Origin: Actinomycetes bacterium
GTDB taxonomy: Bacteria > Actinomycetota > Acidimicrobiia > Acidimicrobiales > SZUA-35
Reading direction: 5' to 3'
Assembly: GCA_024280015.1 (NCBI GenBank)
Contig: JAJRQY010000006.1
Coordinates: 11-64,010, forward strand
DNA: 64,000 nucleotides
A program made the position numbers and the translations under genes. The notes beneath the pieces are model-generated. The model ran no database searches, was not told the origin of the DNA, and was given only the letters and a program-made list of their open reading frames with translations. Of the stretch, positions 1 to 64,000 are shown in pieces; within the stretch, counting starts at the first letter, position 1; the number at the start of each line of letters is the position of its first letter.

Positions 1-291
1 AATGCGTTCGATCTTCTTGAGCAACAAGATGAAGCCCATGACCGTTCCGATTTCCAACGTGCCGTGAACGCTCACGTGAACAACAAGCTCGGTCCGTAGG
101 TCCTGCTCGGCCTGGTTGATCCGGTGATCGGTTGCCCGAATGTCTTCGGCCACCGACTCAGGCAGTGCGCCAGTTAGCAGGGCGATTGTCGCCAGGTCAA
201 AGGAGTGACGGGCATCGGCCAGCATGGCGATGGAACGCGTCTCGATGTGTTCGAGCCCAGTCGGACCCTTGCGAAAAAATGACATGACCAT
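1..291 (-). CDS. PhoU-like / DUF47-type phosphate-transport accessory protein (N-terminal part; runs off window edge)
   Basis: Manual minus-strand translation from ATG at 291 gives MVMSFFRKGPTGLEHIETRSIAMLADARHSFDLATIALL...VMGFILLLKKIERI and stays open to position 1. There is a GAGGAG-like RBS at about 293-302. The helical 'LLKKIERI' segment is typical of PhoU/DUF47 proteins. The gene lies 12 nt downstream of the Na/Pi symporter. Confidence 0.55.
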   Translation of the reverse strand, partial: MVMSFFRKGPTGLEHIETRSIAMLADARHSFDLATIALLTGALPESVAEDIRATDHRINQAEQDLRTELVVHVSVHGTLEIGTVMGFILLLKKIERI

Positions 292-303
292 GCAGGTTCT
301 CCT

Positions 304-1479
304 CTATCGAAGGAAGGTGACACCCAAGAGAGGTAACACAATAAACAAAACAACGACATATGCCACTGCCCAGATTTTTCGCTCAACTGCGAGGTCGGCC
401 AGTTTCTCTGCGGCCATGATCGGGACATTGCGAGCGATGGGGATGACGTAGAGCAAGACAATTCCAGCCACATTGAAGGTCGTGTGGGCTAAGCCGACGG
501 TCAAGGAGTTCGGGTTGGATGCCGCCATTGCCGCCAAGAGGGCAGTAATGGTGGTGCCAACATTTGCTCCCAGGGTGACGGGGTAGGCATTGCGAAGTGA
601 GAGAACACCGGCAGCGGAGAGCGGAATCAGGATCGAGGTGGTGATGCTGGAGGATTGCACGGCGACGGTGATGATCAGACCAAGCAGCATGGCTATGGCG
701 CCGCCACCCTTGCCAAGCACGGCGTTGACTGATCGCTCCACCCGGTCAGCGACCAGGGTGCGCATATTCTTGGTGATCAGGGCGAGGGCCAGCAAGATGA
801 TGACCAGCCCAGTCAGAACCATGAGTGTGCCCCGCAGTGTGTCCGACAGGCCGACTTGCTCCCAGATGGACTTGAGGAATTTGACCGGTCCCTTGACCCA
901 CGCCTTTACCGGGCTCTTCCACTCGGTTCCGCCGCCGCTGCCAACCAGGAATTCGCTGATGGCTCGAGCAATATTGGAGATGGCGTGGGTGTAGATCTCG
1001 ACTGGTAGGAGGACGGCGACTGCCAGCAGGTTGAAGAAATCGTGCACGGTTGCGGCGGCAAAGGCTCGCTTGAACTCAACTGATTGACGAACGTGGCCGA
1101 GCGAAACCAGAGTATTTGTCACGGTCGTACCGATATTGGCTCCCATCACCATGGGAACAGCTGCTTCGACTCCCAGCTTGTTGGTGGCGACCATGCCAAC
1201 AATGACCGAGGTGCTGGCCGAAGAAGACTGAACCAGTACGGTGCCAAGAATGCCAACGCACAATCCCGCAATTGGGTTGCTCACCGCGGAGAACAAACGC
1301 TCCTGGGTGTCTTCTCCCATGATCTTGATGCCAGCTTCGAGGGAGGAAACGCCAACGAGAAAGACATAGATCAGGCCGACGACGAAGGCAGAACGAATCG
1401 GTGTCGGGATGTCGAATCTCGGCGAATCAGTGGAGCTTGACATAGCGCACTGGCAAGTTATCAATCCTGAAGGCCGCAT
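304..1479 (-). CDS. Na+/phosphate cotransporter family protein (PF02690-like)
   Basis: 391-aa polytopic ORF with duplicated GAN(I/V)GTT motifs (MGANIGTTVTNTLV and LGANVGTTITALLA), which are characteristic of bacterial Na/Pi symporters. Confidence 0.85.
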   Translation of the reverse strand: MRPSGLITCQCAMSSSTDSPRFDIPTPIRSAFVVGLIYVFLVGVSSLEAGIKIMGEDTQERLFSAVSNPIAGLCVGILGTVLVQSSSASTSVIVGMVATNKLGVEAAVPMVMGANIGTTVTNTLVSLGHVRQSVEFKRAFAAATVHDFFNLLAVAVLLPVEIYTHAISNIARAISEFLVGSGGGTEWKSPVKAWVKGPVKFLKSIWEQVGLSDTLRGTLMVLTGLVIILLALALITKNMRTLVADRVERSVNAVLGKGGGAIAMLLGLIITVAVQSSSITTSILIPLSAAGVLSLRNAYPVTLGANVGTTITALLAAMAASNPNSLTVGLAHTTFNVAGIVLLYVIPIARNVPIMAAEKLADLAVERKIWAVAYVVVLFIVLPLLGVTFLR

Positions 1480-1559
1480 TGACCAGAGCCAAGCTAATTC
1501 AACGAATTGTGGTCTTTGTACCTCCAGGTATTTCTTCGATCTTTCGGTAATCTCTGCCG

Positions 1560-2513
1560 ATGGGGATGACTACGATCGTCTCCTTGGTCAGCAGTCGGAT
1601 ACTCATCGAGCTCAGCTGGTCACAGCACGAGCCACGAGTTCGTGTTCGTGATGAGCTAGCCAGAACGTCTGCTCACGTTCCACTGATTGGGCTTGAGCTG
1701 AACTATCGCCTCGATGCTTCCAGTAGCAGGCTGTGCTTGGGGCACCGAGCGTTTGGTGGAGACGGGGCCGTCTATATCGACTGCACTCGGAAACCAAAGC
1801 CGGGGGCAAAAAAGTGTGTTCGGTGCTCGGTGCATGATGTTGCCTTTGCCGCCAATATCCATCAAGCACATAAGAAGGATCGCCGTGACATTGATCCGTT
1901 CTTTGCTCTCCACCTGGCCAAACCGAACCTGCTCTACCTGGCTGGCTTTCGTGACGGCTCAATCAAGGTTGGAACCACGACTGAGCAACGCTGCGTTGAG
2001 CGGCTGCGGGAGCAGGGAGCTTGGCTGGCTCGCTTCATTGGTCGGGCCAGTGATGGATTTGTGGTGCGAGAAATGGAAGACCTGGTGACAGAGTTTGTCG
2101 GTGTTGCTCAGTCAGTGAGTGCTCGTCGCAAGCTCACCGGCCTGGAGCGGCCATGCTCAACCGAGGCACTGTTCGAGCGAATTGATGACCGAGCAGGGAA
2201 AGCGGTTTCGCTCATCGAAGGGTTGGACGACGATCGTCTGACAGCAATGAGCGAAGACTGGACTTTTCCTGGCCAAGCCCGGCCCTGGTGGAAGGCCCCG
2301 GTGCTGTATCCGGTGTCACTCGAAGTCGGCAGTCACGATCTGCAGGTGATCGATGCCTGTGGACGCTCGGTGCTCCTGACCCGTCGAAGCTCTGCTGGAA
2401 CAATTGATCCCGACATGTTTCTTGCCGATATTGGTCAACTCTTTGGCTGGGAGCTAGAGCTCGGCCAGTTCACCGCTGATGCGATCGCCATGCAGCCCTC
2501 ACTCTTTGGCTGA
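1560..2513 (+). CDS. hypothetical protein, DUF2797-like (Cys cluster plus GIY-YIG/T5orf172-like 'LLYLAGFRDGSIKVGTT' segment)
   Basis: 317-aa ORF divergent from the symporter. It has a Cys cluster (C-x10-C-x2-C, CTRKPKPGAKKCVRC) followed by LYLAGF..IKVGTT. The family assignment is from memory only. Confidence 0.5.
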   Translation: MGMTTIVSLVSSRILIELSWSQHEPRVRVRDELARTSAHVPLIGLELNYRLDASSSRLCLGHRAFGGDGAVYIDCTRKPKPGAKKCVRCSVHDVAFAANIHQAHKKDRRDIDPFFALHLAKPNLLYLAGFRDGSIKVGTTTEQRCVERLREQGAWLARFIGRASDGFVVREMEDLVTEFVGVAQSVSARRKLTGLERPCSTEALFERIDDRAGKAVSLIEGLDDDRLTAMSEDWTFPGQARPWWKAPVLYPVSLEVGSHDLQVIDACGRSVLLTRRSSAGTIDPDMFLADIGQLFGWELELGQFTADAIAMQPSLFG

Positions 2514-2595
2514 GATTCGTCAGTCGAAGCAGACCCAATGCTTGCACTGCCGGGCCTCCGAATCAGAAAACAGCGACGGGCCAAGAGTATTGCTC

Positions 2596-3843
2596 CTAGG
2601 CCAGAACACTCTTCTCCCGGACGGCCAGTGAATCCCGATCGATGGACAAGAAGTCGTGGGCGATATCGACGTCACCCTCAATGACCGAGTCGGTCAAGAT
2701 CTGAGCCAACAGGTTACCGACCGCCGGACCGAGTTTGAAGCCGTGGCCGCTATAGCCATTGGAGACATGGAAGCCGTCAAGGTGGGTTGGGCCCAGGATG
2801 GGGTGCACGTCTTGCTCGGTCATGGTGTACATGCCGGCGATTCCTGTTACCTGGCCGCGATATTCCAGACTGGGGATGCGGTGATGCAACCCATGTAACA
2901 ATCCGGCCTTCGACTCCTCATCGATGGAGGCCTTGTAGACATCGGGGTTAGCGATGGTCTCCTGCTCGTCTTCAGGACGAATAGAACCAACCAGGATCTG
3001 TTGCCCCCTGCTCTCAGGCCGGAAGTAGATGCCTCCTGCGGCATCGGCGACCATGGGAAGTCCGCCCGGCAGGGGATTGATGGTTGCCCGCAACATGACC
3101 TGTATCCGGGTTGGGATCAGATCCCACTTGTGCTCGATGCCAGCCATCCTATTGAGTTCGTTACACCACGGCCCAGCAGCATTGACGATCTGGGGAGCAT
3201 CGATGGACTCACCACTCGCTAAGTCAACACCGATGACTCGGCCCCCTTGGGTACGCAAGGCGGACACCCGGCTAGTGAGGCGAACATCAACGCCATCTCG
3301 GCGACAAGCGTCAAGCAGATCCTGGGCTGCTCCCGCAGGATCAGTGCAATAGCCGCCATCATCTTCGAACAAGAACGTCTCTGTCTGACCACACTCATGT
3401 TCTGTGCCTTCGGCAAAATCTATCGATGTTGAGCAAGTGGAAAGGGAAGGGAAACGTCCAGTTAGTTCATCGCGGGTCAGTACTTGGGCCGGAGCGCCAA
3501 TGCTGCGAATCCGATCGCGTTCAGCGGTGACGGCCGCCGCGTCTTCGCCCAGCATCCACAGCACACCAATCTGCTCCATCGAGGCACGAGCCGACTCCAA
3601 GCCGGTGTAGTCGGCCCAGTCGCGATAACGGTTCTGGCCATATAGGGCCATACGCATCGTGTCCAGGTGGCTGTAGCGAAGCCGCAGACAGGCTGACGAC
3701 GAGCCAGTCGAGCCTTGCCCAACACCTGAGCCCTTCTCTAAGACAACAATCCTTCCAGCCTGACGGCGCGCCAGCTCATACGCGGTAGAGAGCCCGATGA
3801 GGCCACCGCCGATGATGAGAATGTCCGCTGTCTCAGTTGCCAT
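2596..3843 (-). CDS. FAD-dependent oxidoreductase (DAO family, sarcosine/D-amino-acid oxidase-like)
   Basis: N-terminal Rossmann motif DILIIGGGLIGLSTAYELARR, 415 aa, DAO-type C-terminal GHGFKLGP motif. Confidence 0.85.
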   Translation of the reverse strand: MATETADILIIGGGLIGLSTAYELARRQAGRIVVLEKGSGVGQGSTGSSSACLRLRYSHLDTMRMALYGQNRYRDWADYTGLESARASMEQIGVLWMLGEDAAAVTAERDRIRSIGAPAQVLTRDELTGRFPSLSTCSTSIDFAEGTEHECGQTETFLFEDDGGYCTDPAGAAQDLLDACRRDGVDVRLTSRVSALRTQGGRVIGVDLASGESIDAPQIVNAAGPWCNELNRMAGIEHKWDLIPTRIQVMLRATINPLPGGLPMVADAAGGIYFRPESRGQQILVGSIRPEDEQETIANPDVYKASIDEESKAGLLHGLHHRIPSLEYRGQVTGIAGMYTMTEQDVHPILGPTHLDGFHVSNGYSGHGFKLGPAVGNLLAQILTDSVIEGDVDIAHDFLSIDRDSLAVREKSVLA

Positions 3844-4016
3844 CTCTGTTCCAGTCCAACTCGTTGTTGCCGGGCCTGTATCCGGTCAGGTTCAGAAACT
3901 AGTCGATTCGGAGCGGTCTGGGAATCGATGCGGTTCCTGTTGGCTGCCCAGTCGACCATGAAGCCGACTGGGCTTCGGTCTGGGCTACGGACTGGGCCCT
4001 ATTCTGAACTACGTTC

Positions 4017-4856
4017 TTGCCCATGTCACGAAGCAGCCAGAAGCGATCCTCGCGGGTCTTTGACCTTCCGATTCATCGATGCTCAAGGTGGATTTTCAAT
4101 TGCTATGTGATCGAGGGCGACGACAATCAGACCGTCATCATTGACCCAGGCCTTCCTAGCACCGCTGCTCTGTCGATTGATCTCATCACTCGGCTGGGTC
4201 GATCCTCAACAGAGCTGCACAGTATGGCAACCCATGGGCATAGCGATCATGTCGGTGGCCTGCCGATGATGCGTCAGAGGCTCGGCTCGGCCACCCACTT
4301 GCCGGGCCTGTGCGAGAGCTATCTGCAAGGTACCAAGCCCCGGGCCTTTGGTAGCGACGCTGCCCTGCGTTTTTTGCCGATCTTTGGACAGCAGCCCTTC
4401 TCTGGCACAGCCTTGCGGGAGTTTGTTGGCGGTAGCACGAAGATCGGATTTGGCGGTCAGGCCGAACAGTTCCAGTTCCCCTATGAGCCAACCGGGTTCT
4501 TGCAAGACGGAGATCGGGTTCCTGGTGGCAAGGAATGGGAAGTGATTGCATCACCTGGTCACGCTGATGAGGCCGTGAGCTACTTTCATGCAGACTCGGG
4601 CACATTGTTGTCCGGTGACGCCGTCGTCACCCTTGACGGGGAGGCCTGGTTTAATCCCGAGTGGGTTGATGAAACCGCGTGTCGCCAGACTGAAGAGCGA
4701 CTGCGTTCCCTTGACGTGAACTATCTGTTGCCGGGCCATGGCCTCCCCATTTGGGGCAATCCGTGGAAGCAGGCAAAGTCATTCAAGGACCAGCCTCAGG
4801 GTCGCGGTGGATTGGCTCGTTGCTCGCGCCGCTTTGGGGGCTGGGACTCGTTGTGA
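4017..4856 (+). CDS. MBL-fold metallo-hydrolase
   Basis: HxHxDH motif (THGHSDHVGG) plus downstream PGHA and PGHG His motifs. TTG at 4017; an alternative ATG lies at 4023. Confidence 0.8.
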   Translation: MPMSRSSQKRSSRVFDLPIHRCSRWIFNCYVIEGDDNQTVIIDPGLPSTAALSIDLITRLGRSSTELHSMATHGHSDHVGGLPMMRQRLGSATHLPGLCESYLQGTKPRAFGSDAALRFLPIFGQQPFSGTALREFVGGSTKIGFGGQAEQFQFPYEPTGFLQDGDRVPGGKEWEVIASPGHADEAVSYFHADSGTLLSGDAVVTLDGEAWFNPEWVDETACRQTEERLRSLDVNYLLPGHGLPIWGNPWKQAKSFKDQPQGRGGLARCSRRFGGWDSL

Positions 4857-4897
4857 GGTAGGCCTCGGCTGTGCAATCGAGGGGAGCGACTAAGAAG

Positions 4898-5761
4898 CTA
4901 CTTGTCAGCGCTAACGGCGAACCCGGACATGAAAGGCTTCTGGAGCGCGATGAAGACGAGGGCCGGTGGTAACGATGCGAGGAGCGCGGCCAGCATGAGC
5001 GGCCCATAAGTGATTCCCGTGTCGGTGCTCTTCAACCGCTCCAGGCCCTGTTGAACGACCTGGCTGTTGGGGTCAGAAACAATCAGGACTGGCCAGAGGT
5101 ACATATTCCACACAAAGACGAACTGGATTACAGCCAGGGCACCAATCACGTTCCAGGACAACGGAATGAGGATCTTGAACAGGAATTGAAGGGGCGACGC
5201 CCCATCAATTTGTGCTGCTTCGGACAGGTCCTTTGGCAGGTTGGCGAAGTGCTGTCGGAACAAGAAAGCTCCAGTGGCTGAAGCGGCAAAGGGGATCACG
5301 AGTCCCGCCATGCTGTTCTTGAGGCCCAGATCAGATACGAGCCGGAACATGGCCAGAATCATGACTTCGGTTGGCATCATCAGAGTGATGAGTACCAAGA
5401 AGAAGACAATCCATTTGCCCCGGAAGGAGAAGTAGACAAAGGCCAGGCCAGCCAGCAGTGACAACACCGTCTTGATGACGGTGATGAGTACCGCTTGAAC
5501 GACAGAGTTCCACATCAGTCGACCCAAATTGGCACCATTCCAGACCTGATCAAAGTGAGTACCTAACGAGGAACCGGGTGTAAGCTGGAAGTTGTTGATC
5601 TGGGTATTGGACTGGGTGGAGATCAGTGCCGCGTAGGCCAAGGGGAAGACGACAACGGCAATGGCAAGCAAGAGGGAGACATGGCGGGGCCAGTCTCGTC
5701 CGCGGACGATGCCGACCTTGCCAACATTCATGGTCAGGTTGTCTTGTTCACGAACCCGCAT
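4898..5761 (-). CDS. carbohydrate ABC transporter permease (UgpE/MalG-like)
   Basis: Six-TM permease with an EAA-type loop (LSEAAQIDGASPLQFLFKILIPL). I trimmed the start from 5809 to the MRVREQ ATG at 5761, and 5731 is also possible. It overlaps the upstream permease stop. Confidence 0.85.
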   Translation of the reverse strand: MRVREQDNLTMNVGKVGIVRGRDWPRHVSLLLAIAVVVFPLAYAALISTQSNTQINNFQLTPGSSLGTHFDQVWNGANLGRLMWNSVVQAVLITVIKTVLSLLAGLAFVYFSFRGKWIVFFLVLITLMMPTEVMILAMFRLVSDLGLKNSMAGLVIPFAASATGAFLFRQHFANLPKDLSEAAQIDGASPLQFLFKILIPLSWNVIGALAVIQFVFVWNMYLWPVLIVSDPNSQVVQQGLERLKSTDTGITYGPLMLAALLASLPPALVFIALQKPFMSGFAVSADK

Positions 5762-7097
5762 AGCTGACCCGCCCTTCTGATTGACGGAATTGCCAGGCCG
5801 TAAGGCCAATCACCGCGAGGAACAAGAGCACCGATTGGGCCGCGCCCTTTCCGATGTTCTGGTTGTTCACACCAACCCGGATGATCTCATAGATGGCCAC
5901 CGAGGTCGAACTGGCTGGGGCACCCTTGGTCAATAGGTCGACGGTTCCGTATACCTCAAAGAATGAGTAGGTCAGGTTGGTGACCAGCAGGAAGAAGGCG
6001 ATTGGGCCGAGCGCAGGCATCACGATGAGGCGGAACCGTTGCCAGGCGTTCGCTCCGTCCAGGGTCGCCGCTTCGATTTGGGCTCGAGGAACCGTTTGCA
6101 GGCCAGCGAGGAAGAACAGCAAGTTATAGCCCAACAGCTTCCACACCGAGGCTAGGACAATGACCCCTCGGGCCATTCCCGCGGAGGCGGTGTAATTCGG
6201 GAACTCAATACCAATCTTGTCGGCGAGGAAGGCAAAGATGCCGGCAGTGGCGTTAAACATCATGAAGAACAAGATTCCCGCAACCGGGGGCGAGATGGCG
6301 TAGGGCCAGATCAGCAAGGTCCGATAGACGGTGATTCCCCGTATGCGCCCGAAGGCAAGGTACGCCATCGCTAGTCCAACCGTCATTGCCAGAGCAACGA
6401 TTGAGAGAGAAATGATGATGGTGTTCAGATAGATGAGCCGATAGCCGCCAGTACCGGACTCGGTTTCGAACATGAAATAGAAGGCGAAGACCACAGCCAA
6501 GATGCCCATGGGCTGCAAGGTCTTGGCAATGGAGTGAGACCGAGTTCCCGGCGTAGAGCGCTTGCTCCACAGAGCGACGCCCCAGATCATGGCGATAGCC
6601 ACCAGGGGAAGCATGGCAATTCGTGTTGGGCTCTCAACCATCAGGTCAGAGAAGTTGCTGAGGCACCGGTCAGCGGTCCTTGGCGACGTCAGGTTGGCCA
6701 GCTTGGTGGACAGGGTGAAGGTCTGGAAGGCCGGAAGGTAGAGAAACAGGATCAAGATGAGCAGGGTGGGTGAGAGAAGCAACCACGGCCAGTACCAGCC
6801 GAGCTTGTAGGTTCCCGAGCGGTTCTCGCCTGAGCCAAGATCGGCTGAACGCTGTCCCAAGACAGCACGGGTGCCAGCGCCGAACATCCAGGCAAAGGCG
6901 CCTGCTAGTCCGATTCCCAGCACGGCCTCGGTCGAAGCTGCATCGGCGGCGAAGGTGCAGAGCCGCAGGGATCCGAGTATGACTGAGCCACCGAGTAGAC
7001 CAAGGGCAGCGCCCATGGCGCCCTCCCGGACGGATTTGTATCCGAACGAGAGGGCACCAAGTAGTGCTGCAACAATAATGCTGGCAACAATACCCAT
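5748..7097 (-). CDS. carbohydrate ABC transporter permease (UgpA/MalF-like) with extra N-terminal TM segment(s)
   Basis: EAA loop IEAATLDGANAWQRFRLIVMP. The ORF-track start at 7229 overlaps the SBP gene, and the ATG at 7097 (MGIVASII...) lies just after the SBP stop at 7105. About 130 aa of hydrophobic extension precede the canonical WYWPWLLLSPTLL helix. Confidence 0.85.
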   Translation of the reverse strand: MGIVASIIVAALLGALSFGYKSVREGAMGAALGLLGGSVILGSLRLCTFAADAASTEAVLGIGLAGAFAWMFGAGTRAVLGQRSADLGSGENRSGTYKLGWYWPWLLLSPTLLILILFLYLPAFQTFTLSTKLANLTSPRTADRCLSNFSDLMVESPTRIAMLPLVAIAMIWGVALWSKRSTPGTRSHSIAKTLQPMGILAVVFAFYFMFETESGTGGYRLIYLNTIIISLSIVALAMTVGLAMAYLAFGRIRGITVYRTLLIWPYAISPPVAGILFFMMFNATAGIFAFLADKIGIEFPNYTASAGMARGVIVLASVWKLLGYNLLFFLAGLQTVPRAQIEAATLDGANAWQRFRLIVMPALGPIAFFLLVTNLTYSFFEVYGTVDLLTKGAPASSTSVAIYEIIRVGVNNQNIGKGAAQSVLLFLAVIGLTAWQFRQSEGRVSYAGS

Positions 7098-7104
7098 CGG
7101 CGTA

Positions 7105-8487
7105 TCAGCCGTTGAGTTCGTTGTAGTCATCCAGCAAGGTCTGGGCCTCGCTTTGAGCTGAACCCATGCGCTCGGTGACGTCGACGTCATTGACGAGGAT
7201 GTCTTCGATGGCGAGGGTGACAACGTCACGGATGGAAACGAAGTTTCCGAGCAATGCTCCGGTGGAAGCCGGGGTATCGGCCGCAGCGTTCAGCTGGTCA
7301 GAGGCAACGAGGGAGTTTGGTGACTCGGTGTACCAGCCCTCGCTCTCAAGCTGGGCAACAGCGGCATTGGTGATTGGGATGTAGCCGGTCAGCTTGTGCC
7401 AGTCGCCAGCGTTCTTCGGGTTAGAGAAGAAGTTCAAGAAGGCAAGAGCGCCATCTTGTTCGGCGGTTGACAGGCCACTGGTCATCCAGATCGTCGCTCC
7501 ACCAATCAGGTTGCCAGCGTAGGCGGCATCCCCATTGTGAGGCATGAAGGACGAACGAACATCGACACTATTTTCCTTACCAGTGTCGGTGAGGACGGTG
7601 GTATCGGATGATGAGTACACCAGCATGGCGACGTTGCCAGCATTGAATGCTGATGCGGTGCCAGCCCAGTCTCGCTGGGTTCCGGTGTAGACGTAGTGTC
7701 CGGCATCCTCAAGGTCACTCCACCACTGGACATAGTCCAAAGCAGCATCGGAGTTAAGGAATACTTCGGTTGCCCGATCGGCACGACCGTTCTCGTTGTT
7801 GGCAAGGTCGGCGCCAGCCTGACCAAGTGCTTGCTCGAAGAACCAGCCGTGGTTTGGCCAGGTAATGCAACCCTCAGACGGAGCATCAGGCAGAGCCATG
7901 ATGGCGTCACATGCTGCTTCGACCTCAGCCCAGGTGTCGGGCGGATCAGAAATACCAGCTGCTTCAAGGATTCCCATATTGGAGAACATCGTGGTTGTCG
8001 AGGTGTTCCAGGGCATTGAGTAGAGCTGGTTGTCAATGGTGTAGTACTTGGTTGCCGCCGAAACGACGTCGTCGATTACCACTGGTTCGCCCAGGATTTC
8101 ATCGCGGCCGTCAATCGCTTCGGTTACCGAAGCAAAGATGGCATTGCCGTCCTTGTCCTTTGCGTCCAGAGCTTGCTGGGTTGCAGCCTCGAAGAAGTGG
8201 ATGAGTTCTGGCGGGTTGCCGTCATCGATGGCGAGCGCAGCCTGCTCAAAGACGGTGTTGTATGAGTCGAAGGACTGGACTACGACGTTGTACTCCGGAT
8301 GAGCCGTATTGAACTCGGCGGCCTTCTCCTCAGTAAATCCCTTGCGGGCATCATCACTGAATGCGATCCACATGTCGATAGTCACAGGATTGTCTGCGGT
8401 CGCAGCATCTCCTCCGCCATCGTCACTGCCGCCACAGGCGGAAGCGATTAGAGCGAATGCAGTTAATAGTCCGAAAATTCTCTTCAT
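7105..8487 (-). CDS. ABC transporter substrate-binding lipoprotein (sugar / glycerol-phosphate type)
   Basis: Lipobox LIASAC at the N-terminus. 460 aa, a typical family-1 SBP size. It is the first gene of the SBP-permease-permease operon. Confidence 0.85.
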   Translation of the reverse strand: MKRIFGLLTAFALIASACGGSDDGGGDAATADNPVTIDMWIAFSDDARKGFTEEKAAEFNTAHPEYNVVVQSFDSYNTVFEQAALAIDDGNPPELIHFFEAATQQALDAKDKDGNAIFASVTEAIDGRDEILGEPVVIDDVVSAATKYYTIDNQLYSMPWNTSTTTMFSNMGILEAAGISDPPDTWAEVEAACDAIMALPDAPSEGCITWPNHGWFFEQALGQAGADLANNENGRADRATEVFLNSDAALDYVQWWSDLEDAGHYVYTGTQRDWAGTASAFNAGNVAMLVYSSSDTTVLTDTGKENSVDVRSSFMPHNGDAAYAGNLIGGATIWMTSGLSTAEQDGALAFLNFFSNPKNAGDWHKLTGYIPITNAAVAQLESEGWYTESPNSLVASDQLNAAADTPASTGALLGNFVSIRDVVTLAIEDILVNDVDVTERMGSAQSEAQTLLDDYNELNG

Positions 8488-8648
8488 GAGAACTCCTCTC
8501 CTAGTTGGACATTTTCAGTCACCCTAGCCAGGCAGAGGGGACTGAAACCGTGAAAGTAACAAAAAGCCTTTTGATCACTCTGAGCGGTTCAATCAACACA
8601 GAAGAGTGGGTTCCGCTTCGCGGGGCTGAAGGCCTAAGTTGGTTGCCA

Positions 8649-10442
8649 ATGAGAGCCTCAGAGTCCCACTGCCCGAAGTGTCATCAACCTCGGCCCAAGC
8701 GGCCAAGTTCCTTTGATGTTGCGGAAACACAATTCGCTAGGAAGGCGGCGATTCGTTGGCATTCGCCCAAGACGTTGGCGCGAGCCGGTAGCCACGCTCT
8801 CATGTTCAAGATTGTCGGTGGCTTCAGTGACCAGCGAGACACCCAACGCTTCTTGTCTTCGGCCATCGTCGAGGTGCAGCGTCCCTGCTCGGGTCCCGGC
8901 GGGCAACCTAGCGATGAGATCTGGTTTGACTACTTTGCCGACAGCGGAGATGGATTTGATGCCTGCGCCACTGTGGCCTATCTCCTAGCTCAGGAGACCG
9001 TGGATCTCGCCCACCCGGTGAAATCGACGCCAGGAGACTCTCCTGCAGAGGAACGGCCGGTGCGAACAAGACGGGGGTCACTCCTGATCCACGGTGGTGA
9101 TGCCGTCTATCCGGTTGCAAGAACCCGTGCCTATGAGGACCGATTCACCGGCCCGATGCGAGCAATGCTCGACCACACGTGTGACGAGCATCCAATTCTG
9201 GTCGGGATCCCTGGCAACCATGACTGGATGGATGGACTGAATTCCTGGTCCAAGATCATGACCCAAAAGGGCTGGGTTGGAGGATGGCGTACCGCTCAAG
9301 AACGTAGCTATTTCGCCTCCAAGCTCTCTGAGCATTGGTGGATGCTGGGGGTGGATGCCCACCTTGGTGAGTACTTGGATGAAGGCCAGATTGAGTTCTT
9401 CAAGGAGACCGCCGCCTCTTTTGCTCCGGGAACACAGGTCATCTTGTGCGTCCCGACTCCAACCTGGATCCATCAGTCCAGACATTCGGAGGCTCACCAA
9501 GTCTTGGACTACCTGATCCGCAAGTCTCTCAAGGGCCGGGCCGAGGTTCGCCTCGTCCTGACGGGAGACCTCCATCACTACTCTCGCTATGAGGCTGAAC
9601 CTGCCAGCAACACTCATCTGATAACCGCGGGCGGCGGTGGTGCGTTCTTGTCTGCCTCCCACTGGTTGCCGCCTGAGATTGTCCTTCCGGCGGCTGAGTC
9701 GCGGGACCAGGGGAAGTCGGATCCGGTCCAGTTCGAGCAACGCTGTGTCTATCCAAGTGCGGTCCAATCCAAGGCTGTTGGACGACGTTGGCCGTCAATC
9801 CTTTGGCGCAATGGCGGCTTCCCTCTCATCATTGGCGTGCTGTACCTCGCTTTGGGGTGGAACGTGCTCGGAGCCTCACCCGATTCGCTTTCAACGGAAG
9901 CTCTCTGGTCGGGGCTCTTTCGTCCGGGCACCGTGTTCTGGTTGGCTGTGAGTTTTGTCTTTTGTCTGCTGGCGGCAAAGTCCAAGGCAGCAAAAGCCTG
10001 GGTGGTGGCCGTCCCGCACCTCGGCCTACATATCTTGTCGCTCTCGGTGCTGGCCACTCTCAGCCGGTTCCTATTTGAGAACCTTGATGCATCCTTTCGG
10101 GTGTCTCGGTATCTTGGTTCTTGGTTCGTAGCAGGCACCGGGGCCATTCTTGGCACCCTGGTCTCGTCCTTCGCCTTCTTCCTTGCTGATCGTCGCGGGT
10201 TAGACCACCTCTTTTTGTCCTCCGGCATTCGCAGCACCCAGTACCGGAACTTCATTCGTATGAGGCTGGATGCTGAGGAGACGTTGACTGTCTTTCCCAT
10301 TGGGATCGATGAGTCCCCAAAAGACTGGGCCGCGAACAGCGACGGTGAGGGATCCTGGTTTCAACCGGACAGGCCTATCCAGCCGCACCTTATTGAAGAT
10401 CCCATCGTGATTCCCCTTTGCCCCAATGAGCGGCTGGGATAG
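8649..10442 (+). CDS. metallophosphoesterase fused to a C-terminal polytopic membrane domain
   Basis: Calcineurin-like motifs D-SGDG, GGDAVYP and GNHDW, then at least five hydrophobic helices after about residue 430. The start is uncertain: TTG 8505, GTG 8550 or ATG 8649. I chose 8649 so that the SBP promoter region stays free. Confidence 0.7.
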   Translation: MRASESHCPKCHQPRPKRPSSFDVAETQFARKAAIRWHSPKTLARAGSHALMFKIVGGFSDQRDTQRFLSSAIVEVQRPCSGPGGQPSDEIWFDYFADSGDGFDACATVAYLLAQETVDLAHPVKSTPGDSPAEERPVRTRRGSLLIHGGDAVYPVARTRAYEDRFTGPMRAMLDHTCDEHPILVGIPGNHDWMDGLNSWSKIMTQKGWVGGWRTAQERSYFASKLSEHWWMLGVDAHLGEYLDEGQIEFFKETAASFAPGTQVILCVPTPTWIHQSRHSEAHQVLDYLIRKSLKGRAEVRLVLTGDLHHYSRYEAEPASNTHLITAGGGGAFLSASHWLPPEIVLPAAESRDQGKSDPVQFEQRCVYPSAVQSKAVGRRWPSILWRNGGFPLIIGVLYLALGWNVLGASPDSLSTEALWSGLFRPGTVFWLAVSFVFCLLAAKSKAAKAWVVAVPHLGLHILSLSVLATLSRFLFENLDASFRVSRYLGSWFVAGTGAILGTLVSSFAFFLADRRGLDHLFLSSGIRSTQYRNFIRMRLDAEETLTVFPIGIDESPKDWAANSDGEGSWFQPDRPIQPHLIEDPIVIPLCPNERLG

Positions 10443-10490
10443 ACCTTGACAGGAGCTGACCGCACCGGACAACAGCTAGTCTCCGAAACC

Positions 10491-11552
10491 ATGCAACCTG
10501 ACCTGAGAATCACACTTCCCGATGACTGGCATGTTCATCTTCGCGACGACGAAATGTTGGAGGCGGTCGCCGGGCATACGGCTCGTCGTTTTGGTCGAGC
10601 CATGATCATGCCCAACCTGGATCCACCAATCACGACAGTGGCCCAAGCCAATGACTACCGCGCTCGTGTCCTCGATGCTGCTGCCGCGGCGTCCGGCGAC
10701 ACCAGGCCCTTTGATCCCAAGATGGTTCTCTACCTAACTGCTGATCTATCGATTGATGACCTGATTCGTGGTCATCAGGCTGGCTCGGTGCTGGCTGTGA
10801 AGTACTACCCGGCTGGCGCCACAACCAACTCAGCCAGCGGGGGAACATCGATCATCTCGTTCAAGCCAGTACTTGAAGCCATGGCCGAGCACGGCATTCC
10901 TCTCCTGGTGCACGCCGAAGCAACCTCAGCGGAACTGGACATCTTCGATCGAGAAGCAGCCTTCTTGGAAACCGAGATGCAGCCCGTTTGTGAGGAACTG
11001 CCGGAATTGTCGGTGACCGTAGAACACCTTTCGACGGCTGCGGGCGTCGCACTGGTCAGGTCTTACGCAAACACCTCAGGGTCCATCACGCCCCATCACT
11101 TGTCGTGCGACCGGTCCGATCTGCTGGCCAATGGCATGCGGCCACATCTGTACTGCAAGCCGGTGATCAATTCTCGAACCGATCGCGATGCACTGCGGGC
11201 AGCCGCGGTTTCTGGTGATAAACGATTTTTCCTCGGCACCGATTCTGCCCCACATCCGCTGGCCACCAAGGAAGCCGAGGTAGTTCGCGCTGGTATCTTC
11301 AATGCTCCCTATGCCTTAGAGGTGGTGGCAGAAGTCTTCTACCAGGAGGGTGCACTGGGCGACTTGGAACGCTTCGTTTCCATCAACGGCGCGGTCCGCT
11401 ACGGCTTCGAACCTTCGGACAAGCTGATCCGATTGCGGCGACGCTCAGAAGAAGAGGTTGCGAAGGATCCTCCCGCTGATCTGGTCACGTCGGAGGGTGT
11501 TCGAGTGCGGATGTTTGGTGTTGCTGAGGCCAATCTGTGGACGATCGCCTGA
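10491..11552 (+). CDS. pyrC: dihydroorotase, homodimeric (E. coli) type
   Basis: N-terminal LPDDWHVHLRD motif and about 350 aa length typical of class II PyrC. I prefer the ATG at 10491 over the TTG at 10446. Confidence 0.85.
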   Translation: MQPDLRITLPDDWHVHLRDDEMLEAVAGHTARRFGRAMIMPNLDPPITTVAQANDYRARVLDAAAAASGDTRPFDPKMVLYLTADLSIDDLIRGHQAGSVLAVKYYPAGATTNSASGGTSIISFKPVLEAMAEHGIPLLVHAEATSAELDIFDREAAFLETEMQPVCEELPELSVTVEHLSTAAGVALVRSYANTSGSITPHHLSCDRSDLLANGMRPHLYCKPVINSRTDRDALRAAAVSGDKRFFLGTDSAPHPLATKEAEVVRAGIFNAPYALEVVAEVFYQEGALGDLERFVSINGAVRYGFEPSDKLIRLRRRSEEEVAKDPPADLVTSEGVRVRMFGVAEANLWTIA

Positions 11553-11600
11553 TCGTTCGTCTGCGCTGACATCTCACGGATCTGCCGCAGCCCGGTTTGC

Positions 11601-12050
11601 TCAGCTACCGAGCTGTTCCAGCATCTTCTGCATTGCTTGGTGGATGGCATGCACTGCTTGCAGGGGACGAACCATCACCTTGAACTCGATGATCTTGCCG
11701 TCCTGGTCGCAGGTGATCATGTCAATCCCGTCCACATATTTGCCGTCGATAGTTGTCTCAAATTCCAGTACCGCGGTATTGCCGCTCATTACTTCGGAGA
11801 CATATCGAAAACTTCCCGTTTGCTCTGATGACCCGACCGCCGTATCCGAAACACCAGGATCTTCCTGGCTTGGCTCATTCAGGGTTCCAGCGGCTGCCTG
11901 CAGGTACAGGGAGGTGATGGCCTTACCCTTTTGCGGTGTGAAAACAACGGGGGAGTAGAAGACAACGTCATCGTGCAGAAGTTGATCGAGGCCACCTGGA
12001 AGATCGCCGCGTACATACTTGTGCCAATTCTGAATGGTTGTCTCGATCAT
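11601..12050 (-). CDS. SnoaL-like / NTF2-family protein
   Basis: 149-aa ORF. The MIETTIQNWHKYVRGD...LLHDDVVFYSPVVFTPQKG pattern is typical of NTF2-like small proteins. Its start codon lies inside the first copy of a 17-bp tandem repeat. Confidence 0.65.
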   Translation of the reverse strand: MIETTIQNWHKYVRGDLPGGLDQLLHDDVVFYSPVVFTPQKGKAITSLYLQAAAGTLNEPSQEDPGVSDTAVGSSEQTGSFRYVSEVMSGNTAVLEFETTIDGKYVDGIDMITCDQDGKIIEFKVMVRPLQAVHAIHQAMQKMLEQLGS

Positions 12051-12100
12051 GCGGTCATCTCGATCATGCGGTCATCTCGATCATGCGGTCATCTCGGTCA
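12041..12100. repeat. 17-bp tandem repeat, 3 full copies plus 1 partial (unit TCTCGATCATGCGGTCA)
   Basis: Copies at 12041-12057, 12058-12074 and 12075-12091 are identical. 12092-12100 is a copy with an internal 8-nt deletion. Confidence 0.95.
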
Positions 12101-12114
12101 CGGGATCTCCCGTG
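12099..12114. promoter_or_regulatory. perfect 16-bp palindrome CACGGGA-TC-TCCCGTG in a divergent promoter region (candidate operator)
   Basis: Read directly from the sequence. It lies between the divergent SnoaL-like (-) and DHODH-like (+) genes. The 2-nt centre makes a protein-binding site more likely than an RNA hairpin. Confidence 0.4.
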
Positions 12115-12232
12115 GTCCTGCGGAGGACAGCTTGTCGTCATCTTGACCGACGACGCAAATCGAAACCAGTGACCGTACTATCAGGACCAAAGGGCTCTGG
12201 ACGGTTGCGGAATCATCACCGATACTCCACCA

Positions 12233-13285
12233 ATGAGCGATACCCCCGGTTGCCCTGATCCCGTCTCATCAAGCCCGAGCAACGAGCCAGATCTGACGAC
12301 CAAATACTGTGGCCTGACCTTGCGAAATCCGCTGGTGGCCGCCGCATCCCCAGCTACCGGGAGCCTGGCTGGGTTAGTTGAGCTCGATGCATCAGGGGTT
12401 GGCGCAATCGTCCTACCATCTCTCTTTGAGGAACTGATCGAAGCAGAGGCTGCGGCAAACTCTCGCACCTTCCAGTTCGGGTCGGCCTACCACGCGGAGG
12501 TGGCCGCCGGGCACCTTCCAGCAGTCGGCCACCCCGGTCGGACAGCCAAGGATGTTGTTGCCTTCACTGCTGAAGCCAAGGCCGCTGTGAGTGTTCCAAT
12601 CATTGCCAGCTTGAATGGCGTCTCGCTTGGCGGCTGGACAAAATATGCATCACAAATGGAAGCTGCCGGGGCCGATGCCATCGAACTCAACATCTATCGG
12701 GTCGCCGCAAATCAATATGCTTCAGCCGAAGAAGTGGAAAACGACTACCTGGAAATTGTCCGCCTCGTTCGTGGACGAGTTGAGATTCCTCTCACTGTCA
12801 AGATTGGGCCGCAGTTCACATCGCTTGGCCACTTCGTTAGGCGGCTCGCGGATGCAGGAGCCGACGGCTTGGTCTTGTTCAATCGCTTTTACCAACCCAA
12901 CATCGACTTGGACCGCTTGGAGCTCATTCCGGATCTGGTCTTGTCATCATCGGAGGAGAACCGGTTGGTATTGCGTTGGATGGCCATCTTGCATCGCAAG
13001 GTGAATGCGTCCTTGGCAGCAACAACGGGTGTTCATACTGCCGATGATGTGGTTCGGCTACTTGTGGCTGGGGCCGATGTTGTGATGGTCGCGTCCACCA
13101 TCCTGCTCAACGGTTCGGAGCAAGTCGGAGTTCTGCGAGATGGCCTTCAACAATGGTTGGATGCCAATGGTCACAAATCGGTCGGTGACATCCGTGGTGT
13201 GCTGAGCCAGCTGCATGTCGCTGATCCTGAAGCCTTTGAACGGTCCAGCTATATGGAGAATCTTGATTCATTCGAGAATCCATAA
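12233..13285 (+). CDS. dihydroorotate dehydrogenase-like protein (class 1 PyrD/PreA-like TIM barrel)
   Basis: YCGLTLRNPLVAAASPATGS N-terminal motif and 350 aa length. A later GVHTADD segment is consistent with the FMN-binding barrel end. Confidence 0.75.
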   Translation: MSDTPGCPDPVSSSPSNEPDLTTKYCGLTLRNPLVAAASPATGSLAGLVELDASGVGAIVLPSLFEELIEAEAAANSRTFQFGSAYHAEVAAGHLPAVGHPGRTAKDVVAFTAEAKAAVSVPIIASLNGVSLGGWTKYASQMEAAGADAIELNIYRVAANQYASAEEVENDYLEIVRLVRGRVEIPLTVKIGPQFTSLGHFVRRLADAGADGLVLFNRFYQPNIDLDRLELIPDLVLSSSEENRLVLRWMAILHRKVNASLAATTGVHTADDVVRLLVAGADVVMVASTILLNGSEQVGVLRDGLQQWLDANGHKSVGDIRGVLSQLHVADPEAFERSSYMENLDSFENP

Positions 13286-13302
13286 TTCTGGCTGCTGGCT
13301 GG

Positions 13303-14181
13303 CTAGTTCGTCAGGTAGGAACAAGCGGCACGGTGTCCTGACAGTGCCGCCCCGGCCGGTGAGGCGTCAGCGACGAGGTGGCAAAGAAAGCCAGCGGTGA
13401 AGGCATCGCCAGCGCCGGTTGTGTTGGTGATTGGGGGACAGTCGGGAACGGGAACCGATACTTCTTCTCCACCGCAGAGGAAGACACTTACCGGTTCAGA
13501 GCCACGCTTGACTACGACCATGTCGGCACCAAATGCTGAGGGATCGCCGTCCACTTGCAAGATCTCGGCTTCTTCTTGATTGCAGAACAGAACCGTTGGC
13601 GAGAGCTGACGGAATAACGTGACGGCGTTGTCGATGCCAAATCCCATCAGGACCGAGACCGAAGAAGCATCGATCGATACCGCCAGGCCCCTGGCTTTGG
13701 CCTGGCTGATGAGATCTTGTGCTGTGCTGGCAAGGGGCTCTTGTGCAAGAGAGTAGAACGGAACATGCAGATATGTCAGACCTTCCAGCCATGCTGGATC
13801 TGCTCCTTGCAATTGCTGCGATGAGCCTCGGTCGGTAAGCATTGTTCGCTCCCCATCGGGGTCGACGATGACCACGATTGACCCAGTTTGTCCGGCTCGG
13901 GTTCCAGCGAAGTCGACTCCGGCATCGCCAAGCTCAGCAATGAGCTTGGCGCCGACGAAATCATTGCCAAGTTGACCGATGAAGCGCGATTGGCCGTCGA
14001 TGGAGGCAGCGACGACAGCCACGGTTGCCGCCGACCCACCACGCCGTCGAGTTATCTGCGCATCAGTGTCAGACGCATACTGAATCGGTGAGTTAAGTCG
14101 AACGACGATGTCTTCAACCAGATCTCCAAGAGAGCCGATCAAGACGCTCAGTCGCCCTTGGTGTTGGAACCCTTGTCCCAC
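13303..14181 (-). CDS. PfkB-family carbohydrate kinase (ribokinase-like)
   Basis: C-terminal TNTTGAGDAFTAGFL signature. The GTG start at 14181 keeps the first beta-strand (LSVLIGSLGD) and overlaps the helicase 3' end by 34 nt. Confidence 0.8.
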   Translation of the reverse strand: MGQGFQHQGRLSVLIGSLGDLVEDIVVRLNSPIQYASDTDAQITRRRGGSAATVAVVAASIDGQSRFIGQLGNDFVGAKLIAELGDAGVDFAGTRAGQTGSIVVIVDPDGERTMLTDRGSSQQLQGADPAWLEGLTYLHVPFYSLAQEPLASTAQDLISQAKARGLAVSIDASSVSVLMGFGIDNAVTLFRQLSPTVLFCNQEEAEILQVDGDPSAFGADMVVVKRGSEPVSVFLCGGEEVSVPVPDCPPITNTTGAGDAFTAGFLCHLVADASPAGAALSGHRAACSYLTN

Positions 14182-16328
14182 GGCTTTGAGGCTCGCTTAC
14201 CCTTGTAGCCGCCACCACCACCGGACTTGGAGCCCCCGCCCTTGTAGCCGCCACCACCGGACTTGGAACCCCCGCCCTTGTAGCCGCCACCCCCGGACTT
14301 GTGGCCCTTGGAGCCGCCGCCGCCATCGGAATCCATCTTGACTGTGACCTTGTTTCCCTTCACCGTTGCATTGCGCATGATGGAGATGACTTGGTCGGCA
14401 GATTCCTTCGGCACACCGACGATGGAGAAGCGCTCATTGATCTGGATGGGTCCGATGTCGCGACCGCTGAGGTGGGTTTCGCCGGCAATGGCGCCGACCA
14501 GATCCTGGGGTCGGACGCCTGCGGCTCGACCTGCTCCAATAAAGATGCTTGCGGTGTCACCGTTGGCGCTGAATTGGCGTTTCTCGCCCCCACGACCACC
14601 CTTGCCTCCCCGGTCTTTGCCGCCCCTGTCGAACTTGGAGCTCATGTCCGGAATATTCACATCGTCGGTCGGCCTGCCACTGGTCGAGTGGAGCTGTCCG
14701 ATGGCAGCAAGGGTGATGTCCATCAGATCGTGTTTGGCCATCAGGGCATTCACGATGGTCTCGGCATCCCGATTTCGGGCTGTGTCGGTGGACGTTGTTT
14801 CCCCATCACTTTCGCCCTCTTCGGAGGCCGGAGGTGACATGGCCTCAACCAGGCCAGCAAGGTCGGCCTCGGTTTTCTGCAGTCGCTTAGCGTTGAGGTC
14901 CTTGACCGTTGGAATCTTGGCCACGGTCATCGTGACCTTGGTTAGACGCTCGATGTTGGATACACGTCGACGGTTACGAGGTTCGACGATGGTGAGGGCA
15001 ACACCTTCGCGCCCTGCTCGCCCGACTCGGCCGATGCGGTGAACATAGGATTCGGGAGCGGTTGGAACGTCATAGTTGATGACGTGAGAAAGGTGATCGA
15101 TGTCCAGACCACGGGCGGCGACATCGGTGGCGACCAGCAGATCCGCAGCCTTGTTGCGGAGTCGCCGCATGACACGGTCTCGGTGCTCTTGGCTCATGCC
15201 GCCGTGAAGCGCCTCAGCCCGGTAGCCCCAGCCATTGAGGGATTCAGCCACCGAGTCAACCTCATCGCGGGTCCGGCAGAAAACGATGGCTGCGGTTGGT
15301 GACTCAGAATCGATGAGCCGCCCGAGAGCTGCGGTCTTGTGTGATCCGGGAACGACATAGGCCATCTGGCGGATCTTCGGACCATCACCATCGGCGGATT
15401 TCTTGACCTTGATCTGGATCCTGACGGGGTCGTTGAGGTGGCGTTTGACCATGCCATTGATTCGGGCAGGCATGGTGGCCGACAACAGCACAGTTTGTCG
15501 CTCGGCCGATGTTTCGCTCAAGAGTGTTTCGATGTCTTCGGCAAAGCCCATCTCGAACATCTCGTCAGCCTCGTCCAAGACAACGACTTCAACCTGACGA
15601 AGGTCAAGGGCTCGTCGCTTGATGAGGTCAAGGGCACGGCCGGGAGTGGCAACAACGACGTCAACACCGCGGCGAAGGGCTTGAAGTTGCTTGCCGATCG
15701 GGGTTCCACCGAAAACTGGAAGGACCTTGATCCCTTGATTTTTGCTGTAGGTCTGGAAGGCCTCGGCCACCTGCATGGCCAGCTCGCGGGTTGGAACCAG
15801 CACGATGGCCATGGGGGAGGGGTGCTCGGCTCCATCGGACAGTCGCTGCAAAATCGGCAAGGCGAAGGCAGCGGTCTTTCCCGTACCGGTTGAGGCTTGG
15901 CCGACCAGGTCTCTGCCTTGAAGAACAATGGGGATGACTTCGGATTGAATTGGGGTGGGGTTCTCGTATCCCTGACCGGTTAGCACCTCAAGGATCTTGT
16001 CGTTCAAGCCGAGGTCGGTGAAGCGAATCTTGCCGTCATCGGGGTCATTGTTCGACGCTTCGGTTGGATCGTTCGCTTTGGTTGACCCTGGATTTGAGTC
16101 TTCTGTGTTTGAGTCTTCTGATGTTGGCTCTGGTTCGACGATGGCCACGGGTTCTGGCTCAACAATGATTTCTGGCTCTGGTTCGACGATGGCCACGGGT
16201 TCTGGCTCAACAAGGATTTCTGGCTCGGGTTTGGCCTTCTTGGCGGGCTTTCGTTTTGCGCCTGCCGAAACGATCATGGCGAGTTCGGGCTCTGTGAGGT
16301 CGCCCTCAGGGCCTAGGGGGTCCATCAT
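14148..16328 (-). CDS. DEAD-box ATP-dependent RNA helicase (DeaD/CsdA-like) with repetitive N- and C-terminal tails
   Basis: Q-motif region, AQTGTGKT-type motif (QASTGTGKTAAF), DEAD (VLDEADEM), SAT, HRIGRVGRAG, and a DbpA-type RNA-binding domain near the C-terminus. Confidence 0.9.
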   Translation of the reverse strand: MMDPLGPEGDLTEPELAMIVSAGAKRKPAKKAKPEPEILVEPEPVAIVEPEPEIIVEPEPVAIVEPEPTSEDSNTEDSNPGSTKANDPTEASNNDPDDGKIRFTDLGLNDKILEVLTGQGYENPTPIQSEVIPIVLQGRDLVGQASTGTGKTAAFALPILQRLSDGAEHPSPMAIVLVPTRELAMQVAEAFQTYSKNQGIKVLPVFGGTPIGKQLQALRRGVDVVVATPGRALDLIKRRALDLRQVEVVVLDEADEMFEMGFAEDIETLLSETSAERQTVLLSATMPARINGMVKRHLNDPVRIQIKVKKSADGDGPKIRQMAYVVPGSHKTAALGRLIDSESPTAAIVFCRTRDEVDSVAESLNGWGYRAEALHGGMSQEHRDRVMRRLRNKAADLLVATDVAARGLDIDHLSHVINYDVPTAPESYVHRIGRVGRAGREGVALTIVEPRNRRRVSNIERLTKVTMTVAKIPTVKDLNAKRLQKTEADLAGLVEAMSPPASEEGESDGETTSTDTARNRDAETIVNALMAKHDLMDITLAAIGQLHSTSGRPTDDVNIPDMSSKFDRGGKDRGGKGGRGGEKRQFSANGDTASIFIGAGRAAGVRPQDLVGAIAGETHLSGRDIGPIQINERFSIVGVPKESADQVISIMRNATVKGNKVTVKMDSDGGGGSKGHKSGGGGYKGGGSKSGGGGYKGGGSKSGGGGGYKGKRASKPWDKGSNTKGD
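14200..14307. repeat. ~36-39-nt tandem repeat x3 encoding the (GGGGYKGGGSKS)n helicase tail
   Basis: Units at 14200-14238, 14239-14274 and 14275-14307, read from the sequence (CCCTTGTAGCCGCCACCACCGGACTTGGAnCCCCCG). Confidence 0.9.
16126..16221. repeat. 48-nt tandem repeat x2 encoding the EPEPVAIVEPEPEIIV helicase N-terminal tail
   Basis: 16126-16173 and 16174-16221 differ at one position. An adjacent shorter duplication TTTGAGTCTTCTG x2 lies at about 16093-16120. Confidence 0.9.
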
Positions 16329-16469
16329 TCTTGCTCCTTTGGCCGTGACTGCACCTGGAGCAGCAAATTGGCCGACCCTTCAGTAAACCAGCGGTCTAAG
16401 AGGATTCCTAGTTCGAGGGCAGCAATGAGACCGATGACCTACGCCATCAGCGGACAAACTGGAACACGT

Positions 16470-17459
16470 CTAGTCCTTGTCCATCTCATGTTGGGCGCTC
16501 CGAAGGCCGTCAAAGGCTCGATGGGCCGGAATCTCACCAGCAATCACTTGGGAGATGGTGCTGCAAACAGGCATTCGCACGCCGTGTTCCTTGGAGAGGT
16601 CTTGCACCATCGCCGCGGTCTTTACCCCTTCGGCCACCATATTCATCTCATCCAAGATGTCTTGGAGAGCTCGTCCCTTGCCTAACTGTTCGCCAACGTA
16701 GCGATTGCGACTCTGGGGACTCATGCAGGTTGCCATAAGGTCACCCATGCCGGCTAGACCGGCGAAGGTTTGGGCTTCGCCGCCCATGGCAACACCAAGC
16801 CGCGTAAGTTCAGCCAGGCCGCGGGTGACGACCATCGCTCGCGTGTTGTCCCCGACACTGAGACCCTCGGCGATACCTGTTGCGATGGCGATAACGTTCT
16901 TCAGGGCGCCCCCGAGTTCACAGCCAGCAACGTCGTGATTCCGATAGACGCGGAAGAGGCGGCTGGCGAATACTTCCTGTAGTTGTGCAGCAACCGACAT
17001 GTCCGGGGTGGCAATAACACTCGCAGCAGCTTGGCCAGCCAGGATCTCCTTGGCCAGATTCGGTCCGGTGAGTGCCGCAGCGGTGTGGCCGGACAGGACA
17101 TCTTCGATGACCTGGGTCATCCGTAGCCTGGTCCCCATCTCCAGGCCCTTGGTCAGGCTAACGACCGGTATCCACGGTCTAATATGGGGAGCAGCAGCTT
17201 CCAACACTTGGCGAAACGATGTTGAGGGAATACCAACGACCAGGACATCGGCGGTCAAACACGCGTCAGCCAGGTCGGTGGTTGCCACCAGTCGATCGGG
17301 CAGGGTGAAACCATCGAGGTAGCTCTTGTTTTGATGGTCAACATTGATATCGCAAACCACCTGTTCGTCACGGGCCCACAAGGTAGTTGGGTGGTTGCGA
17401 GCGGCGAGAGCCGCCACCGTGGTCCCCCACGATCCGGCACCAAGAACACTGATCTGCAT
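16470..17459 (-). CDS. gpsA: NAD(P)H-dependent glycerol-3-phosphate dehydrogenase
   Basis: MQISVLGAGSWGTTVA Rossmann start, GALKNVIAIA and EG(V/L)xT motifs, 329 aa. Confidence 0.9.
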   Translation of the reverse strand: MQISVLGAGSWGTTVAALAARNHPTTLWARDEQVVCDINVDHQNKSYLDGFTLPDRLVATTDLADACLTADVLVVGIPSTSFRQVLEAAAPHIRPWIPVVSLTKGLEMGTRLRMTQVIEDVLSGHTAAALTGPNLAKEILAGQAAASVIATPDMSVAAQLQEVFASRLFRVYRNHDVAGCELGGALKNVIAIATGIAEGLSVGDNTRAMVVTRGLAELTRLGVAMGGEAQTFAGLAGMGDLMATCMSPQSRNRYVGEQLGKGRALQDILDEMNMVAEGVKTAAMVQDLSKEHGVRMPVCSTISQVIAGEIPAHRAFDGLRSAQHEMDKD

Positions 17460-17665
17460 GAACTTCCCCCAACTGAGAATGGTTCAGCCCGAGGACGATC
17501 AGACCGAATCCTCAGAGTCTGGCCCAAGAACGCTGCGACGTCGAGCGCCGGACCTCACTTAAGCGGCCCTAGCCAGCGATCCGATAGTGCGGCTTGGCAT
17601 CATCTAGGCCTCTGGAGCGACCTGGTAGAGCTGACGCTGGGCTCTCGCGCCGACTGCGGCGGGCA

Positions 17666-18787
17666 TCAGCCGGAAACCGAGGTTGCGTAGCCGGCGGGCC
17701 GTTCGGCTCTCTCTATATTGCTGAGTTGGCCGATCTGCCAGGACATCTTCGTAACCCGATGTGCTTTTCGGCGCCGTTCGTTCTCGTAGTCTTCGAAGGC
17801 CGCCGTTACATTGCTGTCAGTTGCGGATTGGACCCGCCCCAGTTGGGCGGCCAGCGAGTAGGCACTCTCAACGGCCTGGCAAGCGCCTTGTCCAAGGTTT
17901 GGAAGGGTTGCATGGGCGGCGTCACCCAGAAGGACGACCCTGTCGCCGTGCCACTTCTGTAGCGGCGCAATATCCAGAAGATCATTGCGAAGAAACGCGT
18001 CGTCAGGCGTGCGATCAATGAGATCCAGAGTTGCGGCGGGAAAGTGGCGGCAGAGCTGGTGTAGCTCGCTCTTGACCGTGCCTGGGTCCATCAATCCGCC
18101 CATTGGAGCCTTAGCGGTGATGAACGTATAAGCGAGATCGTCCGACACAAGACCAGACCCGACTCGGAGACCCCCAGCATTTCCCCACATCTCGGTCATG
18201 TCGTAAGGGCCAGGCATCGAGGTCTTGTTGGCGGTACTCAAAAATCGCCAACAGGTCTGTCCGCTGTAGCGGAGGGGCAGATCGCCAAGTAGTTGTCCGC
18301 GAACTGCAGACCTCAGACCGTCGGCGCCGACAAGAACATCGCCGGTGGCATCGGTTCCGTCCTCGAACCTCACGGTTACCCCTTGTTTACCGAGCTCGTA
18401 GCCTACGAAACGCTTCCCGGTTGTTGCTCGCTTGACCTGGTTCAGCAGGAGTTGGTGCAGTAGCGTTCTCTGAATAGCGATTGTGTGGAACCCGTGGTCG
18501 GCCAGATCTTTGTCAGTCGAGGTTGCACTCAGCACGGTCCCGTCAAGTTGGACTATTGCAACCCCTTTTCGATACGGGCGTCCAAGGTCATTGATTGCCT
18601 CGGCTAAGCCGAGCCGGTCGAGAAGCTTCGTCGCGTTTGGTGCCATCCAGATACCGGCGCCAGCCTCCCGAAAGGATGGTGCTGCCTCGTACACCTCAAC
18701 TTCGATACCTTTCTGCTGGAGGGCAATACTTGCGGGTAATCCACCAACTCCCCCACCGACGACAAGAACCCGAATACCACACTCCAA
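17666..18787 (-). CDS. FAD-dependent monooxygenase (salicylate hydroxylase / UbiH-like)
   Basis: RVLVVGGGVGGL Rossmann motif, central DG motif (LVGADGLRSAVR) and GDAAH motif. TTG start at 18787. Confidence 0.85.
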   Translation of the reverse strand: MECGIRVLVVGGGVGGLPASIALQQKGIEVEVYEAAPSFREAGAGIWMAPNATKLLDRLGLAEAINDLGRPYRKGVAIVQLDGTVLSATSTDKDLADHGFHTIAIQRTLLHQLLLNQVKRATTGKRFVGYELGKQGVTVRFEDGTDATGDVLVGADGLRSAVRGQLLGDLPLRYSGQTCWRFLSTANKTSMPGPYDMTEMWGNAGGLRVGSGLVSDDLAYTFITAKAPMGGLMDPGTVKSELHQLCRHFPAATLDLIDRTPDDAFLRNDLLDIAPLQKWHGDRVVLLGDAAHATLPNLGQGACQAVESAYSLAAQLGRVQSATDSNVTAAFEDYENERRRKAHRVTKMSWQIGQLSNIERAERPAGYATSVSG

Positions 18788-18817
18788 CCATTAGGACGTT
18801 TGTACTAATATAGCAAG

Positions 18818-19450
18818 ATGGCTGCAAACACGCGAGCGACAATCCTTGGGGCTGCCCGTACCTTGTTCAATGAGCGTGGCTTGGAGAATGTCTCCCTACG
18901 CAATATTGCCGATGAGCTGGACATCAGTATCGGAAATCTGACTTATCACTTCAAGCGACGAGACGACATTGTCTTTGAGCTCTACCTGGAACTGGTCGAA
19001 CAGATGGACAAGCTGGTCAGCGATGAGGGCCAGGTGATGGCGGATCCAACCTTGGTTCAGGTCCGACGTGCGTTCGGCGGAGTCTTCCCAGCCTTCCTTT
19101 CCTATCGGTTCATCATGGACAATCTCTTGCAAGTAGCCCGTCAACACTCGCGCATCCAAACCCACTATCAAGATCTCACGCTGCGACGTGAACAAGAGAC
19201 CCTTCGTTTGTTTGCCCTGATGGTGGAGGATGGCCTGATGCATCCCGAACAAGGTGCTGACCAATTCAAGACGTTGGTCACTCAGCTCACGATCCTGGGC
19301 AACTTCTTTTTGCCGAGCGCCGAAGTGTTCTTGGCCCTTGACGAGGTTGACATCGAATCCAGATTTCACCAGGTGATGAGCCAACTCCTGTCTCCGTATC
19401 TGACCGAAGCCGGCAGACGTGAAATCCTTCTCTTTGATTCGTCTGCTTGA
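18818..19450 (+). CDS. TetR/AcrR-family transcriptional regulator
   Basis: N-terminal HTH (ILGAARTLFNERGLENVSLRNIADELDISIGNLTYHF). Divergent from the monooxygenase across only 30 bp. Confidence 0.85.
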   Translation: MAANTRATILGAARTLFNERGLENVSLRNIADELDISIGNLTYHFKRRDDIVFELYLELVEQMDKLVSDEGQVMADPTLVQVRRAFGGVFPAFLSYRFIMDNLLQVARQHSRIQTHYQDLTLRREQETLRLFALMVEDGLMHPEQGADQFKTLVTQLTILGNFFLPSAEVFLALDEVDIESRFHQVMSQLLSPYLTEAGRREILLFDSSA

Positions 19451-19560
19451 GTCGTCTGCTTCATTCGGCTGCTTGAGGACGCTGCCTGAATTTGATGGCT
19501 TATCCGGTTGGCTGAATTGACGGTCCGATTGCAGACTCGCTGGTATGCCAGACTGTCCGG

Positions 19561-20826
19561 ATGCAACTCGACGTCGACTATGTCCGTTCCCAGTTCCCAG
19601 CTTTCCAAGCCGATTCGCTACAAGGCTGGTCCTTCTTTGAGAACGCCGGTGGTTCCTACGCCTGCGTCGACACCATTGCTGCCTTGACCAAGTACTACAC
19701 CGAAACCAAGTTGCAGCCATACGCTCTGTATCCGGCCTCTGCCGAAGCCGGGCAGCAGATGGATGAGGCCCATGCTCGGTGGGCTAGGGCATTGGGCGTG
19801 CAGGCTGACGAGGTGAACTTTGGTCCCTCCACTTCAGCCAATACCTACGTGCTGGCCAACGCGCTTGGTGCCCTGTTGAGTCCTGGCGACGAGGTCGTTG
19901 TCACCAATCAAGACCACGAAGCCAACACCGGTTCGATTCGTCGAGCCGCCGAAGGAGCGGGCGCCGCAATTCGGGAATGGCGCATCGATGCCGATACTGG
20001 GCTACTCGACATTGATCAACTTGACGCCTTGCTCAGCGCCAAGACGAAGCTCGTTGTCTTTCCCCATTGCTCCAACATCATCGGCCAGGAAAACGATGTC
20101 GCCCGAATCTGCGACATGGCTCATCAGGTAGATGCTTGGGCCATCGTCGATGGGGTCTCCTTTGTCCCGCACACCATTCCCGATGTTGGGGCCTTGGGAG
20201 CTGATGTTTACCTCTTCAGCCTGTACAAGGTTTACTCAGTCCATCAGGGTCTCATGGTTCTACGTCATGAGATGATGGATGCCTTGCCAAACCAGGGCCA
20301 CTACTTCAACGACGGATCGCCTTGGTATCGGATGACTCCGGCCGGACCCGATCATGCCCAGGTGGCAACATCAACTGCTGTACTTGACTACGTACAACGT
20401 CTTGACCAATATCACCAAGAATCTACGGGGACGAGCGACCATGTCGATCTAGCAAAAAGTTGTCGGCGGGTGTCGAAGCTGTGGGCCGATCATGAGGACA
20501 TGCTGCTTGGACCAGTCCTGAGCTTCCTGGATGAACGCCCGGGAGTCCACCTGCTCGGTCCCGCAAACCTGAGCTCGGGACACGTCGGAGCACACCGCTG
20601 CCCAACCGTCTCCTTTGACGTTGCCAACCCAGCGGCTATCGCCGATGCTCTGGTTGAACGCAAGATCATGACCAGTTCTGGTGACTACTATGCGGTCCGG
20701 GTCCTTGAAGGTCTTGGCATCAAACCAGATCCTGGTGTCGTCCGAGTGTCCTGGGTGCATTACACCTCCAAAGCGGACGTTCAGGCTCTCCTGTCGGCTC
20801 TAGATGAGGTACTCCCTTCCTCGTGA
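19561..20826 (+). CDS. aminotransferase class V-fold PLP-dependent enzyme (cysteine desulfurase-like)
   Basis: 421 aa with fold-type I features (VVTNQDHEAN, SLYK Lys region). Confidence 0.75.
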   Translation: MQLDVDYVRSQFPAFQADSLQGWSFFENAGGSYACVDTIAALTKYYTETKLQPYALYPASAEAGQQMDEAHARWARALGVQADEVNFGPSTSANTYVLANALGALLSPGDEVVVTNQDHEANTGSIRRAAEGAGAAIREWRIDADTGLLDIDQLDALLSAKTKLVVFPHCSNIIGQENDVARICDMAHQVDAWAIVDGVSFVPHTIPDVGALGADVYLFSLYKVYSVHQGLMVLRHEMMDALPNQGHYFNDGSPWYRMTPAGPDHAQVATSTAVLDYVQRLDQYHQESTGTSDHVDLAKSCRRVSKLWADHEDMLLGPVLSFLDERPGVHLLGPANLSSGHVGAHRCPTVSFDVANPAAIADALVERKIMTSSGDYYAVRVLEGLGIKPDPGVVRVSWVHYTSKADVQALLSALDEVLPSS

Positions 20827-20892
20827 GAACTGCTGCGCTCACCAGGAGAGGACACGAACGTGACCTTTGACCACCAAAGTTCGGCACAGTCG

Positions 20893-20918
20893 GGAACTCT
20901 TTGGCTACCAACGACGAC
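20893..20918 (+). promoter_or_regulatory. candidate ECF-type promoter GGAAC-N17-CGAC upstream of the SCO operon
   Basis: GGGAACtctttggctaccaacgaCGACct. It ends 64 nt before the SCO ATG. A second CGAC gives an N14 alternative. Same architecture as the sites at 23671-23696 and 24429-24454. Confidence 0.4.
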
Positions 20919-20981
20919 CTTGACAGGTAGCGGCTCAACCCGTCTCCCTTGTTTCTCTATGAGAAGTAGCTAGCAACGACC

Positions 20982-21644
20982 ATGCATCAGTTCAATCCGG
21001 CAAGAGCGGACCGAAACCGCGCCCTTCGAGTTCGCGGCGTGCTTGGCGTGATCTTCGGGCTACTGGTTCTGCTTGGGGTGAGCACGTCTTGTGGCGGGGA
21101 GAAGGACCTAGCGGCGCAGTCCCTCGGCGGCAATGTGCGAACGCCCGCTCCACAAGTTGGCCACCTATCGGTCCCGCGGGCGAGTGATGGGGCTGATCAG
21201 TATCTGAAGGCGCGGGCAGGCCAGATTCTTGTTGTTTACTTTGGCTACACCGCGTGCCCTGATGTGTGCCCAACGACGATGTCTGATCTGTCGGCTGCTC
21301 TTGAGAATCTTGGCGACAAGGCAGGTTCCGTTGAAGTCGCAATGATTACCATTGATCCGGAACGCGATACTGATGAGATCATCGGCGGCTATGTCGGCCA
21401 CTTTGTCGAGGATAGCTATGCGTTGCGGACTGACGACCCCGATCGGCTGCGGTCGGTGGCCGATGCACTTGGGGCAGACTATTCGGTGCGTGAGGATGAA
21501 GATGGAAATGTCGAAGTTGATCACACGCCGTTTCTTTACGCGGTAGATGAGGATGGCAAGCTCCTGGTGACTTGGGCTTTTGGCACTGTTCCGACTGCTC
21601 TTGAACGTGACCTTGGCATCTTGCTGGCCCGGGTCAAGGCCTAG
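20982..21644 (+). CDS. SCO1/SenC-family copper chaperone (thioredoxin fold)
   Basis: CxxxC copper motif (YFGYTACPDVCP), distal His (VDHTPFLY), N-terminal membrane anchor. Confidence 0.85.
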   Translation: MHQFNPARADRNRALRVRGVLGVIFGLLVLLGVSTSCGGEKDLAAQSLGGNVRTPAPQVGHLSVPRASDGADQYLKARAGQILVVYFGYTACPDVCPTTMSDLSAALENLGDKAGSVEVAMITIDPERDTDEIIGGYVGHFVEDSYALRTDDPDRLRSVADALGADYSVREDEDGNVEVDHTPFLYAVDEDGKLLVTWAFGTVPTALERDLGILLARVKA

Positions 21645-21653
21645 GCTGCTCCC

Positions 21654-22034
21654 ATGAGATCTCTGCGACTGGCGCTTGCCGGACTCATCTTCGCCATACT
21701 CAGTCTTGCGCTTGGGAGCTGCACCAATGACGATGGCGACCTCAGCTTCGATGACGCTGCTGTAGAGAACGCCGACTTCAACTATGTGATCCCGCTAGGG
21801 GCCGGCGAGCGAATCGATGCTGGCGAGGCGCTGGATATCCTTCCTGCTCGACTCGAAGCCAAGGTTGGTCAGGTCATCCGTATTTCCAACGAGGACGATC
21901 GTGGACATCTGGTTGGCCCGTTCTTTGTCGGCGCTCATGAAGAACTCAGTCAACGTTTCACTTCTGTCGGTGAACTGAGCGGTACCTGCTCTGTGCACCC
22001 CAGTGGCCAGTTCGTGGTCGCGATTTCCGAATAG
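21654..22034 (+). CDS. small lipoprotein, cupredoxin-like (putative Cu site H...C-x2-H-x3-Q)
   Basis: Lipobox LALGSC. C-terminal GTCSVHPSGQF resembles a type-1 Cu loop with Gln in the axial position, with an upstream His in DRGHLVGPF. Confidence 0.45.
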   Translation: MRSLRLALAGLIFAILSLALGSCTNDDGDLSFDDAAVENADFNYVIPLGAGERIDAGEALDILPARLEAKVGQVIRISNEDDRGHLVGPFFVGAHEELSQRFTSVGELSGTCSVHPSGQFVVAISE

Positions 22035-22036
22035 TG

Positions 22037-23026
22037 ATGCGGACCCTGGTCAGGACTATCAGCGTTGGTCTGCTCTTAGTAGCCATCCTTGCGGGGCCAG
22101 CGGCTGCTGATGCCGCCGGACCTACCGACTACCGCAGTGAGATTCTTGGCATCGAACCACCAGTCCCTGGCTTAGCCATCAGCATTGTTGGTGGCGACTC
22201 GTTTGTCTTGCTTGAAGTCGAATTGGGCTTGGAAGTTACGGTTATCGGCTACCAGGGTGAACCCTATGTCCGAGTGCTGCCGTCGGGCTTGGTTCAGGAA
22301 AACCAGCGTTCCCCGAGCCGTTTCTTGAATGAGGAGCGCTACGGCGACAGTGAACTGCCGGAGGAGGCATCTGCGGAGGCGGAGCCAGAATGGTCCTCGG
22401 TTGATGATGACGGCTCATGGGCCTGGCATGACCATCGGACTCACTGGATGATTCCTCAGCCCCCTCCGAGTTCTCGCCGAGGTGAGCAGATCGTTGAGGG
22501 GGTGATCCCACTCATTGTTGATGGCCACAAAGTTGTGGTTTCGGTTGGTTCGTTCTGGCTTGAGTCACCATCGCCCCTTGTACCGCTGGCTGCCTTAGTT
22601 ATCGGTGCGGGAATTGGTGTCCTTGGGCTGGCAGGCCTGGTGAGATGGCCGTGGGTACCTCTGGCCCCGGTACTTGTCCTTGGATTCATCGTTGGGGCAT
22701 GGCAGGTGTTCTCGGTTCCTCCCGAAACCGGACCAAGTCCGCTGAATTGGCTCTGGCCGCTGATTGGACTGTTTGCCTTGGCCTGCCTGCCACTCGTTCA
22801 AGGTTCAAGTCAACGGCTCTTGGCAACAACCCTGACCCTTGTCGGTGGCGTGAGCCTGAGCATTTGGGGCTTCACCCGCAGGGCTGGACTGTTCGCCGCT
22901 GTGCTTCCAACCGATGCTCCTGCTGCACTTGACCGTCTTGCTACCGCTCTGGCTCTGACCATTGGGGTCGGCATGAGTGTTCAGCTGATTCGGACCTTGC
23001 TGGAGCCTCCGGGCCCAGTCGAGTGA
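22037..23026 (+). CDS. membrane protein of unknown function (secreted N-domain plus ~5 TM helices) in the copper cluster
   Basis: Signal peptide ending AAADAAGP, a conserved-looking WHDHRTHWM segment, and a hydrophobic C-terminal half. Start-stop overlap with the upstream gene (GTG 22034 / ATG 22037). Confidence 0.6.
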   Translation: MRTLVRTISVGLLLVAILAGPAAADAAGPTDYRSEILGIEPPVPGLAISIVGGDSFVLLEVELGLEVTVIGYQGEPYVRVLPSGLVQENQRSPSRFLNEERYGDSELPEEASAEAEPEWSSVDDDGSWAWHDHRTHWMIPQPPPSSRRGEQIVEGVIPLIVDGHKVVVSVGSFWLESPSPLVPLAALVIGAGIGVLGLAGLVRWPWVPLAPVLVLGFIVGAWQVFSVPPETGPSPLNWLWPLIGLFALACLPLVQGSSQRLLATTLTLVGGVSLSIWGFTRRAGLFAAVLPTDAPAALDRLATALALTIGVGMSVQLIRTLLEPPGPVE

Positions 23027-23068
23027 CTCAGGCCAACGAGCCAGTACCGCCGGTGTGATCGCTAGCTC

Positions 23069-23593
23069 TTAGGGGGCGGAGTCTTGAACCTTGACCTTGA
23101 TGACCTGTTCGCCACCCGTCTTAAAGTTGAGGGTGACTTCTAACTCCTGTCCTTCTTCGAGCGGAGCGGCTAGATCAATCAACATCATGTGGAGCCCGCC
23201 AGGCTTGAGCGAAATCGTCTCGCCCTTGGGAATAGCGATGGAGTCGACTGGCACCATGGACATTGCGCCAGATCCCATTCCGTCGTGGTCCATGTTCTCG
23301 TGGTCCATGTTCTCGTGGTCCATCGTTTCCTCATCGTCGCCAACCTCCGTCAGGACGGTTTCGTGCAGTTCGACACTGCCGGCAATAGTTGGGTCAACGG
23401 TTGCTCCAAGAAGGGTGTCACCTTCGTCACTGGACAGATCAAAGTAGATCACGCCAGCAGAGCTCATCGCTGGGCTAGTACGGGACCACTGGCCGCTGAC
23501 TTGCACCCCAGTCGCATCATTGCCGCAAGCTGTCAAGGCACTTGCGCCGAACAGGAGGGCACCGCTGACGGCTATAGATCGAACAAGATTCAT
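23069..23593 (-). CDS. copper chaperone PCu(A)C (DUF461) with His/Met-rich insert
   Basis: Lipoprotein-like N-terminus (SALTAC). PCuAC-type motifs (ELHETV..., GGLHMMLIDL). Insert MDHENMDHENMDHDGMGSGAMSM. Confidence 0.8.
   Translation of the reverse strand: MNLVRSIAVSGALLFGASALTACGNDATGVQVSGQWSRTSPAMSSAGVIYFDLSSDEGDTLLGATVDPTIAGSVELHETVLTEVGDDEETMDHENMDHENMDHDGMGSGAMSMVPVDSIAIPKGETISLKPGGLHMMLIDLAAPLEEGQELEVTLNFKTGGEQVIKVKVQDSAP
23285..23325. repeat. 15-nt tandem repeat (GTGGTCCATGTTCTC x2 plus a diverged third copy) encoding the MDHEN repeats
   Basis: 23285-23299 and 23300-23314 are identical. 23315-23325 is a partial diverged copy. Confidence 0.9.
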
Positions 23594-23670
23594 TGAAACG
23601 AAGTTCCTTGTAGTTAGACAGCGTCTCGCGAGTCGGGACGTTGGTGGCGGGAGCCACCGCTACTCCACAA

Positions 23671-23696
23671 GTCGTTGCCGACCGTCGATTGGTTCC
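23671..23696 (-). promoter_or_regulatory. candidate ECF-type promoter GGAAC-N17-CGAC upstream of the PCuAC gene
   Basis: The minus strand reads GGGAACcaatcgacggtcggcaaCGACtt. It lies in the 166-bp gap between the sigma-factor stop and the PCuAC start. Confidence 0.4.
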
Positions 23697-23759
23697 CAAC
23701 CCAGTTGGAAGTTTTCATCGGCTGGCTCAATCATGAAGCCAAGGCCAACTGTTGGGTGG

Positions 23760-24401
23760 TCAGCTGCTGCTTTGATTTGTCTGACGGTCATCCGTGGATG
23801 GAGACTCCAAGGCCTCGACCAGGTCGCTCCTGGCACGGGCTATGCGTGAGCGGATAGTGCCAACTGGCACCCCGAGAACTTGGGCTGCTTCGGCATAGGG
23901 CAATCCGATGAGCTGGGTGAGGATGAAGGCTTCCTTGCGACCCGGATCCAGATTTTCAATGGCCGAATCGATCTCTAGCGTCGAATCCAGCCTGGCGGTG
24001 CTGTCATGGACCGACGCCAGGGTCACCGCAGCTTCATCAATCCTTCGTCGGCGAATGTTCCGACGAGTGGCATCGACACAAACTCGTCGACAGATTGTGA
24101 GCAACCACGGCCGAGCCCCGGAATCGCCCCGAAAACGGTGAAGACTCCCAATTGCACGCTCGAAGGTTTCCTGCGCGAGGTCATCGGCGTCGTTGCGGTG
24201 CCCGAGATAGGCACAGAGTCGCCACACGTCGCCCTGGGAGACCGCAACGAACTGCCCAAGGGCCGTAACATCACCATCGCGTGCCGCCAGGGCCAACATG
24301 GTCAGGTGATCATTCTCGGACGGGTTGGGCACAATCAGAGTGTGCCACCAAGTTTTCTGAAACGTACGAAGTGCACCAACTCCGACGCCCGTTCGCAGCA
24401 T
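23760..24401 (-). CDS. ECF-subfamily RNA polymerase sigma-70 factor
   Basis: Region 2 (DLAQETFERAIGSLHRFRGDSGARPWLLTICRRVCVDATRR) and region 4 HTH (LIGLPYAEAAQVLGVPVGTIRSRIARAR). The start is uncertain: ATG 24401, GTG 24332 or ATG 24299. Confidence 0.85.
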   Translation of the reverse strand: MLRTGVGVGALRTFQKTWWHTLIVPNPSENDHLTMLALAARDGDVTALGQFVAVSQGDVWRLCAYLGHRNDADDLAQETFERAIGSLHRFRGDSGARPWLLTICRRVCVDATRRNIRRRRIDEAAVTLASVHDSTARLDSTLEIDSAIENLDPGRKEAFILTQLIGLPYAEAAQVLGVPVGTIRSRIARARSDLVEALESPSTDDRQTNQSSS

Positions 24402-24428
24402 TGGAATCCAGCTCCCTTGCGTCGATCA

Positions 24429-24454
24429 GGAACTTTCTGCGGAGTCCCAACGAC
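24429..24454 (+). promoter_or_regulatory. candidate ECF-type promoter GGAAC-N17-CGAC immediately upstream of the anti-sigma gene
   Basis: AGGAACtttctgcggagtcccaaCGACta. The CGAC ends 9 nt before the ATG at 24464, which implies a leaderless or near-leaderless transcript. Confidence 0.45.
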
Positions 24455-24463
24455 TAGGGAACC

Positions 24464-25102
24464 ATGGACTGCTGGATTGCTCGCGAAACCATGTCTGCTG
24501 ATCTGGATGGTGAGGCCACCATTGAGGAAGGTAGTGCGCTGCGAATTCACCTGACCGAATGCGATCTGTGTAGGACCTATGAAGCTGATCTCATACAGAT
24601 CCACCGTTCGGTGAGGGTACGGGCAGTCGAGTCGGTGCCGAACATGGTGCCGTCGGTATTGGCTAACGCTCGGCCACCCCGGGTTGGGCGGGGAGGGTGG
24701 ATCCGCTACTCACTGGGCCTCGTCGCCGCAACCAACTTGGCGCTTGGACTCCCGGATTTCCTCCTTCGTCCGGTAGCGGACGGTCACGACAGTCGACACC
24801 TGGGAGCTTTCACCATCGCGGTGTCGATGGGACTCTTGTTTGCTGCAATTAGACCGCAACGGGCCTATGGCCTGCTGCCGTTCGCTGCTGCCCTTGGTTT
24901 CACCATGCTGATCGGGGCCGCTGTAGACACCGTCCAGGGCGGTCAGTCTCTGCTGGCCGAGAGAGCGCACATCCTTGACGTGGCAGGTCTGAGCCTGCTC
25001 TGGCTGCTGGCCGGCGGCCGCTTACCGTTTGCTCGCTGGAGCATTTCTCCCGCCACCCACGATCACGCCGCGGGGTCTGTGAACATACGGCGCAGCCTGT
25101 GA
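24464..25102 (+). CDS. zf-HC2 anti-sigma factor with C-terminal multi-TM domain
   Basis: H-x3-C-x2-C motif (IHLTECDLC) in the first 45 aa, followed by about 4 TM helices. Divergent from the ECF sigma gene. Confidence 0.75.
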   Translation: MDCWIARETMSADLDGEATIEEGSALRIHLTECDLCRTYEADLIQIHRSVRVRAVESVPNMVPSVLANARPPRVGRGGWIRYSLGLVAATNLALGLPDFLLRPVADGHDSRHLGAFTIAVSMGLLFAAIRPQRAYGLLPFAAALGFTMLIGAAVDTVQGGQSLLAERAHILDVAGLSLLWLLAGGRLPFARWSISPATHDHAAGSVNIRRSL

Positions 25103-25104
25103 TG

Positions 25105-27054
25105 CTAGGGCTCAACGATGGCGAAGCCGGACTGGAATGTGTCCAGGTTCCCGAAGATCGACATCAGGTTCTCGGGTTCGCCAGACAAGACAATGGTCCC
25201 GCTGCTAATGGCGTCGGCGAAGCTAACCTGACCACTAATGACGTCAATCAGATCAGCCTTGGTAAGAGTAAGCACTGCACCGGCCTGACTGGTGGAGTCT
25301 TGGTTTGATGGGCGGGCGGCAAGAGCCCGATTCTCCAGACTGAGCAACCAATGCTGGTCAAGGTCAGTGAAGTGCCAATGCACACTCGCCTGCAAGCCTG
25401 CAACCGCTTCGGAACGCAAGCGGACGGACACCGCGTCGAAGATCTGCTCGACGTCCAGCGCGCCTAGGAGCGTGCTTCGTCGAGTTTCGCGCTGTGGGGG
25501 AGGCCCTTCGCGTAGTTCCTTTGCCCCCATGAGGTACGCGTTTCGCCAGGTTGCGGACTCACAACCATAGCCAAGCTGTTCATAGGCATCAGCTTGTAGG
25601 TCCCGGCCCTCTTGATGGGACGGATCGCTAAAAACCAGATGATTCAGTACTTGGACAACCCAGCGGTAGTCACCTTCGTTGAAACTCTTGCGAGCCTTGG
25701 CCACCAGTTCGTCAGAACCGCCCATGAACTCGACGTAACGCTGGCCCGCCTCTGTCGGAGGATAGTTCCAAAGATTAGACGGATTACCGTCATAAAAGCT
25801 GAGGTAGCGGGCGTAGACCGCTTTGACGTTGTGGACCAGGGTGCCGTAGTAGCCCCGGGTGTGTCCTTCATCCAGGAACTCCTGAGGGAGCTCCAGCATT
25901 TCGGCGATTTCGATTCCCGTGAAGCCATGATTGGCTTGCCTCATCGTCTGATCATGGATCCAGCGGTACATGTCGCGCTGCTTAGCCAAGAACTCGGCAA
26001 CGTTCTCCTGGCCCCAGCGTGGCCAATGATGAGAAGCGAACATGATGGTGGTTTCAGACCCGAACATGTCGAGCGCCTCACCGATGTATTTCGACCAGCT
26101 CAGGGTGTCTCGTACCTGAGCTCCACGAATCGGGACCAGGTTGTGCATCGTGTGAGTGCAGTTCTCGGCCATGCAGAGCCAACCCTTGTCCGGGAAGAAA
26201 AAGGTCATCTCGGCCGGGGCTTCTGCTTCGGGGGTGTATTGGAAGACGATACGTATCCCGTCAACCTCGAGCTCTTGGCCTGTTTCACCGATGGATTCGG
26301 TTGGAGCAATCAGTCCCGGGGGAGCAGTTGGGAATGCCTTGCCAAGGCCACAGTCGACGTGGCCTCTTGGACCAACTGGGAGCAAGGGACCGAACTGATA
26401 GGCCGCACGGCGAGCCATGGCCGGACCAGCTATGACGTTCTCGGCGACGGCCTCGCGCATGAACCCTTCGGGGGCAATGATTCGGACCTCGCCGGCATCA
26501 ACGGCTTCTTGGGTGGTCACCCCATCCACTCCGCCAAAGTGATCAGCATGACTGTGGGTGTAGATGACTGCCCTGACTGGGCGTCCGCCCAGGTGCTCGT
26601 TGGCCAGTTCCAGGCAGGCCCGCGCAGTCCATTCAGTTGTCAGGGGATCGATGATGATCCAGCCGGTCTCTCCTTCAATGAAGGTGATGTTGGAGATGTC
26701 ATATCCTCGTGCCTGCCACAGGCCATCGTCCACCTTGAATAGGCCATGGGGTTGGTTGAGCCTTGCTTGGCGCCACAGGCTGGGGTGTACGGTCTCGGGG
26801 CAGGAGTCAGCAGGGTTCGATCCAGCTGCAGCCACGGCTTCGTCGATAAAGGCGTACCGGGTTTGGTCCCAGGCTGGTCCGTAGGGGCCATCGATCTTGC
26901 CTGTTGGATGAGTGGCGATGAGCCCGCGACTTGCTCGATCAAAGTCGTCCCCATCCATCTCAAGATCTACGCCCTGCACCCGGTTGCGTTCGGCGGTGAC
27001 TGCGGTGGCAGGCTTGGGTTGAATTGGTCGGTCGAGGTCTGAGGAAGGCGACAT
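25105..27054 (-). CDS. alkyl/aryl-sulfatase (MBL fold plus dimerisation plus SCP2-like domains; SdsA1/BDS1-like)
   Basis: YTHSHADHFGG MBL motif and a long C-terminal region typical of type III sulfatases. I trimmed the start to the ATG at 27054 (MSPSSDL...) because the 27237 start overlaps the opposite-strand DUF3817 gene. Confidence 0.8.
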   Translation of the reverse strand: MSPSSDLDRPIQPKPATAVTAERNRVQGVDLEMDGDDFDRASRGLIATHPTGKIDGPYGPAWDQTRYAFIDEAVAAAGSNPADSCPETVHPSLWRQARLNQPHGLFKVDDGLWQARGYDISNITFIEGETGWIIIDPLTTEWTARACLELANEHLGGRPVRAVIYTHSHADHFGGVDGVTTQEAVDAGEVRIIAPEGFMREAVAENVIAGPAMARRAAYQFGPLLPVGPRGHVDCGLGKAFPTAPPGLIAPTESIGETGQELEVDGIRIVFQYTPEAEAPAEMTFFFPDKGWLCMAENCTHTMHNLVPIRGAQVRDTLSWSKYIGEALDMFGSETTIMFASHHWPRWGQENVAEFLAKQRDMYRWIHDQTMRQANHGFTGIEIAEMLELPQEFLDEGHTRGYYGTLVHNVKAVYARYLSFYDGNPSNLWNYPPTEAGQRYVEFMGGSDELVAKARKSFNEGDYRWVVQVLNHLVFSDPSHQEGRDLQADAYEQLGYGCESATWRNAYLMGAKELREGPPPQRETRRSTLLGALDVEQIFDAVSVRLRSEAVAGLQASVHWHFTDLDQHWLLSLENRALAARPSNQDSTSQAGAVLTLTKADLIDVISGQVSFADAISSGTIVLSGEPENLMSIFGNLDTFQSGFAIVEP

Positions 27055-27111
27055 CTGAGTAGTCTGGCTTACCGGTCCACCACCTCGCCAACCGGGCGAA
27101 AGAGAGTGCTC

Positions 27112-27411
27112 ATGATTCAGAAGCTTCGTGCCATTTCGATCATCGAGGCTGTGAGTTACCTCATGCTTCTCACTGCCATGGTTTTCAAGTATGGCTTTGA
27201 CAACGAGACTGGCGTAAAAGTGCTCGGTCCCATCCACGGAACCCTCTATCTGGTCTATGCGGCCGCTCTGGTCATCAACTTCTCCACTCTTGGTTGGAAA
27301 GCCACGCGACTTATCGCCGCCCTGTTCCTAGGCGCTCTTCCCCTTGGGGGATTCTTCGTTGAACGCCGGTGGCTACAGTCAGCCGAACCTGCTCACTCCT
27401 CCGCTGCCTGA
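27112..27411 (+). CDS. DUF3817-like small membrane protein
   Basis: MIQKLRAISIIEAVSYLMLL...GPIHGTLYLVY pattern. About 3 TM helices. Family recognised from memory. Confidence 0.65.
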   Translation: MIQKLRAISIIEAVSYLMLLTAMVFKYGFDNETGVKVLGPIHGTLYLVYAAALVINFSTLGWKATRLIAALFLGALPLGGFFVERRWLQSAEPAHSSAA

Positions 27412-27477
27412 ATACTGGTAGCTTAGCTATCGCGCCCGAGTGAGCAACAAGAGACGAAACACGGACAGGACCTAGCT

Positions 27478-28110
27478 ATGACAAAGAGTTTTGATCGGTT
27501 CCGTGCCCATCCCTGGCACGGCCTGCCCATTGGTTCTGACGCGCCCGCTCATGTTGATGCCTATATCGAGATCACGCCCTTCGATGCGGTCAAGTACGAG
27601 ATTGACAAGAAGACTGGCTACTTGCGAGTAGACCGCCCCCAGGGCAGCTCGGCTCTGCCGCCAACGCTCTATGGCTTCATCCCACAAACCTACTGTGCGG
27701 ACCGGGTCGCCGCCCTGACCCCGGGGGCTGAAGTGGGGGACATGGATCCTCTGGATATTTGTGTGCTCAGCCAGCAGCGAATTGACAGGGCGGAGATCGT
27801 CACCCCCGCTCGTGTTGTTGGTGGCATCCAACTCTTGGACGATGGTGAGGCCGATGACAAGATCGTTGCCTTGTTGGAGAGTGATCCAGTCTTTGACTAT
27901 GCCAAGGATTTGAAGAACCTGCCGGTCACCGTTGTCAATCGGATCGTGCACTATTTTGGAACCTACAAGCTGGATATCAGCGGCAAGAAGCCCAATTCTA
28001 TTGAGGTTGTTGGTACCTACGGGCGAGAGCATGCACTGCAGGTCATCGAGGCATCAATGGCGGACTACAACGAACACTTCCCGTCCGATGAGCGGCGCCA
28101 GCCGGACTAG
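27478..28110 (+). CDS. ppa: inorganic pyrophosphatase (family I)
   Basis: HPWHG, YEIDKKTGYLRVDRP, YGFIPQT and D-DPLDICVL motifs. Confidence 0.85.
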   Translation: MTKSFDRFRAHPWHGLPIGSDAPAHVDAYIEITPFDAVKYEIDKKTGYLRVDRPQGSSALPPTLYGFIPQTYCADRVAALTPGAEVGDMDPLDICVLSQQRIDRAEIVTPARVVGGIQLLDDGEADDKIVALLESDPVFDYAKDLKNLPVTVVNRIVHYFGTYKLDISGKKPNSIEVVGTYGREHALQVIEASMADYNEHFPSDERRQPD

Positions 28111-29339
28111 ATCTTGCCAGCGGGGAAGACCACGGGGATACTGCGCGGGCCGCGAACTTGACCGCCAGCCCAGGTCACTGATTCCGGATCGGCAAGCTCG
28201 AACTCGGGAATGGCCTTGAACCATTCCTCCAGCGCTAACCGCACTTCCATCCTGGCCAGGTTGGATCCGGCACAGCGATGGATGCCAACACCAAAGGCCA
28301 AGTGTCGGTTCTTGGCCCGATCGATGATGAAGGTATCGGCATCCTCGAACACGTCCGGGTCCCGATTGGCCGCCGGGAAACTCATAAGCACCCGGTCACC
28401 CTCCGGAATTGGACAGCCATTGATTTCGGCACCTTCTTCGGCAACCCTGGCCATGGTGACGGGCGCATAGAACCGCAAGATCTCTTCAATGGCCAGGGGC
28501 CAGACGTCAGGATCCTCAACCATCCGCCTGCGATCCACGGGATTGGCAGCGAAGTGATACATAGCGGCGCCAATGGCACTCCAGGTGGTGTCGATCCCGG
28601 CGACCATCAGGAGGAAGGCTTCACCAAGGACGAACATTTCGTCAACTGGTTCACCCTCAACTTCGGAGTTGATGAGCTCGCTGATCAGATCCTCGGTCGG
28701 TGTTTCTTTGCGCTTCGCGATCTCCTCCAAGAGGAAGGATGCTGTTGCCATCACCGCCTCCTTGCGTCGATCCTTGTCGTAGGCGTATTCGAGGATGCCG
28801 CGGACCCAGCTAACAAAATCATCGCTCTTGTCCTCGGACACGCCAAGAAGCGCACCAATGACCCGAACCGGGATCTGTTGGGCATAGTCCGCAGCAGCGT
28901 CGGCCTTCCCGTCGGCAATGAAGCCGGCAATCAAGCGCTGGCAAAGTTCACGCGTTCCTGCCTCGTAGCTCTTGACCGCCTTTGGCGCCATCGAAGGCAG
29001 GATCAATCTTCGTGTCCAGGTGTGCAAGGGCGGATCGGCATCAATTGGAGGCACCCCGCCCGGAAGCATCGAATCCTCGTCTTCTTCGCCCTCGTCTGGG
29101 CCAACGACTGAGATGCCATGACCGGAGGGAAAGTGCTCAATGTCTCGGGCCGTGGCTTGCACATCCTCGTATCGAACCGGGAGCCATGATCCGCCGTGGA
29201 GATCCGAGTGAGCGACGGGACACTTGTCGCGGTAGTTGGCCCAGAACTCACCCGGATTGGCGACATAGTCGTCACCAAACAGGTCATAGTTCTGAAAGCG
29301 TTCGCCAGAATTGTTGAGTGACGGATCGGTCTGGGTCAT
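28107..29339 (-). CDS. cytochrome P450
   Basis: Heme-binding loop FGVGIHRCAGSNLA, EEILR (ExxR) motif, 410 aa. Its stop overlaps the ppa stop in the palindrome CTAG (28107-28110). Confidence 0.9.
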   Translation of the reverse strand: MTQTDPSLNNSGERFQNYDLFGDDYVANPGEFWANYRDKCPVAHSDLHGGSWLPVRYEDVQATARDIEHFPSGHGISVVGPDEGEEDEDSMLPGGVPPIDADPPLHTWTRRLILPSMAPKAVKSYEAGTRELCQRLIAGFIADGKADAAADYAQQIPVRVIGALLGVSEDKSDDFVSWVRGILEYAYDKDRRKEAVMATASFLLEEIAKRKETPTEDLISELINSEVEGEPVDEMFVLGEAFLLMVAGIDTTWSAIGAAMYHFAANPVDRRRMVEDPDVWPLAIEEILRFYAPVTMARVAEEGAEINGCPIPEGDRVLMSFPAANRDPDVFEDADTFIIDRAKNRHLAFGVGIHRCAGSNLARMEVRLALEEWFKAIPEFELADPESVTWAGGQVRGPRSIPVVFPAGKI

Positions 29340-29403
29340 GTCGGGTCCACCAGAGGGCTAGAGGTGTTGCCTGGTCGGCGTTGCCGAGAACCTAGCTCAA
29401 TCC

Positions 29404-30210
29404 TTACTCTGTAAGCCATTTCATCAAAACCGGCTTTCTGGCACCGGGGTGATGTCGCATATGGGTCGCTACCGGTGCCAGTTCCTGATTGGGGGTGGAA
29501 ACGGCCCAGGCCAGTTGATGATCGGCGGTCGGTTGATGCAGGCCGAAGGCCCAGCGGCCTGGAGTGTCGTCATGGTTCTGGGCGAACGCCACTGAAATTG
29601 GATTGCGGTCATCGCTTGCGGTCCCCAGGGACCTTGGATCTTCAGGGAGATCGAACCAGAAGTTGCGCAGGGGAGTGGCTAGACCAGTTCCGATGGCCTT
29701 GATGTAGGACTCCTTCAAGGTCCAGTATTCAAAGAAGCGACGACGCTGAGTCTCACCGCTCAGCTGCTCGAAGATGGCGAACTCGGATGGGGTGAAGGAA
29801 CGTCTGCCCACTCCGACAAGATCGGTGCTTCGAGTCGTTGTCTCCACATCGACCCCACAGTCGATGTCACGGGCCATCAGCAGTGCGTAGAGCGAGTCGG
29901 TGTGGGACAGGCTGAAACGTAGGCCCTTGAGTTCTTCGTGCTCTCGCACGAGCTCGCGAGCCAGTTCGGGGCGACCATGAGGGCCGAACTCAAACTCCCA
30001 TTCTGACTCCGTGAGGGTCGGCACATAGGAGGACAAGACACGACGCACAAAGCTATGGCTCAACAGAAAACGCCGCTGAGCCGTCACCACCGTGAAACGG
30101 TCGTGACGGCTCAGTTCGTGCGAGTCAAGCCAGGCCCGTTCCGAAGGACAGTCCTGAGGACGGGCTAGCCAGATATGCGTACTCTCGGTGAGATCGGTTA
30201 GCGAGTCGAT
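29404..30210 (-). CDS. Sfp-type 4'-phosphopantetheinyl transferase (start codon unresolved)
   Basis: FSLSHTDSLYALLMA, CGVDVE and WTLKESYIKAIGTGL motifs. The ORF track starts at GTG 30090. The conserved N-terminal region (THIWLARPQD...LDSHELSRHDRF) is encoded upstream, in-frame, directly after the ALDH TAG, with no ATG/GTG/TTG before 30090. Confidence 0.7.
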   Translation of the reverse strand: MDSLTDLTESTHIWLARPQDCPSERAWLDSHELSRHDRFTVVTAQRRFLLSHSFVRRVLSSYVPTLTESEWEFEFGPHGRPELARELVREHEELKGLRFSLSHTDSLYALLMARDIDCGVDVETTTRSTDLVGVGRRSFTPSEFAIFEQLSGETQRRRFFEYWTLKESYIKAIGTGLATPLRNFWFDLPEDPRSLGTASDDRNPISVAFAQNHDDTPGRWAFGLHQPTADHQLAWAVSTPNQELAPVATHMRHHPGARKPVLMKWLTE

Positions 30211-31638
30211 CTAGGGGTTATAGCCGAACATGGACTTGGCCTCAAGGAACTCCTTCAGACCATGGACTCCAAACTCTCGGCCGTTGCCGGACTGCTTGTA
30301 GCCACCGAAGGGCACGTCCATGGCCAGCGAGGCGCCATTGATGTGGATCATGCCGGTTCGGATTTGACGAGCAACCGAGCGAGCATGATCAAGATCAGAC
30401 GAGCTGACGTAGCCGGACAGGCCATAGACCGTGTCATTGGCAATCCGAATGGCGTCCGCTTCGTCCTCGTACCCAATGAGCACGAGTACTGGTCCAAAGA
30501 TCTCTTCCTCGGCCACCGTCATTGATGGCTCTACGTTGGAGAAGACCGTCGGACGGACGTAGTAGCCCTTGTCCAAACCTTCGGGTCGACCGGGTCCGCC
30601 GCTTTCCAGCGTTGCTCCTTCTTCGATGCCCTTCTGAATCAAGCCTTGAATCTTGTTGAACTGGGCTTCTGAAACAACGGGTCCGGTTGTAGTTCCCTCG
30701 GCATCGGGTGGGCCAACGACCAGCTTGGCTGCGGCCTCCTTGGCGATGGCGGCAGCTTCGGCCATGCGAGCTGCGGGGACCAACATGCGGGTACCGGCAT
30801 TGCAAGACTGCCCACTGTTGGAGCACATACCGGCTACGTCCCTGCTGATGACCTTCTCGAAGTCGGCGTCATCAAGGATGATGTTGGCTGACTTACCGCC
30901 AAGCTCTTGAGCAACACGCTTGACTGTCGGTGCGGCAGCTTGAGCCACGGCCACACCAGCGCGAGTCGAGCCGGTGAAGGACATCATGTCAATGTCGGGG
31001 TGCGAACTCATGGCGGCGCCAACGACCGGTCCGGCCCCGTTGACCAGGTTGAATACTCATGGTGGGACTCCGGCGGCGTCCATGACCTCGGCGAATAGAA
31101 TGGCATTGAGTGGGGCGATTTCGGAGGGCTTGAGCACCATGGTGCAGCCAGCGGCAATAGCCGGGCCGACCTTGGCGGCGATCTGGTTGAGTGGCCAGTT
31201 CCATGGAGTGATGAAGCCACAAACACCGATTGGCTCATAGGTCACTTCGGAGGTTCCGACCGACTCCGAGAACTCGAAGCCTTCTAAGGCGGCCTTGGCG
31301 AACATGAGGTGGCCGATGCCTGATGGTGCCTGGGCTCGGGTGGCAAGCATGGTTGGCGCACCCATTTCTTGGCTGACGGCGACCGCGATCTCGGGCATGC
31401 GCTCGCCATAGGCGGCGATCATTTTGTCCAGAAGTTCCAGGCGTTCTTCCTTGGTTGTCTGGGAGAACGTGACGAAGGCTTCTTTGGCCGCTGCAACCGC
31501 GGCGTCAACATCGGCTTGGTTTCCCATGGCAATGGTGGCAATGACTTCTTCAGTTGCCGGATTGATGACATCGAGGGTGTCGGTCCCCTGAGGATCGACC
31601 CACTCGCCGTTGATGTAGAACTTCTGATTGTTACTCAT
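30211..31638 (-). pseudogene. NAD(P)-dependent aldehyde dehydrogenase interrupted by a single in-frame TGA
   Basis: ORFs 31057-31638 (N-terminal part, ...LKPSEIAPLNAILFAEVMDAAGVPP*) and 30211-31011 (C-terminal part with [10 protein letters not shown] and GQSCNAG catalytic motifs) are in the same frame. My codon-by-codon read gives [28 protein letters not shown] with no frameshift. Confidence 0.85.
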
Positions 31639-31726
31639 ACGTGCTATCGAAACACACCCCAGAGGGGTTGTCCAACCTGGCCCGAATTGGAGCTGGGCCG
31701 ATGGGGGATGAGTAGCAAGAACGGAG

Positions 31727-32497
31727 CTATTTCAGGTTGCGGTCAAACAGATCAAGGAGTCGATCCCAATGCTGCTCCGAAGCCTCACGCACATACTGGT
31801 CACGTTCGGCGAAGGCGAAACCGTGCTCGGTTCCCGGATACCACTCAACCTGTCCTGCGGTCCCAGCAGCGGCCATCGCGGCCTCGAACTCGGCAATAGT
31901 CTCCGGTGGCGCATAGCTGTCGGTTTCGGCGCAGGCGACATAGATCTCGGCCTTGACCGGGTCAAGATTCCGATGGGGCGAATCGGGCTGGTCGGTCGCC
32001 AGTCGAACTCCGTGGATGGAAGCAGCCGCTTTGACATGATCAGGGAAGGTTGAAGCAACCATTAAAGCGAAGGGGCCGCTCATGCAATAGCCAACGGTTG
32101 CTATCCGGGTGGCGTCGGCATCCAAGTGATTGTGGGACCAGCCAAAGATGGCGCGAACATCCTCAATTACCATGGCAGTGCTCAAACCGTCCATCAGTTC
32201 CAACATGCGGTCACGGTCCTGGGTCTCAAACACGTTGTACTCGCGGACCTCCCGGTAATAGAGGTTGGGAGCGATCACGAAGTATCCGTTGGATGCGATT
32301 CTGCGGCACATGTCCCGCAACTCTTCTCGCATGCCGGGGGCATCCATCAAGAATAAAATGACGGGACTTGGCTGGGATGGTTGATCGGACGATCGGTTGT
32401 CAGGGAGGGCAACAAACGTATTGACTTCGCCTGATGCGGTCTCCAACTCCAGTTCCAGATCAATCACATCTTGTATCGGAGATTTCTGCTCGGTCAC
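31727..32497 (-). CDS. dienelactone hydrolase family protein
   Basis: The alpha/beta-hydrolase core begins at VTEQKSPIQDVID...FLMDAPGMREEL, with nucleophile region VGYCMSGP and a late His (GTEHGF). I chose the GTG at 32497 because the longer ORF (to 32824) overlaps the hrpA 3' end. Confidence 0.75.
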   Translation of the reverse strand: MTEQKSPIQDVIDLELELETASGEVNTFVALPDNRSSDQPSQPSPVILFLMDAPGMREELRDMCRRIASNGYFVIAPNLYYREVREYNVFETQDRDRMLELMDGLSTAMVIEDVRAIFGWSHNHLDADATRIATVGYCMSGPFALMVASTFPDHVKAAASIHGVRLATDQPDSPHRNLDPVKAEIYVACAETDSYAPPETIAEFEAAMAAAGTAGQVEWYPGTEHGFAFAERDQYVREASEQHWDRLLDLFDRNLK

Positions 32498-32582
32498 TCG
32501 TTGTCCCGTCGTTTGGTCAGTGGGCTGTCGTCTGGCGGGTTTCCGCCTTGGGAGGGGCAGGCATCGCCAACTGGGTCTGTGG

Positions 32583-35500
32583 TTAGGAGAGTAGTCGTAG
32601 GGCGTTCTTGACCCTCTTACCTGTGACCTTGTCGGCGATGGCAAGGTGTTGGGCGAACTGTCTGACCCGGAGTTCTTCGATGAGCCAGGAAATCTCCTCC
32701 AGCTCATCGAACTGATCTGAGTGGCTGCAGGCGGCGCGGTAGAGCTGTTCGACGTCACCACAGATGCCGAGGGCATCGCGATCCTTAGCCGGCGATGCTG
32801 GCAGCGACTCCAGGCGGAAGGCAATGCCCTCCAGGTACCGGGCTACATCTTCCAGCCGGTTGAATCCGACTCCGGTCAGCATTCCTGGATAGACAAGGCG
32901 GTCCCGGTGCGAGCGAGCATCCGACAGACTCGGTTGCAGGCGGTTGTGTTTTGCTAGATGGCTAACTGACTGGGCCTCCGTCTGATCGAGTAGGACGTCG
33001 ATTCGCTGGATAGTTGGCAAGATGCTATTCATCGCAGTAGCGACCCCAATGAGAAGCTCGGGTGTCGCATTCTTGGCGTAGGTCTGGATCCGCACGTGAC
33101 CTTCCTGGGTAAAGCTCGGTCCGCCCTGATCGCTGAGTATCTCGTCCAGCACACTGGTGAGGGCATCAATGAACCACTCGGCCTTGGACTGGGTGGCATT
33201 TGCGGCCATGGCCAACTGGGTGTCACTGCTGAGCAGCCCATCCAGAGTTCTCATCGGAGCCTTGATGTCCAGGTAGAGGAGGCGACGGGTTCCTGCCCAC
33301 ATAGCTTCCACCTGCTCCTCGGCGGTGACTTGTAGGCGGATGGAGGCCGAGGTGCCATTGTCAACCAGTGCTGGAAAGGCCTTCACCACATGATCCCCAG
33401 ACTGGGTTTCAACTGTCTGGGGAAGGTCACCGAAGTCCCACTGGGTGAGACCGTCACGTTCAACGTCATGTCTGGCATCCCCCAGGGCTTGGCGAATCTG
33501 AGCATCCAGGCGCACCTTGAGGGACTCCAGGCTCTTGCCCGCCGCCAGAGTTTGCTGCGACGTTCCGACGACCCGAAAGGTTGGTCGCAAGTGACGAGGG
33601 AGATCTTCAGGCTTGAAGGCATGTGCCTGGATGGAGACTCCCGTGCTGCGTTCGAGAGAGCGGCGCAAGGCTTGATCAAAGGTTCGGCCCGGATGCAGAT
33701 CCTGCTTGATGTCAGACAAGGCGTCTGCGACCTTGGACGGGATCGGCGAAAGAGCCTTTCGCGTTGTTTTATCCAGGGATCGGACCAGGAGTTCACCTGC
33801 CTCTTGTTGGAATCCGGGGACCAGCCAAGAGAAGTCACCGTCGTCCAGTTGATTGAGGACGGCCAGGGGTACATCGATGGTGATGCCATCGATGGGTGAG
33901 GTTGAATCGAACTCATAGGACAATGACAACTGGATGCCACCAATGGTGAGATGGTCAGGGAACGCATCATGGTCGATTCCCTCATCTCGCCCACCGAGCA
34001 GAATCTCATGCGTGAGGTCCAGTAGGCGCGGATCAGTTGCTCGCTTCTTTTTCCACCATGAATTGAAGTGGCGGGACGAGGTGACCGACCTTGGGAGATG
34101 CTGATCATAGAAGTCAAAGAGCAGCTGGCGATCAGCCATGAGGTCTGGTTGTCGAGACCGTGCTTCCAAGGCTGCGACTTCGTCGGTGAGTTTGGAGTTG
34201 AGCAGAGCAAAGTCGTGAGAGGTTTCCCATTCACCCTCGATGAGGGCGTGATGGATGAACATCTCTCGGGCCAACGAGGCATCAAAGTGCTCGAGGTTTT
34301 TTGTGCGCCCAGCAACGAGGGGTAGGCCATACAAGCTGACCCGTTCGGTGGTGAGGGCAGCGCCACGCTCTTGTTCCCACCAGGGCTCGGTGTAGGAGCG
34401 AGCAACAAGATGCTCGCCGAGCCGTTCGGCCCACGCCGGATCAATCTGAGCCATGGTTCGGGCCCACAAGCGGTTGGTTTCCACCAGTTCACCAGCCATG
34501 ACCCATGTTGGCGGTTTCTTGGACAGGGCAGATCCAGAGGCTACGACGAAACGAGCGTTGCGGGCACCAATGAATTCGGCCGGTTTGGCTCTTGCGCCGT
34601 CGCGACGCTGGCCAGATGCTGGCTTGGTTGCTGGCTTCGCCTTCTTCTCATCCTTCATGCCGATATGGGAAAGAAGCCCGGACAGGAGTGAATAGTGAAT
34701 GTCCTCGGGTAGTGGCTCGCCCGATGTGCGGGGAAGTTTCAGCTCATCGGCCACTCGCCGGAGTTGTCGGTAGACGTCCTGCCATTCTCGTATCCGGTTG
34801 AAGTTGAGGAACTCTCTTCGGCACAGCTTGCGAAACTGATTCTGCGAACGATCGCTCCGCTCGGTCTTGACATAGTTCCACAGATTGAGATAGCTCAAGA
34901 AGTCTGATGAGGGGTGAGCAAACCGGGCGTGTGACTCTGTTGCTGCTTGGCGTTTCTCCGTTGGTCGCTCTCTTGGATCTTGTACCGAGAGGGCGGCAAC
35001 AATAACCATGATCTCATGCAGACAAGAATTGCGTCCGGCTTCGATAATCATGCGCCCTAAGCGGGGATCGACCGGCAGCTTGGCCAGTTTGACGCCCATT
35101 GGCGTGAGCCACTTCGGTGTTCCTTGTCTTTGCGGATCGACGGCATCCAGTTCTTCAAGCAGGGCGATGCCGTCGCGAATATTTCGCCGGTCAGGTGGCT
35201 CGAGGAAGGGGAAGTCGACAATGTCGCCAAGACCCAATGAAGCCATCGCCAAGATGACAGACGCCAAGTTCGTTCGCTGTATCTCTGGGTCAGTGAACTC
35301 GGGACGGGAGAGAAAGTCATCCTCGGAATACAGGCGAATGCAAACCCCGGGACCAAGACGGCCGCATCGTCCGGCCCGCTGGTTGGCTGACGCTTGGGAT
35401 ATGGCCTCGATTGGTAACCGTTGCACCTTGGTTCGGTTGCTGTAGCGAGAAATCCGGGCGTTGCCTGGATCGATGACACTGCGAATGCCGGGAACAGTCA

Positions 35501-36356
35501 GCGAGGTCTCGGCCACATTGGTGGCCAACACAATGCGCCGTTTCTTATGGCCAGCAAAGACCCGGTGTTGTTCGGCTGCTGACAGTCGGGCGTAGAGAGG
35601 GAAGATCTCGGTGTTGGCGAACTTTCGGTCCTCCAGAGCATCGTGGGCGTCACGAATGTCCTGCTCACCGGCACAGAAAACCAGGATGTCGCCGTCCTGG
35701 TCGCGCCACAGTTCTTCCACCGCGTCACCGATGGCGGTCGGCTGATCTCGTCGCTCACCCGAGGGGCGCACAAGCGGCCGGTAGCGAGTCTCAACCGGGT
35801 AGGTCCTACCGGAGACCTCGATGATCGGTGCTTGGTCGAAGTGATCGGAGAACCGTTCGGTGTCGATTGTGGCCGAGGTGATGATGACCTTGAGGTCCGG
35901 ACGGCGGGGCAACAGCTGGCGCAATATGCCGAGCAAGAAGTCAATATTGAGGCTGCGTTCGTGGGCCTCATCAATGATAATGGTGTCGTAGCGCTTCAGC
36001 AGTCGATCACGTTGGATCTCGGCCAACAAGATGCCGTCGGTCATGAGCTTGATACGTGTTGACTTGCTGACCTGGTCGGTGAATCTGACCTTGTATCCAA
36101 CAAGATCACCCAGCTTGGTTTCGGTTTCTTCAGCGACGCGCTCGGCCACGGCTCTGGCCGCCAAACGCCGAGGCTGGGTATGGCCAATGAGGCGGTCCTG
36201 GCCAAGTCCAAGGTCGACGCAGATCTTTGGAAGCTGGGTGCTCTTGCCCGAACCAGTCTCGCCAGCAACGATGACGACCTGGTTGTTGGTGATTGCTTCC
36301 TTGATCTCATCCAGCCGGTCCGTGATTGGTAGCTCAGCCGGGAAGCTCAGTTTCAT
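32583..36356 (-). CDS. hrpA: ATP-dependent RNA helicase HrpA (DEAH-box)
   Basis: GETGSGKSTQLP, DEAHERS, TNVAETSLTVPG and QRAGRCGR motifs. 1257 aa with the long HrpA-type C-terminal extension. Confidence 0.9.
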   Translation of the reverse strand: MKLSFPAELPITDRLDEIKEAITNNQVVIVAGETGSGKSTQLPKICVDLGLGQDRLIGHTQPRRLAARAVAERVAEETETKLGDLVGYKVRFTDQVSKSTRIKLMTDGILLAEIQRDRLLKRYDTIIIDEAHERSLNIDFLLGILRQLLPRRPDLKVIITSATIDTERFSDHFDQAPIIEVSGRTYPVETRYRPLVRPSGERRDQPTAIGDAVEELWRDQDGDILVFCAGEQDIRDAHDALEDRKFANTEIFPLYARLSAAEQHRVFAGHKKRRIVLATNVAETSLTVPGIRSVIDPGNARISRYSNRTKVQRLPIEAISQASANQRAGRCGRLGPGVCIRLYSEDDFLSRPEFTDPEIQRTNLASVILAMASLGLGDIVDFPFLEPPDRRNIRDGIALLEELDAVDPQRQGTPKWLTPMGVKLAKLPVDPRLGRMIIEAGRNSCLHEIMVIVAALSVQDPRERPTEKRQAATESHARFAHPSSDFLSYLNLWNYVKTERSDRSQNQFRKLCRREFLNFNRIREWQDVYRQLRRVADELKLPRTSGEPLPEDIHYSLLSGLLSHIGMKDEKKAKPATKPASGQRRDGARAKPAEFIGARNARFVVASGSALSKKPPTWVMAGELVETNRLWARTMAQIDPAWAERLGEHLVARSYTEPWWEQERGAALTTERVSLYGLPLVAGRTKNLEHFDASLAREMFIHHALIEGEWETSHDFALLNSKLTDEVAALEARSRQPDLMADRQLLFDFYDQHLPRSVTSSRHFNSWWKKKRATDPRLLDLTHEILLGGRDEGIDHDAFPDHLTIGGIQLSLSYEFDSTSPIDGITIDVPLAVLNQLDDGDFSWLVPGFQQEAGELLVRSLDKTTRKALSPIPSKVADALSDIKQDLHPGRTFDQALRRSLERSTGVSIQAHAFKPEDLPRHLRPTFRVVGTSQQTLAAGKSLESLKVRLDAQIRQALGDARHDVERDGLTQWDFGDLPQTVETQSGDHVVKAFPALVDNGTSASIRLQVTAEEQVEAMWAGTRRLLYLDIKAPMRTLDGLLSSDTQLAMAANATQSKAEWFIDALTSVLDEILSDQGGPSFTQEGHVRIQTYAKNATPELLIGVATAMNSILPTIQRIDVLLDQTEAQSVSHLAKHNRLQPSLSDARSHRDRLVYPGMLTGVGFNRLEDVARYLEGIAFRLESLPASPAKDRDALGICGDVEQLYRAACSHSDQFDELEEISWLIEELRVRQFAQHLAIADKVTGKRVKNALRLLS

Positions 36357-36386
36357 CGCCTAGTCAATCTCATCGCAGGAGCAGTC

Positions 36387-37685
36387 TCATAGCTTCTTTG
36401 GTCGAGCAAAGATGGCCTTGAGATAACTACCTTGGGGAAAGGTCGCAGGATGATCGAGGGCGTGTTCGGTTGTGTTGAATGCTCGCAGGTCATAGCCATT
36501 GAGACGGGCCGCCTCATGTACCCCGTCAAAGAACCGGTCGGCACTCAGCCTGCTGGAACAGGATGACTGCACAAGAATCCCGTCGGGAGCCAGCAGAGCC
36601 AATGCGAGCGAAGTTAATCGACGGTATGCCCGTTGAGCTCGACTAATGTCGGCCTGCTTTTGGGCGAAGGACGGAGGATCAACAATGATCAGATCGAACT
36701 GCTGGCCGTCAGCCGCCAGTCTCTCCATCTCCTCAAACGCGTCAGTTGTCGAGGTCGTGATTGTGCACTGTTGAACTGAGGGGATCGATTGGTTTCTGGC
36801 AACATTGGCCAGGAGTGTCTCGATGGCGAGCGGTGCTTGATCAATGGCATGCACCGAGGTTGCTCCACCCGCCGCGGCGGCAAGGGTGAACCCTCCAGTA
36901 CAGCTGAAGACATCTAGCACGCGACGACCACGAGTTAGGGTTGACACCAGCCGCCGGTTGTCGCGCTGGTCCAGGAAGTGCCCAGTCTTTTGGCCACGTA
37001 GCAGATTGGCCTCAAAGCTAAGGCTGTTCTCGACAAAGTCAACTTTGGTGGGTGAATCGGGAGGGGCTGAGCTGTCGGGCCCCACGGTGACTTCCTCGAG
37101 ATGGTTGTCCCCGGTCGACGTAGCAGCCAGCTGGATCACCATCCCGTCACTGGCGCCAAAGGTCTCACCCTGAGCCACATTGCGGGAGAGCCTGAGGACA
37201 AGTCCTGGTCCAGCACCATCTTCAGCCTTGAGTAGGTGTCCCAATGCCACTGCTATCGAAGTGAGATGGGGAAACCAGGCGGCAGAATACAACTTGACGA
37301 CGAGCCAGGAATTGTACCGATCAACAATCAACCCAGGTAGTCCATCGTTTTCGCCGTTAACCAGGCGGTAGGCCGAAGTTGCGACATCGTCATGCAGAGG
37401 CTGCCGCAGCTGGATGGCGGTGCTCAGTCGTTCTTCCCAGAAGCCGGCATTGATTGTCTTGGGGCGCCCAGCGTGCAAGATCTTGATCCGGATGGGCGAG
37501 TCTGGATCGAATAAGCCGATGGCCAGGAACTTCCGATCGTGGTCAAAGATGACCGCCAAGTCGCCAGTGTCTGGACGGTCAACTAATCCGGTAGCTGGTG
37601 TTCCGGACTCGATTGATTGCTCAAAAACCCAGGGGTGCCCACCACGGATCTGGCGCTCGGCGTCCTTAGTGACTCGTACCGCCAT
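36387..37685 (-). CDS. class I SAM-dependent rRNA (cytosine-C5) methyltransferase, RlmI-like (PUA plus MTase)
   Basis: N-terminal GGHPWVF PUA-type motif. SAM-binding VLDVFSCTGGF and DLIIVDPPSF motifs. I prefer the start at MAVRVTK (37685) to 37718. Confidence 0.8.
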   Translation of the reverse strand: MAVRVTKDAERQIRGGHPWVFEQSIESGTPATGLVDRPDTGDLAVIFDHDRKFLAIGLFDPDSPIRIKILHAGRPKTINAGFWEERLSTAIQLRQPLHDDVATSAYRLVNGENDGLPGLIVDRYNSWLVVKLYSAAWFPHLTSIAVALGHLLKAEDGAGPGLVLRLSRNVAQGETFGASDGMVIQLAATSTGDNHLEEVTVGPDSSAPPDSPTKVDFVENSLSFEANLLRGQKTGHFLDQRDNRRLVSTLTRGRRVLDVFSCTGGFTLAAAAGGATSVHAIDQAPLAIETLLANVARNQSIPSVQQCTITTSTTDAFEEMERLAADGQQFDLIIVDPPSFAQKQADISRAQRAYRRLTSLALALLAPDGILVQSSCSSRLSADRFFDGVHEAARLNGYDLRAFNTTEHALDHPATFPQGSYLKAIFARPKKL

Positions 37686-37861
37686 CCTCTTGGCTGCTGG
37701 GGTTGGAAATCGAAGCATCCTGGCACCGTAGCGTCCAGATGACTGCGGGCCGGGGGAGTTGCGAGAACGGGAACAACCGGGGTGCCGTTTTGCTCGGCCC
37801 AGCCCGAGTTCTGAATCTTCTTCCCTTAAGAAACCACGAAGAGTGACCGATACTACAAGCT

Positions 37862-39145
37862 ATGCCTACCACGTTCGAAGATGTCGATCATCTGCTTCGG
37901 CGAGCAGGCTTTGGTGGCACCACAGCAGAGATTACTGCGCTCATGCCGCTGGACTGGCCCGATGTGGTCAACAGCGTTCTTGATACGTCTGCTGCACTAT
38001 CACCTGATATTGGTTTACCGAGCCATAGCAGTGGAAGTAGCTGGCAACGCTATATCGAGATCGTGCAGATCTGGATGGACCGGTGCCGGGTTTCACCGAC
38101 GCCCATCCAAGAAAAGATGGTCCTCTTTTGGCACGGTCATCTGTGTTCCAGCATTGAAAAGGTCTCCGACGCCCGCCTCATGTTTGACCAGAATCAGCTC
38201 TTTCGACGAGAGGGTCTTGGCGGCTTTGAGAATCTGCTGCAGAAGGCTGCCGTTCAGCCTGCCATGCTCCTGTATCTGGACAACGCAAGTAACGAGTCTG
38301 GTGACCCGAATGAGAACTTCGCCCGCGAACTCATGGAGTTGTTCACCCTTGGGGTAGGCCACTACAGCGAAGATGATGTCCGCGAGTCCGCTCGGGCCTG
38401 GACCGGTCATGGTGTTGATGAGGATGAGAGCCGTTATGAGTTTCACGCCGGTGACCATGACTACGGACTGAAAACGTTCATGGGTGACGAACGAGACTGG
38501 GATGGACCCCAGATCATTGATCGGCTGCTCAACGGATCAACCAAGATGCAAGTTGCCCGCTTCATGAGCACCAAGATTTGGGAGTTCTTTGCCTACAGCA
38601 ACCCAGATCCCTCCCTCATCGAGCAGCTTGCAACTGGCTTTGCCGCCAGCGACCTGAATATGACGGCGTTGCTTCGGTCAGTATTCCTTCACCCGGAGTT
38701 CCGCTCCCAGCGCTGTCGCCAAGGACTGGTTCGAAGCCCCATAGATTTCATTGTGGCCCTCATGCGTAGGACCGGTGTTGATGCCGCGATTGCCCACCCC
38801 GAGTGGAACACTGAGCCAATGGGTCAGGCCCCATTTCAGCCGCCTAACGTCGCTGGCTGGAAGCAGAACGAAGCATGGATCAGCCCCTCCAATGTGTGGG
38901 GGAAACGATCAGCAGCCAGCACGGTTCGCTGGCATCTTCTAGAGAACACCGCCCTGCTGGACAACGACGAAGCAACCGCCGCTGTTGCAGTCGAAGCAGC
39001 CTTCCAGCTCTTTGGTATCTACAACCCCTCGGGAGCGAGCCGAAGCAATCTCGAACACTTCTACAACACCGAGCCACACTCGTGGGCTCGGCGGGCTGGC
39101 TTGTTGCTCTTGACTCCACTCACTCCCGATTTCCAGATGGCCTGA
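37862..39145 (+). CDS. DUF1800 domain-containing protein
   Basis: MVLFWHGHL, FARELMELFTLGVG and PNVAGW-type motifs characteristic of DUF1800. Always paired with DUF1501. Confidence 0.75.
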   Translation: MPTTFEDVDHLLRRAGFGGTTAEITALMPLDWPDVVNSVLDTSAALSPDIGLPSHSSGSSWQRYIEIVQIWMDRCRVSPTPIQEKMVLFWHGHLCSSIEKVSDARLMFDQNQLFRREGLGGFENLLQKAAVQPAMLLYLDNASNESGDPNENFARELMELFTLGVGHYSEDDVRESARAWTGHGVDEDESRYEFHAGDHDYGLKTFMGDERDWDGPQIIDRLLNGSTKMQVARFMSTKIWEFFAYSNPDPSLIEQLATGFAASDLNMTALLRSVFLHPEFRSQRCRQGLVRSPIDFIVALMRRTGVDAAIAHPEWNTEPMGQAPFQPPNVAGWKQNEAWISPSNVWGKRSAASTVRWHLLENTALLDNDEATAAVAVEAAFQLFGIYNPSGASRSNLEHFYNTEPHSWARRAGLLLLTPLTPDFQMA

Positions 39146-39146
39146 T

Positions 39147-41153
39147 ATGCGCCTTGATCTTTCGACCATGATTCCCGAGACCCAGTCCGCCCCTTGCACG
39201 ACCAGCTTTGGGGCCATGTCGCTCGGCCTGAAGAGGCGCCATTTTCTCCAGTCAATGGGAGCCCTCGGAGCGGCATCCATGCTGCCCCTGGCCCTGGCCG
39301 ATATGGCCGAGGCAGCAACACCGGTTGGCCCAACCGACGGCATCTTGTTGCTCATCACCATGAACGGTGGCTGCGATGCCCTGGATCTGGTTGTGCCTAT
39401 CAACAACGGCACCTACTACTCAAAGAGATCCGGTCTTGCAGTGCCAGCAGGGTCGACCCACCAGATTGATGCCAACCATGGCTTGCATCCTGAGCTCGGA
39501 GCAATCAAGGCACGCTGGGACGCAGGTCAGGTTGCGGTCATCGAAGGAGTTGGAGACCCGGCAGGAAACCTGAGTCACTTCGACAATATGGCCAGGATCA
39601 TGGCCGCTCAAACCGGTGAAGGAGTCCGGCGGACGGGTTGGCTTGGACGATATATGGACGGACTCGCCGGTGGCAACAGCGCCTTCCACGGCGTGTCCTT
39701 TGGCGGCTCCGTCCCCCTGGACTCTCAGGGCGCCCGACGCCAGGCGACAGCCCTGCGAGCCAACGACAACAATCTGGTAAATCCCAACACCGCCGAAGCT
39801 TGGGAACGCAATCACATCCTGGCTCTACAGAGCTTTGGGCAGAGTTCATCTGGGCGGGGCGATCTAGCAGACCTGGTTGGTCGAGCCAGCTATGACGCGG
39901 TCCAGATGGCCTATTCGGTCGCACCCCTCTATAGCCCTGAGCTTCCAGAAGGTGACCTTGCTGGACAGATGGTCATGGCCGCTCGGCTAATTAACGCCAA
40001 TCTTGGAATCCGGGTGTTCTCCTTGAACTTCGGAGACTTCGACGGGCACGCCAACCACCGCTCCCTCCACGATGAGGGAATGCGGGAGCTGAACCAAGGT
40101 ATTGAGGCTTTCTTTTCCGAACTGGCCTATGACTATCTTGACCAGGTCATGGTTTTGACAACCAGCGAGTTTGGCCGTCGGGTTCAACCCAACCGGTCTG
40201 GTGGCACAGATCACGGATCGGCGGCAACGTATCTGGCCATTGGCACCCAGATCAAGGGTGGCATCTACGGAGCAGCACCGTCCCTGACGGACTTGGACGA
40301 GCACCGGAATATGCGAATCTCGGTCGACTACCGAGCGGTGTACGGAACGGTTCTTGATCGCTGGCTCAATGCCGATTCTGGTCAGATTCTTGGCGGCTCC
40401 TACGAGGACCTGGACTTCACCCACGCTCCAGCAAGCGTGGATCCTGGACCTCGACCCTCGTTCCTTGCTGGCCTCGAGCGCCGTGACCAGATCATCCGCC
40501 TCTATCTGGCCTACTTCCTGCGTATGCCCGATACCGCCGGTTTAGATTTCTGGATTGGACGCAGGATCGGGGGAGCGTCCTTGGCTGGAATTTCGACTGC
40601 GTTCGCCGAATCACCGGAATTTCGCAGTACCTACGGCAACCTCTCAAATAGCGGCTTCGCCAAGCTCGTGTACCAGAATGTTCTTGGCCGAGAACCAGAC
40701 TCCGAGGGTCTCGCCTTCTGGACATCGGAACTGGACCGGGGCGTATCCCGTGGAAATGTCATGATCGGCTTCTCCGATTCAGCTGAGTATCGCACTCGAG
40801 TTGCACCCCAGATTGCCGAATTTGATCGGACCGGTCCGCTGGCCCGTCTTTACTACGCCTACTTCTTACGGGCGCCGGACCGAGAGGGCCGGGACTATTG
40901 GAATTCGACTGGTAAGTCCGTTGGCGAGATCAGCCAAGCCTTCTCTGAATCAGCCGAGTTCACGAACCGCTATGGAGCCTTGTCGAATACCGACTTTGTG
41001 GCCCTGGTCTATCGAAACGTACTGGACCGAGAACCTGAGCCCGCAGGACATCAGTACTGGACCAGGCATGTCGATCGCGGGTTGAGTCGAGGAGCCGTGA
41101 TGGTTCAATTCAGCGAAAGCCCCGAGTTCGTAACGTCGTTCACTGCCTCTTGA
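39147..41153 (+). CDS. DUF1501 (sulfatase-fold, Tat-exported) protein fused to two C-terminal DUF4214 repeats
   Basis: Twin-arginine signal (LKRRHFLQSMGALGAASMLP; likely true start ATG 39216). DFDGHANH and GGTDHG motifs. C-terminal duplicated segments ...LVYQNVLGREPDSEGLAFW...SRGNVMIGFSDSAEY and ...LVYRNVLDREPEPAGHQYW...SRGAVMVQFSESPEF. Confidence 0.8.
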   Translation: MRLDLSTMIPETQSAPCTTSFGAMSLGLKRRHFLQSMGALGAASMLPLALADMAEAATPVGPTDGILLLITMNGGCDALDLVVPINNGTYYSKRSGLAVPAGSTHQIDANHGLHPELGAIKARWDAGQVAVIEGVGDPAGNLSHFDNMARIMAAQTGEGVRRTGWLGRYMDGLAGGNSAFHGVSFGGSVPLDSQGARRQATALRANDNNLVNPNTAEAWERNHILALQSFGQSSSGRGDLADLVGRASYDAVQMAYSVAPLYSPELPEGDLAGQMVMAARLINANLGIRVFSLNFGDFDGHANHRSLHDEGMRELNQGIEAFFSELAYDYLDQVMVLTTSEFGRRVQPNRSGGTDHGSAATYLAIGTQIKGGIYGAAPSLTDLDEHRNMRISVDYRAVYGTVLDRWLNADSGQILGGSYEDLDFTHAPASVDPGPRPSFLAGLERRDQIIRLYLAYFLRMPDTAGLDFWIGRRIGGASLAGISTAFAESPEFRSTYGNLSNSGFAKLVYQNVLGREPDSEGLAFWTSELDRGVSRGNVMIGFSDSAEYRTRVAPQIAEFDRTGPLARLYYAYFLRAPDREGRDYWNSTGKSVGEISQAFSESAEFTNRYGALSNTDFVALVYRNVLDREPEPAGHQYWTRHVDRGLSRGAVMVQFSESPEFVTSFTAS

Positions 41154-41161
41154 GGCCTGCT

Positions 41162-43909
41162 TTAGGCATCAATTCCTAGGGCGTCCAGGAGTTCGTCAGC
41201 AGGGAGCGACCGTGAGAACAAGTAGCCCTGCATCTCGTCGGTTCCTAGGGCGATCATCTGCTCTGCCTGTTCTACTGTCTCGACGCCTTCGGCCAAGATG
41301 GTGGCTCCGAGGATTTGTCCGGTGGCCATGATCATCTTGATCAGGTCGCGGTCGGTGCTGCTGCGAGTGACGGTTCGGACGAAGCTGGAGTCGATCTTCA
41401 GAATGTCGATTGGCAGGTCGCGCATTTGGGCGAGGGAGGTATAGCCGGTTCCGAAATTGTCGATGGCGATCTGGATGCCGACATCGCGAAGACGTTGCAG
41501 GCCCGGAGCATGCAGACCAAGATTCTCGAAAAGGGTGTTTTCCTTGAGTTCAAGTGTCAATCTTGCTGGATCGAGGCCGCGGTTCTTGACCCGCTCGATA
41601 ATGCTGTCGACAAACCCCTCCGAAGAAAGATTGCGTCCAGAGATGTTTACCGAGATTGGGATCTTGCCGAGTAATGGGTGAGATGACCATTCATCGAGTT
41701 GCTCGCTCACAATGTCGAGAACTCGTCGATCAATCTCGATGATGAGGTCCGAGTGACCGGCAAATTCAATGAAGTTGCTGGCCTCAAGTAAGCCGTGGCC
41801 CGGTCGGTCCCAACGCACCAGGGCCTCGAGCGACTTCAATTGATTGTGGTCAGGGCTGATGACTGCTTGGTAGTGAACACAGAATTCGTCCTGGTCCAGT
41901 CCTCGACGAAGTGCCTCGGTGAGACTTGCTTGGACTGCCACTCGTTGTCGGAGCTCATCATCGCAGACCTCAACCCGCCCCGATCCCAGGCCCTTCGCCT
42001 GGTAAACGGCAAGGTCCGCGTCACTAAGTAGTTGCGCGGGTCCTGCCTGGTCTTCTACGGACCCAATGGCGATGCCAACACTTGCCCCGACGCTCACGGA
42101 CACTCCATCGAACATCATCACGGCGCACACGGCTTGAACCAGGCGCTCAGCAAGCCCTACGGCCTCTTCCAGACCGCTGACCTTGCTGGCAACGACAACG
42201 AACTCGTCGCCTCCGAACCGGCCGACATGGTCACCAGGTCTAAGGGAGCCTTGGATGCGTCGGGAGACTTCTCGCAGCACGCGGTCGCCGACATGGTGGC
42301 CCAACCGATCGTTGACTGCCTTGAAGCCGTCGAGATCAATGAACATCACCGCCAGTGGGTGTCCGGATTCGGTCTGAGCCCCTATGGCGGCTTCGATGGC
42401 TTCGATGGATGCGGCGCGATTGGCAATTCCGGTCAGACTGTCGTGAGTAGCTTCGTGTTCGAGGCGTTTGCTGAACTCCTCGTTCCGCTTGATGGTCTCG
42501 GCCAGCCTCGTCACTGCGTCTTGGAGTGAGTATCCCAGATTGCCTCGCACCGTGGCATTGAGGCAGGGATCAGCCAGGTCTCCATTGGCTAGCGCCAAGG
42601 CTTGCTGCTGGGCCAGGGCAAGGTTGGCATCGGCGGCTTGGATAGCGCCCGCTGCGGCCCGGACCTCCATCGGCCCAGTGCTGGGGATCAGGCGATGGGT
42701 ATTGCCCGAACTGAGGTCAGCGGCTGACTGAGCAAGCTGGTTTAGCGGGCGAACCAGGATTCGCATGGCACCAAAGACCGCAAGGCCGCTGGCCAGAAGG
42801 AACAGGCCCCCGATTAGGCCGGCTTCCCAAACACGAGCGTTGCTCTCAGACTCCAAGTCGTTGGCGACGTCGGCGAGGTCGTCACCCGCAGCGGCTAGGA
42901 GGATGTTGTGGTGTTCTACTGAGGCGACTGAGGCCGAGAACATAACCTGGAACCCCGTGATGATGTCCGACAGTACGGACAAGGTGAATTCGGGTGAGCT
43001 GTAGCCGTTGGCGAGGGCCTCTTCTACCTTGTCTCGTACAACCTGTCGGAAGCGCTGAACATCGGGATCCTGGTTCAGGTCAGTCAAGGCGCCAATCGTT
43101 CTGGAGTCAGGATCGGAACGTTCCTGCATGAGATCGAGTGAGGTCTGGTAGGCAAGGTCTGAGTCCATGAGGATGAAATACTGAGAATGAAGATCCTGTT
43201 CTAGGTCAAAGAGGGTCCCGTAGATTGCGGCTTGTTGGACTGCAACCTCGACCCGAGAACGCTCGGCGGCCTCGAGTACCTGGACTGTCCGAGCCAGCCC
43301 ATCGCCAGCCGGAAGGTTCTGGGCCAGGCGCAGGAGTTCTCGAAAGACTGCGGTACTTGTCGCGTCAAGCAATCGTTGGGGTGAGCGATACTGTTCCAGA
43401 ACATCAGGGGTGTTCTGATCCGAGGTTCGGACGGCCCGAATGGATTCGGCCAATGTTGAGGCGGCCAATGTCGAGGCCGTCGTTGATTCCACCGTTTCCC
43501 TGGCGGCCAATTGGACAATGAGCTGATCGGTAATTTCTCGGGCTGCCTGGAGTTCGGTGACGACATCGACTTCGGCGACTCGCTCTACAAATCCTGGCGG
43601 TAGCTGGACCTCCTCGAGGCCCCGTTCGATCAGAAACCAGTTCCGCTCAGAGACAAGGGCTGTTCGTAGCTCGCCAATCAAGATGGCGTCATCAGCGAGA
43701 AGTTCGACTTCATCGATCCGGGTGCGTTGGCGCACCGCGGAAGAAATCTCTCGGATTGAAAGAACAACAACCCCGGCGAGCGGAATTGCGGCAAGAACGG
43801 CGAGCACCAGGACAACAGGTAACCCTCGGGTCCTGCTAGTGGTCAACGAGCTCACCCTCGACAGCTTCGGCCGTCGTTGTTGCCCTATGACGGCTGGGAT
43901 CGGGGCCAT
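41162..43909 (-). CDS. sensor-HAMP-GGDEF-EAL signalling protein (c-di-GMP turnover); N-terminal sensor possibly NIT-like
   Basis: GGDEF (RFGGDEFVV), EAL (LEALVRW) and DNFGTGYTS motifs. One N-terminal TM helix plus about 330 aa of helical extracytoplasmic region. The start is uncertain (43930/43909/43855), and all options overlap the upstream gene end. Confidence 0.85.
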   Translation of the reverse strand: MAPIPAVIGQQRRPKLSRVSSLTTSRTRGLPVVLVLAVLAAIPLAGVVVLSIREISSAVRQRTRIDEVELLADDAILIGELRTALVSERNWFLIERGLEEVQLPPGFVERVAEVDVVTELQAAREITDQLIVQLAARETVESTTASTLAASTLAESIRAVRTSDQNTPDVLEQYRSPQRLLDATSTAVFRELLRLAQNLPAGDGLARTVQVLEAAERSRVEVAVQQAAIYGTLFDLEQDLHSQYFILMDSDLAYQTSLDLMQERSDPDSRTIGALTDLNQDPDVQRFRQVVRDKVEEALANGYSSPEFTLSVLSDIITGFQVMFSASVASVEHHNILLAAAGDDLADVANDLESESNARVWEAGLIGGLFLLASGLAVFGAMRILVRPLNQLAQSAADLSSGNTHRLIPSTGPMEVRAAAGAIQAADANLALAQQQALALANGDLADPCLNATVRGNLGYSLQDAVTRLAETIKRNEEFSKRLEHEATHDSLTGIANRAASIEAIEAAIGAQTESGHPLAVMFIDLDGFKAVNDRLGHHVGDRVLREVSRRIQGSLRPGDHVGRFGGDEFVVVASKVSGLEEAVGLAERLVQAVCAVMMFDGVSVSVGASVGIAIGSVEDQAGPAQLLSDADLAVYQAKGLGSGRVEVCDDELRQRVAVQASLTEALRRGLDQDEFCVHYQAVISPDHNQLKSLEALVRWDRPGHGLLEASNFIEFAGHSDLIIEIDRRVLDIVSEQLDEWSSHPLLGKIPISVNISGRNLSSEGFVDSIIERVKNRGLDPARLTLELKENTLFENLGLHAPGLQRLRDVGIQIAIDNFGTGYTSLAQMRDLPIDILKIDSSFVRTVTRSSTDRDLIKMIMATGQILGATILAEGVETVEQAEQMIALGTDEMQGYLFSRSLPADELLDALGIDA

Positions 43910-44750
43910 CGGGTTCACTAGGCGCACCATTCCAAAGCGGAATCGTGCCCGACTCCGCGTCGAAGCCTTTGAGCCAGAGCGAATACCACGTTGGATCGGT
44001 TAGGTCTCGGGGGTTGTGGCTGGGCCAGAGGGAGACAAACAGTGCCGGCAGGAGATCAAAGGCGAAGCCGAAAGACCAGGTCAGAAGGTGTAGGTGCACG
44101 ATGGGGCGGTGGACCTGGCGTTGTGAGAACAACAGACTCCAAGTTGACCACCAAGCAAAGAAGATGAGGAGGAAGGTAGAAACGAGGATTCCCATAAACT
44201 GAGTCAGCCGCTTTGCCGAGACTGCCTGGAAGACGTCGTATGCCACGGTCTTATGCTCGACCTCCTCGGCGAGATGCCACAGAAAGAGCGTCGAGGCTGT
44301 CGGGTCTGCTCCGTCAAACAAGGAGCCAAGCTGGCGCTCAGTCCAGCGGGCACCGGTGTAGGCCAAGGTCTCGAACCCTGCGGCGAAGGCCAGGTTGAAA
44401 GCCTGGGAACGATGCTCAAGCAGATGATTGAAGGTCCTGTCCATTGCTCGTTCAACTCGTCGGAGTTTCGGATTAGAAGCAACAACGATGTCGTTGAGTT
44501 TCCGGTGTTGCTTGTGATGCTCCATTTCTTGCCTGGAGTAGGCCGTTGCTTCAACTTGTAAGTCGGCTTCAAGATTCGGAATTGAGCGCCGGACAGACTT
44601 CACAATGTAGGGCTCGGCGTAGGGCATCATCAGCGAAACCGCATTGGCAACGCAGGCAAACTCGGGCAGTCGGGGGTGCCACTCGGGTATGAAAGAATCG
44701 TCATATTCAAACCTGATGGAACGAACCTGAGCAGACATTGTTCGTTCCAT
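43836..44750 (-). CDS. predicted metal-dependent hydrolase (PF10118-like) with C-terminal hydrophobic segments
   Basis: FEYDDSFIPEWHPRLPEF...NAVSLMMPYAEPY and EMEHHKQH / AEEVEHK His-rich helices. Family recognised from memory. Confidence 0.6.
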   Translation of the reverse strand: MERTMSAQVRSIRFEYDDSFIPEWHPRLPEFACVANAVSLMMPYAEPYIVKSVRRSIPNLEADLQVEATAYSRQEMEHHKQHRKLNDIVVASNPKLRRVERAMDRTFNHLLEHRSQAFNLAFAAGFETLAYTGARWTERQLGSLFDGADPTASTLFLWHLAEEVEHKTVAYDVFQAVSAKRLTQFMGILVSTFLLIFFAWWSTWSLLFSQRQVHRPIVHLHLLTWSFGFAFDLLPALFVSLWPSHNPRDLTDPTWYSLWLKGFDAESGTIPLWNGAPSEPDGPDPSRHRATTTAEAVEGELVDH

Positions 44751-45063
44751 CGGCAGCGCATCTCCCTTTCTGAGGATCCGCAGCGGCGGGGACAGACGAT
44801 TGGCTCAGATGATTGGGCACGACTCATGACGGGTTTTGAGTCGTATCCGGCTAGCCTCATTCCTGTCCAGAGTTCTCGAACCCTGAACCAGCAGCCCTCG
44901 CTTCGTCAGCGCAGGGCACCCATCGCAGTATCGGATCCGTCCGCAGGGCATTGGGGCACCACTCGCAAGAGTGGCAGTCGACGAGACATCCGTGTCCGTA
45001 CCCGAATTGCTGTCGGGCCTCTGGGCATGATCCGACCTCCTAACCTGGATTGATCCCGAACCT

Positions 45064-48000
45064 ATGCCTGCACCGTCGGTTGTGCCCGACAATATGACTG
45101 AGCTTGTTCAACGCCACCTTGATGGTGTTGCCGACGAGAAAGCCCTCAATGACCTGCGAGAATCTCGATCTGCTTGGATCGAAGAGCTCTACCGACGGCT
45201 GGATGATGCTGATTGGGCGGCAGACAATGCCCGCAAGCGGCTGAAGGGCAACGAGCGCGCCCTGGTGGTTTCGGATTTCGAACGCGAGGCAACCCGAATT
45301 GATGAGGTTTTAACCGAACTCGTTGGTCCGGCGCCAGAAGCATCCTCAGACAGTCAACAGGCTGACAGTAGTGCGGATGGATCGAATGACCATTCGGGGG
45401 CTCCAGCTCGGGTCGGAACTGCTGATCCGCAGCTTCAACTTGGCTGGCTTCCTGGCAGAATCATTGCCTTTGTCGCTGGCCATGATGCGATCTCGGAGAC
45501 ATCGGATGAAGTGATCGACCGGCTCCTCGCCGCCGGAGCAGCGAGCGGCGTTTGGGAGCCCTTCCAGTCGGTTCGTCTGCCTAACGGAGAAAAGGCCGAA
45601 ACGGTGAGTGCACCGATTGACACCGTGCTCGGTTGGATTGTTTCACTGGCCAACAGCTCCGAAGATGAATCTACTGGCACCAGCGTGGCCTGGATGGGCC
45701 ATGCTGCGTCACTTGCGGTGAAGCTCGTCAGTCAGGGCCGAATGGTGCCCCAGCTCAAGAAGACCAGGCGGGCCCGCAGAGAAGGCGCCGGGCAGCAGGG
45801 CGAGAATCAGCAGGGGAGCAGCAACACCGACGGAACGAAGCAGGGCGTGGCCAGACAGGGCGACGGAGCATTCTTTGCCGTGCAATGGGCCCCGACCCTG
45901 ATCGATCTATCCGAACTCAACCAGCTGGCAACATCGTTGCCCCATTCGGTGACAGCGCTCGGCCATCGCCAAGATGGCCGACAGTCCACCCAGGCCATTG
46001 TCGCTGACCTGATCGATGCCATCTGTCGGTCGGCGGCAAGTCGGATGGATGTTCCGGCCGGCCCACCGGCTCCCAAGAACAAGAGTGAGATTGCCGAAGC
46101 GGTGCTCGCCAATCTTGGTGGAACTCCGTTCCCCGCCCCAAATCGTGTTGGCGCCGATGTGAGCCGGAGGCTGGAACAGTGGGCTCGACCGGTAACGGGC
46201 GCTCTGAAGTTCAGTCTCATCATCGAATTGAGCCCACCAGATGACATGAATGCCTGGTACCTTCGGGTTCTGTGGGCCAATAGTGATGGAGTACTCGAAC
46301 CGGTCGAGGCTGGTTTGGTCAACACGTCCAATACTCGCCGCAAAGAGATTCGGGACCAGCTGACGCGTCTTGAGCTGCTCTTTCCACCGCTGCTACGGCC
46401 CGGCGCCACCAGACGAGGAGAGGTCATCCTCAGTCAGGACGAGGCCTGGACCCTCATGACCACCACCGGTGATGTGCTGACAGCCGCTGGCTTTGAGGTC
46501 CGCGTCCCCAAGCTGTCGCGCAAGAAGCCTGCTCCTTCGCTCCGGATGACCTCGGATGAAACCGAGTCTGTTGTCGGAGCTCAGCAGCTGGCCAATGTTC
46601 GCTGGTCGGCCATGTTTGGCGATGTTGAACTAACCGCAGAGGAGATCAAGCGGCTCGCGAGCCAGGCCAGACCGCTTATCCAGTCCCATGGTCAATGGGT
46701 TGAGCTTGACCAGATCGACCTGGCTGCGGCTGCAGCTGCGCTAGAAGAACGTGATGACATCAATCGTCTGACCGGTGCGGAGATGCTTCGCCATGCACTC
46801 GGCCTCGAAGGAACACAACTGGCTGGGGGCATGTCAATCGCTGGCGGCGGCTGGGCTGATGACTTGCTCAAGAGCGCGGCAGCAATTCCATCGGACCTGC
46901 CAATCACCCCAGATGGGTTTCAAGGCGAGCTTCGTACCTATCAAGCCGATGCTCTGGCTTGGCTGGGATTCCTCGACGCCGCTGGTCTTGGCGGCTGCCT
47001 GGCCCTCGACATGGGACTCGGCAAGACTCCAACAATGTTGGCTCACGCCTTTCTCACCAAGGACCGGGGACCAACGCTGGTCATTGCTCCGCCCGCCGTC
47101 GTCGGCAACTGGGCAGCCGAGGCCAAGAGATTCGTCCCTGGCGCCCGTGTCCGGGTCCACCATGGCCCCAATCGTGCAACTGATGTTGGCATTCCCGCCA
47201 TGGTCGAACGGGCCGACATTGTTATCACTACCTACGGAACCGCGGTACGTGACATTGACGCCCTAGAAAAGGTCCAATGGAACAAGGTGGTTCTTGATGA
47301 GGCCCAGGCAATCAAGAATCCTGCCAGCGATACCGCACGGCAATTACGTCGCTTCAACGCTCATTCTCGAATTGCCTTGACCGGCACGCCAATTGAGAAT
47401 GGGCTCGGTGATCTTTGGGCCATCTTGGACTGGGCCAACCCTGGCCTGGTCGGCAGCCGGCCAGCATTTATCGCTCAGCTCTCGGTGTCTGCCAAAGACC
47501 GCTCCGATGCAGCCGAAGGTGCCTTGCGCGCATTGAACGGCATCCTCGTCTTCCGTCGCACGAAACTTGAGCCCGCCATTGCCGCTGAACTTCCTGATCG
47601 TATTGACGAGCTGGACCATTGCGCGATGACACCCGAACAGGTTGGTCTTTATCAGGCGGTGCTGGACAATCTGGTTGCCCAGACAACCGAGGGCGACGAC
47701 AGTCCCCGACAAAAGGGCGCGGTTCTCGCCGCCATCACCGCTCTGAAGCAGATCTGCAACCATCCAGTCAACTATCAAGACGATGACAAGGGCTTGGATG
47801 GTCGATCAGGAAAGTTGGCCCGTGTAAACGAGATCGTTGACACGGTCTTTGCTGCCAACGAAAAGGTCTTGATCTTCACCCACTTCGCTTCATGGGGTGA
47901 GAAATTGGCCAGGTACCTCTCTGATCGAACGAAAAAGCCGATCCGTTGTTATCACGGGGGGCTGTCCCGCTCGGCCCGTGATCGCTTGGTCGATTCTTTC

Positions 48001-48381
48001 CAGGAGAGCGAAGGAGCAGGCTGCATGGTGTTATCGCTCAAGGCAGGCGGAACTGGTCTGAACCTGACCGCAGCCAACCATGTTGTGCTCTATGACCGTT
48101 GGTGGAACCCAGCAGTCGAGGATCAAGCACGAGACCGCGTGTGGCGAATCGGCCAAGAAAAGACCGTGGTCTGTCACCGGCTGGTTTGCCCGGGAACCGT
48201 TGATGAGCGCGTTGAAGAGGTTGTCGCTGGCAAACGTCAAGTCGCGGACCTGGTCTTGCCAAAGTCCAGTTCCGTTGAGGACCTGGACGTAACCCAGATC
48301 CAAGTGGCGCTCGGCATCGATACTGACCTCATGATCACCGACGACGAATCGGACCTTCTCCTGGAGAGTGCAGCCCAATGA
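45064..48381 (+). CDS. SNF2-family helicase/translocase with ~600-aa uncharacterised N-terminal region
   Basis: LRTYQADALAWL, LALDMGLGKT, VLDEAQAIKN, LTGTPIENGL, GGTGLNLTAANHV and QARDRVWRIGQ motifs. Confidence 0.9.
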   Translation: MPAPSVVPDNMTELVQRHLDGVADEKALNDLRESRSAWIEELYRRLDDADWAADNARKRLKGNERALVVSDFEREATRIDEVLTELVGPAPEASSDSQQADSSADGSNDHSGAPARVGTADPQLQLGWLPGRIIAFVAGHDAISETSDEVIDRLLAAGAASGVWEPFQSVRLPNGEKAETVSAPIDTVLGWIVSLANSSEDESTGTSVAWMGHAASLAVKLVSQGRMVPQLKKTRRARREGAGQQGENQQGSSNTDGTKQGVARQGDGAFFAVQWAPTLIDLSELNQLATSLPHSVTALGHRQDGRQSTQAIVADLIDAICRSAASRMDVPAGPPAPKNKSEIAEAVLANLGGTPFPAPNRVGADVSRRLEQWARPVTGALKFSLIIELSPPDDMNAWYLRVLWANSDGVLEPVEAGLVNTSNTRRKEIRDQLTRLELLFPPLLRPGATRRGEVILSQDEAWTLMTTTGDVLTAAGFEVRVPKLSRKKPAPSLRMTSDETESVVGAQQLANVRWSAMFGDVELTAEEIKRLASQARPLIQSHGQWVELDQIDLAAAAAALEERDDINRLTGAEMLRHALGLEGTQLAGGMSIAGGGWADDLLKSAAAIPSDLPITPDGFQGELRTYQADALAWLGFLDAAGLGGCLALDMGLGKTPTMLAHAFLTKDRGPTLVIAPPAVVGNWAAEAKRFVPGARVRVHHGPNRATDVGIPAMVERADIVITTYGTAVRDIDALEKVQWNKVVLDEAQAIKNPASDTARQLRRFNAHSRIALTGTPIENGLGDLWAILDWANPGLVGSRPAFIAQLSVSAKDRSDAAEGALRALNGILVFRRTKLEPAIAAELPDRIDELDHCAMTPEQVGLYQAVLDNLVAQTTEGDDSPRQKGAVLAAITALKQICNHPVNYQDDDKGLDGRSGKLARVNEIVDTVFAANEKVLIFTHFASWGEKLARYLSDRTKKPIRCYHGGLSRSARDRLVDSFQESEGAGCMVLSLKAGGTGLNLTAANHVVLYDRWWNPAVEDQARDRVWRIGQEKTVVCHRLVCPGTVDERVEEVVAGKRQVADLVLPKSSSVEDLDVTQIQVALGIDTDLMITDDESDLLLESAAQ

Positions 48382-48704
48382 GCAATGTGCGAAGTAACTC
48401 CGGCAAAGGTGGCAATAAGAAGGGTGGCAACAATCGGGACCAGAAGCGATCGGGGAAGAGGCGCCGCAAGAACAACGCCAAAACATCCCGTGACTTCTGG
48501 GGCGATCCATCCAAGTTGCCAGCCGAGTCCGAGCGTGTGCGAATCACAACATCTCCGGCGGCCGTTGTTCAGTCTCTTGGTCCGCCGCCCCTTACCGGCC
48601 AGGAGCAGGCAGCAGGCCACTACTTCGAAGCGGTCTATGAACGAGCGGTAATGATGGCGGGAGCTCTAGCAGCCGCCAGCGGGCTGGTCCAAGAAGACGA
48701 GTAG
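48378..48704 (+). CDS. small basic hypothetical protein, translationally coupled to the SNF2 gene
   Basis: ATGA start/stop overlap with the SNF2 gene. Lys/Arg/Gly-rich N-terminus (GKGGNKKGGNNRDQKRSGKRRRKNN). No recognisable domain. Confidence 0.5.
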   Translation: MSNVRSNSGKGGNKKGGNNRDQKRSGKRRRKNNAKTSRDFWGDPSKLPAESERVRITTSPAAVVQSLGPPPLTGQEQAAGHYFEAVYERAVMMAGALAAASGLVQEDE

Positions 48705-48734
48705 GGCGAATGAGGGCTGCAGATTGGCCCGCTG

Positions 48735-49703
48735 CTAGCCGCGGCTTCGACGCCGGGACGTGCGCTTTTTGGCAACGAAACGTGTCGCCGCAACCTCGAC
48801 GTCCACCTCTGGCGGATCCAATGTTCCGTCCAGTACGTCTCGCATCATGGCAATGTGGGCGGGTGAACTTCCACAGCAGGCCCCAACAATTGCCACGCCT
48901 GCGGCACGGACTCGATGTGCTTGGGCAGCCATGATTTCTGGAGATCCGCTGTAGTGCAGATCGGCTCCACGCCACTCGGGCATTCCTGCGTTGGCCTTGG
49001 AGATCAGGATCAGATCGGGATTGGTGTCTTGCATCTCCTGGAGAGCGGCCTCGGTATCGGCGAGGTTGTTGCCACAGTTGGCGCCAACGGCCACCACGTC
49101 GAGTTCTTGGGCAAGTTGGCCAAGTTCGGTTCCGGTTACACCCATCATTGACCGTCCGGCGGTGTCAAAACTCATGGTCATGCAGATGGGAAGACTGGTC
49201 GTCTGCCTCACTCCGGCAACAGCGGCTCGAAGCTCATCCAACGAGCTCATTGTTTCTATCCATGCCAGATCAACCCCACCAGCCTCAAGTCCCTCGGCTT
49301 GTGCCGCGAAGGCCGCTTGGCATGTTTCCATTGTCATGGAACCCATCGGGTCAAGCAGCTCACCGGTTGGGCCAAGTGAGCCTGCGACCAGCACCTTTCG
49401 ATCTGCTCCATCGGCAACCCGTCTGGCAATCTGGGCTGCGGCCTGATTGATCTCGAAGACCTGGTCCTCCATCTTGTGAAGGGCCAAACGAAATGACGTG
49501 CCCCCAAAGGTGTTGGTCAAGAAGATGTCCGAGCCAGAATCGACATACGCCTGATGGACCGAGGCGACTCGATCCTGCTCCTCGAGGTTCCAACGCTCAG
49601 GCGAGTCACCTGATTCGAGGCCTCGGTCAAAGAGCTCGGTTCCCATCGCTCCGTCAACCAACAAATACCCGCGCTCGGCTAACAGATCATGCAAAATCGA
49701 CAT
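48735..49703 (-). CDS. homocysteine S-methyltransferase family protein
   Basis: DGAMGTEL, GANCG and GCCGSSPAHI zinc-ligand Cys motifs. Confidence 0.85.
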   Translation of the reverse strand: MSILHDLLAERGYLLVDGAMGTELFDRGLESGDSPERWNLEEQDRVASVHQAYVDSGSDIFLTNTFGGTSFRLALHKMEDQVFEINQAAAQIARRVADGADRKVLVAGSLGPTGELLDPMGSMTMETCQAAFAAQAEGLEAGGVDLAWIETMSSLDELRAAVAGVRQTTSLPICMTMSFDTAGRSMMGVTGTELGQLAQELDVVAVGANCGNNLADTEAALQEMQDTNPDLILISKANAGMPEWRGADLHYSGSPEIMAAQAHRVRAAGVAIVGACCGSSPAHIAMMRDVLDGTLDPPEVDVEVAATRFVAKKRTSRRRSRG

Positions 49704-49752
49704 ACCGAAAGCCTAGCGGCTCGGTTATTGCCTGGCCGTCATAGCCGCCTGG

Positions 49753-51252
49753 TCAGATCTTGTGTCGAAGGGAACGGAAGCGAGCCCGCGTTGGCCGCAG
49801 GCCAGGCAGCGCCACCAGGGCTAGCAGCAGGGGGTAGATTTCAAGTCGACCTAACAACATGGCAACGACACTGACCCATCGAGCGGGCCGGGGCAGATTC
49901 AGGAAGTCCTGGGTCGGGCCGACATCTCCCAGCCCCGGACCGACATTGCCAAAGGTTGTTGCCGCCGCGGACAGGGAAGTGATCATGTCCGCACCGGTCA
50001 TGGAAATGATGAGGGCCGAGCCACCAAAGACAGCGAGGGCTAAGACTAAAAAGCCCAGAACCCGATTGGTTACGGTCTCGTCCAAAACCACCTTGCCAAC
50101 TCGCACGGGTCTGACCAGTCGGGGATGCAGCTGCCGCAGCGTTTCCCGGTGGGCGTAGCTGGCTACGGCCAGGACACGAACGAGCTTGACGCCTCCCGCG
50201 GTCGAGCCTGCCATTGCCCCGACCGGCATCAGGAGGAGGAGAACGGCTTGGGCCCCTTCGCTCCAGGAGCCAAAGTCCGCAGTGCCAAACCCGGTGGTTG
50301 AAACAACTGAGGTCACGGTGAAGACAGCATTTCGAACCTTGTCGGCGACTGGCCCATCCATGTCCGAGGTGAGGTAGACCATGAGGGAGCTCAAGCCGAC
50401 GACCAGGACATACAGACGTAGCTCGATGGAGGCCCACAAGGGCCCAACCTTGCCTTGCAGGACACGTAGCCAGAGGGTGAAACTGCCACCGGCAAGAAAC
50501 ATGGCCACAATGGCGATCCACTCAATCATCCCAGATTCAAAGTGACCAAGCGATCGGTTGTAGGGGGAGAACCCACCGGTTGAAACGGTGGTGAAACTGT
50601 GGGCCACTCCGTCATAGAGATCCATGCCCGCCACCATGTAGGCGCCGACTAAGACGATGGTGAAGCCAAGATAGACGCCCCACAGGCGTCGGGCGGTGTG
50701 GCGAACGCGAGGGGTGAGACGTTCACCGGTCGGCCCGGGAGCTTCTGCCTGCAACAGATCCATGCCACCGGAGCCGACCGCAGGCAGTACCGCGACGACC
50801 AAGACGATGACGCCCATGCCTCCAATCCATTGGGTAATAGCCCGCCACATCAAGATTCCCGCAGAGTTGCCTTCAATTGGACGTAGGACGGTGGCGCCAG
50901 TAGTGGTGAATCCGGAAACAGACTCAAAGATTGCGTTGTCCATTGTCGACAGGGTGCCAGTAACCAGGTAGGGCAGAGCTCCGGCAACGGCTAGGGCTAC
51001 CCAAGCAAAGGTAACGGTTACGAACACATCCAGGAGCTCAATACGCTCGGGCACGCGGGTAAGCCGGATCAACAAGAAACCAATGGTGCCAACGATGGCT
51101 CCGCAGACCAGAAGTGGTCCAACATCTGGCCCCGATTTCAGGAGATCCACCAATCCTGAAGCAACGATTCCAAGACCAGATATGCCCAACGTGAGGCCAA
51201 TGACATGGCCAACGAGGCTTGGGTGTTCTGGTCGATCGACTGGGGTGCTCAC
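49753..51252 (-). CDS. trkH: TrkH-family K+ uptake protein
   Basis: 499-aa polytopic protein with repeated selectivity-filter-like TT(T)G(F/A) segments (SGFTTTGAT, VSTGGFS, VSTTGFG). GTGA overlap with trkA. Confidence 0.9.
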   Translation of the reverse strand: MSTPVDRPEHPSLVGHVIGLTLGISGLGIVASGLVDLLKSGPDVGPLLVCGAIVGTIGFLLIRLTRVPERIELLDVFVTVTFAWVALAVAGALPYLVTGTLSTMDNAIFESVSGFTTTGATVLRPIEGNSAGILMWRAITQWIGGMGVIVLVVAVLPAVGSGGMDLLQAEAPGPTGERLTPRVRHTARRLWGVYLGFTIVLVGAYMVAGMDLYDGVAHSFTTVSTGGFSPYNRSLGHFESGMIEWIAIVAMFLAGGSFTLWLRVLQGKVGPLWASIELRLYVLVVGLSSLMVYLTSDMDGPVADKVRNAVFTVTSVVSTTGFGTADFGSWSEGAQAVLLLLMPVGAMAGSTAGGVKLVRVLAVASYAHRETLRQLHPRLVRPVRVGKVVLDETVTNRVLGFLVLALAVFGGSALIISMTGADMITSLSAAATTFGNVGPGLGDVGPTQDFLNLPRPARWVSVVAMLLGRLEIYPLLLALVALPGLRPTRARFRSLRHKI

Positions 51253-52598
51253 TTGACGAAGAAGCAGACAGCATCATCCAGCGCGTCAGGCCGCGCGAAG
51301 ACCACAACATGATCCTTTGCTTGTAGGACCGTGTTCCCTCGAACGATTTGGGCCGGCTCACCTTCTCGGATGACGGCACCAAGCAGGACACTGTGAGGTA
51401 GGTGGAGGTCACAGACCGCCGCACCATCGGCACGACTGCCCGCTTCGATCACGAACTCATCGACCTCCGCATCGCTTTCCAAGAAGGTCGTTACCGCCGA
51501 AGCCCCTCCTCGTAGCTGGCGTAGAACGGAGTTGGCCGAGGCCGTACGAGGACTCAGCGCTGCATTGATTCCAAATTGTCTAACGAGGGGCAGCAGTGAC
51601 AAGCGGTGCAGAACAGCAACGGTGAACGTTGCTCCCGCGGCAGCGGCAAAGGCGCAGGACAAGACGTTGGCAGCATCCTCGCCAGTGGTGGCGATGACAG
51701 CATCCATGCTGCCAGCACCTTCCTCAGATAAGAGGTCGGTATCGGTCACGTCGCCGACGACGACCAGGGTGCGTTGCAACAGTTCTGATAGCTCTCGAGC
51801 TCGTACAACATCTCGTTCGACTAAGACAACATCAACTCCTTCGGTCTCGAGCCGCTGGGCAACACGGGTGCCAATGGCACCTCCGCCAAGGACCATGACT
51901 CGCTTGGCGTTTTGTCCTGGCAATCCAAGGAGGTGAAGGATCTCTTGGCGAGCCGACTTGGTGACAAGCACACGAACATGGTCGCCAACACAAAGCTGCT
52001 GGTTGCCTCGTGGAATGGTGGTCTTGTTGCCACGGGTGACTGCGCCAAAGAGGAACTCCCAACGAGGCTCGTACATCTTGGCTACCTCGGACAAGTGCAT
52101 GCCCGCTACCGGCGCGCCGTCGGCAATTTCAGCTCCGATGACGACAAGCTCGCCATTGGCCATTGGGTAGACCTCGTCGGCTCCGGTCAGATGAACAAGC
52201 TCGAGAATCTCGTCCGCTGTGTCGGCATCGGGGTCGATAACAACGTCGGCGCCGAGGCTGGCGACTAGCTCAGCTGCTGCGTCGGTACGCAGCTCTTCGG
52301 ATTGGAGTCTCACGACTGTCTTGGCAACACCGTGCTGTTTGGCAATGAGGGATGAGATCATGTTGACCTCATCACGCTCGGTAACCGCAGCCAACAAGTC
52401 CGTTCGGGCGATGCCCGCTTGCTTGAGAACCCCGGGACTTGAGCCGCTTCCTTGAACCACCTGCACATCCAATTGTTCGGCTATTGCGGACGCCCGAACA
52501 GGGTCAGTCTCGACCATGACAATGTCGTGTTGCTCGGCTCCCAGGCGCTGTGCGAGGAACCATCCAATCTCACCGGCCCCAATGATGACGACGTGCAT
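51249..52598 (-). CDS. trkA: Trk system K+ uptake protein TrkA (tandem RCK N/C domains)
   Basis: Two Rossmann motifs (MHVVIIGAGEIG and VMVLGGGAIG). I prefer the start at ATG 52598 over the 52658 extension. Confidence 0.9.
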   Translation of the reverse strand: MHVVIIGAGEIGWFLAQRLGAEQHDIVMVETDPVRASAIAEQLDVQVVQGSGSSPGVLKQAGIARTDLLAAVTERDEVNMISSLIAKQHGVAKTVVRLQSEELRTDAAAELVASLGADVVIDPDADTADEILELVHLTGADEVYPMANGELVVIGAEIADGAPVAGMHLSEVAKMYEPRWEFLFGAVTRGNKTTIPRGNQQLCVGDHVRVLVTKSARQEILHLLGLPGQNAKRVMVLGGGAIGTRVAQRLETEGVDVVLVERDVVRARELSELLQRTLVVVGDVTDTDLLSEEGAGSMDAVIATTGEDAANVLSCAFAAAAGATFTVAVLHRLSLLPLVRQFGINAALSPRTASANSVLRQLRGGASAVTTFLESDAEVDEFVIEAGSRADGAAVCDLHLPHSVLLGAVIREGEPAQIVRGNTVLQAKDHVVVFARPDALDDAVCFFVK

Positions 52599-52609
52599 TG
52601 GCTGCCTTC

Positions 52610-52993
52610 TTAGATGAGCCCGGACAAGTCTCGGACCAGAAGATAGACCAAGAAGCAAAACATCAAGCCACCGAGCACCGTGTAGGTCCAGCGCTGAGGG
52701 TGACGCGATCCCCAGAATCGTCTCATGCTGAACGAGATGGAGATGATGGCGATCAGGCTGACGATGACCCCAACGATTGAGCTGAAGTCGGCGAAGAATC
52801 CGATAGTCGGTGCAATAAAGGGGAAGAAGACGTACGTCAACGTACAGCGGATTGATGAGATGAGAATCGACTTTTGGAAAGCCGACTGGGCATCGGCTGA
52901 CGTCCCTTCACGTTCAAGCGGCAGGCGCAGGAGTCGGAGCATGAACCGATCGGCTGAGGACAAATTCTCCGGAGGCTTTGTTGTGACTACCAT
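52610..52993 (-). CDS. hypothetical small membrane protein upstream of trkA
   Basis: 127-aa ORF with about 3 predicted TM helices, ending 11 nt before trkA. No recognisable family. Confidence 0.45.
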   Translation of the reverse strand: MVVTTKPPENLSSADRFMLRLLRLPLEREGTSADAQSAFQKSILISSIRCTLTYVFFPFIAPTIGFFADFSSIVGVIVSLIAIISISFSMRRFWGSRHPQRWTYTVLGGLMFCFLVYLLVRDLSGLI

Positions 52994-53076
52994 CGGTACA
53001 AGACGCTAGCGCCAAAGCATGCCACCATGTTGTTCTCAGCGGGAACAATTCGGGTGAGGTAAGGGGTTTAGGAATC

Positions 53077-53304
53077 ATGACATCGAACCGGACAACAAAG
53101 AACTCCTCGTCATCGCGCACAAGATCCGGCGGTGGTCAGACGAAGGGGCCCTTGCTCAGTCCGACCATGCAGTGGCTCGCCTTGGCCGGGGCAGCAGTCC
53201 TCGTAGTGGTGGCAGTGTTCGTCTTTGGTATTGGCCGGGGTTCGCGCACCCCTACTGGGGGAGTCGGCGGACACGGACTTAGTGCAGAGATTCAGGTCGC
53301 TTAG
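53077..53304 (+). CDS. hypothetical small single-pass membrane protein
   Basis: 75-aa ORF with a basic N-terminus and one hydrophobic helix (WLALAGAAVLVVVAVFVFGI). Followed by the palindrome ACCCCGGTCGGGGT. Weak support. Confidence 0.3.
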   Translation: MTSNRTTKNSSSSRTRSGGGQTKGPLLSPTMQWLALAGAAVLVVVAVFVFGIGRGSRTPTGGVGGHGLSAEIQVA

Positions 53305-53387
53305 GCACCCCGGTCGGGGTAGAGGAGGACCAGTCCATATGGCCTATACCGCTAAGGACTGGGTATGAGTGTGCCGATGGGCAGCGA

Positions 53388-54011
53388 ATGACTGTGCGAA
53401 CAACAAAGGCTGCTCGGGTAAATCCTCATCCTGCCCGCAAAGCCCGTCAGTTGGCGGGACTAACGAGTGGCATCGTCTACGCCGGTGCGACCATCGGTAT
53501 TGGAGCGGCGGCAGCTGGCGGGTCGGACGGTTCGGATACCACGGTTCAGGACGGTGACGCTGTCGCTGGCCAACAGGAAAACCAGGTGGCACCCGATGGT
53601 TTGGGCTTCCATCTTGATGGGGGAGCTATAGCTCCCACCGCTAACACACCGACGACCGTAGTTAGCCAGCCTCTCGTGCTCACCGCCCCCACTGTCCCGG
53701 ATGATTCGGCCGCAACAACTGATACTGAAGTTGCGTCGTCAGAGGCAGACAATGGATCGACCGCTCCAACCACTGCGGTTGCCACCACGAGCGGCGGTTC
53801 GAATCCTGCGCCGACGACGACCTCTTCGATCCTGAGCACTACATCCACCAGCGATGCTGCCCAGCCAACAACGACTGGGGTGACGACGGGGCCTCCAACT
53901 ACTCAGTCCACCTCAACTCAGCCCACCACCACTCAGGCGACGACGACCCAACCTCCGACAACCCAACCTCCGACAACGCAACCTCCAACTACTGAGAGCG
54001 GGGCCAGCTAG
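53388..54011 (+). CDS. membrane-anchored Thr/Pro-rich low-complexity protein ending in ...TTESGAS
   Basis: Basic N-terminus plus one TM helix (LTSGIVYAGATIGIGAAAAGG), then about 150 aa of T/P/S-rich sequence with (TTQPP)3 encoded by 15-nt repeats at 53946-53990. The stop lies 2 nt before apbE. Confidence 0.55.
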   Translation: MTVRTTKAARVNPHPARKARQLAGLTSGIVYAGATIGIGAAAAGGSDGSDTTVQDGDAVAGQQENQVAPDGLGFHLDGGAIAPTANTPTTVVSQPLVLTAPTVPDDSAATTDTEVASSEADNGSTAPTTAVATTSGGSNPAPTTTSSILSTTSTSDAAQPTTTGVTTGPPTTQSTSTQPTTTQATTTQPPTTQPPTTQPPTTESGAS

Positions 54012-54013
54012 TA

Positions 54014-55159
54014 GTGGCTGCCGCCAATGCATCATTGTTTGTTCACGCCGACCGGTCAGTCACTGGACTTAGGGCGGTCTATGGGCAGTCGCGCTTCGAC
54101 GCAATGGGGACCTCGGTTCACCTGATTGTCGGCGAAGCCGTGCATGTAGGCGATGGTGATAGCGATGGGGGCGGCGACGGGTCAGCGGCCATGTCTGGGA
54201 GTGGGGCGGTCGTTGGTGAGTATCTGGAATACGCCAGACAACGAATTGACGGGCTCGAAGCGCGTTTGAGCCGCTTCTTGCCCGATTCCGAACTCTGCCA
54301 ACTCAATCGGCTTGCCGGCTTTCCGACAGTGGTATCAACCGAACTTTTCGCCTTTGTTGCTGCTGCTTGGAGCGCAAAGCAGCTAACCGGAGGCAGTTTC
54401 GACCCCACACTGGGAGCCCCGCTTCGCCACCTTGGCTATGACCGAACGTTCGATGAGGTTGCTGCCTCTTCACAGACACTACTGACAGCCGGTGCAGATG
54501 ATCTGGGATACGCAGATGATCTGGGATACGCAGATCGCTGGGGATATGCAGACCAATCGATGCCTGCCAGCAAGAACCGCTTTGACGTCGACCCACAGTG
54601 TCGAACCGTCACGTGCTCGCCCGATGTCCAGCTGGATCTTGGTGGAATCGCCAAGGGAATGACGGCCGACATTATTGCTGAGGAACTGGTGCAGAGGGGA
54701 GCCGTTGGCGCATGCGTCAATATCGGGGGTGACGTCCGGGTTCACGGCCTGGGCCCCAAAGGCGACGGAGGATGGACCATCAATCTGATGCTCCCGGGAG
54801 CCAACAGCGAGCGAACAATAAGCCTTGCGGCCGGTGGCGTGTGCACCTCGGCGATTACCGAACGGCGATGGGTCTCCGAACAAGGTCTGGCACACCATAT
54901 TGTCGATCCTGATACCGGCCGGTCTGTCCGAACCGACCTTCGCTCAAGCAGTGTTGTTAGCCGAAGCGCTGCCGCAGCAGAGGTCCTGGCCACCGCGGCT
55001 CTAGTTGATGGGCAGTCCTTGGCCATCGAGCGGATCCAATCCAAAGGGGCAACAGGAATACTCATAACTGGGTCCGGGGAAGTTATTGAGCTTCAGGGTT
55101 TCGACAACTTTGACCCTGGGTCCGACACTGGATCCGATCTTGGTGACTCACCGTGCTGA
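54014..55159 (+). CDS. apbE: FAD:protein FMN transferase (ApbE family)
   Basis: FDAMGTSVHLIV N-terminal motif, LGGIAKGMTADII, and a late DPDTGRS motif. GTG start. No signal peptide or lipobox is visible. Confidence 0.85.
   Translation: MAAANASLFVHADRSVTGLRAVYGQSRFDAMGTSVHLIVGEAVHVGDGDSDGGGDGSAAMSGSGAVVGEYLEYARQRIDGLEARLSRFLPDSELCQLNRLAGFPTVVSTELFAFVAAAWSAKQLTGGSFDPTLGAPLRHLGYDRTFDEVAASSQTLLTAGADDLGYADDLGYADRWGYADQSMPASKNRFDVDPQCRTVTCSPDVQLDLGGIAKGMTADIIAEELVQRGAVGACVNIGGDVRVHGLGPKGDGGWTINLMLPGANSERTISLAAGGVCTSAITERRWVSEQGLAHHIVDPDTGRSVRTDLRSSSVVSRSAAAAEVLATAALVDGQSLAIERIQSKGATGILITGSGEVIELQGFDNFDPGSDTGSDLGDSPC
54494..54547. repeat. 18-nt tandem repeat x3 (GCAGATGATCTGGGATAC) encoding ADDLGY-ADDLGY-ADRWGY inside apbE
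   Basis: 54494-54511 and 54512-54529 are identical. 54530-54547 is diverged. Confidence 0.9.
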
Positions 55160-55773
55160 GCTATGGATTGGAGACCGGCCAGATTTTCTGGTTTGCCACC
55201 CGAGCGGCAGGAATCATGACCTGGGCAACAGCCATGGGTTCCATCCTGTTGGGCCTTCTGCTGGCATCCAAGGTCCTGGGTCGCAAGCCTGGATTCCCCT
55301 GGCTCCTCGATCTTCATCGATTCATTAGTGGCCTGTCCGTGGTCTTTCTCGGCCTCCACATGGCCACCCTGTGGGCCGACCGCTATGTCCACTTTGGCTG
55401 GGTGGAGCTCCTGGTCCCGTTCATGTCCGAAACCCAGACCGGTGCAGTCGCCTGGGGTATCGCCGCCGCCTGGATTCTGGCTGCGGTTCAGGTGTCTTCA
55501 CTACTCAAACGATTCCTGCCCCGACGCGTTTGGCACGGCATGCACCTTGGCGCGTACGTTGTCGCGGTGTCAGGAACCATCCACGGCTGGCAAGCAGGAT
55601 CAGACGTGAACAATCGTTTCGTTCTGGCGATTGTCGCCGTTAGTTGGGGCCTTATCATTGCCCTCAGTATCGTACGAGTAAGGGCTTTGCTTGCTCCTCA
55701 AGCCGATCGCTCAAGCCGGGGCTTGGATTCTGAATCGCGCCTTGTCGGAGCAGCAGTCACTCGCCGCGAGTGA
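55153..55773 (+). CDS. ferric reductase-like (MsrQ-like) transmembrane cytochrome b domain protein
   Basis: Six-TM protein with paired His residues in TM helices (LDLHRF...GLHMATL and WHGMHLG...GTIHG). GTGCTGA overlap with the apbE stop. Confidence 0.7.
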   Translation: MLSYGLETGQIFWFATRAAGIMTWATAMGSILLGLLLASKVLGRKPGFPWLLDLHRFISGLSVVFLGLHMATLWADRYVHFGWVELLVPFMSETQTGAVAWGIAAAWILAAVQVSSLLKRFLPRRVWHGMHLGAYVVAVSGTIHGWQAGSDVNNRFVLAIVAVSWGLIIALSIVRVRALLAPQADRSSRGLDSESRLVGAAVTRRE

Positions 55774-56437
55774 AGACCACACCAATCAGGACAACAGCGA
55801 TTGCGACACCAACGAGCTGAGCCACAATGAAGGCTGGGGCCGACGACGGCTTGATTCCAGCGAACGTATCGGACATGGTTCGGGCGATTGTCACCGCCGG
55901 ATTGGCGAAGCTGGTCGAGCTGGTGAAGTAGTAGGCGCCACCGATGTAGGCAGCGACGGCGTAGGGAGCGGCGTCAGCTCGGCCACCACGCACAACACCC
56001 CAGATGATGAGCAGTAGCCCGAGGGTGGCGATGACCTCGGAAAGGAGCAGGTTTGCCGATGAACGCTCATGGGTTGACCAGTTGACTGCATCCAGTTCGA
56101 ACATGAGGTTGGCCGCGATGGCTCCGACAATGCCGCCAACAACCTGTGCCGCAACATAGACAACCGCTGTCTTGGTTGTGAGTTCTCCAAGCAGCCGGGC
56201 GGCAAGGGTGACCGCAGGGTTGAAATGAGCCCCGGAAACCCAACCGAAGGCCAGGATAATTGCGGCAAGCACGCCGGCAGTGGCGAAAGCGTTCTGAAAC
56301 AATTGCAGCCCGACGTCCTCACTGAGGCGCTGGGCCATGATGCCCGAGCCAAGGACTCCAGCCAGCAGAAAGGCGGTGCCAAGGAACTCGGCTAGTGCCT
56401 TTTGGGCCAGGCCTGGTTCATAGGTCTGTTCTGTCAT
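55757..56437 (-). CDS. MIP-family channel (aquaporin/glycerol facilitator-like)
   Basis: Two NPA boxes (HFNPAVT and ANPAVTIA). 226 aa. Convergent 17-nt overlap with the preceding + strand gene. Confidence 0.9.
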   Translation of the reverse strand: MTEQTYEPGLAQKALAEFLGTAFLLAGVLGSGIMAQRLSEDVGLQLFQNAFATAGVLAAIILAFGWVSGAHFNPAVTLAARLLGELTTKTAVVYVAAQVVGGIVGAIAANLMFELDAVNWSTHERSSANLLLSEVIATLGLLLIIWGVVRGGRADAAPYAVAAYIGGAYYFTSSTSFANPAVTIARTMSDTFAGIKPSSAPAFIVAQLVGVAIAVVLIGVVFTRGE

Positions 56438-57016
56438 CTATTGCATCCCCGCAGAGGTAACGGTGCGTTGAGATACCTCAACCAGGTCGCCACGCTTAAC
56501 GACATAGGAAATCACCTTGTCGACTGAGTGTTGGCCCGAACGAGCCTTGCCGCTGACTACATCCAGTTCCATCCCGTTGAGGATAGGGAGCAGAGCGACA
56601 GCTCGGAACCCGTCTTCGGTCCCCGGAATGGAGCGCTTGTCTTCCCGAATGAGTTCGCCAGATTCCCATATCCAAGTGTCATCCACGCTGATAAAGCGGC
56701 ACCGATGACTGGCTCGGGATTTGGAGATGATTCCGCCAGGGCAGACAACAACATTGCCTTCAACCCAGGGGTTGACGCCTAAACCGTCGCGCCCGAAGCC
56801 GACCTCGAAAGCGTTGGCAATGATGGCATCGAGATCGCCCCTGCTGACGGCTCGTTCGCGCTGCAGCTGGTGGACGACCTCGCCGATGTTGGATAATTCA
56901 TCATCAGAGAGCTTTTTCAAGACGCGGACTGCTTCCTCGGGATCGCCATTGAGAAGCTTGGCTGCGGCGTTGATTCGGCGCGTCGAGGCCGGTCCTTCTG
57001 TCGTCACGCCAGACAT
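56438..57016 (-). CDS. hypothetical protein co-transcribed with the aquaporin
   Basis: Its stop directly abuts the aquaporin start. I prefer ATG 57016 (MSGVTTEGP...), with GTG 57034 as an alternative. The ORF-track start at 57208 lies inside the inserted element, and after conceptual excision the frame is closed by a TAG with no start upstream. Confidence 0.55.
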   Translation of the reverse strand: MSGVTTEGPASTRRINAAAKLLNGDPEEAVRVLKKLSDDELSNIGEVVHQLQRERAVSRGDLDAIIANAFEVGFGRDGLGVNPWVEGNVVVCPGGIISKSRASHRCRFISVDDTWIWESGELIREDKRSIPGTEDGFRAVALLPILNGMELDVVSGKARSGQHSVDKVISYVVKRGDLVEVSQRTVTSAGMQ

Positions 57017-57047
57017 GATGCCTTCAGCCACTGACAATGCGGTCTTG

Positions 57048-57178
57048 GGGGCGACGCGAGGAAACGGACTTTTTTGTACGTTAAGGATCCGAGAGATCGA
57101 CCCAGCACCGATGACGGACCTTGGCGTTTGCGGCCCAGGTTCTGACCTCTGCCCGAAATCTCGTACGTATCCGAGCAG
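57048..57178. repeat. left terminal inverted repeat (38-bp Tn3-type core 57048-57085)
   Basis: See the mobile element entry. Mismatches to the right copy at 57114 and 57170. Confidence 0.9.
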
Positions 57179-57493
57179 ATCCGAAGCCTTCTTCTCGCGA
57201 CTCGTCAACCAGACCTGGTATCAAGAAAGCATTTCGAGAATTGTCTGTGAGAAGCCGAGAACCCGCTGATTACTGTGCGAGTGATCTGGTTGTGCCTGCT
57301 TCTCATTTACCGCCGTTTTCGAGAAGAGGAGGCGACTTGACTCATCGATGACACCATGAGCGGCACGACCGGTCGCCGTGAGCGCGGCCCCGGGCTAAGG
57401 ACCGTTCAGCTGATAGTTCTCGGCGGTTTCAACTTACGCCTGGTGAGAGTGTCCGGAGAGCGACTGCGGCTCTGTGACCTGAGGGAGTACTCG

Positions 57494-57531
57494 CTTACCG
57501 TACACTGTGGTCCGTTTCCTGGCGCCACCCC
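57494..57531. repeat. internal third 38-bp IR (29/38 identical to the TIR core), oriented as a right end
   Basis: CTTACCGTACACTGTGGTCCGTTTCCTGGCGCCACCCC versus the right-end core CTTAACGTACAAAAAAGTCCGTTTCCTCGCGTCGCCCC. Together with the left TIR it bounds a 484-bp unit. Confidence 0.65.
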
Positions 57532-57740
57532 TTCTTGACAGTGTGCAAACGCATCCCCCAACAACCGGAAAAATGGAGATACATCTGGAGGTCCCGATGG
57601 AGCCTCCGTTTGCACTAGGACAGACACAAGATTTGTTACACCACAAATTGCGTCTTTAGGGAGACTCGTGATCCACTCAGAAGATTGAGCAACCCGGCCA
57701 GCAAACCATTGATGACTACCAACCCGAACCCGTCCTTGGG

Positions 57741-58286
57741 TTGCGGGCCGTAGCCAACATGTGCGGCGTGTCCCTCGCCACCCTCAAACGCCGCATCACT
57801 GACGGCCTCCTACTCGAAGCATTCAAACAAGCCAGTGGCAGCCATGACCGGCTGCAATGGGTGATCTGGGACCATGACCTAGAAACCATTGCCATTAGAA
57901 ACAACTGGACTATTGACCGGGCCCGAGACGATGACGACGCCCGCTCTCTCCAAGAAGCCCGCACCGTCCTACGCCAAACCCGCAAGGCTCTGCAACGAAC
58001 CACTAGAGAGCTAGAAGCCAGCCAAGACCGGGTCAAGCGTGTTCAATACGATCTGGATCAGGCCCGGCATTATGCCCAGGTCCAGGGCGAGAATATGGAC
58101 AAGCTGCGGGCTGAGCACCGCCACCAGGTCGACATCCTGATTTATGGGCATGACCCTGCCTTGGTCAAAGCCGAGAATGAGGCCAACACTGCCCGATCCC
58201 GCAACCGTCAACTCAGTGACCAGAACCGTCAACTCCAAGCTACGAATCAACGCTTGACTGGTATTGAGCAGACCCTGACCGCTTAG
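57741..58286 (+). CDS. HTH (excisionase/MerR-like) plus coiled-coil protein carried by the element
   Basis: N-terminal RAVANMCGVSLATLKRRITDGLL fits the HTH_17-type pattern. The remainder is heptad-rich and charged (QTRKALQRTTRELEASQDRVKRVQYDLDQAR...). TTG start. Confidence 0.6.
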   Translation: MRAVANMCGVSLATLKRRITDGLLLEAFKQASGSHDRLQWVIWDHDLETIAIRNNWTIDRARDDDDARSLQEARTVLRQTRKALQRTTRELEASQDRVKRVQYDLDQARHYAQVQGENMDKLRAEHRHQVDILIYGHDPALVKAENEANTARSRNRQLSDQNRQLQATNQRLTGIEQTLTA

Positions 58287-58397
58287 ACCCTCGGGATGGT
58301 TCATTGTTGATGCTGCCAGCACTAGCACCAACTGACCGACTACCTTTAAAATCAAGCCCGGCCCTAACTGGCGGCGCCGGTCAAATGGAGCACCACC

Positions 58398-60022
58398 ATG
58401 CGGCCACAAGATCCGGTACCAACCGAGCCTCGTTCTACAACTAGAACCAGGACCCGGAGATCTCCCAAAAGCTACGGCGTAGCCCTGCGACGAACTCTGG
58501 CTCTTTCCATCACCGCCACCGTGTTCGGCCTATCGGTCATCTCCCCTGCTTCTTCAACACAAGCCGAACCAGATGACCCCAAAGAACAGCCAACAGTCGA
58601 GACACCGACCGAAACGCTGCCTGACGGGACAGACATTGAGGCTGGTCTCAGCGCCCGCCTCCCCGAGGACGTAGCCAACAGTTGCCGGATGCTCAAAGCC
58701 GAACACACCGACCGGTCTCTCCGGGAAATGCTCAGCCTGAATCCAACCCCGCCAAAGACAAGCAACCTTGTTGAGGCCTACGGGATCGAGGTATCAGCAG
58801 ACGAAGCAAAATTCCTCAACAGAGCCGCCGCAGTCAGTGAAGGTATTAACGAGTACGAACTCATTGACGCCGCCGTCGAGATTTTTGGTGATTCCTATGT
58901 TGGGATCACCTTCGATTCGGCCGGGTTCTATCGCGTTCACTATTTGGCTGATCTGCTCGATAGCAAGACTGCTCCAATCCACCTTCGGGAACTGAGCACC
59001 AAGTTCGGGTTCGCTGACAACGAGCTGGTGTTAACCCCGGTGACCCGAGGCGTTGAGTCGGAAACTGCGTACGCCAACTACACGAGACTCAATGACGCCG
59101 CCACCGAACTGTCAGAAACCGGGAACGTAATCGAGTTTTCTTTGGGTGAATCTTGTGGCCTCATAGCGGTGTACACCAACAAAGATTCTGTCGACAAGCA
59201 ACCGAGGCCGTCAGCAAGTTCGTTGATCCTGATGAGTTCGTGGTCTTGATCATTCAGGATTCTGAGCAAAGCATCGACCTCGGTCGGGAGAATTCCCATA
59301 ACCCCTACCTCGGTGGGGCCGCTGTCGGCCTCACTTCAGGGAGTTCCACGGCCATGGGTTGCACCACCAACATTGGCTAGTACAAGAACACGCCGTCAGG
59401 CCAACAATGGTGGGGAGTGACCGCAGCTCATTGCGTTGGGACGCAACTGTGGTATTCAGCTGGAACCTTCGCCACAGTAAGCCTGAACTGGTGGCAGGGA
59501 GCTGATACTGATATCAACAGCGGCGGAACTTCGACCACGTATTTCGTGTACGGCGGCGAGATGGATATAGCGATCGTACAGATCGACCGGAGTGCAGTGC
59601 CGACAACAATCACCAACGATCCACCTGTCGGTCCTGGAGTCAGGTTGGACCTCGATTGGTGGCATTGGGCACCGACCATGGATCGGCCTAAGGGTGCTGT
59701 GCCTGGTCATACCATGTGTCACTCTGGGAAGACTTCCAACTTCATTCGGTGCGGTGAGTTGTTGACCCGCACACACTCATTCACGGTCAAAAAGTCAAAT
59801 TCCCCTCTCGGCGTAGCATCATATTTCCACCACATGCACAGGGTTGCTACTGGCGGATTGCCTGGTGATAGCGGTGGGACCATTTGGCATGACCAAGGAC
59901 CAGGCGGCGATGACAACCTGGTCGGCGTTCTTAAAAGCGGAAGTTCTACTCGCATCAATTACTCCCATATTTCGTATCTGAAATCAATATTTGGTCTCAC
60001 GGCACCGGCCGGAATGTCCTAA
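58398..60022 (+). pseudogene. secreted S1-family (alpha-lytic/streptogrisin-like) serine protease precursor, disrupted by one frameshift and one in-frame TAG
   Basis: Signal peptide plus pro-region in frame A (58398-59249). The continuation is in frame B from about 59195 (…ATEAVSKFVDPDEFVVL…NPYLGGAAVGLTSGSSTAMGCTTNIG), then TAG at 59378-59380, then in the same frame YKNTPSGQQWWGVTAAHCVG...DIAIV...GDSGG (59381-60022). Confidence 0.7.
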
Positions 60023-60441
60023 TGATCGGCGGCGGGAAAACCACTACTGTCCTGAGCCTTGGGTTGGTCTGGTTTGCTGTTGCTTGCACCGGATCAGACA
60101 GTGCTGACTCTCGACCAACTTCGGTAGCTGGGGAGATAGCTGCGAGTTCTGAACCCGGCACGACAACAACGAGTGACCCTTTCCCAGGGACGTTTCCTGA
60201 TGGCTTCGATCTTGAGCAGGTGATTGCTGACGTTGACTCAGGCAAAGAAAAGTGGCTCGACCAGTCCTTGTTTGCTGGTGTTTCGGTAGAAGCAGCTGAG
60301 GAGTGGGCTGAGCAACATGGGTTCACGAACGTCATCGTTGCTGATCTTGATGAGGACATCGACGCTATTGGGGGACCGGGGAGAACTCTTTTGGTTCGGG
60401 TCCTTGATGGTGTTGTCCAGTCGGCGCATTCCACCCTCTGA
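60022..60441 (+). CDS. lipoprotein with potato-inhibitor-I / I78-like protease-inhibitor motif
   Basis: Lipobox FAVAC. The C-terminal segment KWLDQSLFAGVSVEAAEEWAEQHGFTNVIVADL...GRTLLVRVLDGVVQSAH resembles the W-x3-L-x-G-x-SVE-x-A...V-x-V...R-x3-V core of I13/I78 inhibitors. TAATG overlap with the protease stop. Confidence 0.45.
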   Translation: MIGGGKTTTVLSLGLVWFAVACTGSDSADSRPTSVAGEIAASSEPGTTTTSDPFPGTFPDGFDLEQVIADVDSGKEKWLDQSLFAGVSVEAAEEWAEQHGFTNVIVADLDEDIDAIGGPGRTLLVRVLDGVVQSAHSTL

Positions 60442-60750
60442 AGCTAATAATTGGGGTCTGAGGAGGGGTGGCGCAGACGCTCATTGGTGCACAATAGGGC
60501 TACGAGGGCCACTCGGGCTCTTCACTTGGTCTCGTCACGGGTGACAGCCTCAAACGCGAGTCGTTCAACGACCTAAGGGAGTACCGCTGCTCCCGCGACG
60601 TTCCGGGTCTCAGATCGCTGCCTTTGGGAAAACGCCCCGATATCGAGGGCCGAACAATGAGCAAGCAGAGTCCAAGACCCCAAGGCCAGGAAACCTGAAT
60701 CCAAGGAGGATCCATGTTGTACGAAACGAAACATGGCGTTGCTTGCCTGA

Positions 60751-60881
60751 CTGCTCGGGTACGTACGAGATTTCGGGCAGAGGTCAGAACCTGGGCCGCA
60801 AACGCCAAGGTCCGCCATCGGTGCTGGGTCGATCTCTCGGATCCTTAACGTACAAAAAAGTCCGTTTCCTCGCGTCGCCCC
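60751..60881. repeat. right terminal inverted repeat (38-bp Tn3-type core 60844-60881)
   Basis: Reverse complement of 57048-57178. Confidence 0.9.
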
Positions 60882-60957
60882 TCTTGGGGCCCTGGTTGGA
60901 TTGCGATGCGTGTTCCGAAAGGATGAATTTTCTGGAAAGTAGCTGTAATCCAGAAAC

Positions 60958-61653
60958 CTAGTCGCCAGAGGTGAAGGCGAGGCGCAGACCGAGTCCAACC
61001 ATGACGGCTCCGCCTGTTGCTTGGAGCCGCTGGAGACGCCTGGGCGAAGAGGCGAACCAGTGGCGGGCGGTTCCCGCCGCCATGGCCCAGACACTGTCCA
61101 ACACCAGGGCGATGAGAACAAAGACACTCCCGAGAACAAGAATCTGTAGCCACAGTGCGCCAGCCGAGGGGGCCGTGAACTGGGGGAGAAAGGAGACGAA
61201 GAAGACAATCAGCTTGGGGTTGGCTACTCCGACAACGAAACCATCAACCAGACTCCGTCGGGTGTCGAGCGCTGGGGATGTGAGGCCTGGCTTGTGGCCT
61301 GTCGAGTCACTGGGTCCGGTGGAAGCGACAACCTCTGCACCCGGTTCACCCTGTGGTTTTCTTGAGCGCGACTTCGCCATGGCCTGGATTCCGAGGAAAA
61401 CGAGATAGCCAGCCCCGATCAGTTTGAAAGCAGAGAAGAGAACGATTGAGTGACTGAGGACAACCCCTAGTCCAGCGGCGACCGTAGTGACCTGCACCGC
61501 AATACCCAGTGCGTTGCCAGCCACGGTGAGCAGTGCGGTTCTTCGTCCTGCTGATATGGCTCGACTGATTACAAACATGACGCTGGGGCCCGGAATGACG
61601 ATGAGGACCACCGATACCAGGGCGAAGGTGAGTAGAGAGTCTGTGGGTGGCAT
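60958..61653 (-). CDS. LysE/RhtB-family amino-acid exporter
   Basis: N-terminal LLTFALVSVVLIVIPGPSVMFVISRA motif typical of LysE translocators. A hydrophilic loop insert of about 40 aa is present. Confidence 0.8.
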   Translation of the reverse strand: MPPTDSLLTFALVSVVLIVIPGPSVMFVISRAISAGRRTALLTVAGNALGIAVQVTTVAAGLGVVLSHSIVLFSAFKLIGAGYLVFLGIQAMAKSRSRKPQGEPGAEVVASTGPSDSTGHKPGLTSPALDTRRSLVDGFVVGVANPKLIVFFVSFLPQFTAPSAGALWLQILVLGSVFVLIALVLDSVWAMAAGTARHWFASSPRRLQRLQATGGAVMVGLGLRLAFTSGD

Positions 61654-61686
61654 GAATATGATGTTTGGATGGAGAGTGGGGCCGTG

Positions 61687-62523
61687 CTAGCGGGACTGAC
61701 GGAGATCAACCCAGCTGAGGGTGAAGCTTCGGGTGAGAGACTGGCCTGGCTCCAACCGCTGGTCAAGTGAATTGGGGGCATGGTTGAAGACATCGGGGGA
61801 CGATGATTGGGGCTCAACACAGAGGGCGTGCTCGGGCCGGTCATAGACAACCCAATGGTCACAATCTGAGGTGAGGATGAGTCGGAGCTGCCCTGGCCAG
61901 GTCAGGGTTATGGGCGCGGCGATGCCGGTAAAGCAGTTGTCCCAGGGCCCGTCGGAAATGGCGACAAGTGAGCCGGTTGGAATGTCGTCCTCGTCCAGCT
62001 CGTACATGGACTCCGCAGCCAAGGACAGCAGAAGTGGCTCAGCTGCAGGGGACAGGACTCGTCTGAACCATGGGTGCCAGCCAACCATGGCGGGCATAGC
62101 GCGCGCTCCTGCCTTAACGCAGAGTGTGAGGGTTAGGGATTCTTCGGTGAGCCGAACTCGGTGGGTGACGCTGCCACCAAGGGGCCAATGGTCATCCAAT
62201 TGCAGACCCAGCGTCTGTTCATCGATCTGGTCCCAGGGGCGGAGAAAGCCGACCCCGTGAAGAGAGTGGTCATTCAGTGGCCCGGTTCCGGGATCGACTC
62301 GAAGTTGGTGGAGCTCACCGTCAAAGACAAACCTGGCCTCACGGACACGCCCTGCCCACGGAACCATGGGGTAGACGCCCCAAAGCATTGGTAGGGCAGG
62401 GTCTGATTCAGAACACTGGTTACGACCAACAAGAAGCTCTCGGTCGAATACTCTCAGTGACGAGAGTCGGCCGCCACGCTGGGGGTCGAGCTTGGCAGAA
62501 GCGCTGCCCGCTTGGAATTGCAC
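61687..62523 (-). CDS. aldose 1-epimerase family protein
   Basis: YPMVPWAGR, HSLHGVG, WHPWF and CVEPQSSSPDVFN motifs of the galactose-mutarotase-like fold. Confidence 0.75.
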   Translation of the reverse strand: MQFQAGSASAKLDPQRGGRLSSLRVFDRELLVGRNQCSESDPALPMLWGVYPMVPWAGRVREARFVFDGELHQLRVDPGTGPLNDHSLHGVGFLRPWDQIDEQTLGLQLDDHWPLGGSVTHRVRLTEESLTLTLCVKAGARAMPAMVGWHPWFRRVLSPAAEPLLLSLAAESMYELDEDDIPTGSLVAISDGPWDNCFTGIAAPITLTWPGQLRLILTSDCDHWVVYDRPEHALCVEPQSSSPDVFNHAPNSLDQRLEPGQSLTRSFTLSWVDLRQSR

Positions 62524-62601
62524 CTCATCACAGTAGCTCCATCGGAGCTGCTATTCGGTCCAATTTGAGCGACCGGTTGTCTGGTGTGGCACCCTGTTGA
62601 C

Positions 62602-63399
62602 ATGAGTGAAACCACAACCCCTGACGGCACGACCATCTATTGGGACGAAGCCGGCAAATCAGTAAATGATGATGATGGCGCAGTACTCCTCGTCCACGGC
62701 ATCACCGAGAACTCCCTTTTCTGGAAGCCGGTTGCCGACCTGCTTTCGCCCTCTGGCCGAGTGGTCTGGTTGGACCTTCGGGGGCACGGAAAGTCTGGTG
62801 ACGCCGACAACTACGATATGGCCTCCATGGCCAGTGATGTTGCCGCTGTCGCCGCCGCCGCAGGACTCGATCGTCCCCACCTCGTTGGTCACTCACTTGG
62901 GGGCATTGTTGTCTCAGCCGCTGGGGCAGCGATGCCGGTACGGTCGGTAACAAACGTTGACCAGTCCCTCCAGCTTGGTGCCTTCAAGGCAATGCTTTCT
63001 GAGGTTGAGGGCATGCTTCGAGACGCTGACTCCTTCCCTGTGGTCATGGCGGGTCTGTTCGAACAGTTGAGCGGCGAGAAGCTGAGCGAAGAGAAAAAGG
63101 CGGAAATGGCCTCCATGCGCCGCCCTCACCAGGACATGGTGCTCGGAGTTTGGGACATGATCTTCAACGGTTCTGAAGATGAGATTGGTGCCACGGTTGA
63201 GGCCGCGATGGCGGGCTACGCCAAAAACGCTGTCCCGTACTTGTCGCTTCACGGTGCCGATCCTGGCCCTGACTACGCCGACTGGCTGTCGGCCATGATC
63301 CCGGGAGCTGTGACCGAGTTGTGGGAGGACTACGGTCACTACCCGCATCTCGTTGACCCCGATCGGTTTGTCCAGAGGCTTCTCACCTTCTGGGGCTGA
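62602..63399 (+). CDS. alpha/beta hydrolase
   Basis: LLVHGITENSLFW oxyanion region, nucleophile elbow GHSLGG, and a late His (YGHYPH). I prefer ATG 62602 over GTG 62584. Confidence 0.85.
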   Translation: MSETTTPDGTTIYWDEAGKSVNDDDGAVLLVHGITENSLFWKPVADLLSPSGRVVWLDLRGHGKSGDADNYDMASMASDVAAVAAAAGLDRPHLVGHSLGGIVVSAAGAAMPVRSVTNVDQSLQLGAFKAMLSEVEGMLRDADSFPVVMAGLFEQLSGEKLSEEKKAEMASMRRPHQDMVLGVWDMIFNGSEDEIGATVEAAMAGYAKNAVPYLSLHGADPGPDYADWLSAMIPGAVTELWEDYGHYPHLVDPDRFVQRLLTFWG

Positions 63400-63475
63400 G
63401 CCAAGGCGATCTGGGGCCGTCACCGGATCGACGTGTTTCGTTAAGTTGGTGCCATGAGATGCCGATTGATTCTTG

Positions 63476-64000
63476 ATGCAAGATCAGTCTGCAATAGAGC
63501 CTACGCTTCCTGAGCGCGCCCGGACCCTGTTGGCCGCCTCTCCGCATGCCGCCTTGGCCTGCGTGGATATCGACGGCCGCCCGGTGGTTGGCATCACCCC
63601 AATCGTTGATGACGGCACCGGAGCACCAGTAACGGTCATCTCCAATCTCTCCACCCATGTGATCCGAGCCCGACAAGATTCACGGGCCAGTATGACGATC
63701 GGTGATCGGCTTCTCATTCAGGGTGACCTGGTTGCCATCCCTGGTCTCCAGCAACTGGACTTACAAGGGCGCTTCTTGCAGGATCATTCCCACCTACAAA
63801 CCCAGGTCGAGTCCTTGGACTACTCCTGGCTTCGCTTAGTTCCTCTTCGAGTCTGCTGGACGGATGAGACTGGCTCAGAGCACTGGCTTCGACCCCAGGA
63901 TCTGGCTGGAGCGGAGCCCGATCCGTTGGCCAAGTTAGCTGATGATTTGGTCGTGTCCATCGCTGATCGCCTGGGCGAGGACCTTCTCCTCATGGCCAAG
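63476..64000 (+). CDS. PNPOx-fold / DUF2470 (HugZ-like) protein, 5' part; runs off window
   Basis: Manual translation from ATG 63476 gives MQDQSAIEPTLPERARTLLAASPHAALACVDIDGRPVVGITPIVDDGTGAPVTVISNLSTH... and stays open to the window end. The pattern is typical of pyridoxamine-phosphate-oxidase-like heme-utilisation proteins. Confidence 0.55.
   Translation, partial: MQDQSAIEPTLPERARTLLAASPHAALACVDIDGRPVVGITPIVDDGTGAPVTVISNLSTHVIRARQDSRASMTIGDRLLIQGDLVAIPGLQQLDLQGRFLQDHSHLQTQVESLDYSWLRLVPLRVCWTDETGSEHWLRPQDLAGAEPDPLAKLADDLVVSIADRLGEDLLLMAK

Follow-up and report, generated by a model that had tools for sequence, protein, structure and literature searches.

We identified positions 57048-60881 of the window (the whole 64-kb stretch of DNA analysed here) as, with a probability of about 0.88, a non-autonomous Tn3-family transposon of the MIC kind, moved in trans by the TnpA of a related element. 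It clearly exemplifies a kind of hitch-hiking transposon that is already known (Tn3-family MIC or TIME-derived composite): transposon-type inverted repeats (IRs) surround an HTH gene, the pseudogene of a protease and a gene for a lipoprotein, all unrelated to transposition, with no transposase inside. We infer mobilisation in trans from the target-site duplication (TSD), from empty sites in related contigs and from the existence of a Tn3-family element at positions 4176-7925 of L011, an Acidimicrobiales MAG contig (CAYUOD010000091.1). The features of the locus, in window coordinates, are as follows.

56438..57016, minus strand: host gene, conserved hypothetical of Acidimicrobiales (845 homologues of about 189-199 aa)
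57043..57047, unstranded: left target-site duplication, TCTTG (from the sequence; relatives carry a single TCCTG there)
57048..57085, plus strand: left 38-bp terminal inverted repeat, IRL, GGGG...ACGTTAAG (36/38 and 37/38 against the L011 IRs)
57048..57178, plus strand: left 131-nt arm, apparently the native copy (L011 homology crosses its inner border)
57120..57178, minus strand: relic of the 5' end of tnpR (serine resolvase), reading towards IRL (alignment to L011 4717-4777)
57179..57325, plus strand: res-like block (homologue of the stretch between tnpR and tnpA in L011)
57494..57531, minus strand: internal diverged repeat, IR' (29/38), closing the 484-bp miniature element 57048-57531
57532..58276, plus strand: block of probable captured flank, conserved upstream region and HTH gene (84.5% identity to L022 1570-2294)
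57684..58286, plus strand: gene for an HTH/long-helix protein (L022 homology; AF2 model)
58398..60022, plus strand: pseudogene of a secreted S1 (trypsin-like) protease (alignment to P0123)
60022..60441, plus strand: gene for a lipoprotein with lipobox AVAC (start codon overlapping the stop of the protease gene, TAATG)
60442..60750, unstranded: non-coding spacer (no similarity to L011, L022 or L024; no Rfam match)
60751..60881, minus strand: right 131-nt arm, apparently a truncated inverted copy of the left end (complementarity to the left arm)
60844-60881, minus strand: IRR, the outer 38 nt of the right arm (identical to the IRL core)
60882..60886, unstranded: right target-site duplication, TCTTG (from the sequence; empty-site comparison)
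60958..61653, minus strand: host LysE-family gene on the opposite side of the insertion (Pfam LysE 1.7e-28)

The element is 3,834 bp long and ends in inverted arms of 131 nt each that are complementary at 129 positions (98%), the two mismatches lying at 57114 (A/G) and 57170 (T/C). The outer 38 nt of both arms are identical and have the form of Tn3-family IRs, which are about 38 bp long with a GGGG tip and an inner ...ACG(Y)TAAG end. A scan of the 64-kb window for this core, GGGGCGACGCGAGGAAACGGACTTTTTTGTACGTTAAG, allowing up to three mismatches, located two copies and no more, and gave no match in any of 100 shuffles; no further IR remnants were found in the window beyond the two cores and the internal IR'. 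The pentamer TCTTG adjoins both ends, where uninterrupted relatives carry one pentamer, giving the 5-bp target-site duplication of the family. An earlier note on this DNA had described long TIRs, canonical 38-bp cores and a 5-bp TSD, all of which we reproduced, whereas its view that identity beyond 38 bp is unusual for the family did not hold. As background, IS1071 has a 110-bp IR. Tn3-family IRs have been described as '38 to 40 bp or sometimes even longer' (PMC7157771), and published examples reach 92-97 bp, with 92 bp in TnXax1 and 33-97 bp in Xanthomonas MICs (PMC4337579). Small open reading frames in the arms (57121-57351 and 60500-60808) showed no third-position pattern and were rejected as genes.

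Comparisons with related contigs revealed the uninterrupted site, with a single pentamer and without the 3.8 kb, in four cases (L026, L027, L028 and the more distant L020). In the first three the empty site reads ...CAATGCGGTCCTGGGGCCCTGCTTGG..., of which L020 has a more distant version, and the pentamer appears as TCCTG once in the relatives versus TCTTG twice in the window. All four alignments break precisely at the element edges, some contigs lacking the insertion are only 7-10% diverged from the window, and none of the relatives compared has the cargo at this locus. Given these empty sites and the breakpoints at the exact edges, the 3.8-kb segment is a real, lineage-specific insertion. The relatives match almost exactly the empty site that had been predicted, none of them shares the 3.8 kb without a duplicated TCTTG, and the suggestion that the repeats are the edges of a larger segmental inversion is contradicted by the empty sites and thereby ruled out. 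The element sits 31 nt upstream of the ATG of the conserved hypothetical gene; the gene that follows the latter has homologues in related contigs that match Pfam MIP, with synteny in L026-L030. On the other side, an exact-protein look-up of LysE returned no record.

In line with the earlier claim that no transposase or resolvase lies inside, tblastn and Pfam searches detected neither TnpA nor a resolvase in the element or in the rest of the 64-kb window, and no tnpA remnants were detectable in 57326-57493 or 60442-60750. This search of the source genome covers 64 kb of a 66-kb contig, and the candidate cognate TnpA comes from another MAG: the earlier note had made a Tn3-family transposase with similar IRs in this lineage a test of its reading, and L011 provides one (IRs 36-37/38). 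Between near-identical IRs, the L011 element encodes a full-length Tn3-family TnpA of 987 aa, with matches to Pfam DDE_Tnp_Tn3 (2e-145) and DUF4158 and to NCBIfam transpos_Tn3 (1112 bits), and a full-length match to the TnpA of Tn4430 (5e-208); as is the case in Tn21-type elements, tnpA has its stop codon within IRR. Its tnpR is a decayed divergent serine resolvase gene, an identity backed by Pfam (Resolvase, 5e-34 when stitched and 8e-14 for the native ORF). The L011 copy is without a clean TSD (CAGAT vs TATAT). The L011 element is also present in metagenome assembly VAPK01, as are two of the empty-site contigs. Together with the empty sites and the lack of an inversion, the IRs and TnpA of L011 support the reading of a Tn3-family, MIC-like cassette with which the earlier note began.

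Turning to the cargo, the protease pseudogene is broken by a frameshift near 59200 and by a TGG>TAG change that puts a stop in frame at 59378-59380. The reconstructed protein (542 aa) can be aligned over its whole length with the intact homologue P0123 of 519 aa (E 2e-108), with W opposite the stop, in agreement with the decayed secreted S1 protease proposed previously. A word-indexed search with this reconstruction gave no match, and a full HMMER search was needed to find the family, which numbers just 26 among 1.84 billion representatives; of ten homologues that were scanned, four passed the Pfam Trypsin threshold. No homologues were found in plasmids, and nothing significant was returned for the protease fragment against PDB sequences. 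For the lipoprotein there was no family or structure match (Pfam, NCBIfam and PHROGs sub-threshold only), an exact-protein look-up found no record, and the AF2 model was unusable (pLDDT 38.6). A lipoprotein gene also lies 3' of the protease homologue in L023 and L024, and at L024 5613-9628 the pair is found within a different TSD-flanked Tn3-family derivative, with 38-bp IRs, the TSD TTCCA and a 5'-truncated tnpA. The IRs of this element have about 20/38 identity to those of the window element, and its tnpA fragment is 35% identical to L011 TnpA. We think it unlikely that the protease and co-translated lipoprotein constitute a dedicated selectable passenger module of actinobacterial Tn3-family elements, in cassettes that would be built by a route undescribed for the family, from one miniature element and a duplicated truncated end, not from two full copies. 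A secreted protease and a cognate protective or inhibitory lipoprotein would be one possibility for such a module.

The HTH protein has only two homologues in 5.8 billion proteins. Its gene has lost the native start (ATG to ATT), the usable starts being TTG at 57741 or ATG at 57759, and its 3' end is replaced beyond 58276; relative to L022, its dN/dS is 0.14, including the 19 codons upstream of the TTG. The AF2 model predicts short N-terminal helices and a long helical hairpin (pLDDT 71, pTM 0.32). Matches in Pfam, NCBIfam and PHROGs were sub-threshold only, comparison with PDB sequences gave nothing significant, an exact-protein look-up gave no record, and the suggested comparison with TnpT/TnpC-type accessory proteins revealed no detectable relation. 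With a frameshift and a stop in the protease and the original ATG missing from the HTH gene, the cargo is decaying.

This decay is what might be expected if the element were a dead relic, that is, a once-mobile cassette for which no compatible TnpA is left in the lineage and whose only significance is that of an insertion mutation ahead of a host operon. It would also fit that a single copy was found: in IR scans of genome, metagenome and viral collections, neither the cassette nor the 484-bp unit turned up a second time, the sole return from metagenome contigs being a second fragment of the L011 element and viral contigs yielding nothing, and DNA searches of plasmids and phages found neither the cassette nor its left 484 bp. 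The resolvase of the L011 partner is, moreover, itself a pseudogene. However, the terminal IRs are still 38/38 and the arms 129/131, the TSD is undamaged, contigs just 7-10% diverged lack the insertion, and within the same order there is a full-length TnpA ORF flanked by near-identical IRs. We consider that the cassette may be dead, but doubt it.

The left end of the cassette has an internal structure. What had been noted as about 0.9 kb of non-coding DNA contains a res-like block, the tnpR relic and a third, diverged IR copy (IR', in right-end orientation). At 57532, the first base past IR', homology to the IR-free contig L022 begins. This boundary confirms, at the level of sequence, that the right edge of the 484-bp unit is a true end, and on the same grounds the cargo can be read as starting with captured flank DNA, HTH gene included. 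The region 57048-57531 has the form of a TIME, a small non-coding unit between two 38-bp Tn3-type IRs, whereas the arrangement of a TIME-COMP, with two complete miniature copies bracketing captured DNA, is not seen: on the right there is only the outer 131 nt of the unit, and nothing beyond matches 57179-57531. Over 207 nt, positions 57120-57325 are 68% identical to the stretch of L011 that covers the 5' end of tnpR and the intergenic DNA between tnpR and tnpA, and the relic starts with codons that read LLGYVRDFGQRSE versus MLIG*ARVSTTDQ in the decayed L011 tnpR. The relic is also contained in the right arm. Since this tnpR-res homology runs across the inner border of the left arm, it supports a native left arm and a right arm that would be a truncated inverted copy of the left end, consistent with the proposal that both ends derive from duplication of one end. 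TCGAGAA-like half-sites occur six times in 176 bp against 0.6 expected (about ten-fold), mostly at positions shared with L011, and the block 57179-57325 may be called res-like by its position, homology and half-site enrichment; coding periodicity is absent there, and a repeat search showed no clear dyad. Rfam gave no match for the element or for the left end of L011, and a promoter and terminator scan found nothing above shuffle expectation.

The self-contained, IR-bounded nature of the left 484 bp also raises the idea that the structure formed at its present site through nested or successive events (the miniature first, cargo and right arm later, or an intramolecular replicative inversion) and not by one 3.8-kb insertion, and the TTCTTG next to IR' (57532-57537) does resemble the outer TSD. 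That motif, however, is native to element-free L022-like DNA, a direct 5-bp duplication flanks the outer IRs, and all 3,834 bp are missing from the relatives, with exact breakpoints; the product of an intramolecular inversion would have native neighbouring chromosome between the repeats and no direct TSD, whereas the cargo is foreign here in all relatives. Assembly in place is for these reasons very improbable. A chimeric join at repeats during metagenome assembly can be set aside almost entirely, because although the source is probably a metagenome-assembled contig and 131-nt repeats can confuse assemblers, such an artefact cannot make a precise 5-bp host-target duplication beside perfect Tn3-type ends and would not restore a colinear host backbone matching four independent contigs.

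For the preferred reading, a MIC moved in trans, a mechanism can be proposed. Tn3-family MICs and TIME-derived composites are mobilised in trans with 5-bp duplications (PMC4337579, PMC4133298), and the family transposes replicatively via a cointegrate resolved at res (PMC7157771). A classic tnpR<-res->tnpA element would have lost most of tnpR and all of tnpA to leave the 484-bp miniature, which would then have inserted beside the HTH gene in a donor genome at the target TTCTT. We infer that a truncated inverted copy of the left end (131 nt) was subsequently placed 3.2 kb downstream, bracketing the HTH gene and the protease-lipoprotein pair. The identical outer IRs could then have moved the whole unit into the intergenic region between LysE and the conserved hypothetical gene of an Acidimicrobiales chromosome. 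In this movement, TnpA from an L011-like element would act in trans, recognising the two identical 38-bp terminal IRs, and replicative transposition would duplicate the target TCTTG; resolution of the cointegrate might take place at the res-like block, with the resolvase acting in trans, or through homologous recombination of the host.

The Xanthomonas MICs with TnXax1 IRs (Ferreira et al. 2015, PMC4337579) likewise carry passengers between Tn3-family IRs that can exceed 38 bp, without a transposase and with 5-bp target duplications, and a related autonomous transposon is presumed to be their source of TnpA in trans, as proposed here. The IR sequences are nevertheless unrelated (GGGG tip here, GAGGG tip there), the host is an uncultured member of the Acidimicrobiales (Actinomycetota) as opposed to Xanthomonas, in place of TALE or T3SS effectors the cassette carries an HTH gene and an orphan pair of protease and lipoprotein, and there is one copy here where Xanthomonas MICs form clusters. 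A further difference is that the left end of the window element still has the tnpR relic, the res-like block and an internal IR. The TIMEs and TIME-COMPs of Pseudomonas (Szuplewska et al. 2014, PMC4133298) provide another parallel, in that a 38-bp-IR miniature captures adjacent DNA to form a larger non-autonomous transposon with 5-bp duplications. The TIMEs captured there measure 262 bp, against 484 bp for the left unit here, whose IRs have diverged (29/38), and a TIME-COMP contains two full TIMEs where the cassette has only a 131-nt truncated end on the right. As in the Pseudomonas TIME-RES (PMC4133298), part of the resolution module is kept, here only the res-like site without a resolvase gene. 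The L011 element shares near-identical 38-bp IRs, the homologous tnpR 5' end and intergenic block, and the order, but has full-length TnpA and a decayed tnpR with no passengers, whereas the window element has neither gene and 3.2 kb of cargo. The best annotated relatives of L011 TnpA, with about 60% amino-acid identity, belong to the Tn21 subgroup (Tn1721/TnAs3-like; plasmid NC_011092.1), proteobacterial plasmid transposons with resistance genes. These have the same IR length and layout, including the tnpA stop inside the IR, and the Tn21-type IR taken from NC_011092.1 is identical to the window IR at 22/38 positions; in the record examined, tnpR and tnpA are colinear, as opposed to divergent in L011.

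The cassette leaves knowledge of how the Tn3 family works unchanged. It documents, with empty-site proof, recent Tn3-family transposition in the Acidimicrobiales, an uncultured and little-studied actinobacterial order. Its anatomy records its own apparent history of miniature element, captured flank DNA and duplicated end, its ends and the L011 TnpA offer a matched pair for trans-mobilisation, and it draws attention to a rare pair of protease and lipoprotein genes that recurs as cargo of transposons.

The two arms of the element, at 57048-57178 and 60751-60881, form an inverted repeat of 131 nt that was recovered by repeat search with 98% complementarity, bearing out the arms that the earlier note had aligned by hand; the only mismatches lie at 57114 (A/G) and 57170 (T/C). 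Across the 64-kb window, the outer 38 nt of the arms (GGGGCGACGCGAGGAAACGGACTTTTTTGTACGTTAAG; as a search string for the terminal inverted repeat (IR), GGGGCGACGCGAGGAAACGGAC) have exactly two occurrences even when up to 3 mismatches are tolerated, and none of 100 shuffled controls contained a match to this core. The pentamer TCTTG adjoins the element on either side. The G+C content of the element is slightly lower than that of the window (0.557 vs 0.579). The features of the window discussed below are:

56438-57016, minus strand, conserved hypothetical gene of the host, beside the left end
57494-57531, internal IR in right-end orientation, diverged (29/38)
60022-60441, lipoprotein gene, overlapping the protease stop codon

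Related contigs carry the insertion site without the element. The conserved hypothetical has 845 homologues of about 189-199 aa, of which the few with a named source are labelled as Acidimicrobiales, Actinomycetota or Actinomycetia MAGs. An identical 192-aa protein is encoded by three contigs (L026, CAZITP010000005.1; L027, VAPK010909895.1; L028, SRR6439371), all of which place it directly after a LysE-family gene. Their alignments with the window, at 86-93% nucleotide identity, end at the element borders, and their empty site reads ...CAATGCGGTCCTGGGGCCCTGCTTGG..., closely matching the earlier prediction of ...CAATGCGGTCTTGGGGCCCTGGTTGG...; in a more distant contig (L020, 83%) the site is likewise uninterrupted. 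The relatives have one TCCTG and the window two copies of TCTTG, as predicted by the duplication of a single target pentamer that had been proposed for the TCTTG pair. The 3,834-bp element is a genuine insertion, a single unit with identical Tn3-type ends and a 5-bp duplication.

The insertion point follows the LysE-family stop codon and precedes the ATG of the conserved hypothetical by 31 nt. With the cassette in place, the conserved hypothetical and the next gene, whose homologues in related contigs match Pfam MIP, are parted from the LysE-family gene upstream of them and from the native intergenic region. The expression of both genes may change as a result; the arm yielded no promoter-like site. 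The host neighbourhood itself differs among relatives. On contig L021 (2109-3679, compared with window 60958-62523) the LysE-family and aldose-epimerase genes are, unlike in the window, both on the strand opposite to the conserved hypothetical and in swapped order; in a 4.37-Mb relative (L029) the LysE-family gene is missing entirely from the interval that separates the conserved hypothetical from the epimerase (L029/L030, 9120-10001).

Pfam and translated searches detected neither TnpA nor a resolvase in the element, in agreement with the earlier note, or anywhere else in the window. A degenerate IR pattern scan of 185,579 species genomes returned 17 loci, only one of which, a contig from an uncultured Acidimicrobiales MAG (L011), carries the IR type of the window; a metagenome scan added a further fragment of the same element (L018). 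The relevant features of L011 are:

4176-4213 and 7888-7925, IRs bounding a 3,750-bp element, matching the window IR at 36/38 and 37/38 positions
4240-4800, minus strand, decayed serine resolvase gene (tnpR), divergent from tnpA

The L011 element encodes a 987-aa ORF that matches Pfam DDE_Tnp_Tn3 (2.3e-145) and DUF4158 (1e-42), NCBIfam transpos_Tn3 (1112 bits) and, over its full length, the Tn4430 transposase structure (5e-208). The ORF ends with the TAA contained in CTTAACG of the right IR, an arrangement shared with a Tn21-subgroup element of plasmid NC_011092.1, whose IR has 22/38 positions in common with the window IR and whose TnpA is about 60% identical to that of L011. The divergent tnpR and tnpA represent the classic Tn3 layout. 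The resolvase gene is full-length yet inactivated, carrying two or more frameshifts as well as an in-frame stop codon (MLIG*ARVST); its stitched 179-aa product matches Pfam Resolvase at 5.4e-34 and the unmodified 74-aa ORF at 8e-14. The flanks of the L011 element (CAGAT vs TATAT) show no clean target duplication. The same order thus includes an element whose full-length TnpA gene is bounded by near-identical ends, and this element also occurs in metagenome assembly VAPK01, the source of two empty-site contigs. A related IR type, GGGGTC.CGTCAGGAAACGG...ACG(C/T)TAAG, is found widely, among MAGs of Acidobacteriaceae and in Candidatus Cardinium, and occurs slightly varied in Asaia (L004/L005, L008/L009, L013-L017; L001, L003, L006, L012; IRs alone read).

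The internal IR makes the left 484 bp of the cassette (57048-57531) an IR-bounded miniature element. Within it, 57120-57325 aligns with L011 4717-4921 (68% identity, 207 nt), a segment that holds the first tnpR codons and the tnpR-tnpA intergenic region, so that 57120-57178 is a tnpR 5' relic and 57179-57325 a res-like block. No coding periodicity was found in 57120-57325. TCGAGAA-like half-sites number 6 within 176 bp of the res-like region vs 0.6 expected, most of them at positions common to L011; repeat search found no strong dyad in the block, so the res site at 57179-57325 is one that we infer. Since the L011 homology continues past 57178, where the left arm has its inner edge, this arm lies in its native context, and the right arm is a derived, truncated inverted copy ending at about the tnpR start.

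The HTH gene has just two relatives in 5.8 billion proteins, one of them on a contig (L022) in which no Tn3-type IR was found. Window 57532-58276 matches L022 1570-2294 at 84.5%, starting at the first base past the internal IR; on L022 the miniature element's target (TTCTT) is thus seen uninterrupted, in a donor-like genome, and the start of the cargo is captured flank DNA. This flank, the third IR, the tnpR relic, the res-like block and the derived right arm are anatomy beyond the earlier note's account. TTCTTG (57532-57537), right behind the internal IR and native to the captured DNA according to L022, resembles the outer TCTTG with an offset of one base, which is probably coincidence or a T-rich target preference (TTCTT, TCTTG; TTCCA in the protease-lipoprotein contig L024).

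The dN/dS of the HTH gene against L022 (0.14, with the 19 codons that precede the listed TTG included) shows that it evolved under purifying selection; in the window the native ATG has become ATT and the 3' end is replaced beyond 58276. In the AF2 model (pLDDT 71), 3-4 short helices at the N-terminus are joined by a long helical hairpin, and no significant family match was found in Pfam, NCBIfam, PHROGs or PDB sequences. On L022 the gene lies between 61-nt inverted repeats (1585-1645 and 2617-2677, 80% complementary), the upstream copy being a hairpin (GTGCAAACG...CGTTTGCAC) retained in the window at 57543-57615 (fold z-scores: window -2.4, L022 -3.5). The 152-nt region upstream of the gene is 85% identical, above the conservation of synonymous sites (dS 0.44). 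The hairpin/repeat region could serve the HTH protein as an operator, or the repeats could be the ends of a further small mobile unit.

The protease is a pseudogene, in which frame 0 (58398-59249) continues into frame 2 (59150-60022) only by a join near 59200, and the reading frame is also broken by a TAG at 59378-59380. The reconstructed 542-aa protein aligns end-to-end with an intact 519-aa homologue (P0123; 37% identity, 2e-108), with the stop opposite a Trp. The family is tiny (26 matches in 1.84 billion representatives) and is trypsin-like: TAAHC and GDSGG motifs are present, and 4 of the 10 homologues scanned passed the Pfam Trypsin threshold. The protease homologues on L023 and L024 likewise have a lipoprotein gene after them; the L024 lipoprotein is weakly similar to that of the window (36% over 91 aa, E 0.016), and the AF2 model of the lipoprotein is unusable (pLDDT 38.6). 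On L024 the intact pair lies within a different Tn3-family derivative:

5613-9628 of L024, element with 38-bp IRs, 92% complementary, and a perfect TTCCA duplication

Its tnpA is 5'-truncated (it corresponds to residues 445-967 and is 35% identical to the L011 TnpA), its IRs share only 19-21/38 positions with the window IR, and the same element recurs as L025. As the pair is found in both the window element and this distinct one, it is a recurrent Tn3-family cargo. P0155 (216 aa) and P0156 (178 aa), in the cluster at 90% or more of the L024 protease P0124, both lie on one 11.7-kb NCBI contig, which suggests that the protease gene there is split and possibly decayed too.

Family knowledge of TnpA in trans, replicative transposition and cointegrate resolution (PMC7157771, PMC4133298, PMC4337579) suggests that TnpA supplied in trans would bind the IRs of the element, which would transpose replicatively via a cointegrate, to be resolved either by homologous recombination or at the res-like block, by a resolvase that is likewise supplied in trans. 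From its anatomy, the cassette may have begun as a Tn3-like element that gave rise to the 484-bp miniature derivative; this would have inserted beside the HTH gene, a truncated inverted copy of its left end would have arisen 3.2 kb away, and the entire unit would then have moved.

Xanthomonas mobile insertion cassettes (MICs) are also transposase-less, with Tn3-family IRs (theirs 33-97 bp) and 5-bp duplications, and the same holds for the Pseudomonas composites derived from Tn3-derived miniature elements (TIMEs). As far as the sequence can tell, the window element falls within the definition of a MIC; its right copy is just 131 nt, and it therefore lacks the two complete miniature copies of a TIME composite (TIME-COMP). 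The element is real and cleanly documented. Cassettes of this kind are already known, and what this one adds is its host lineage, its hybrid architecture and its cargo.
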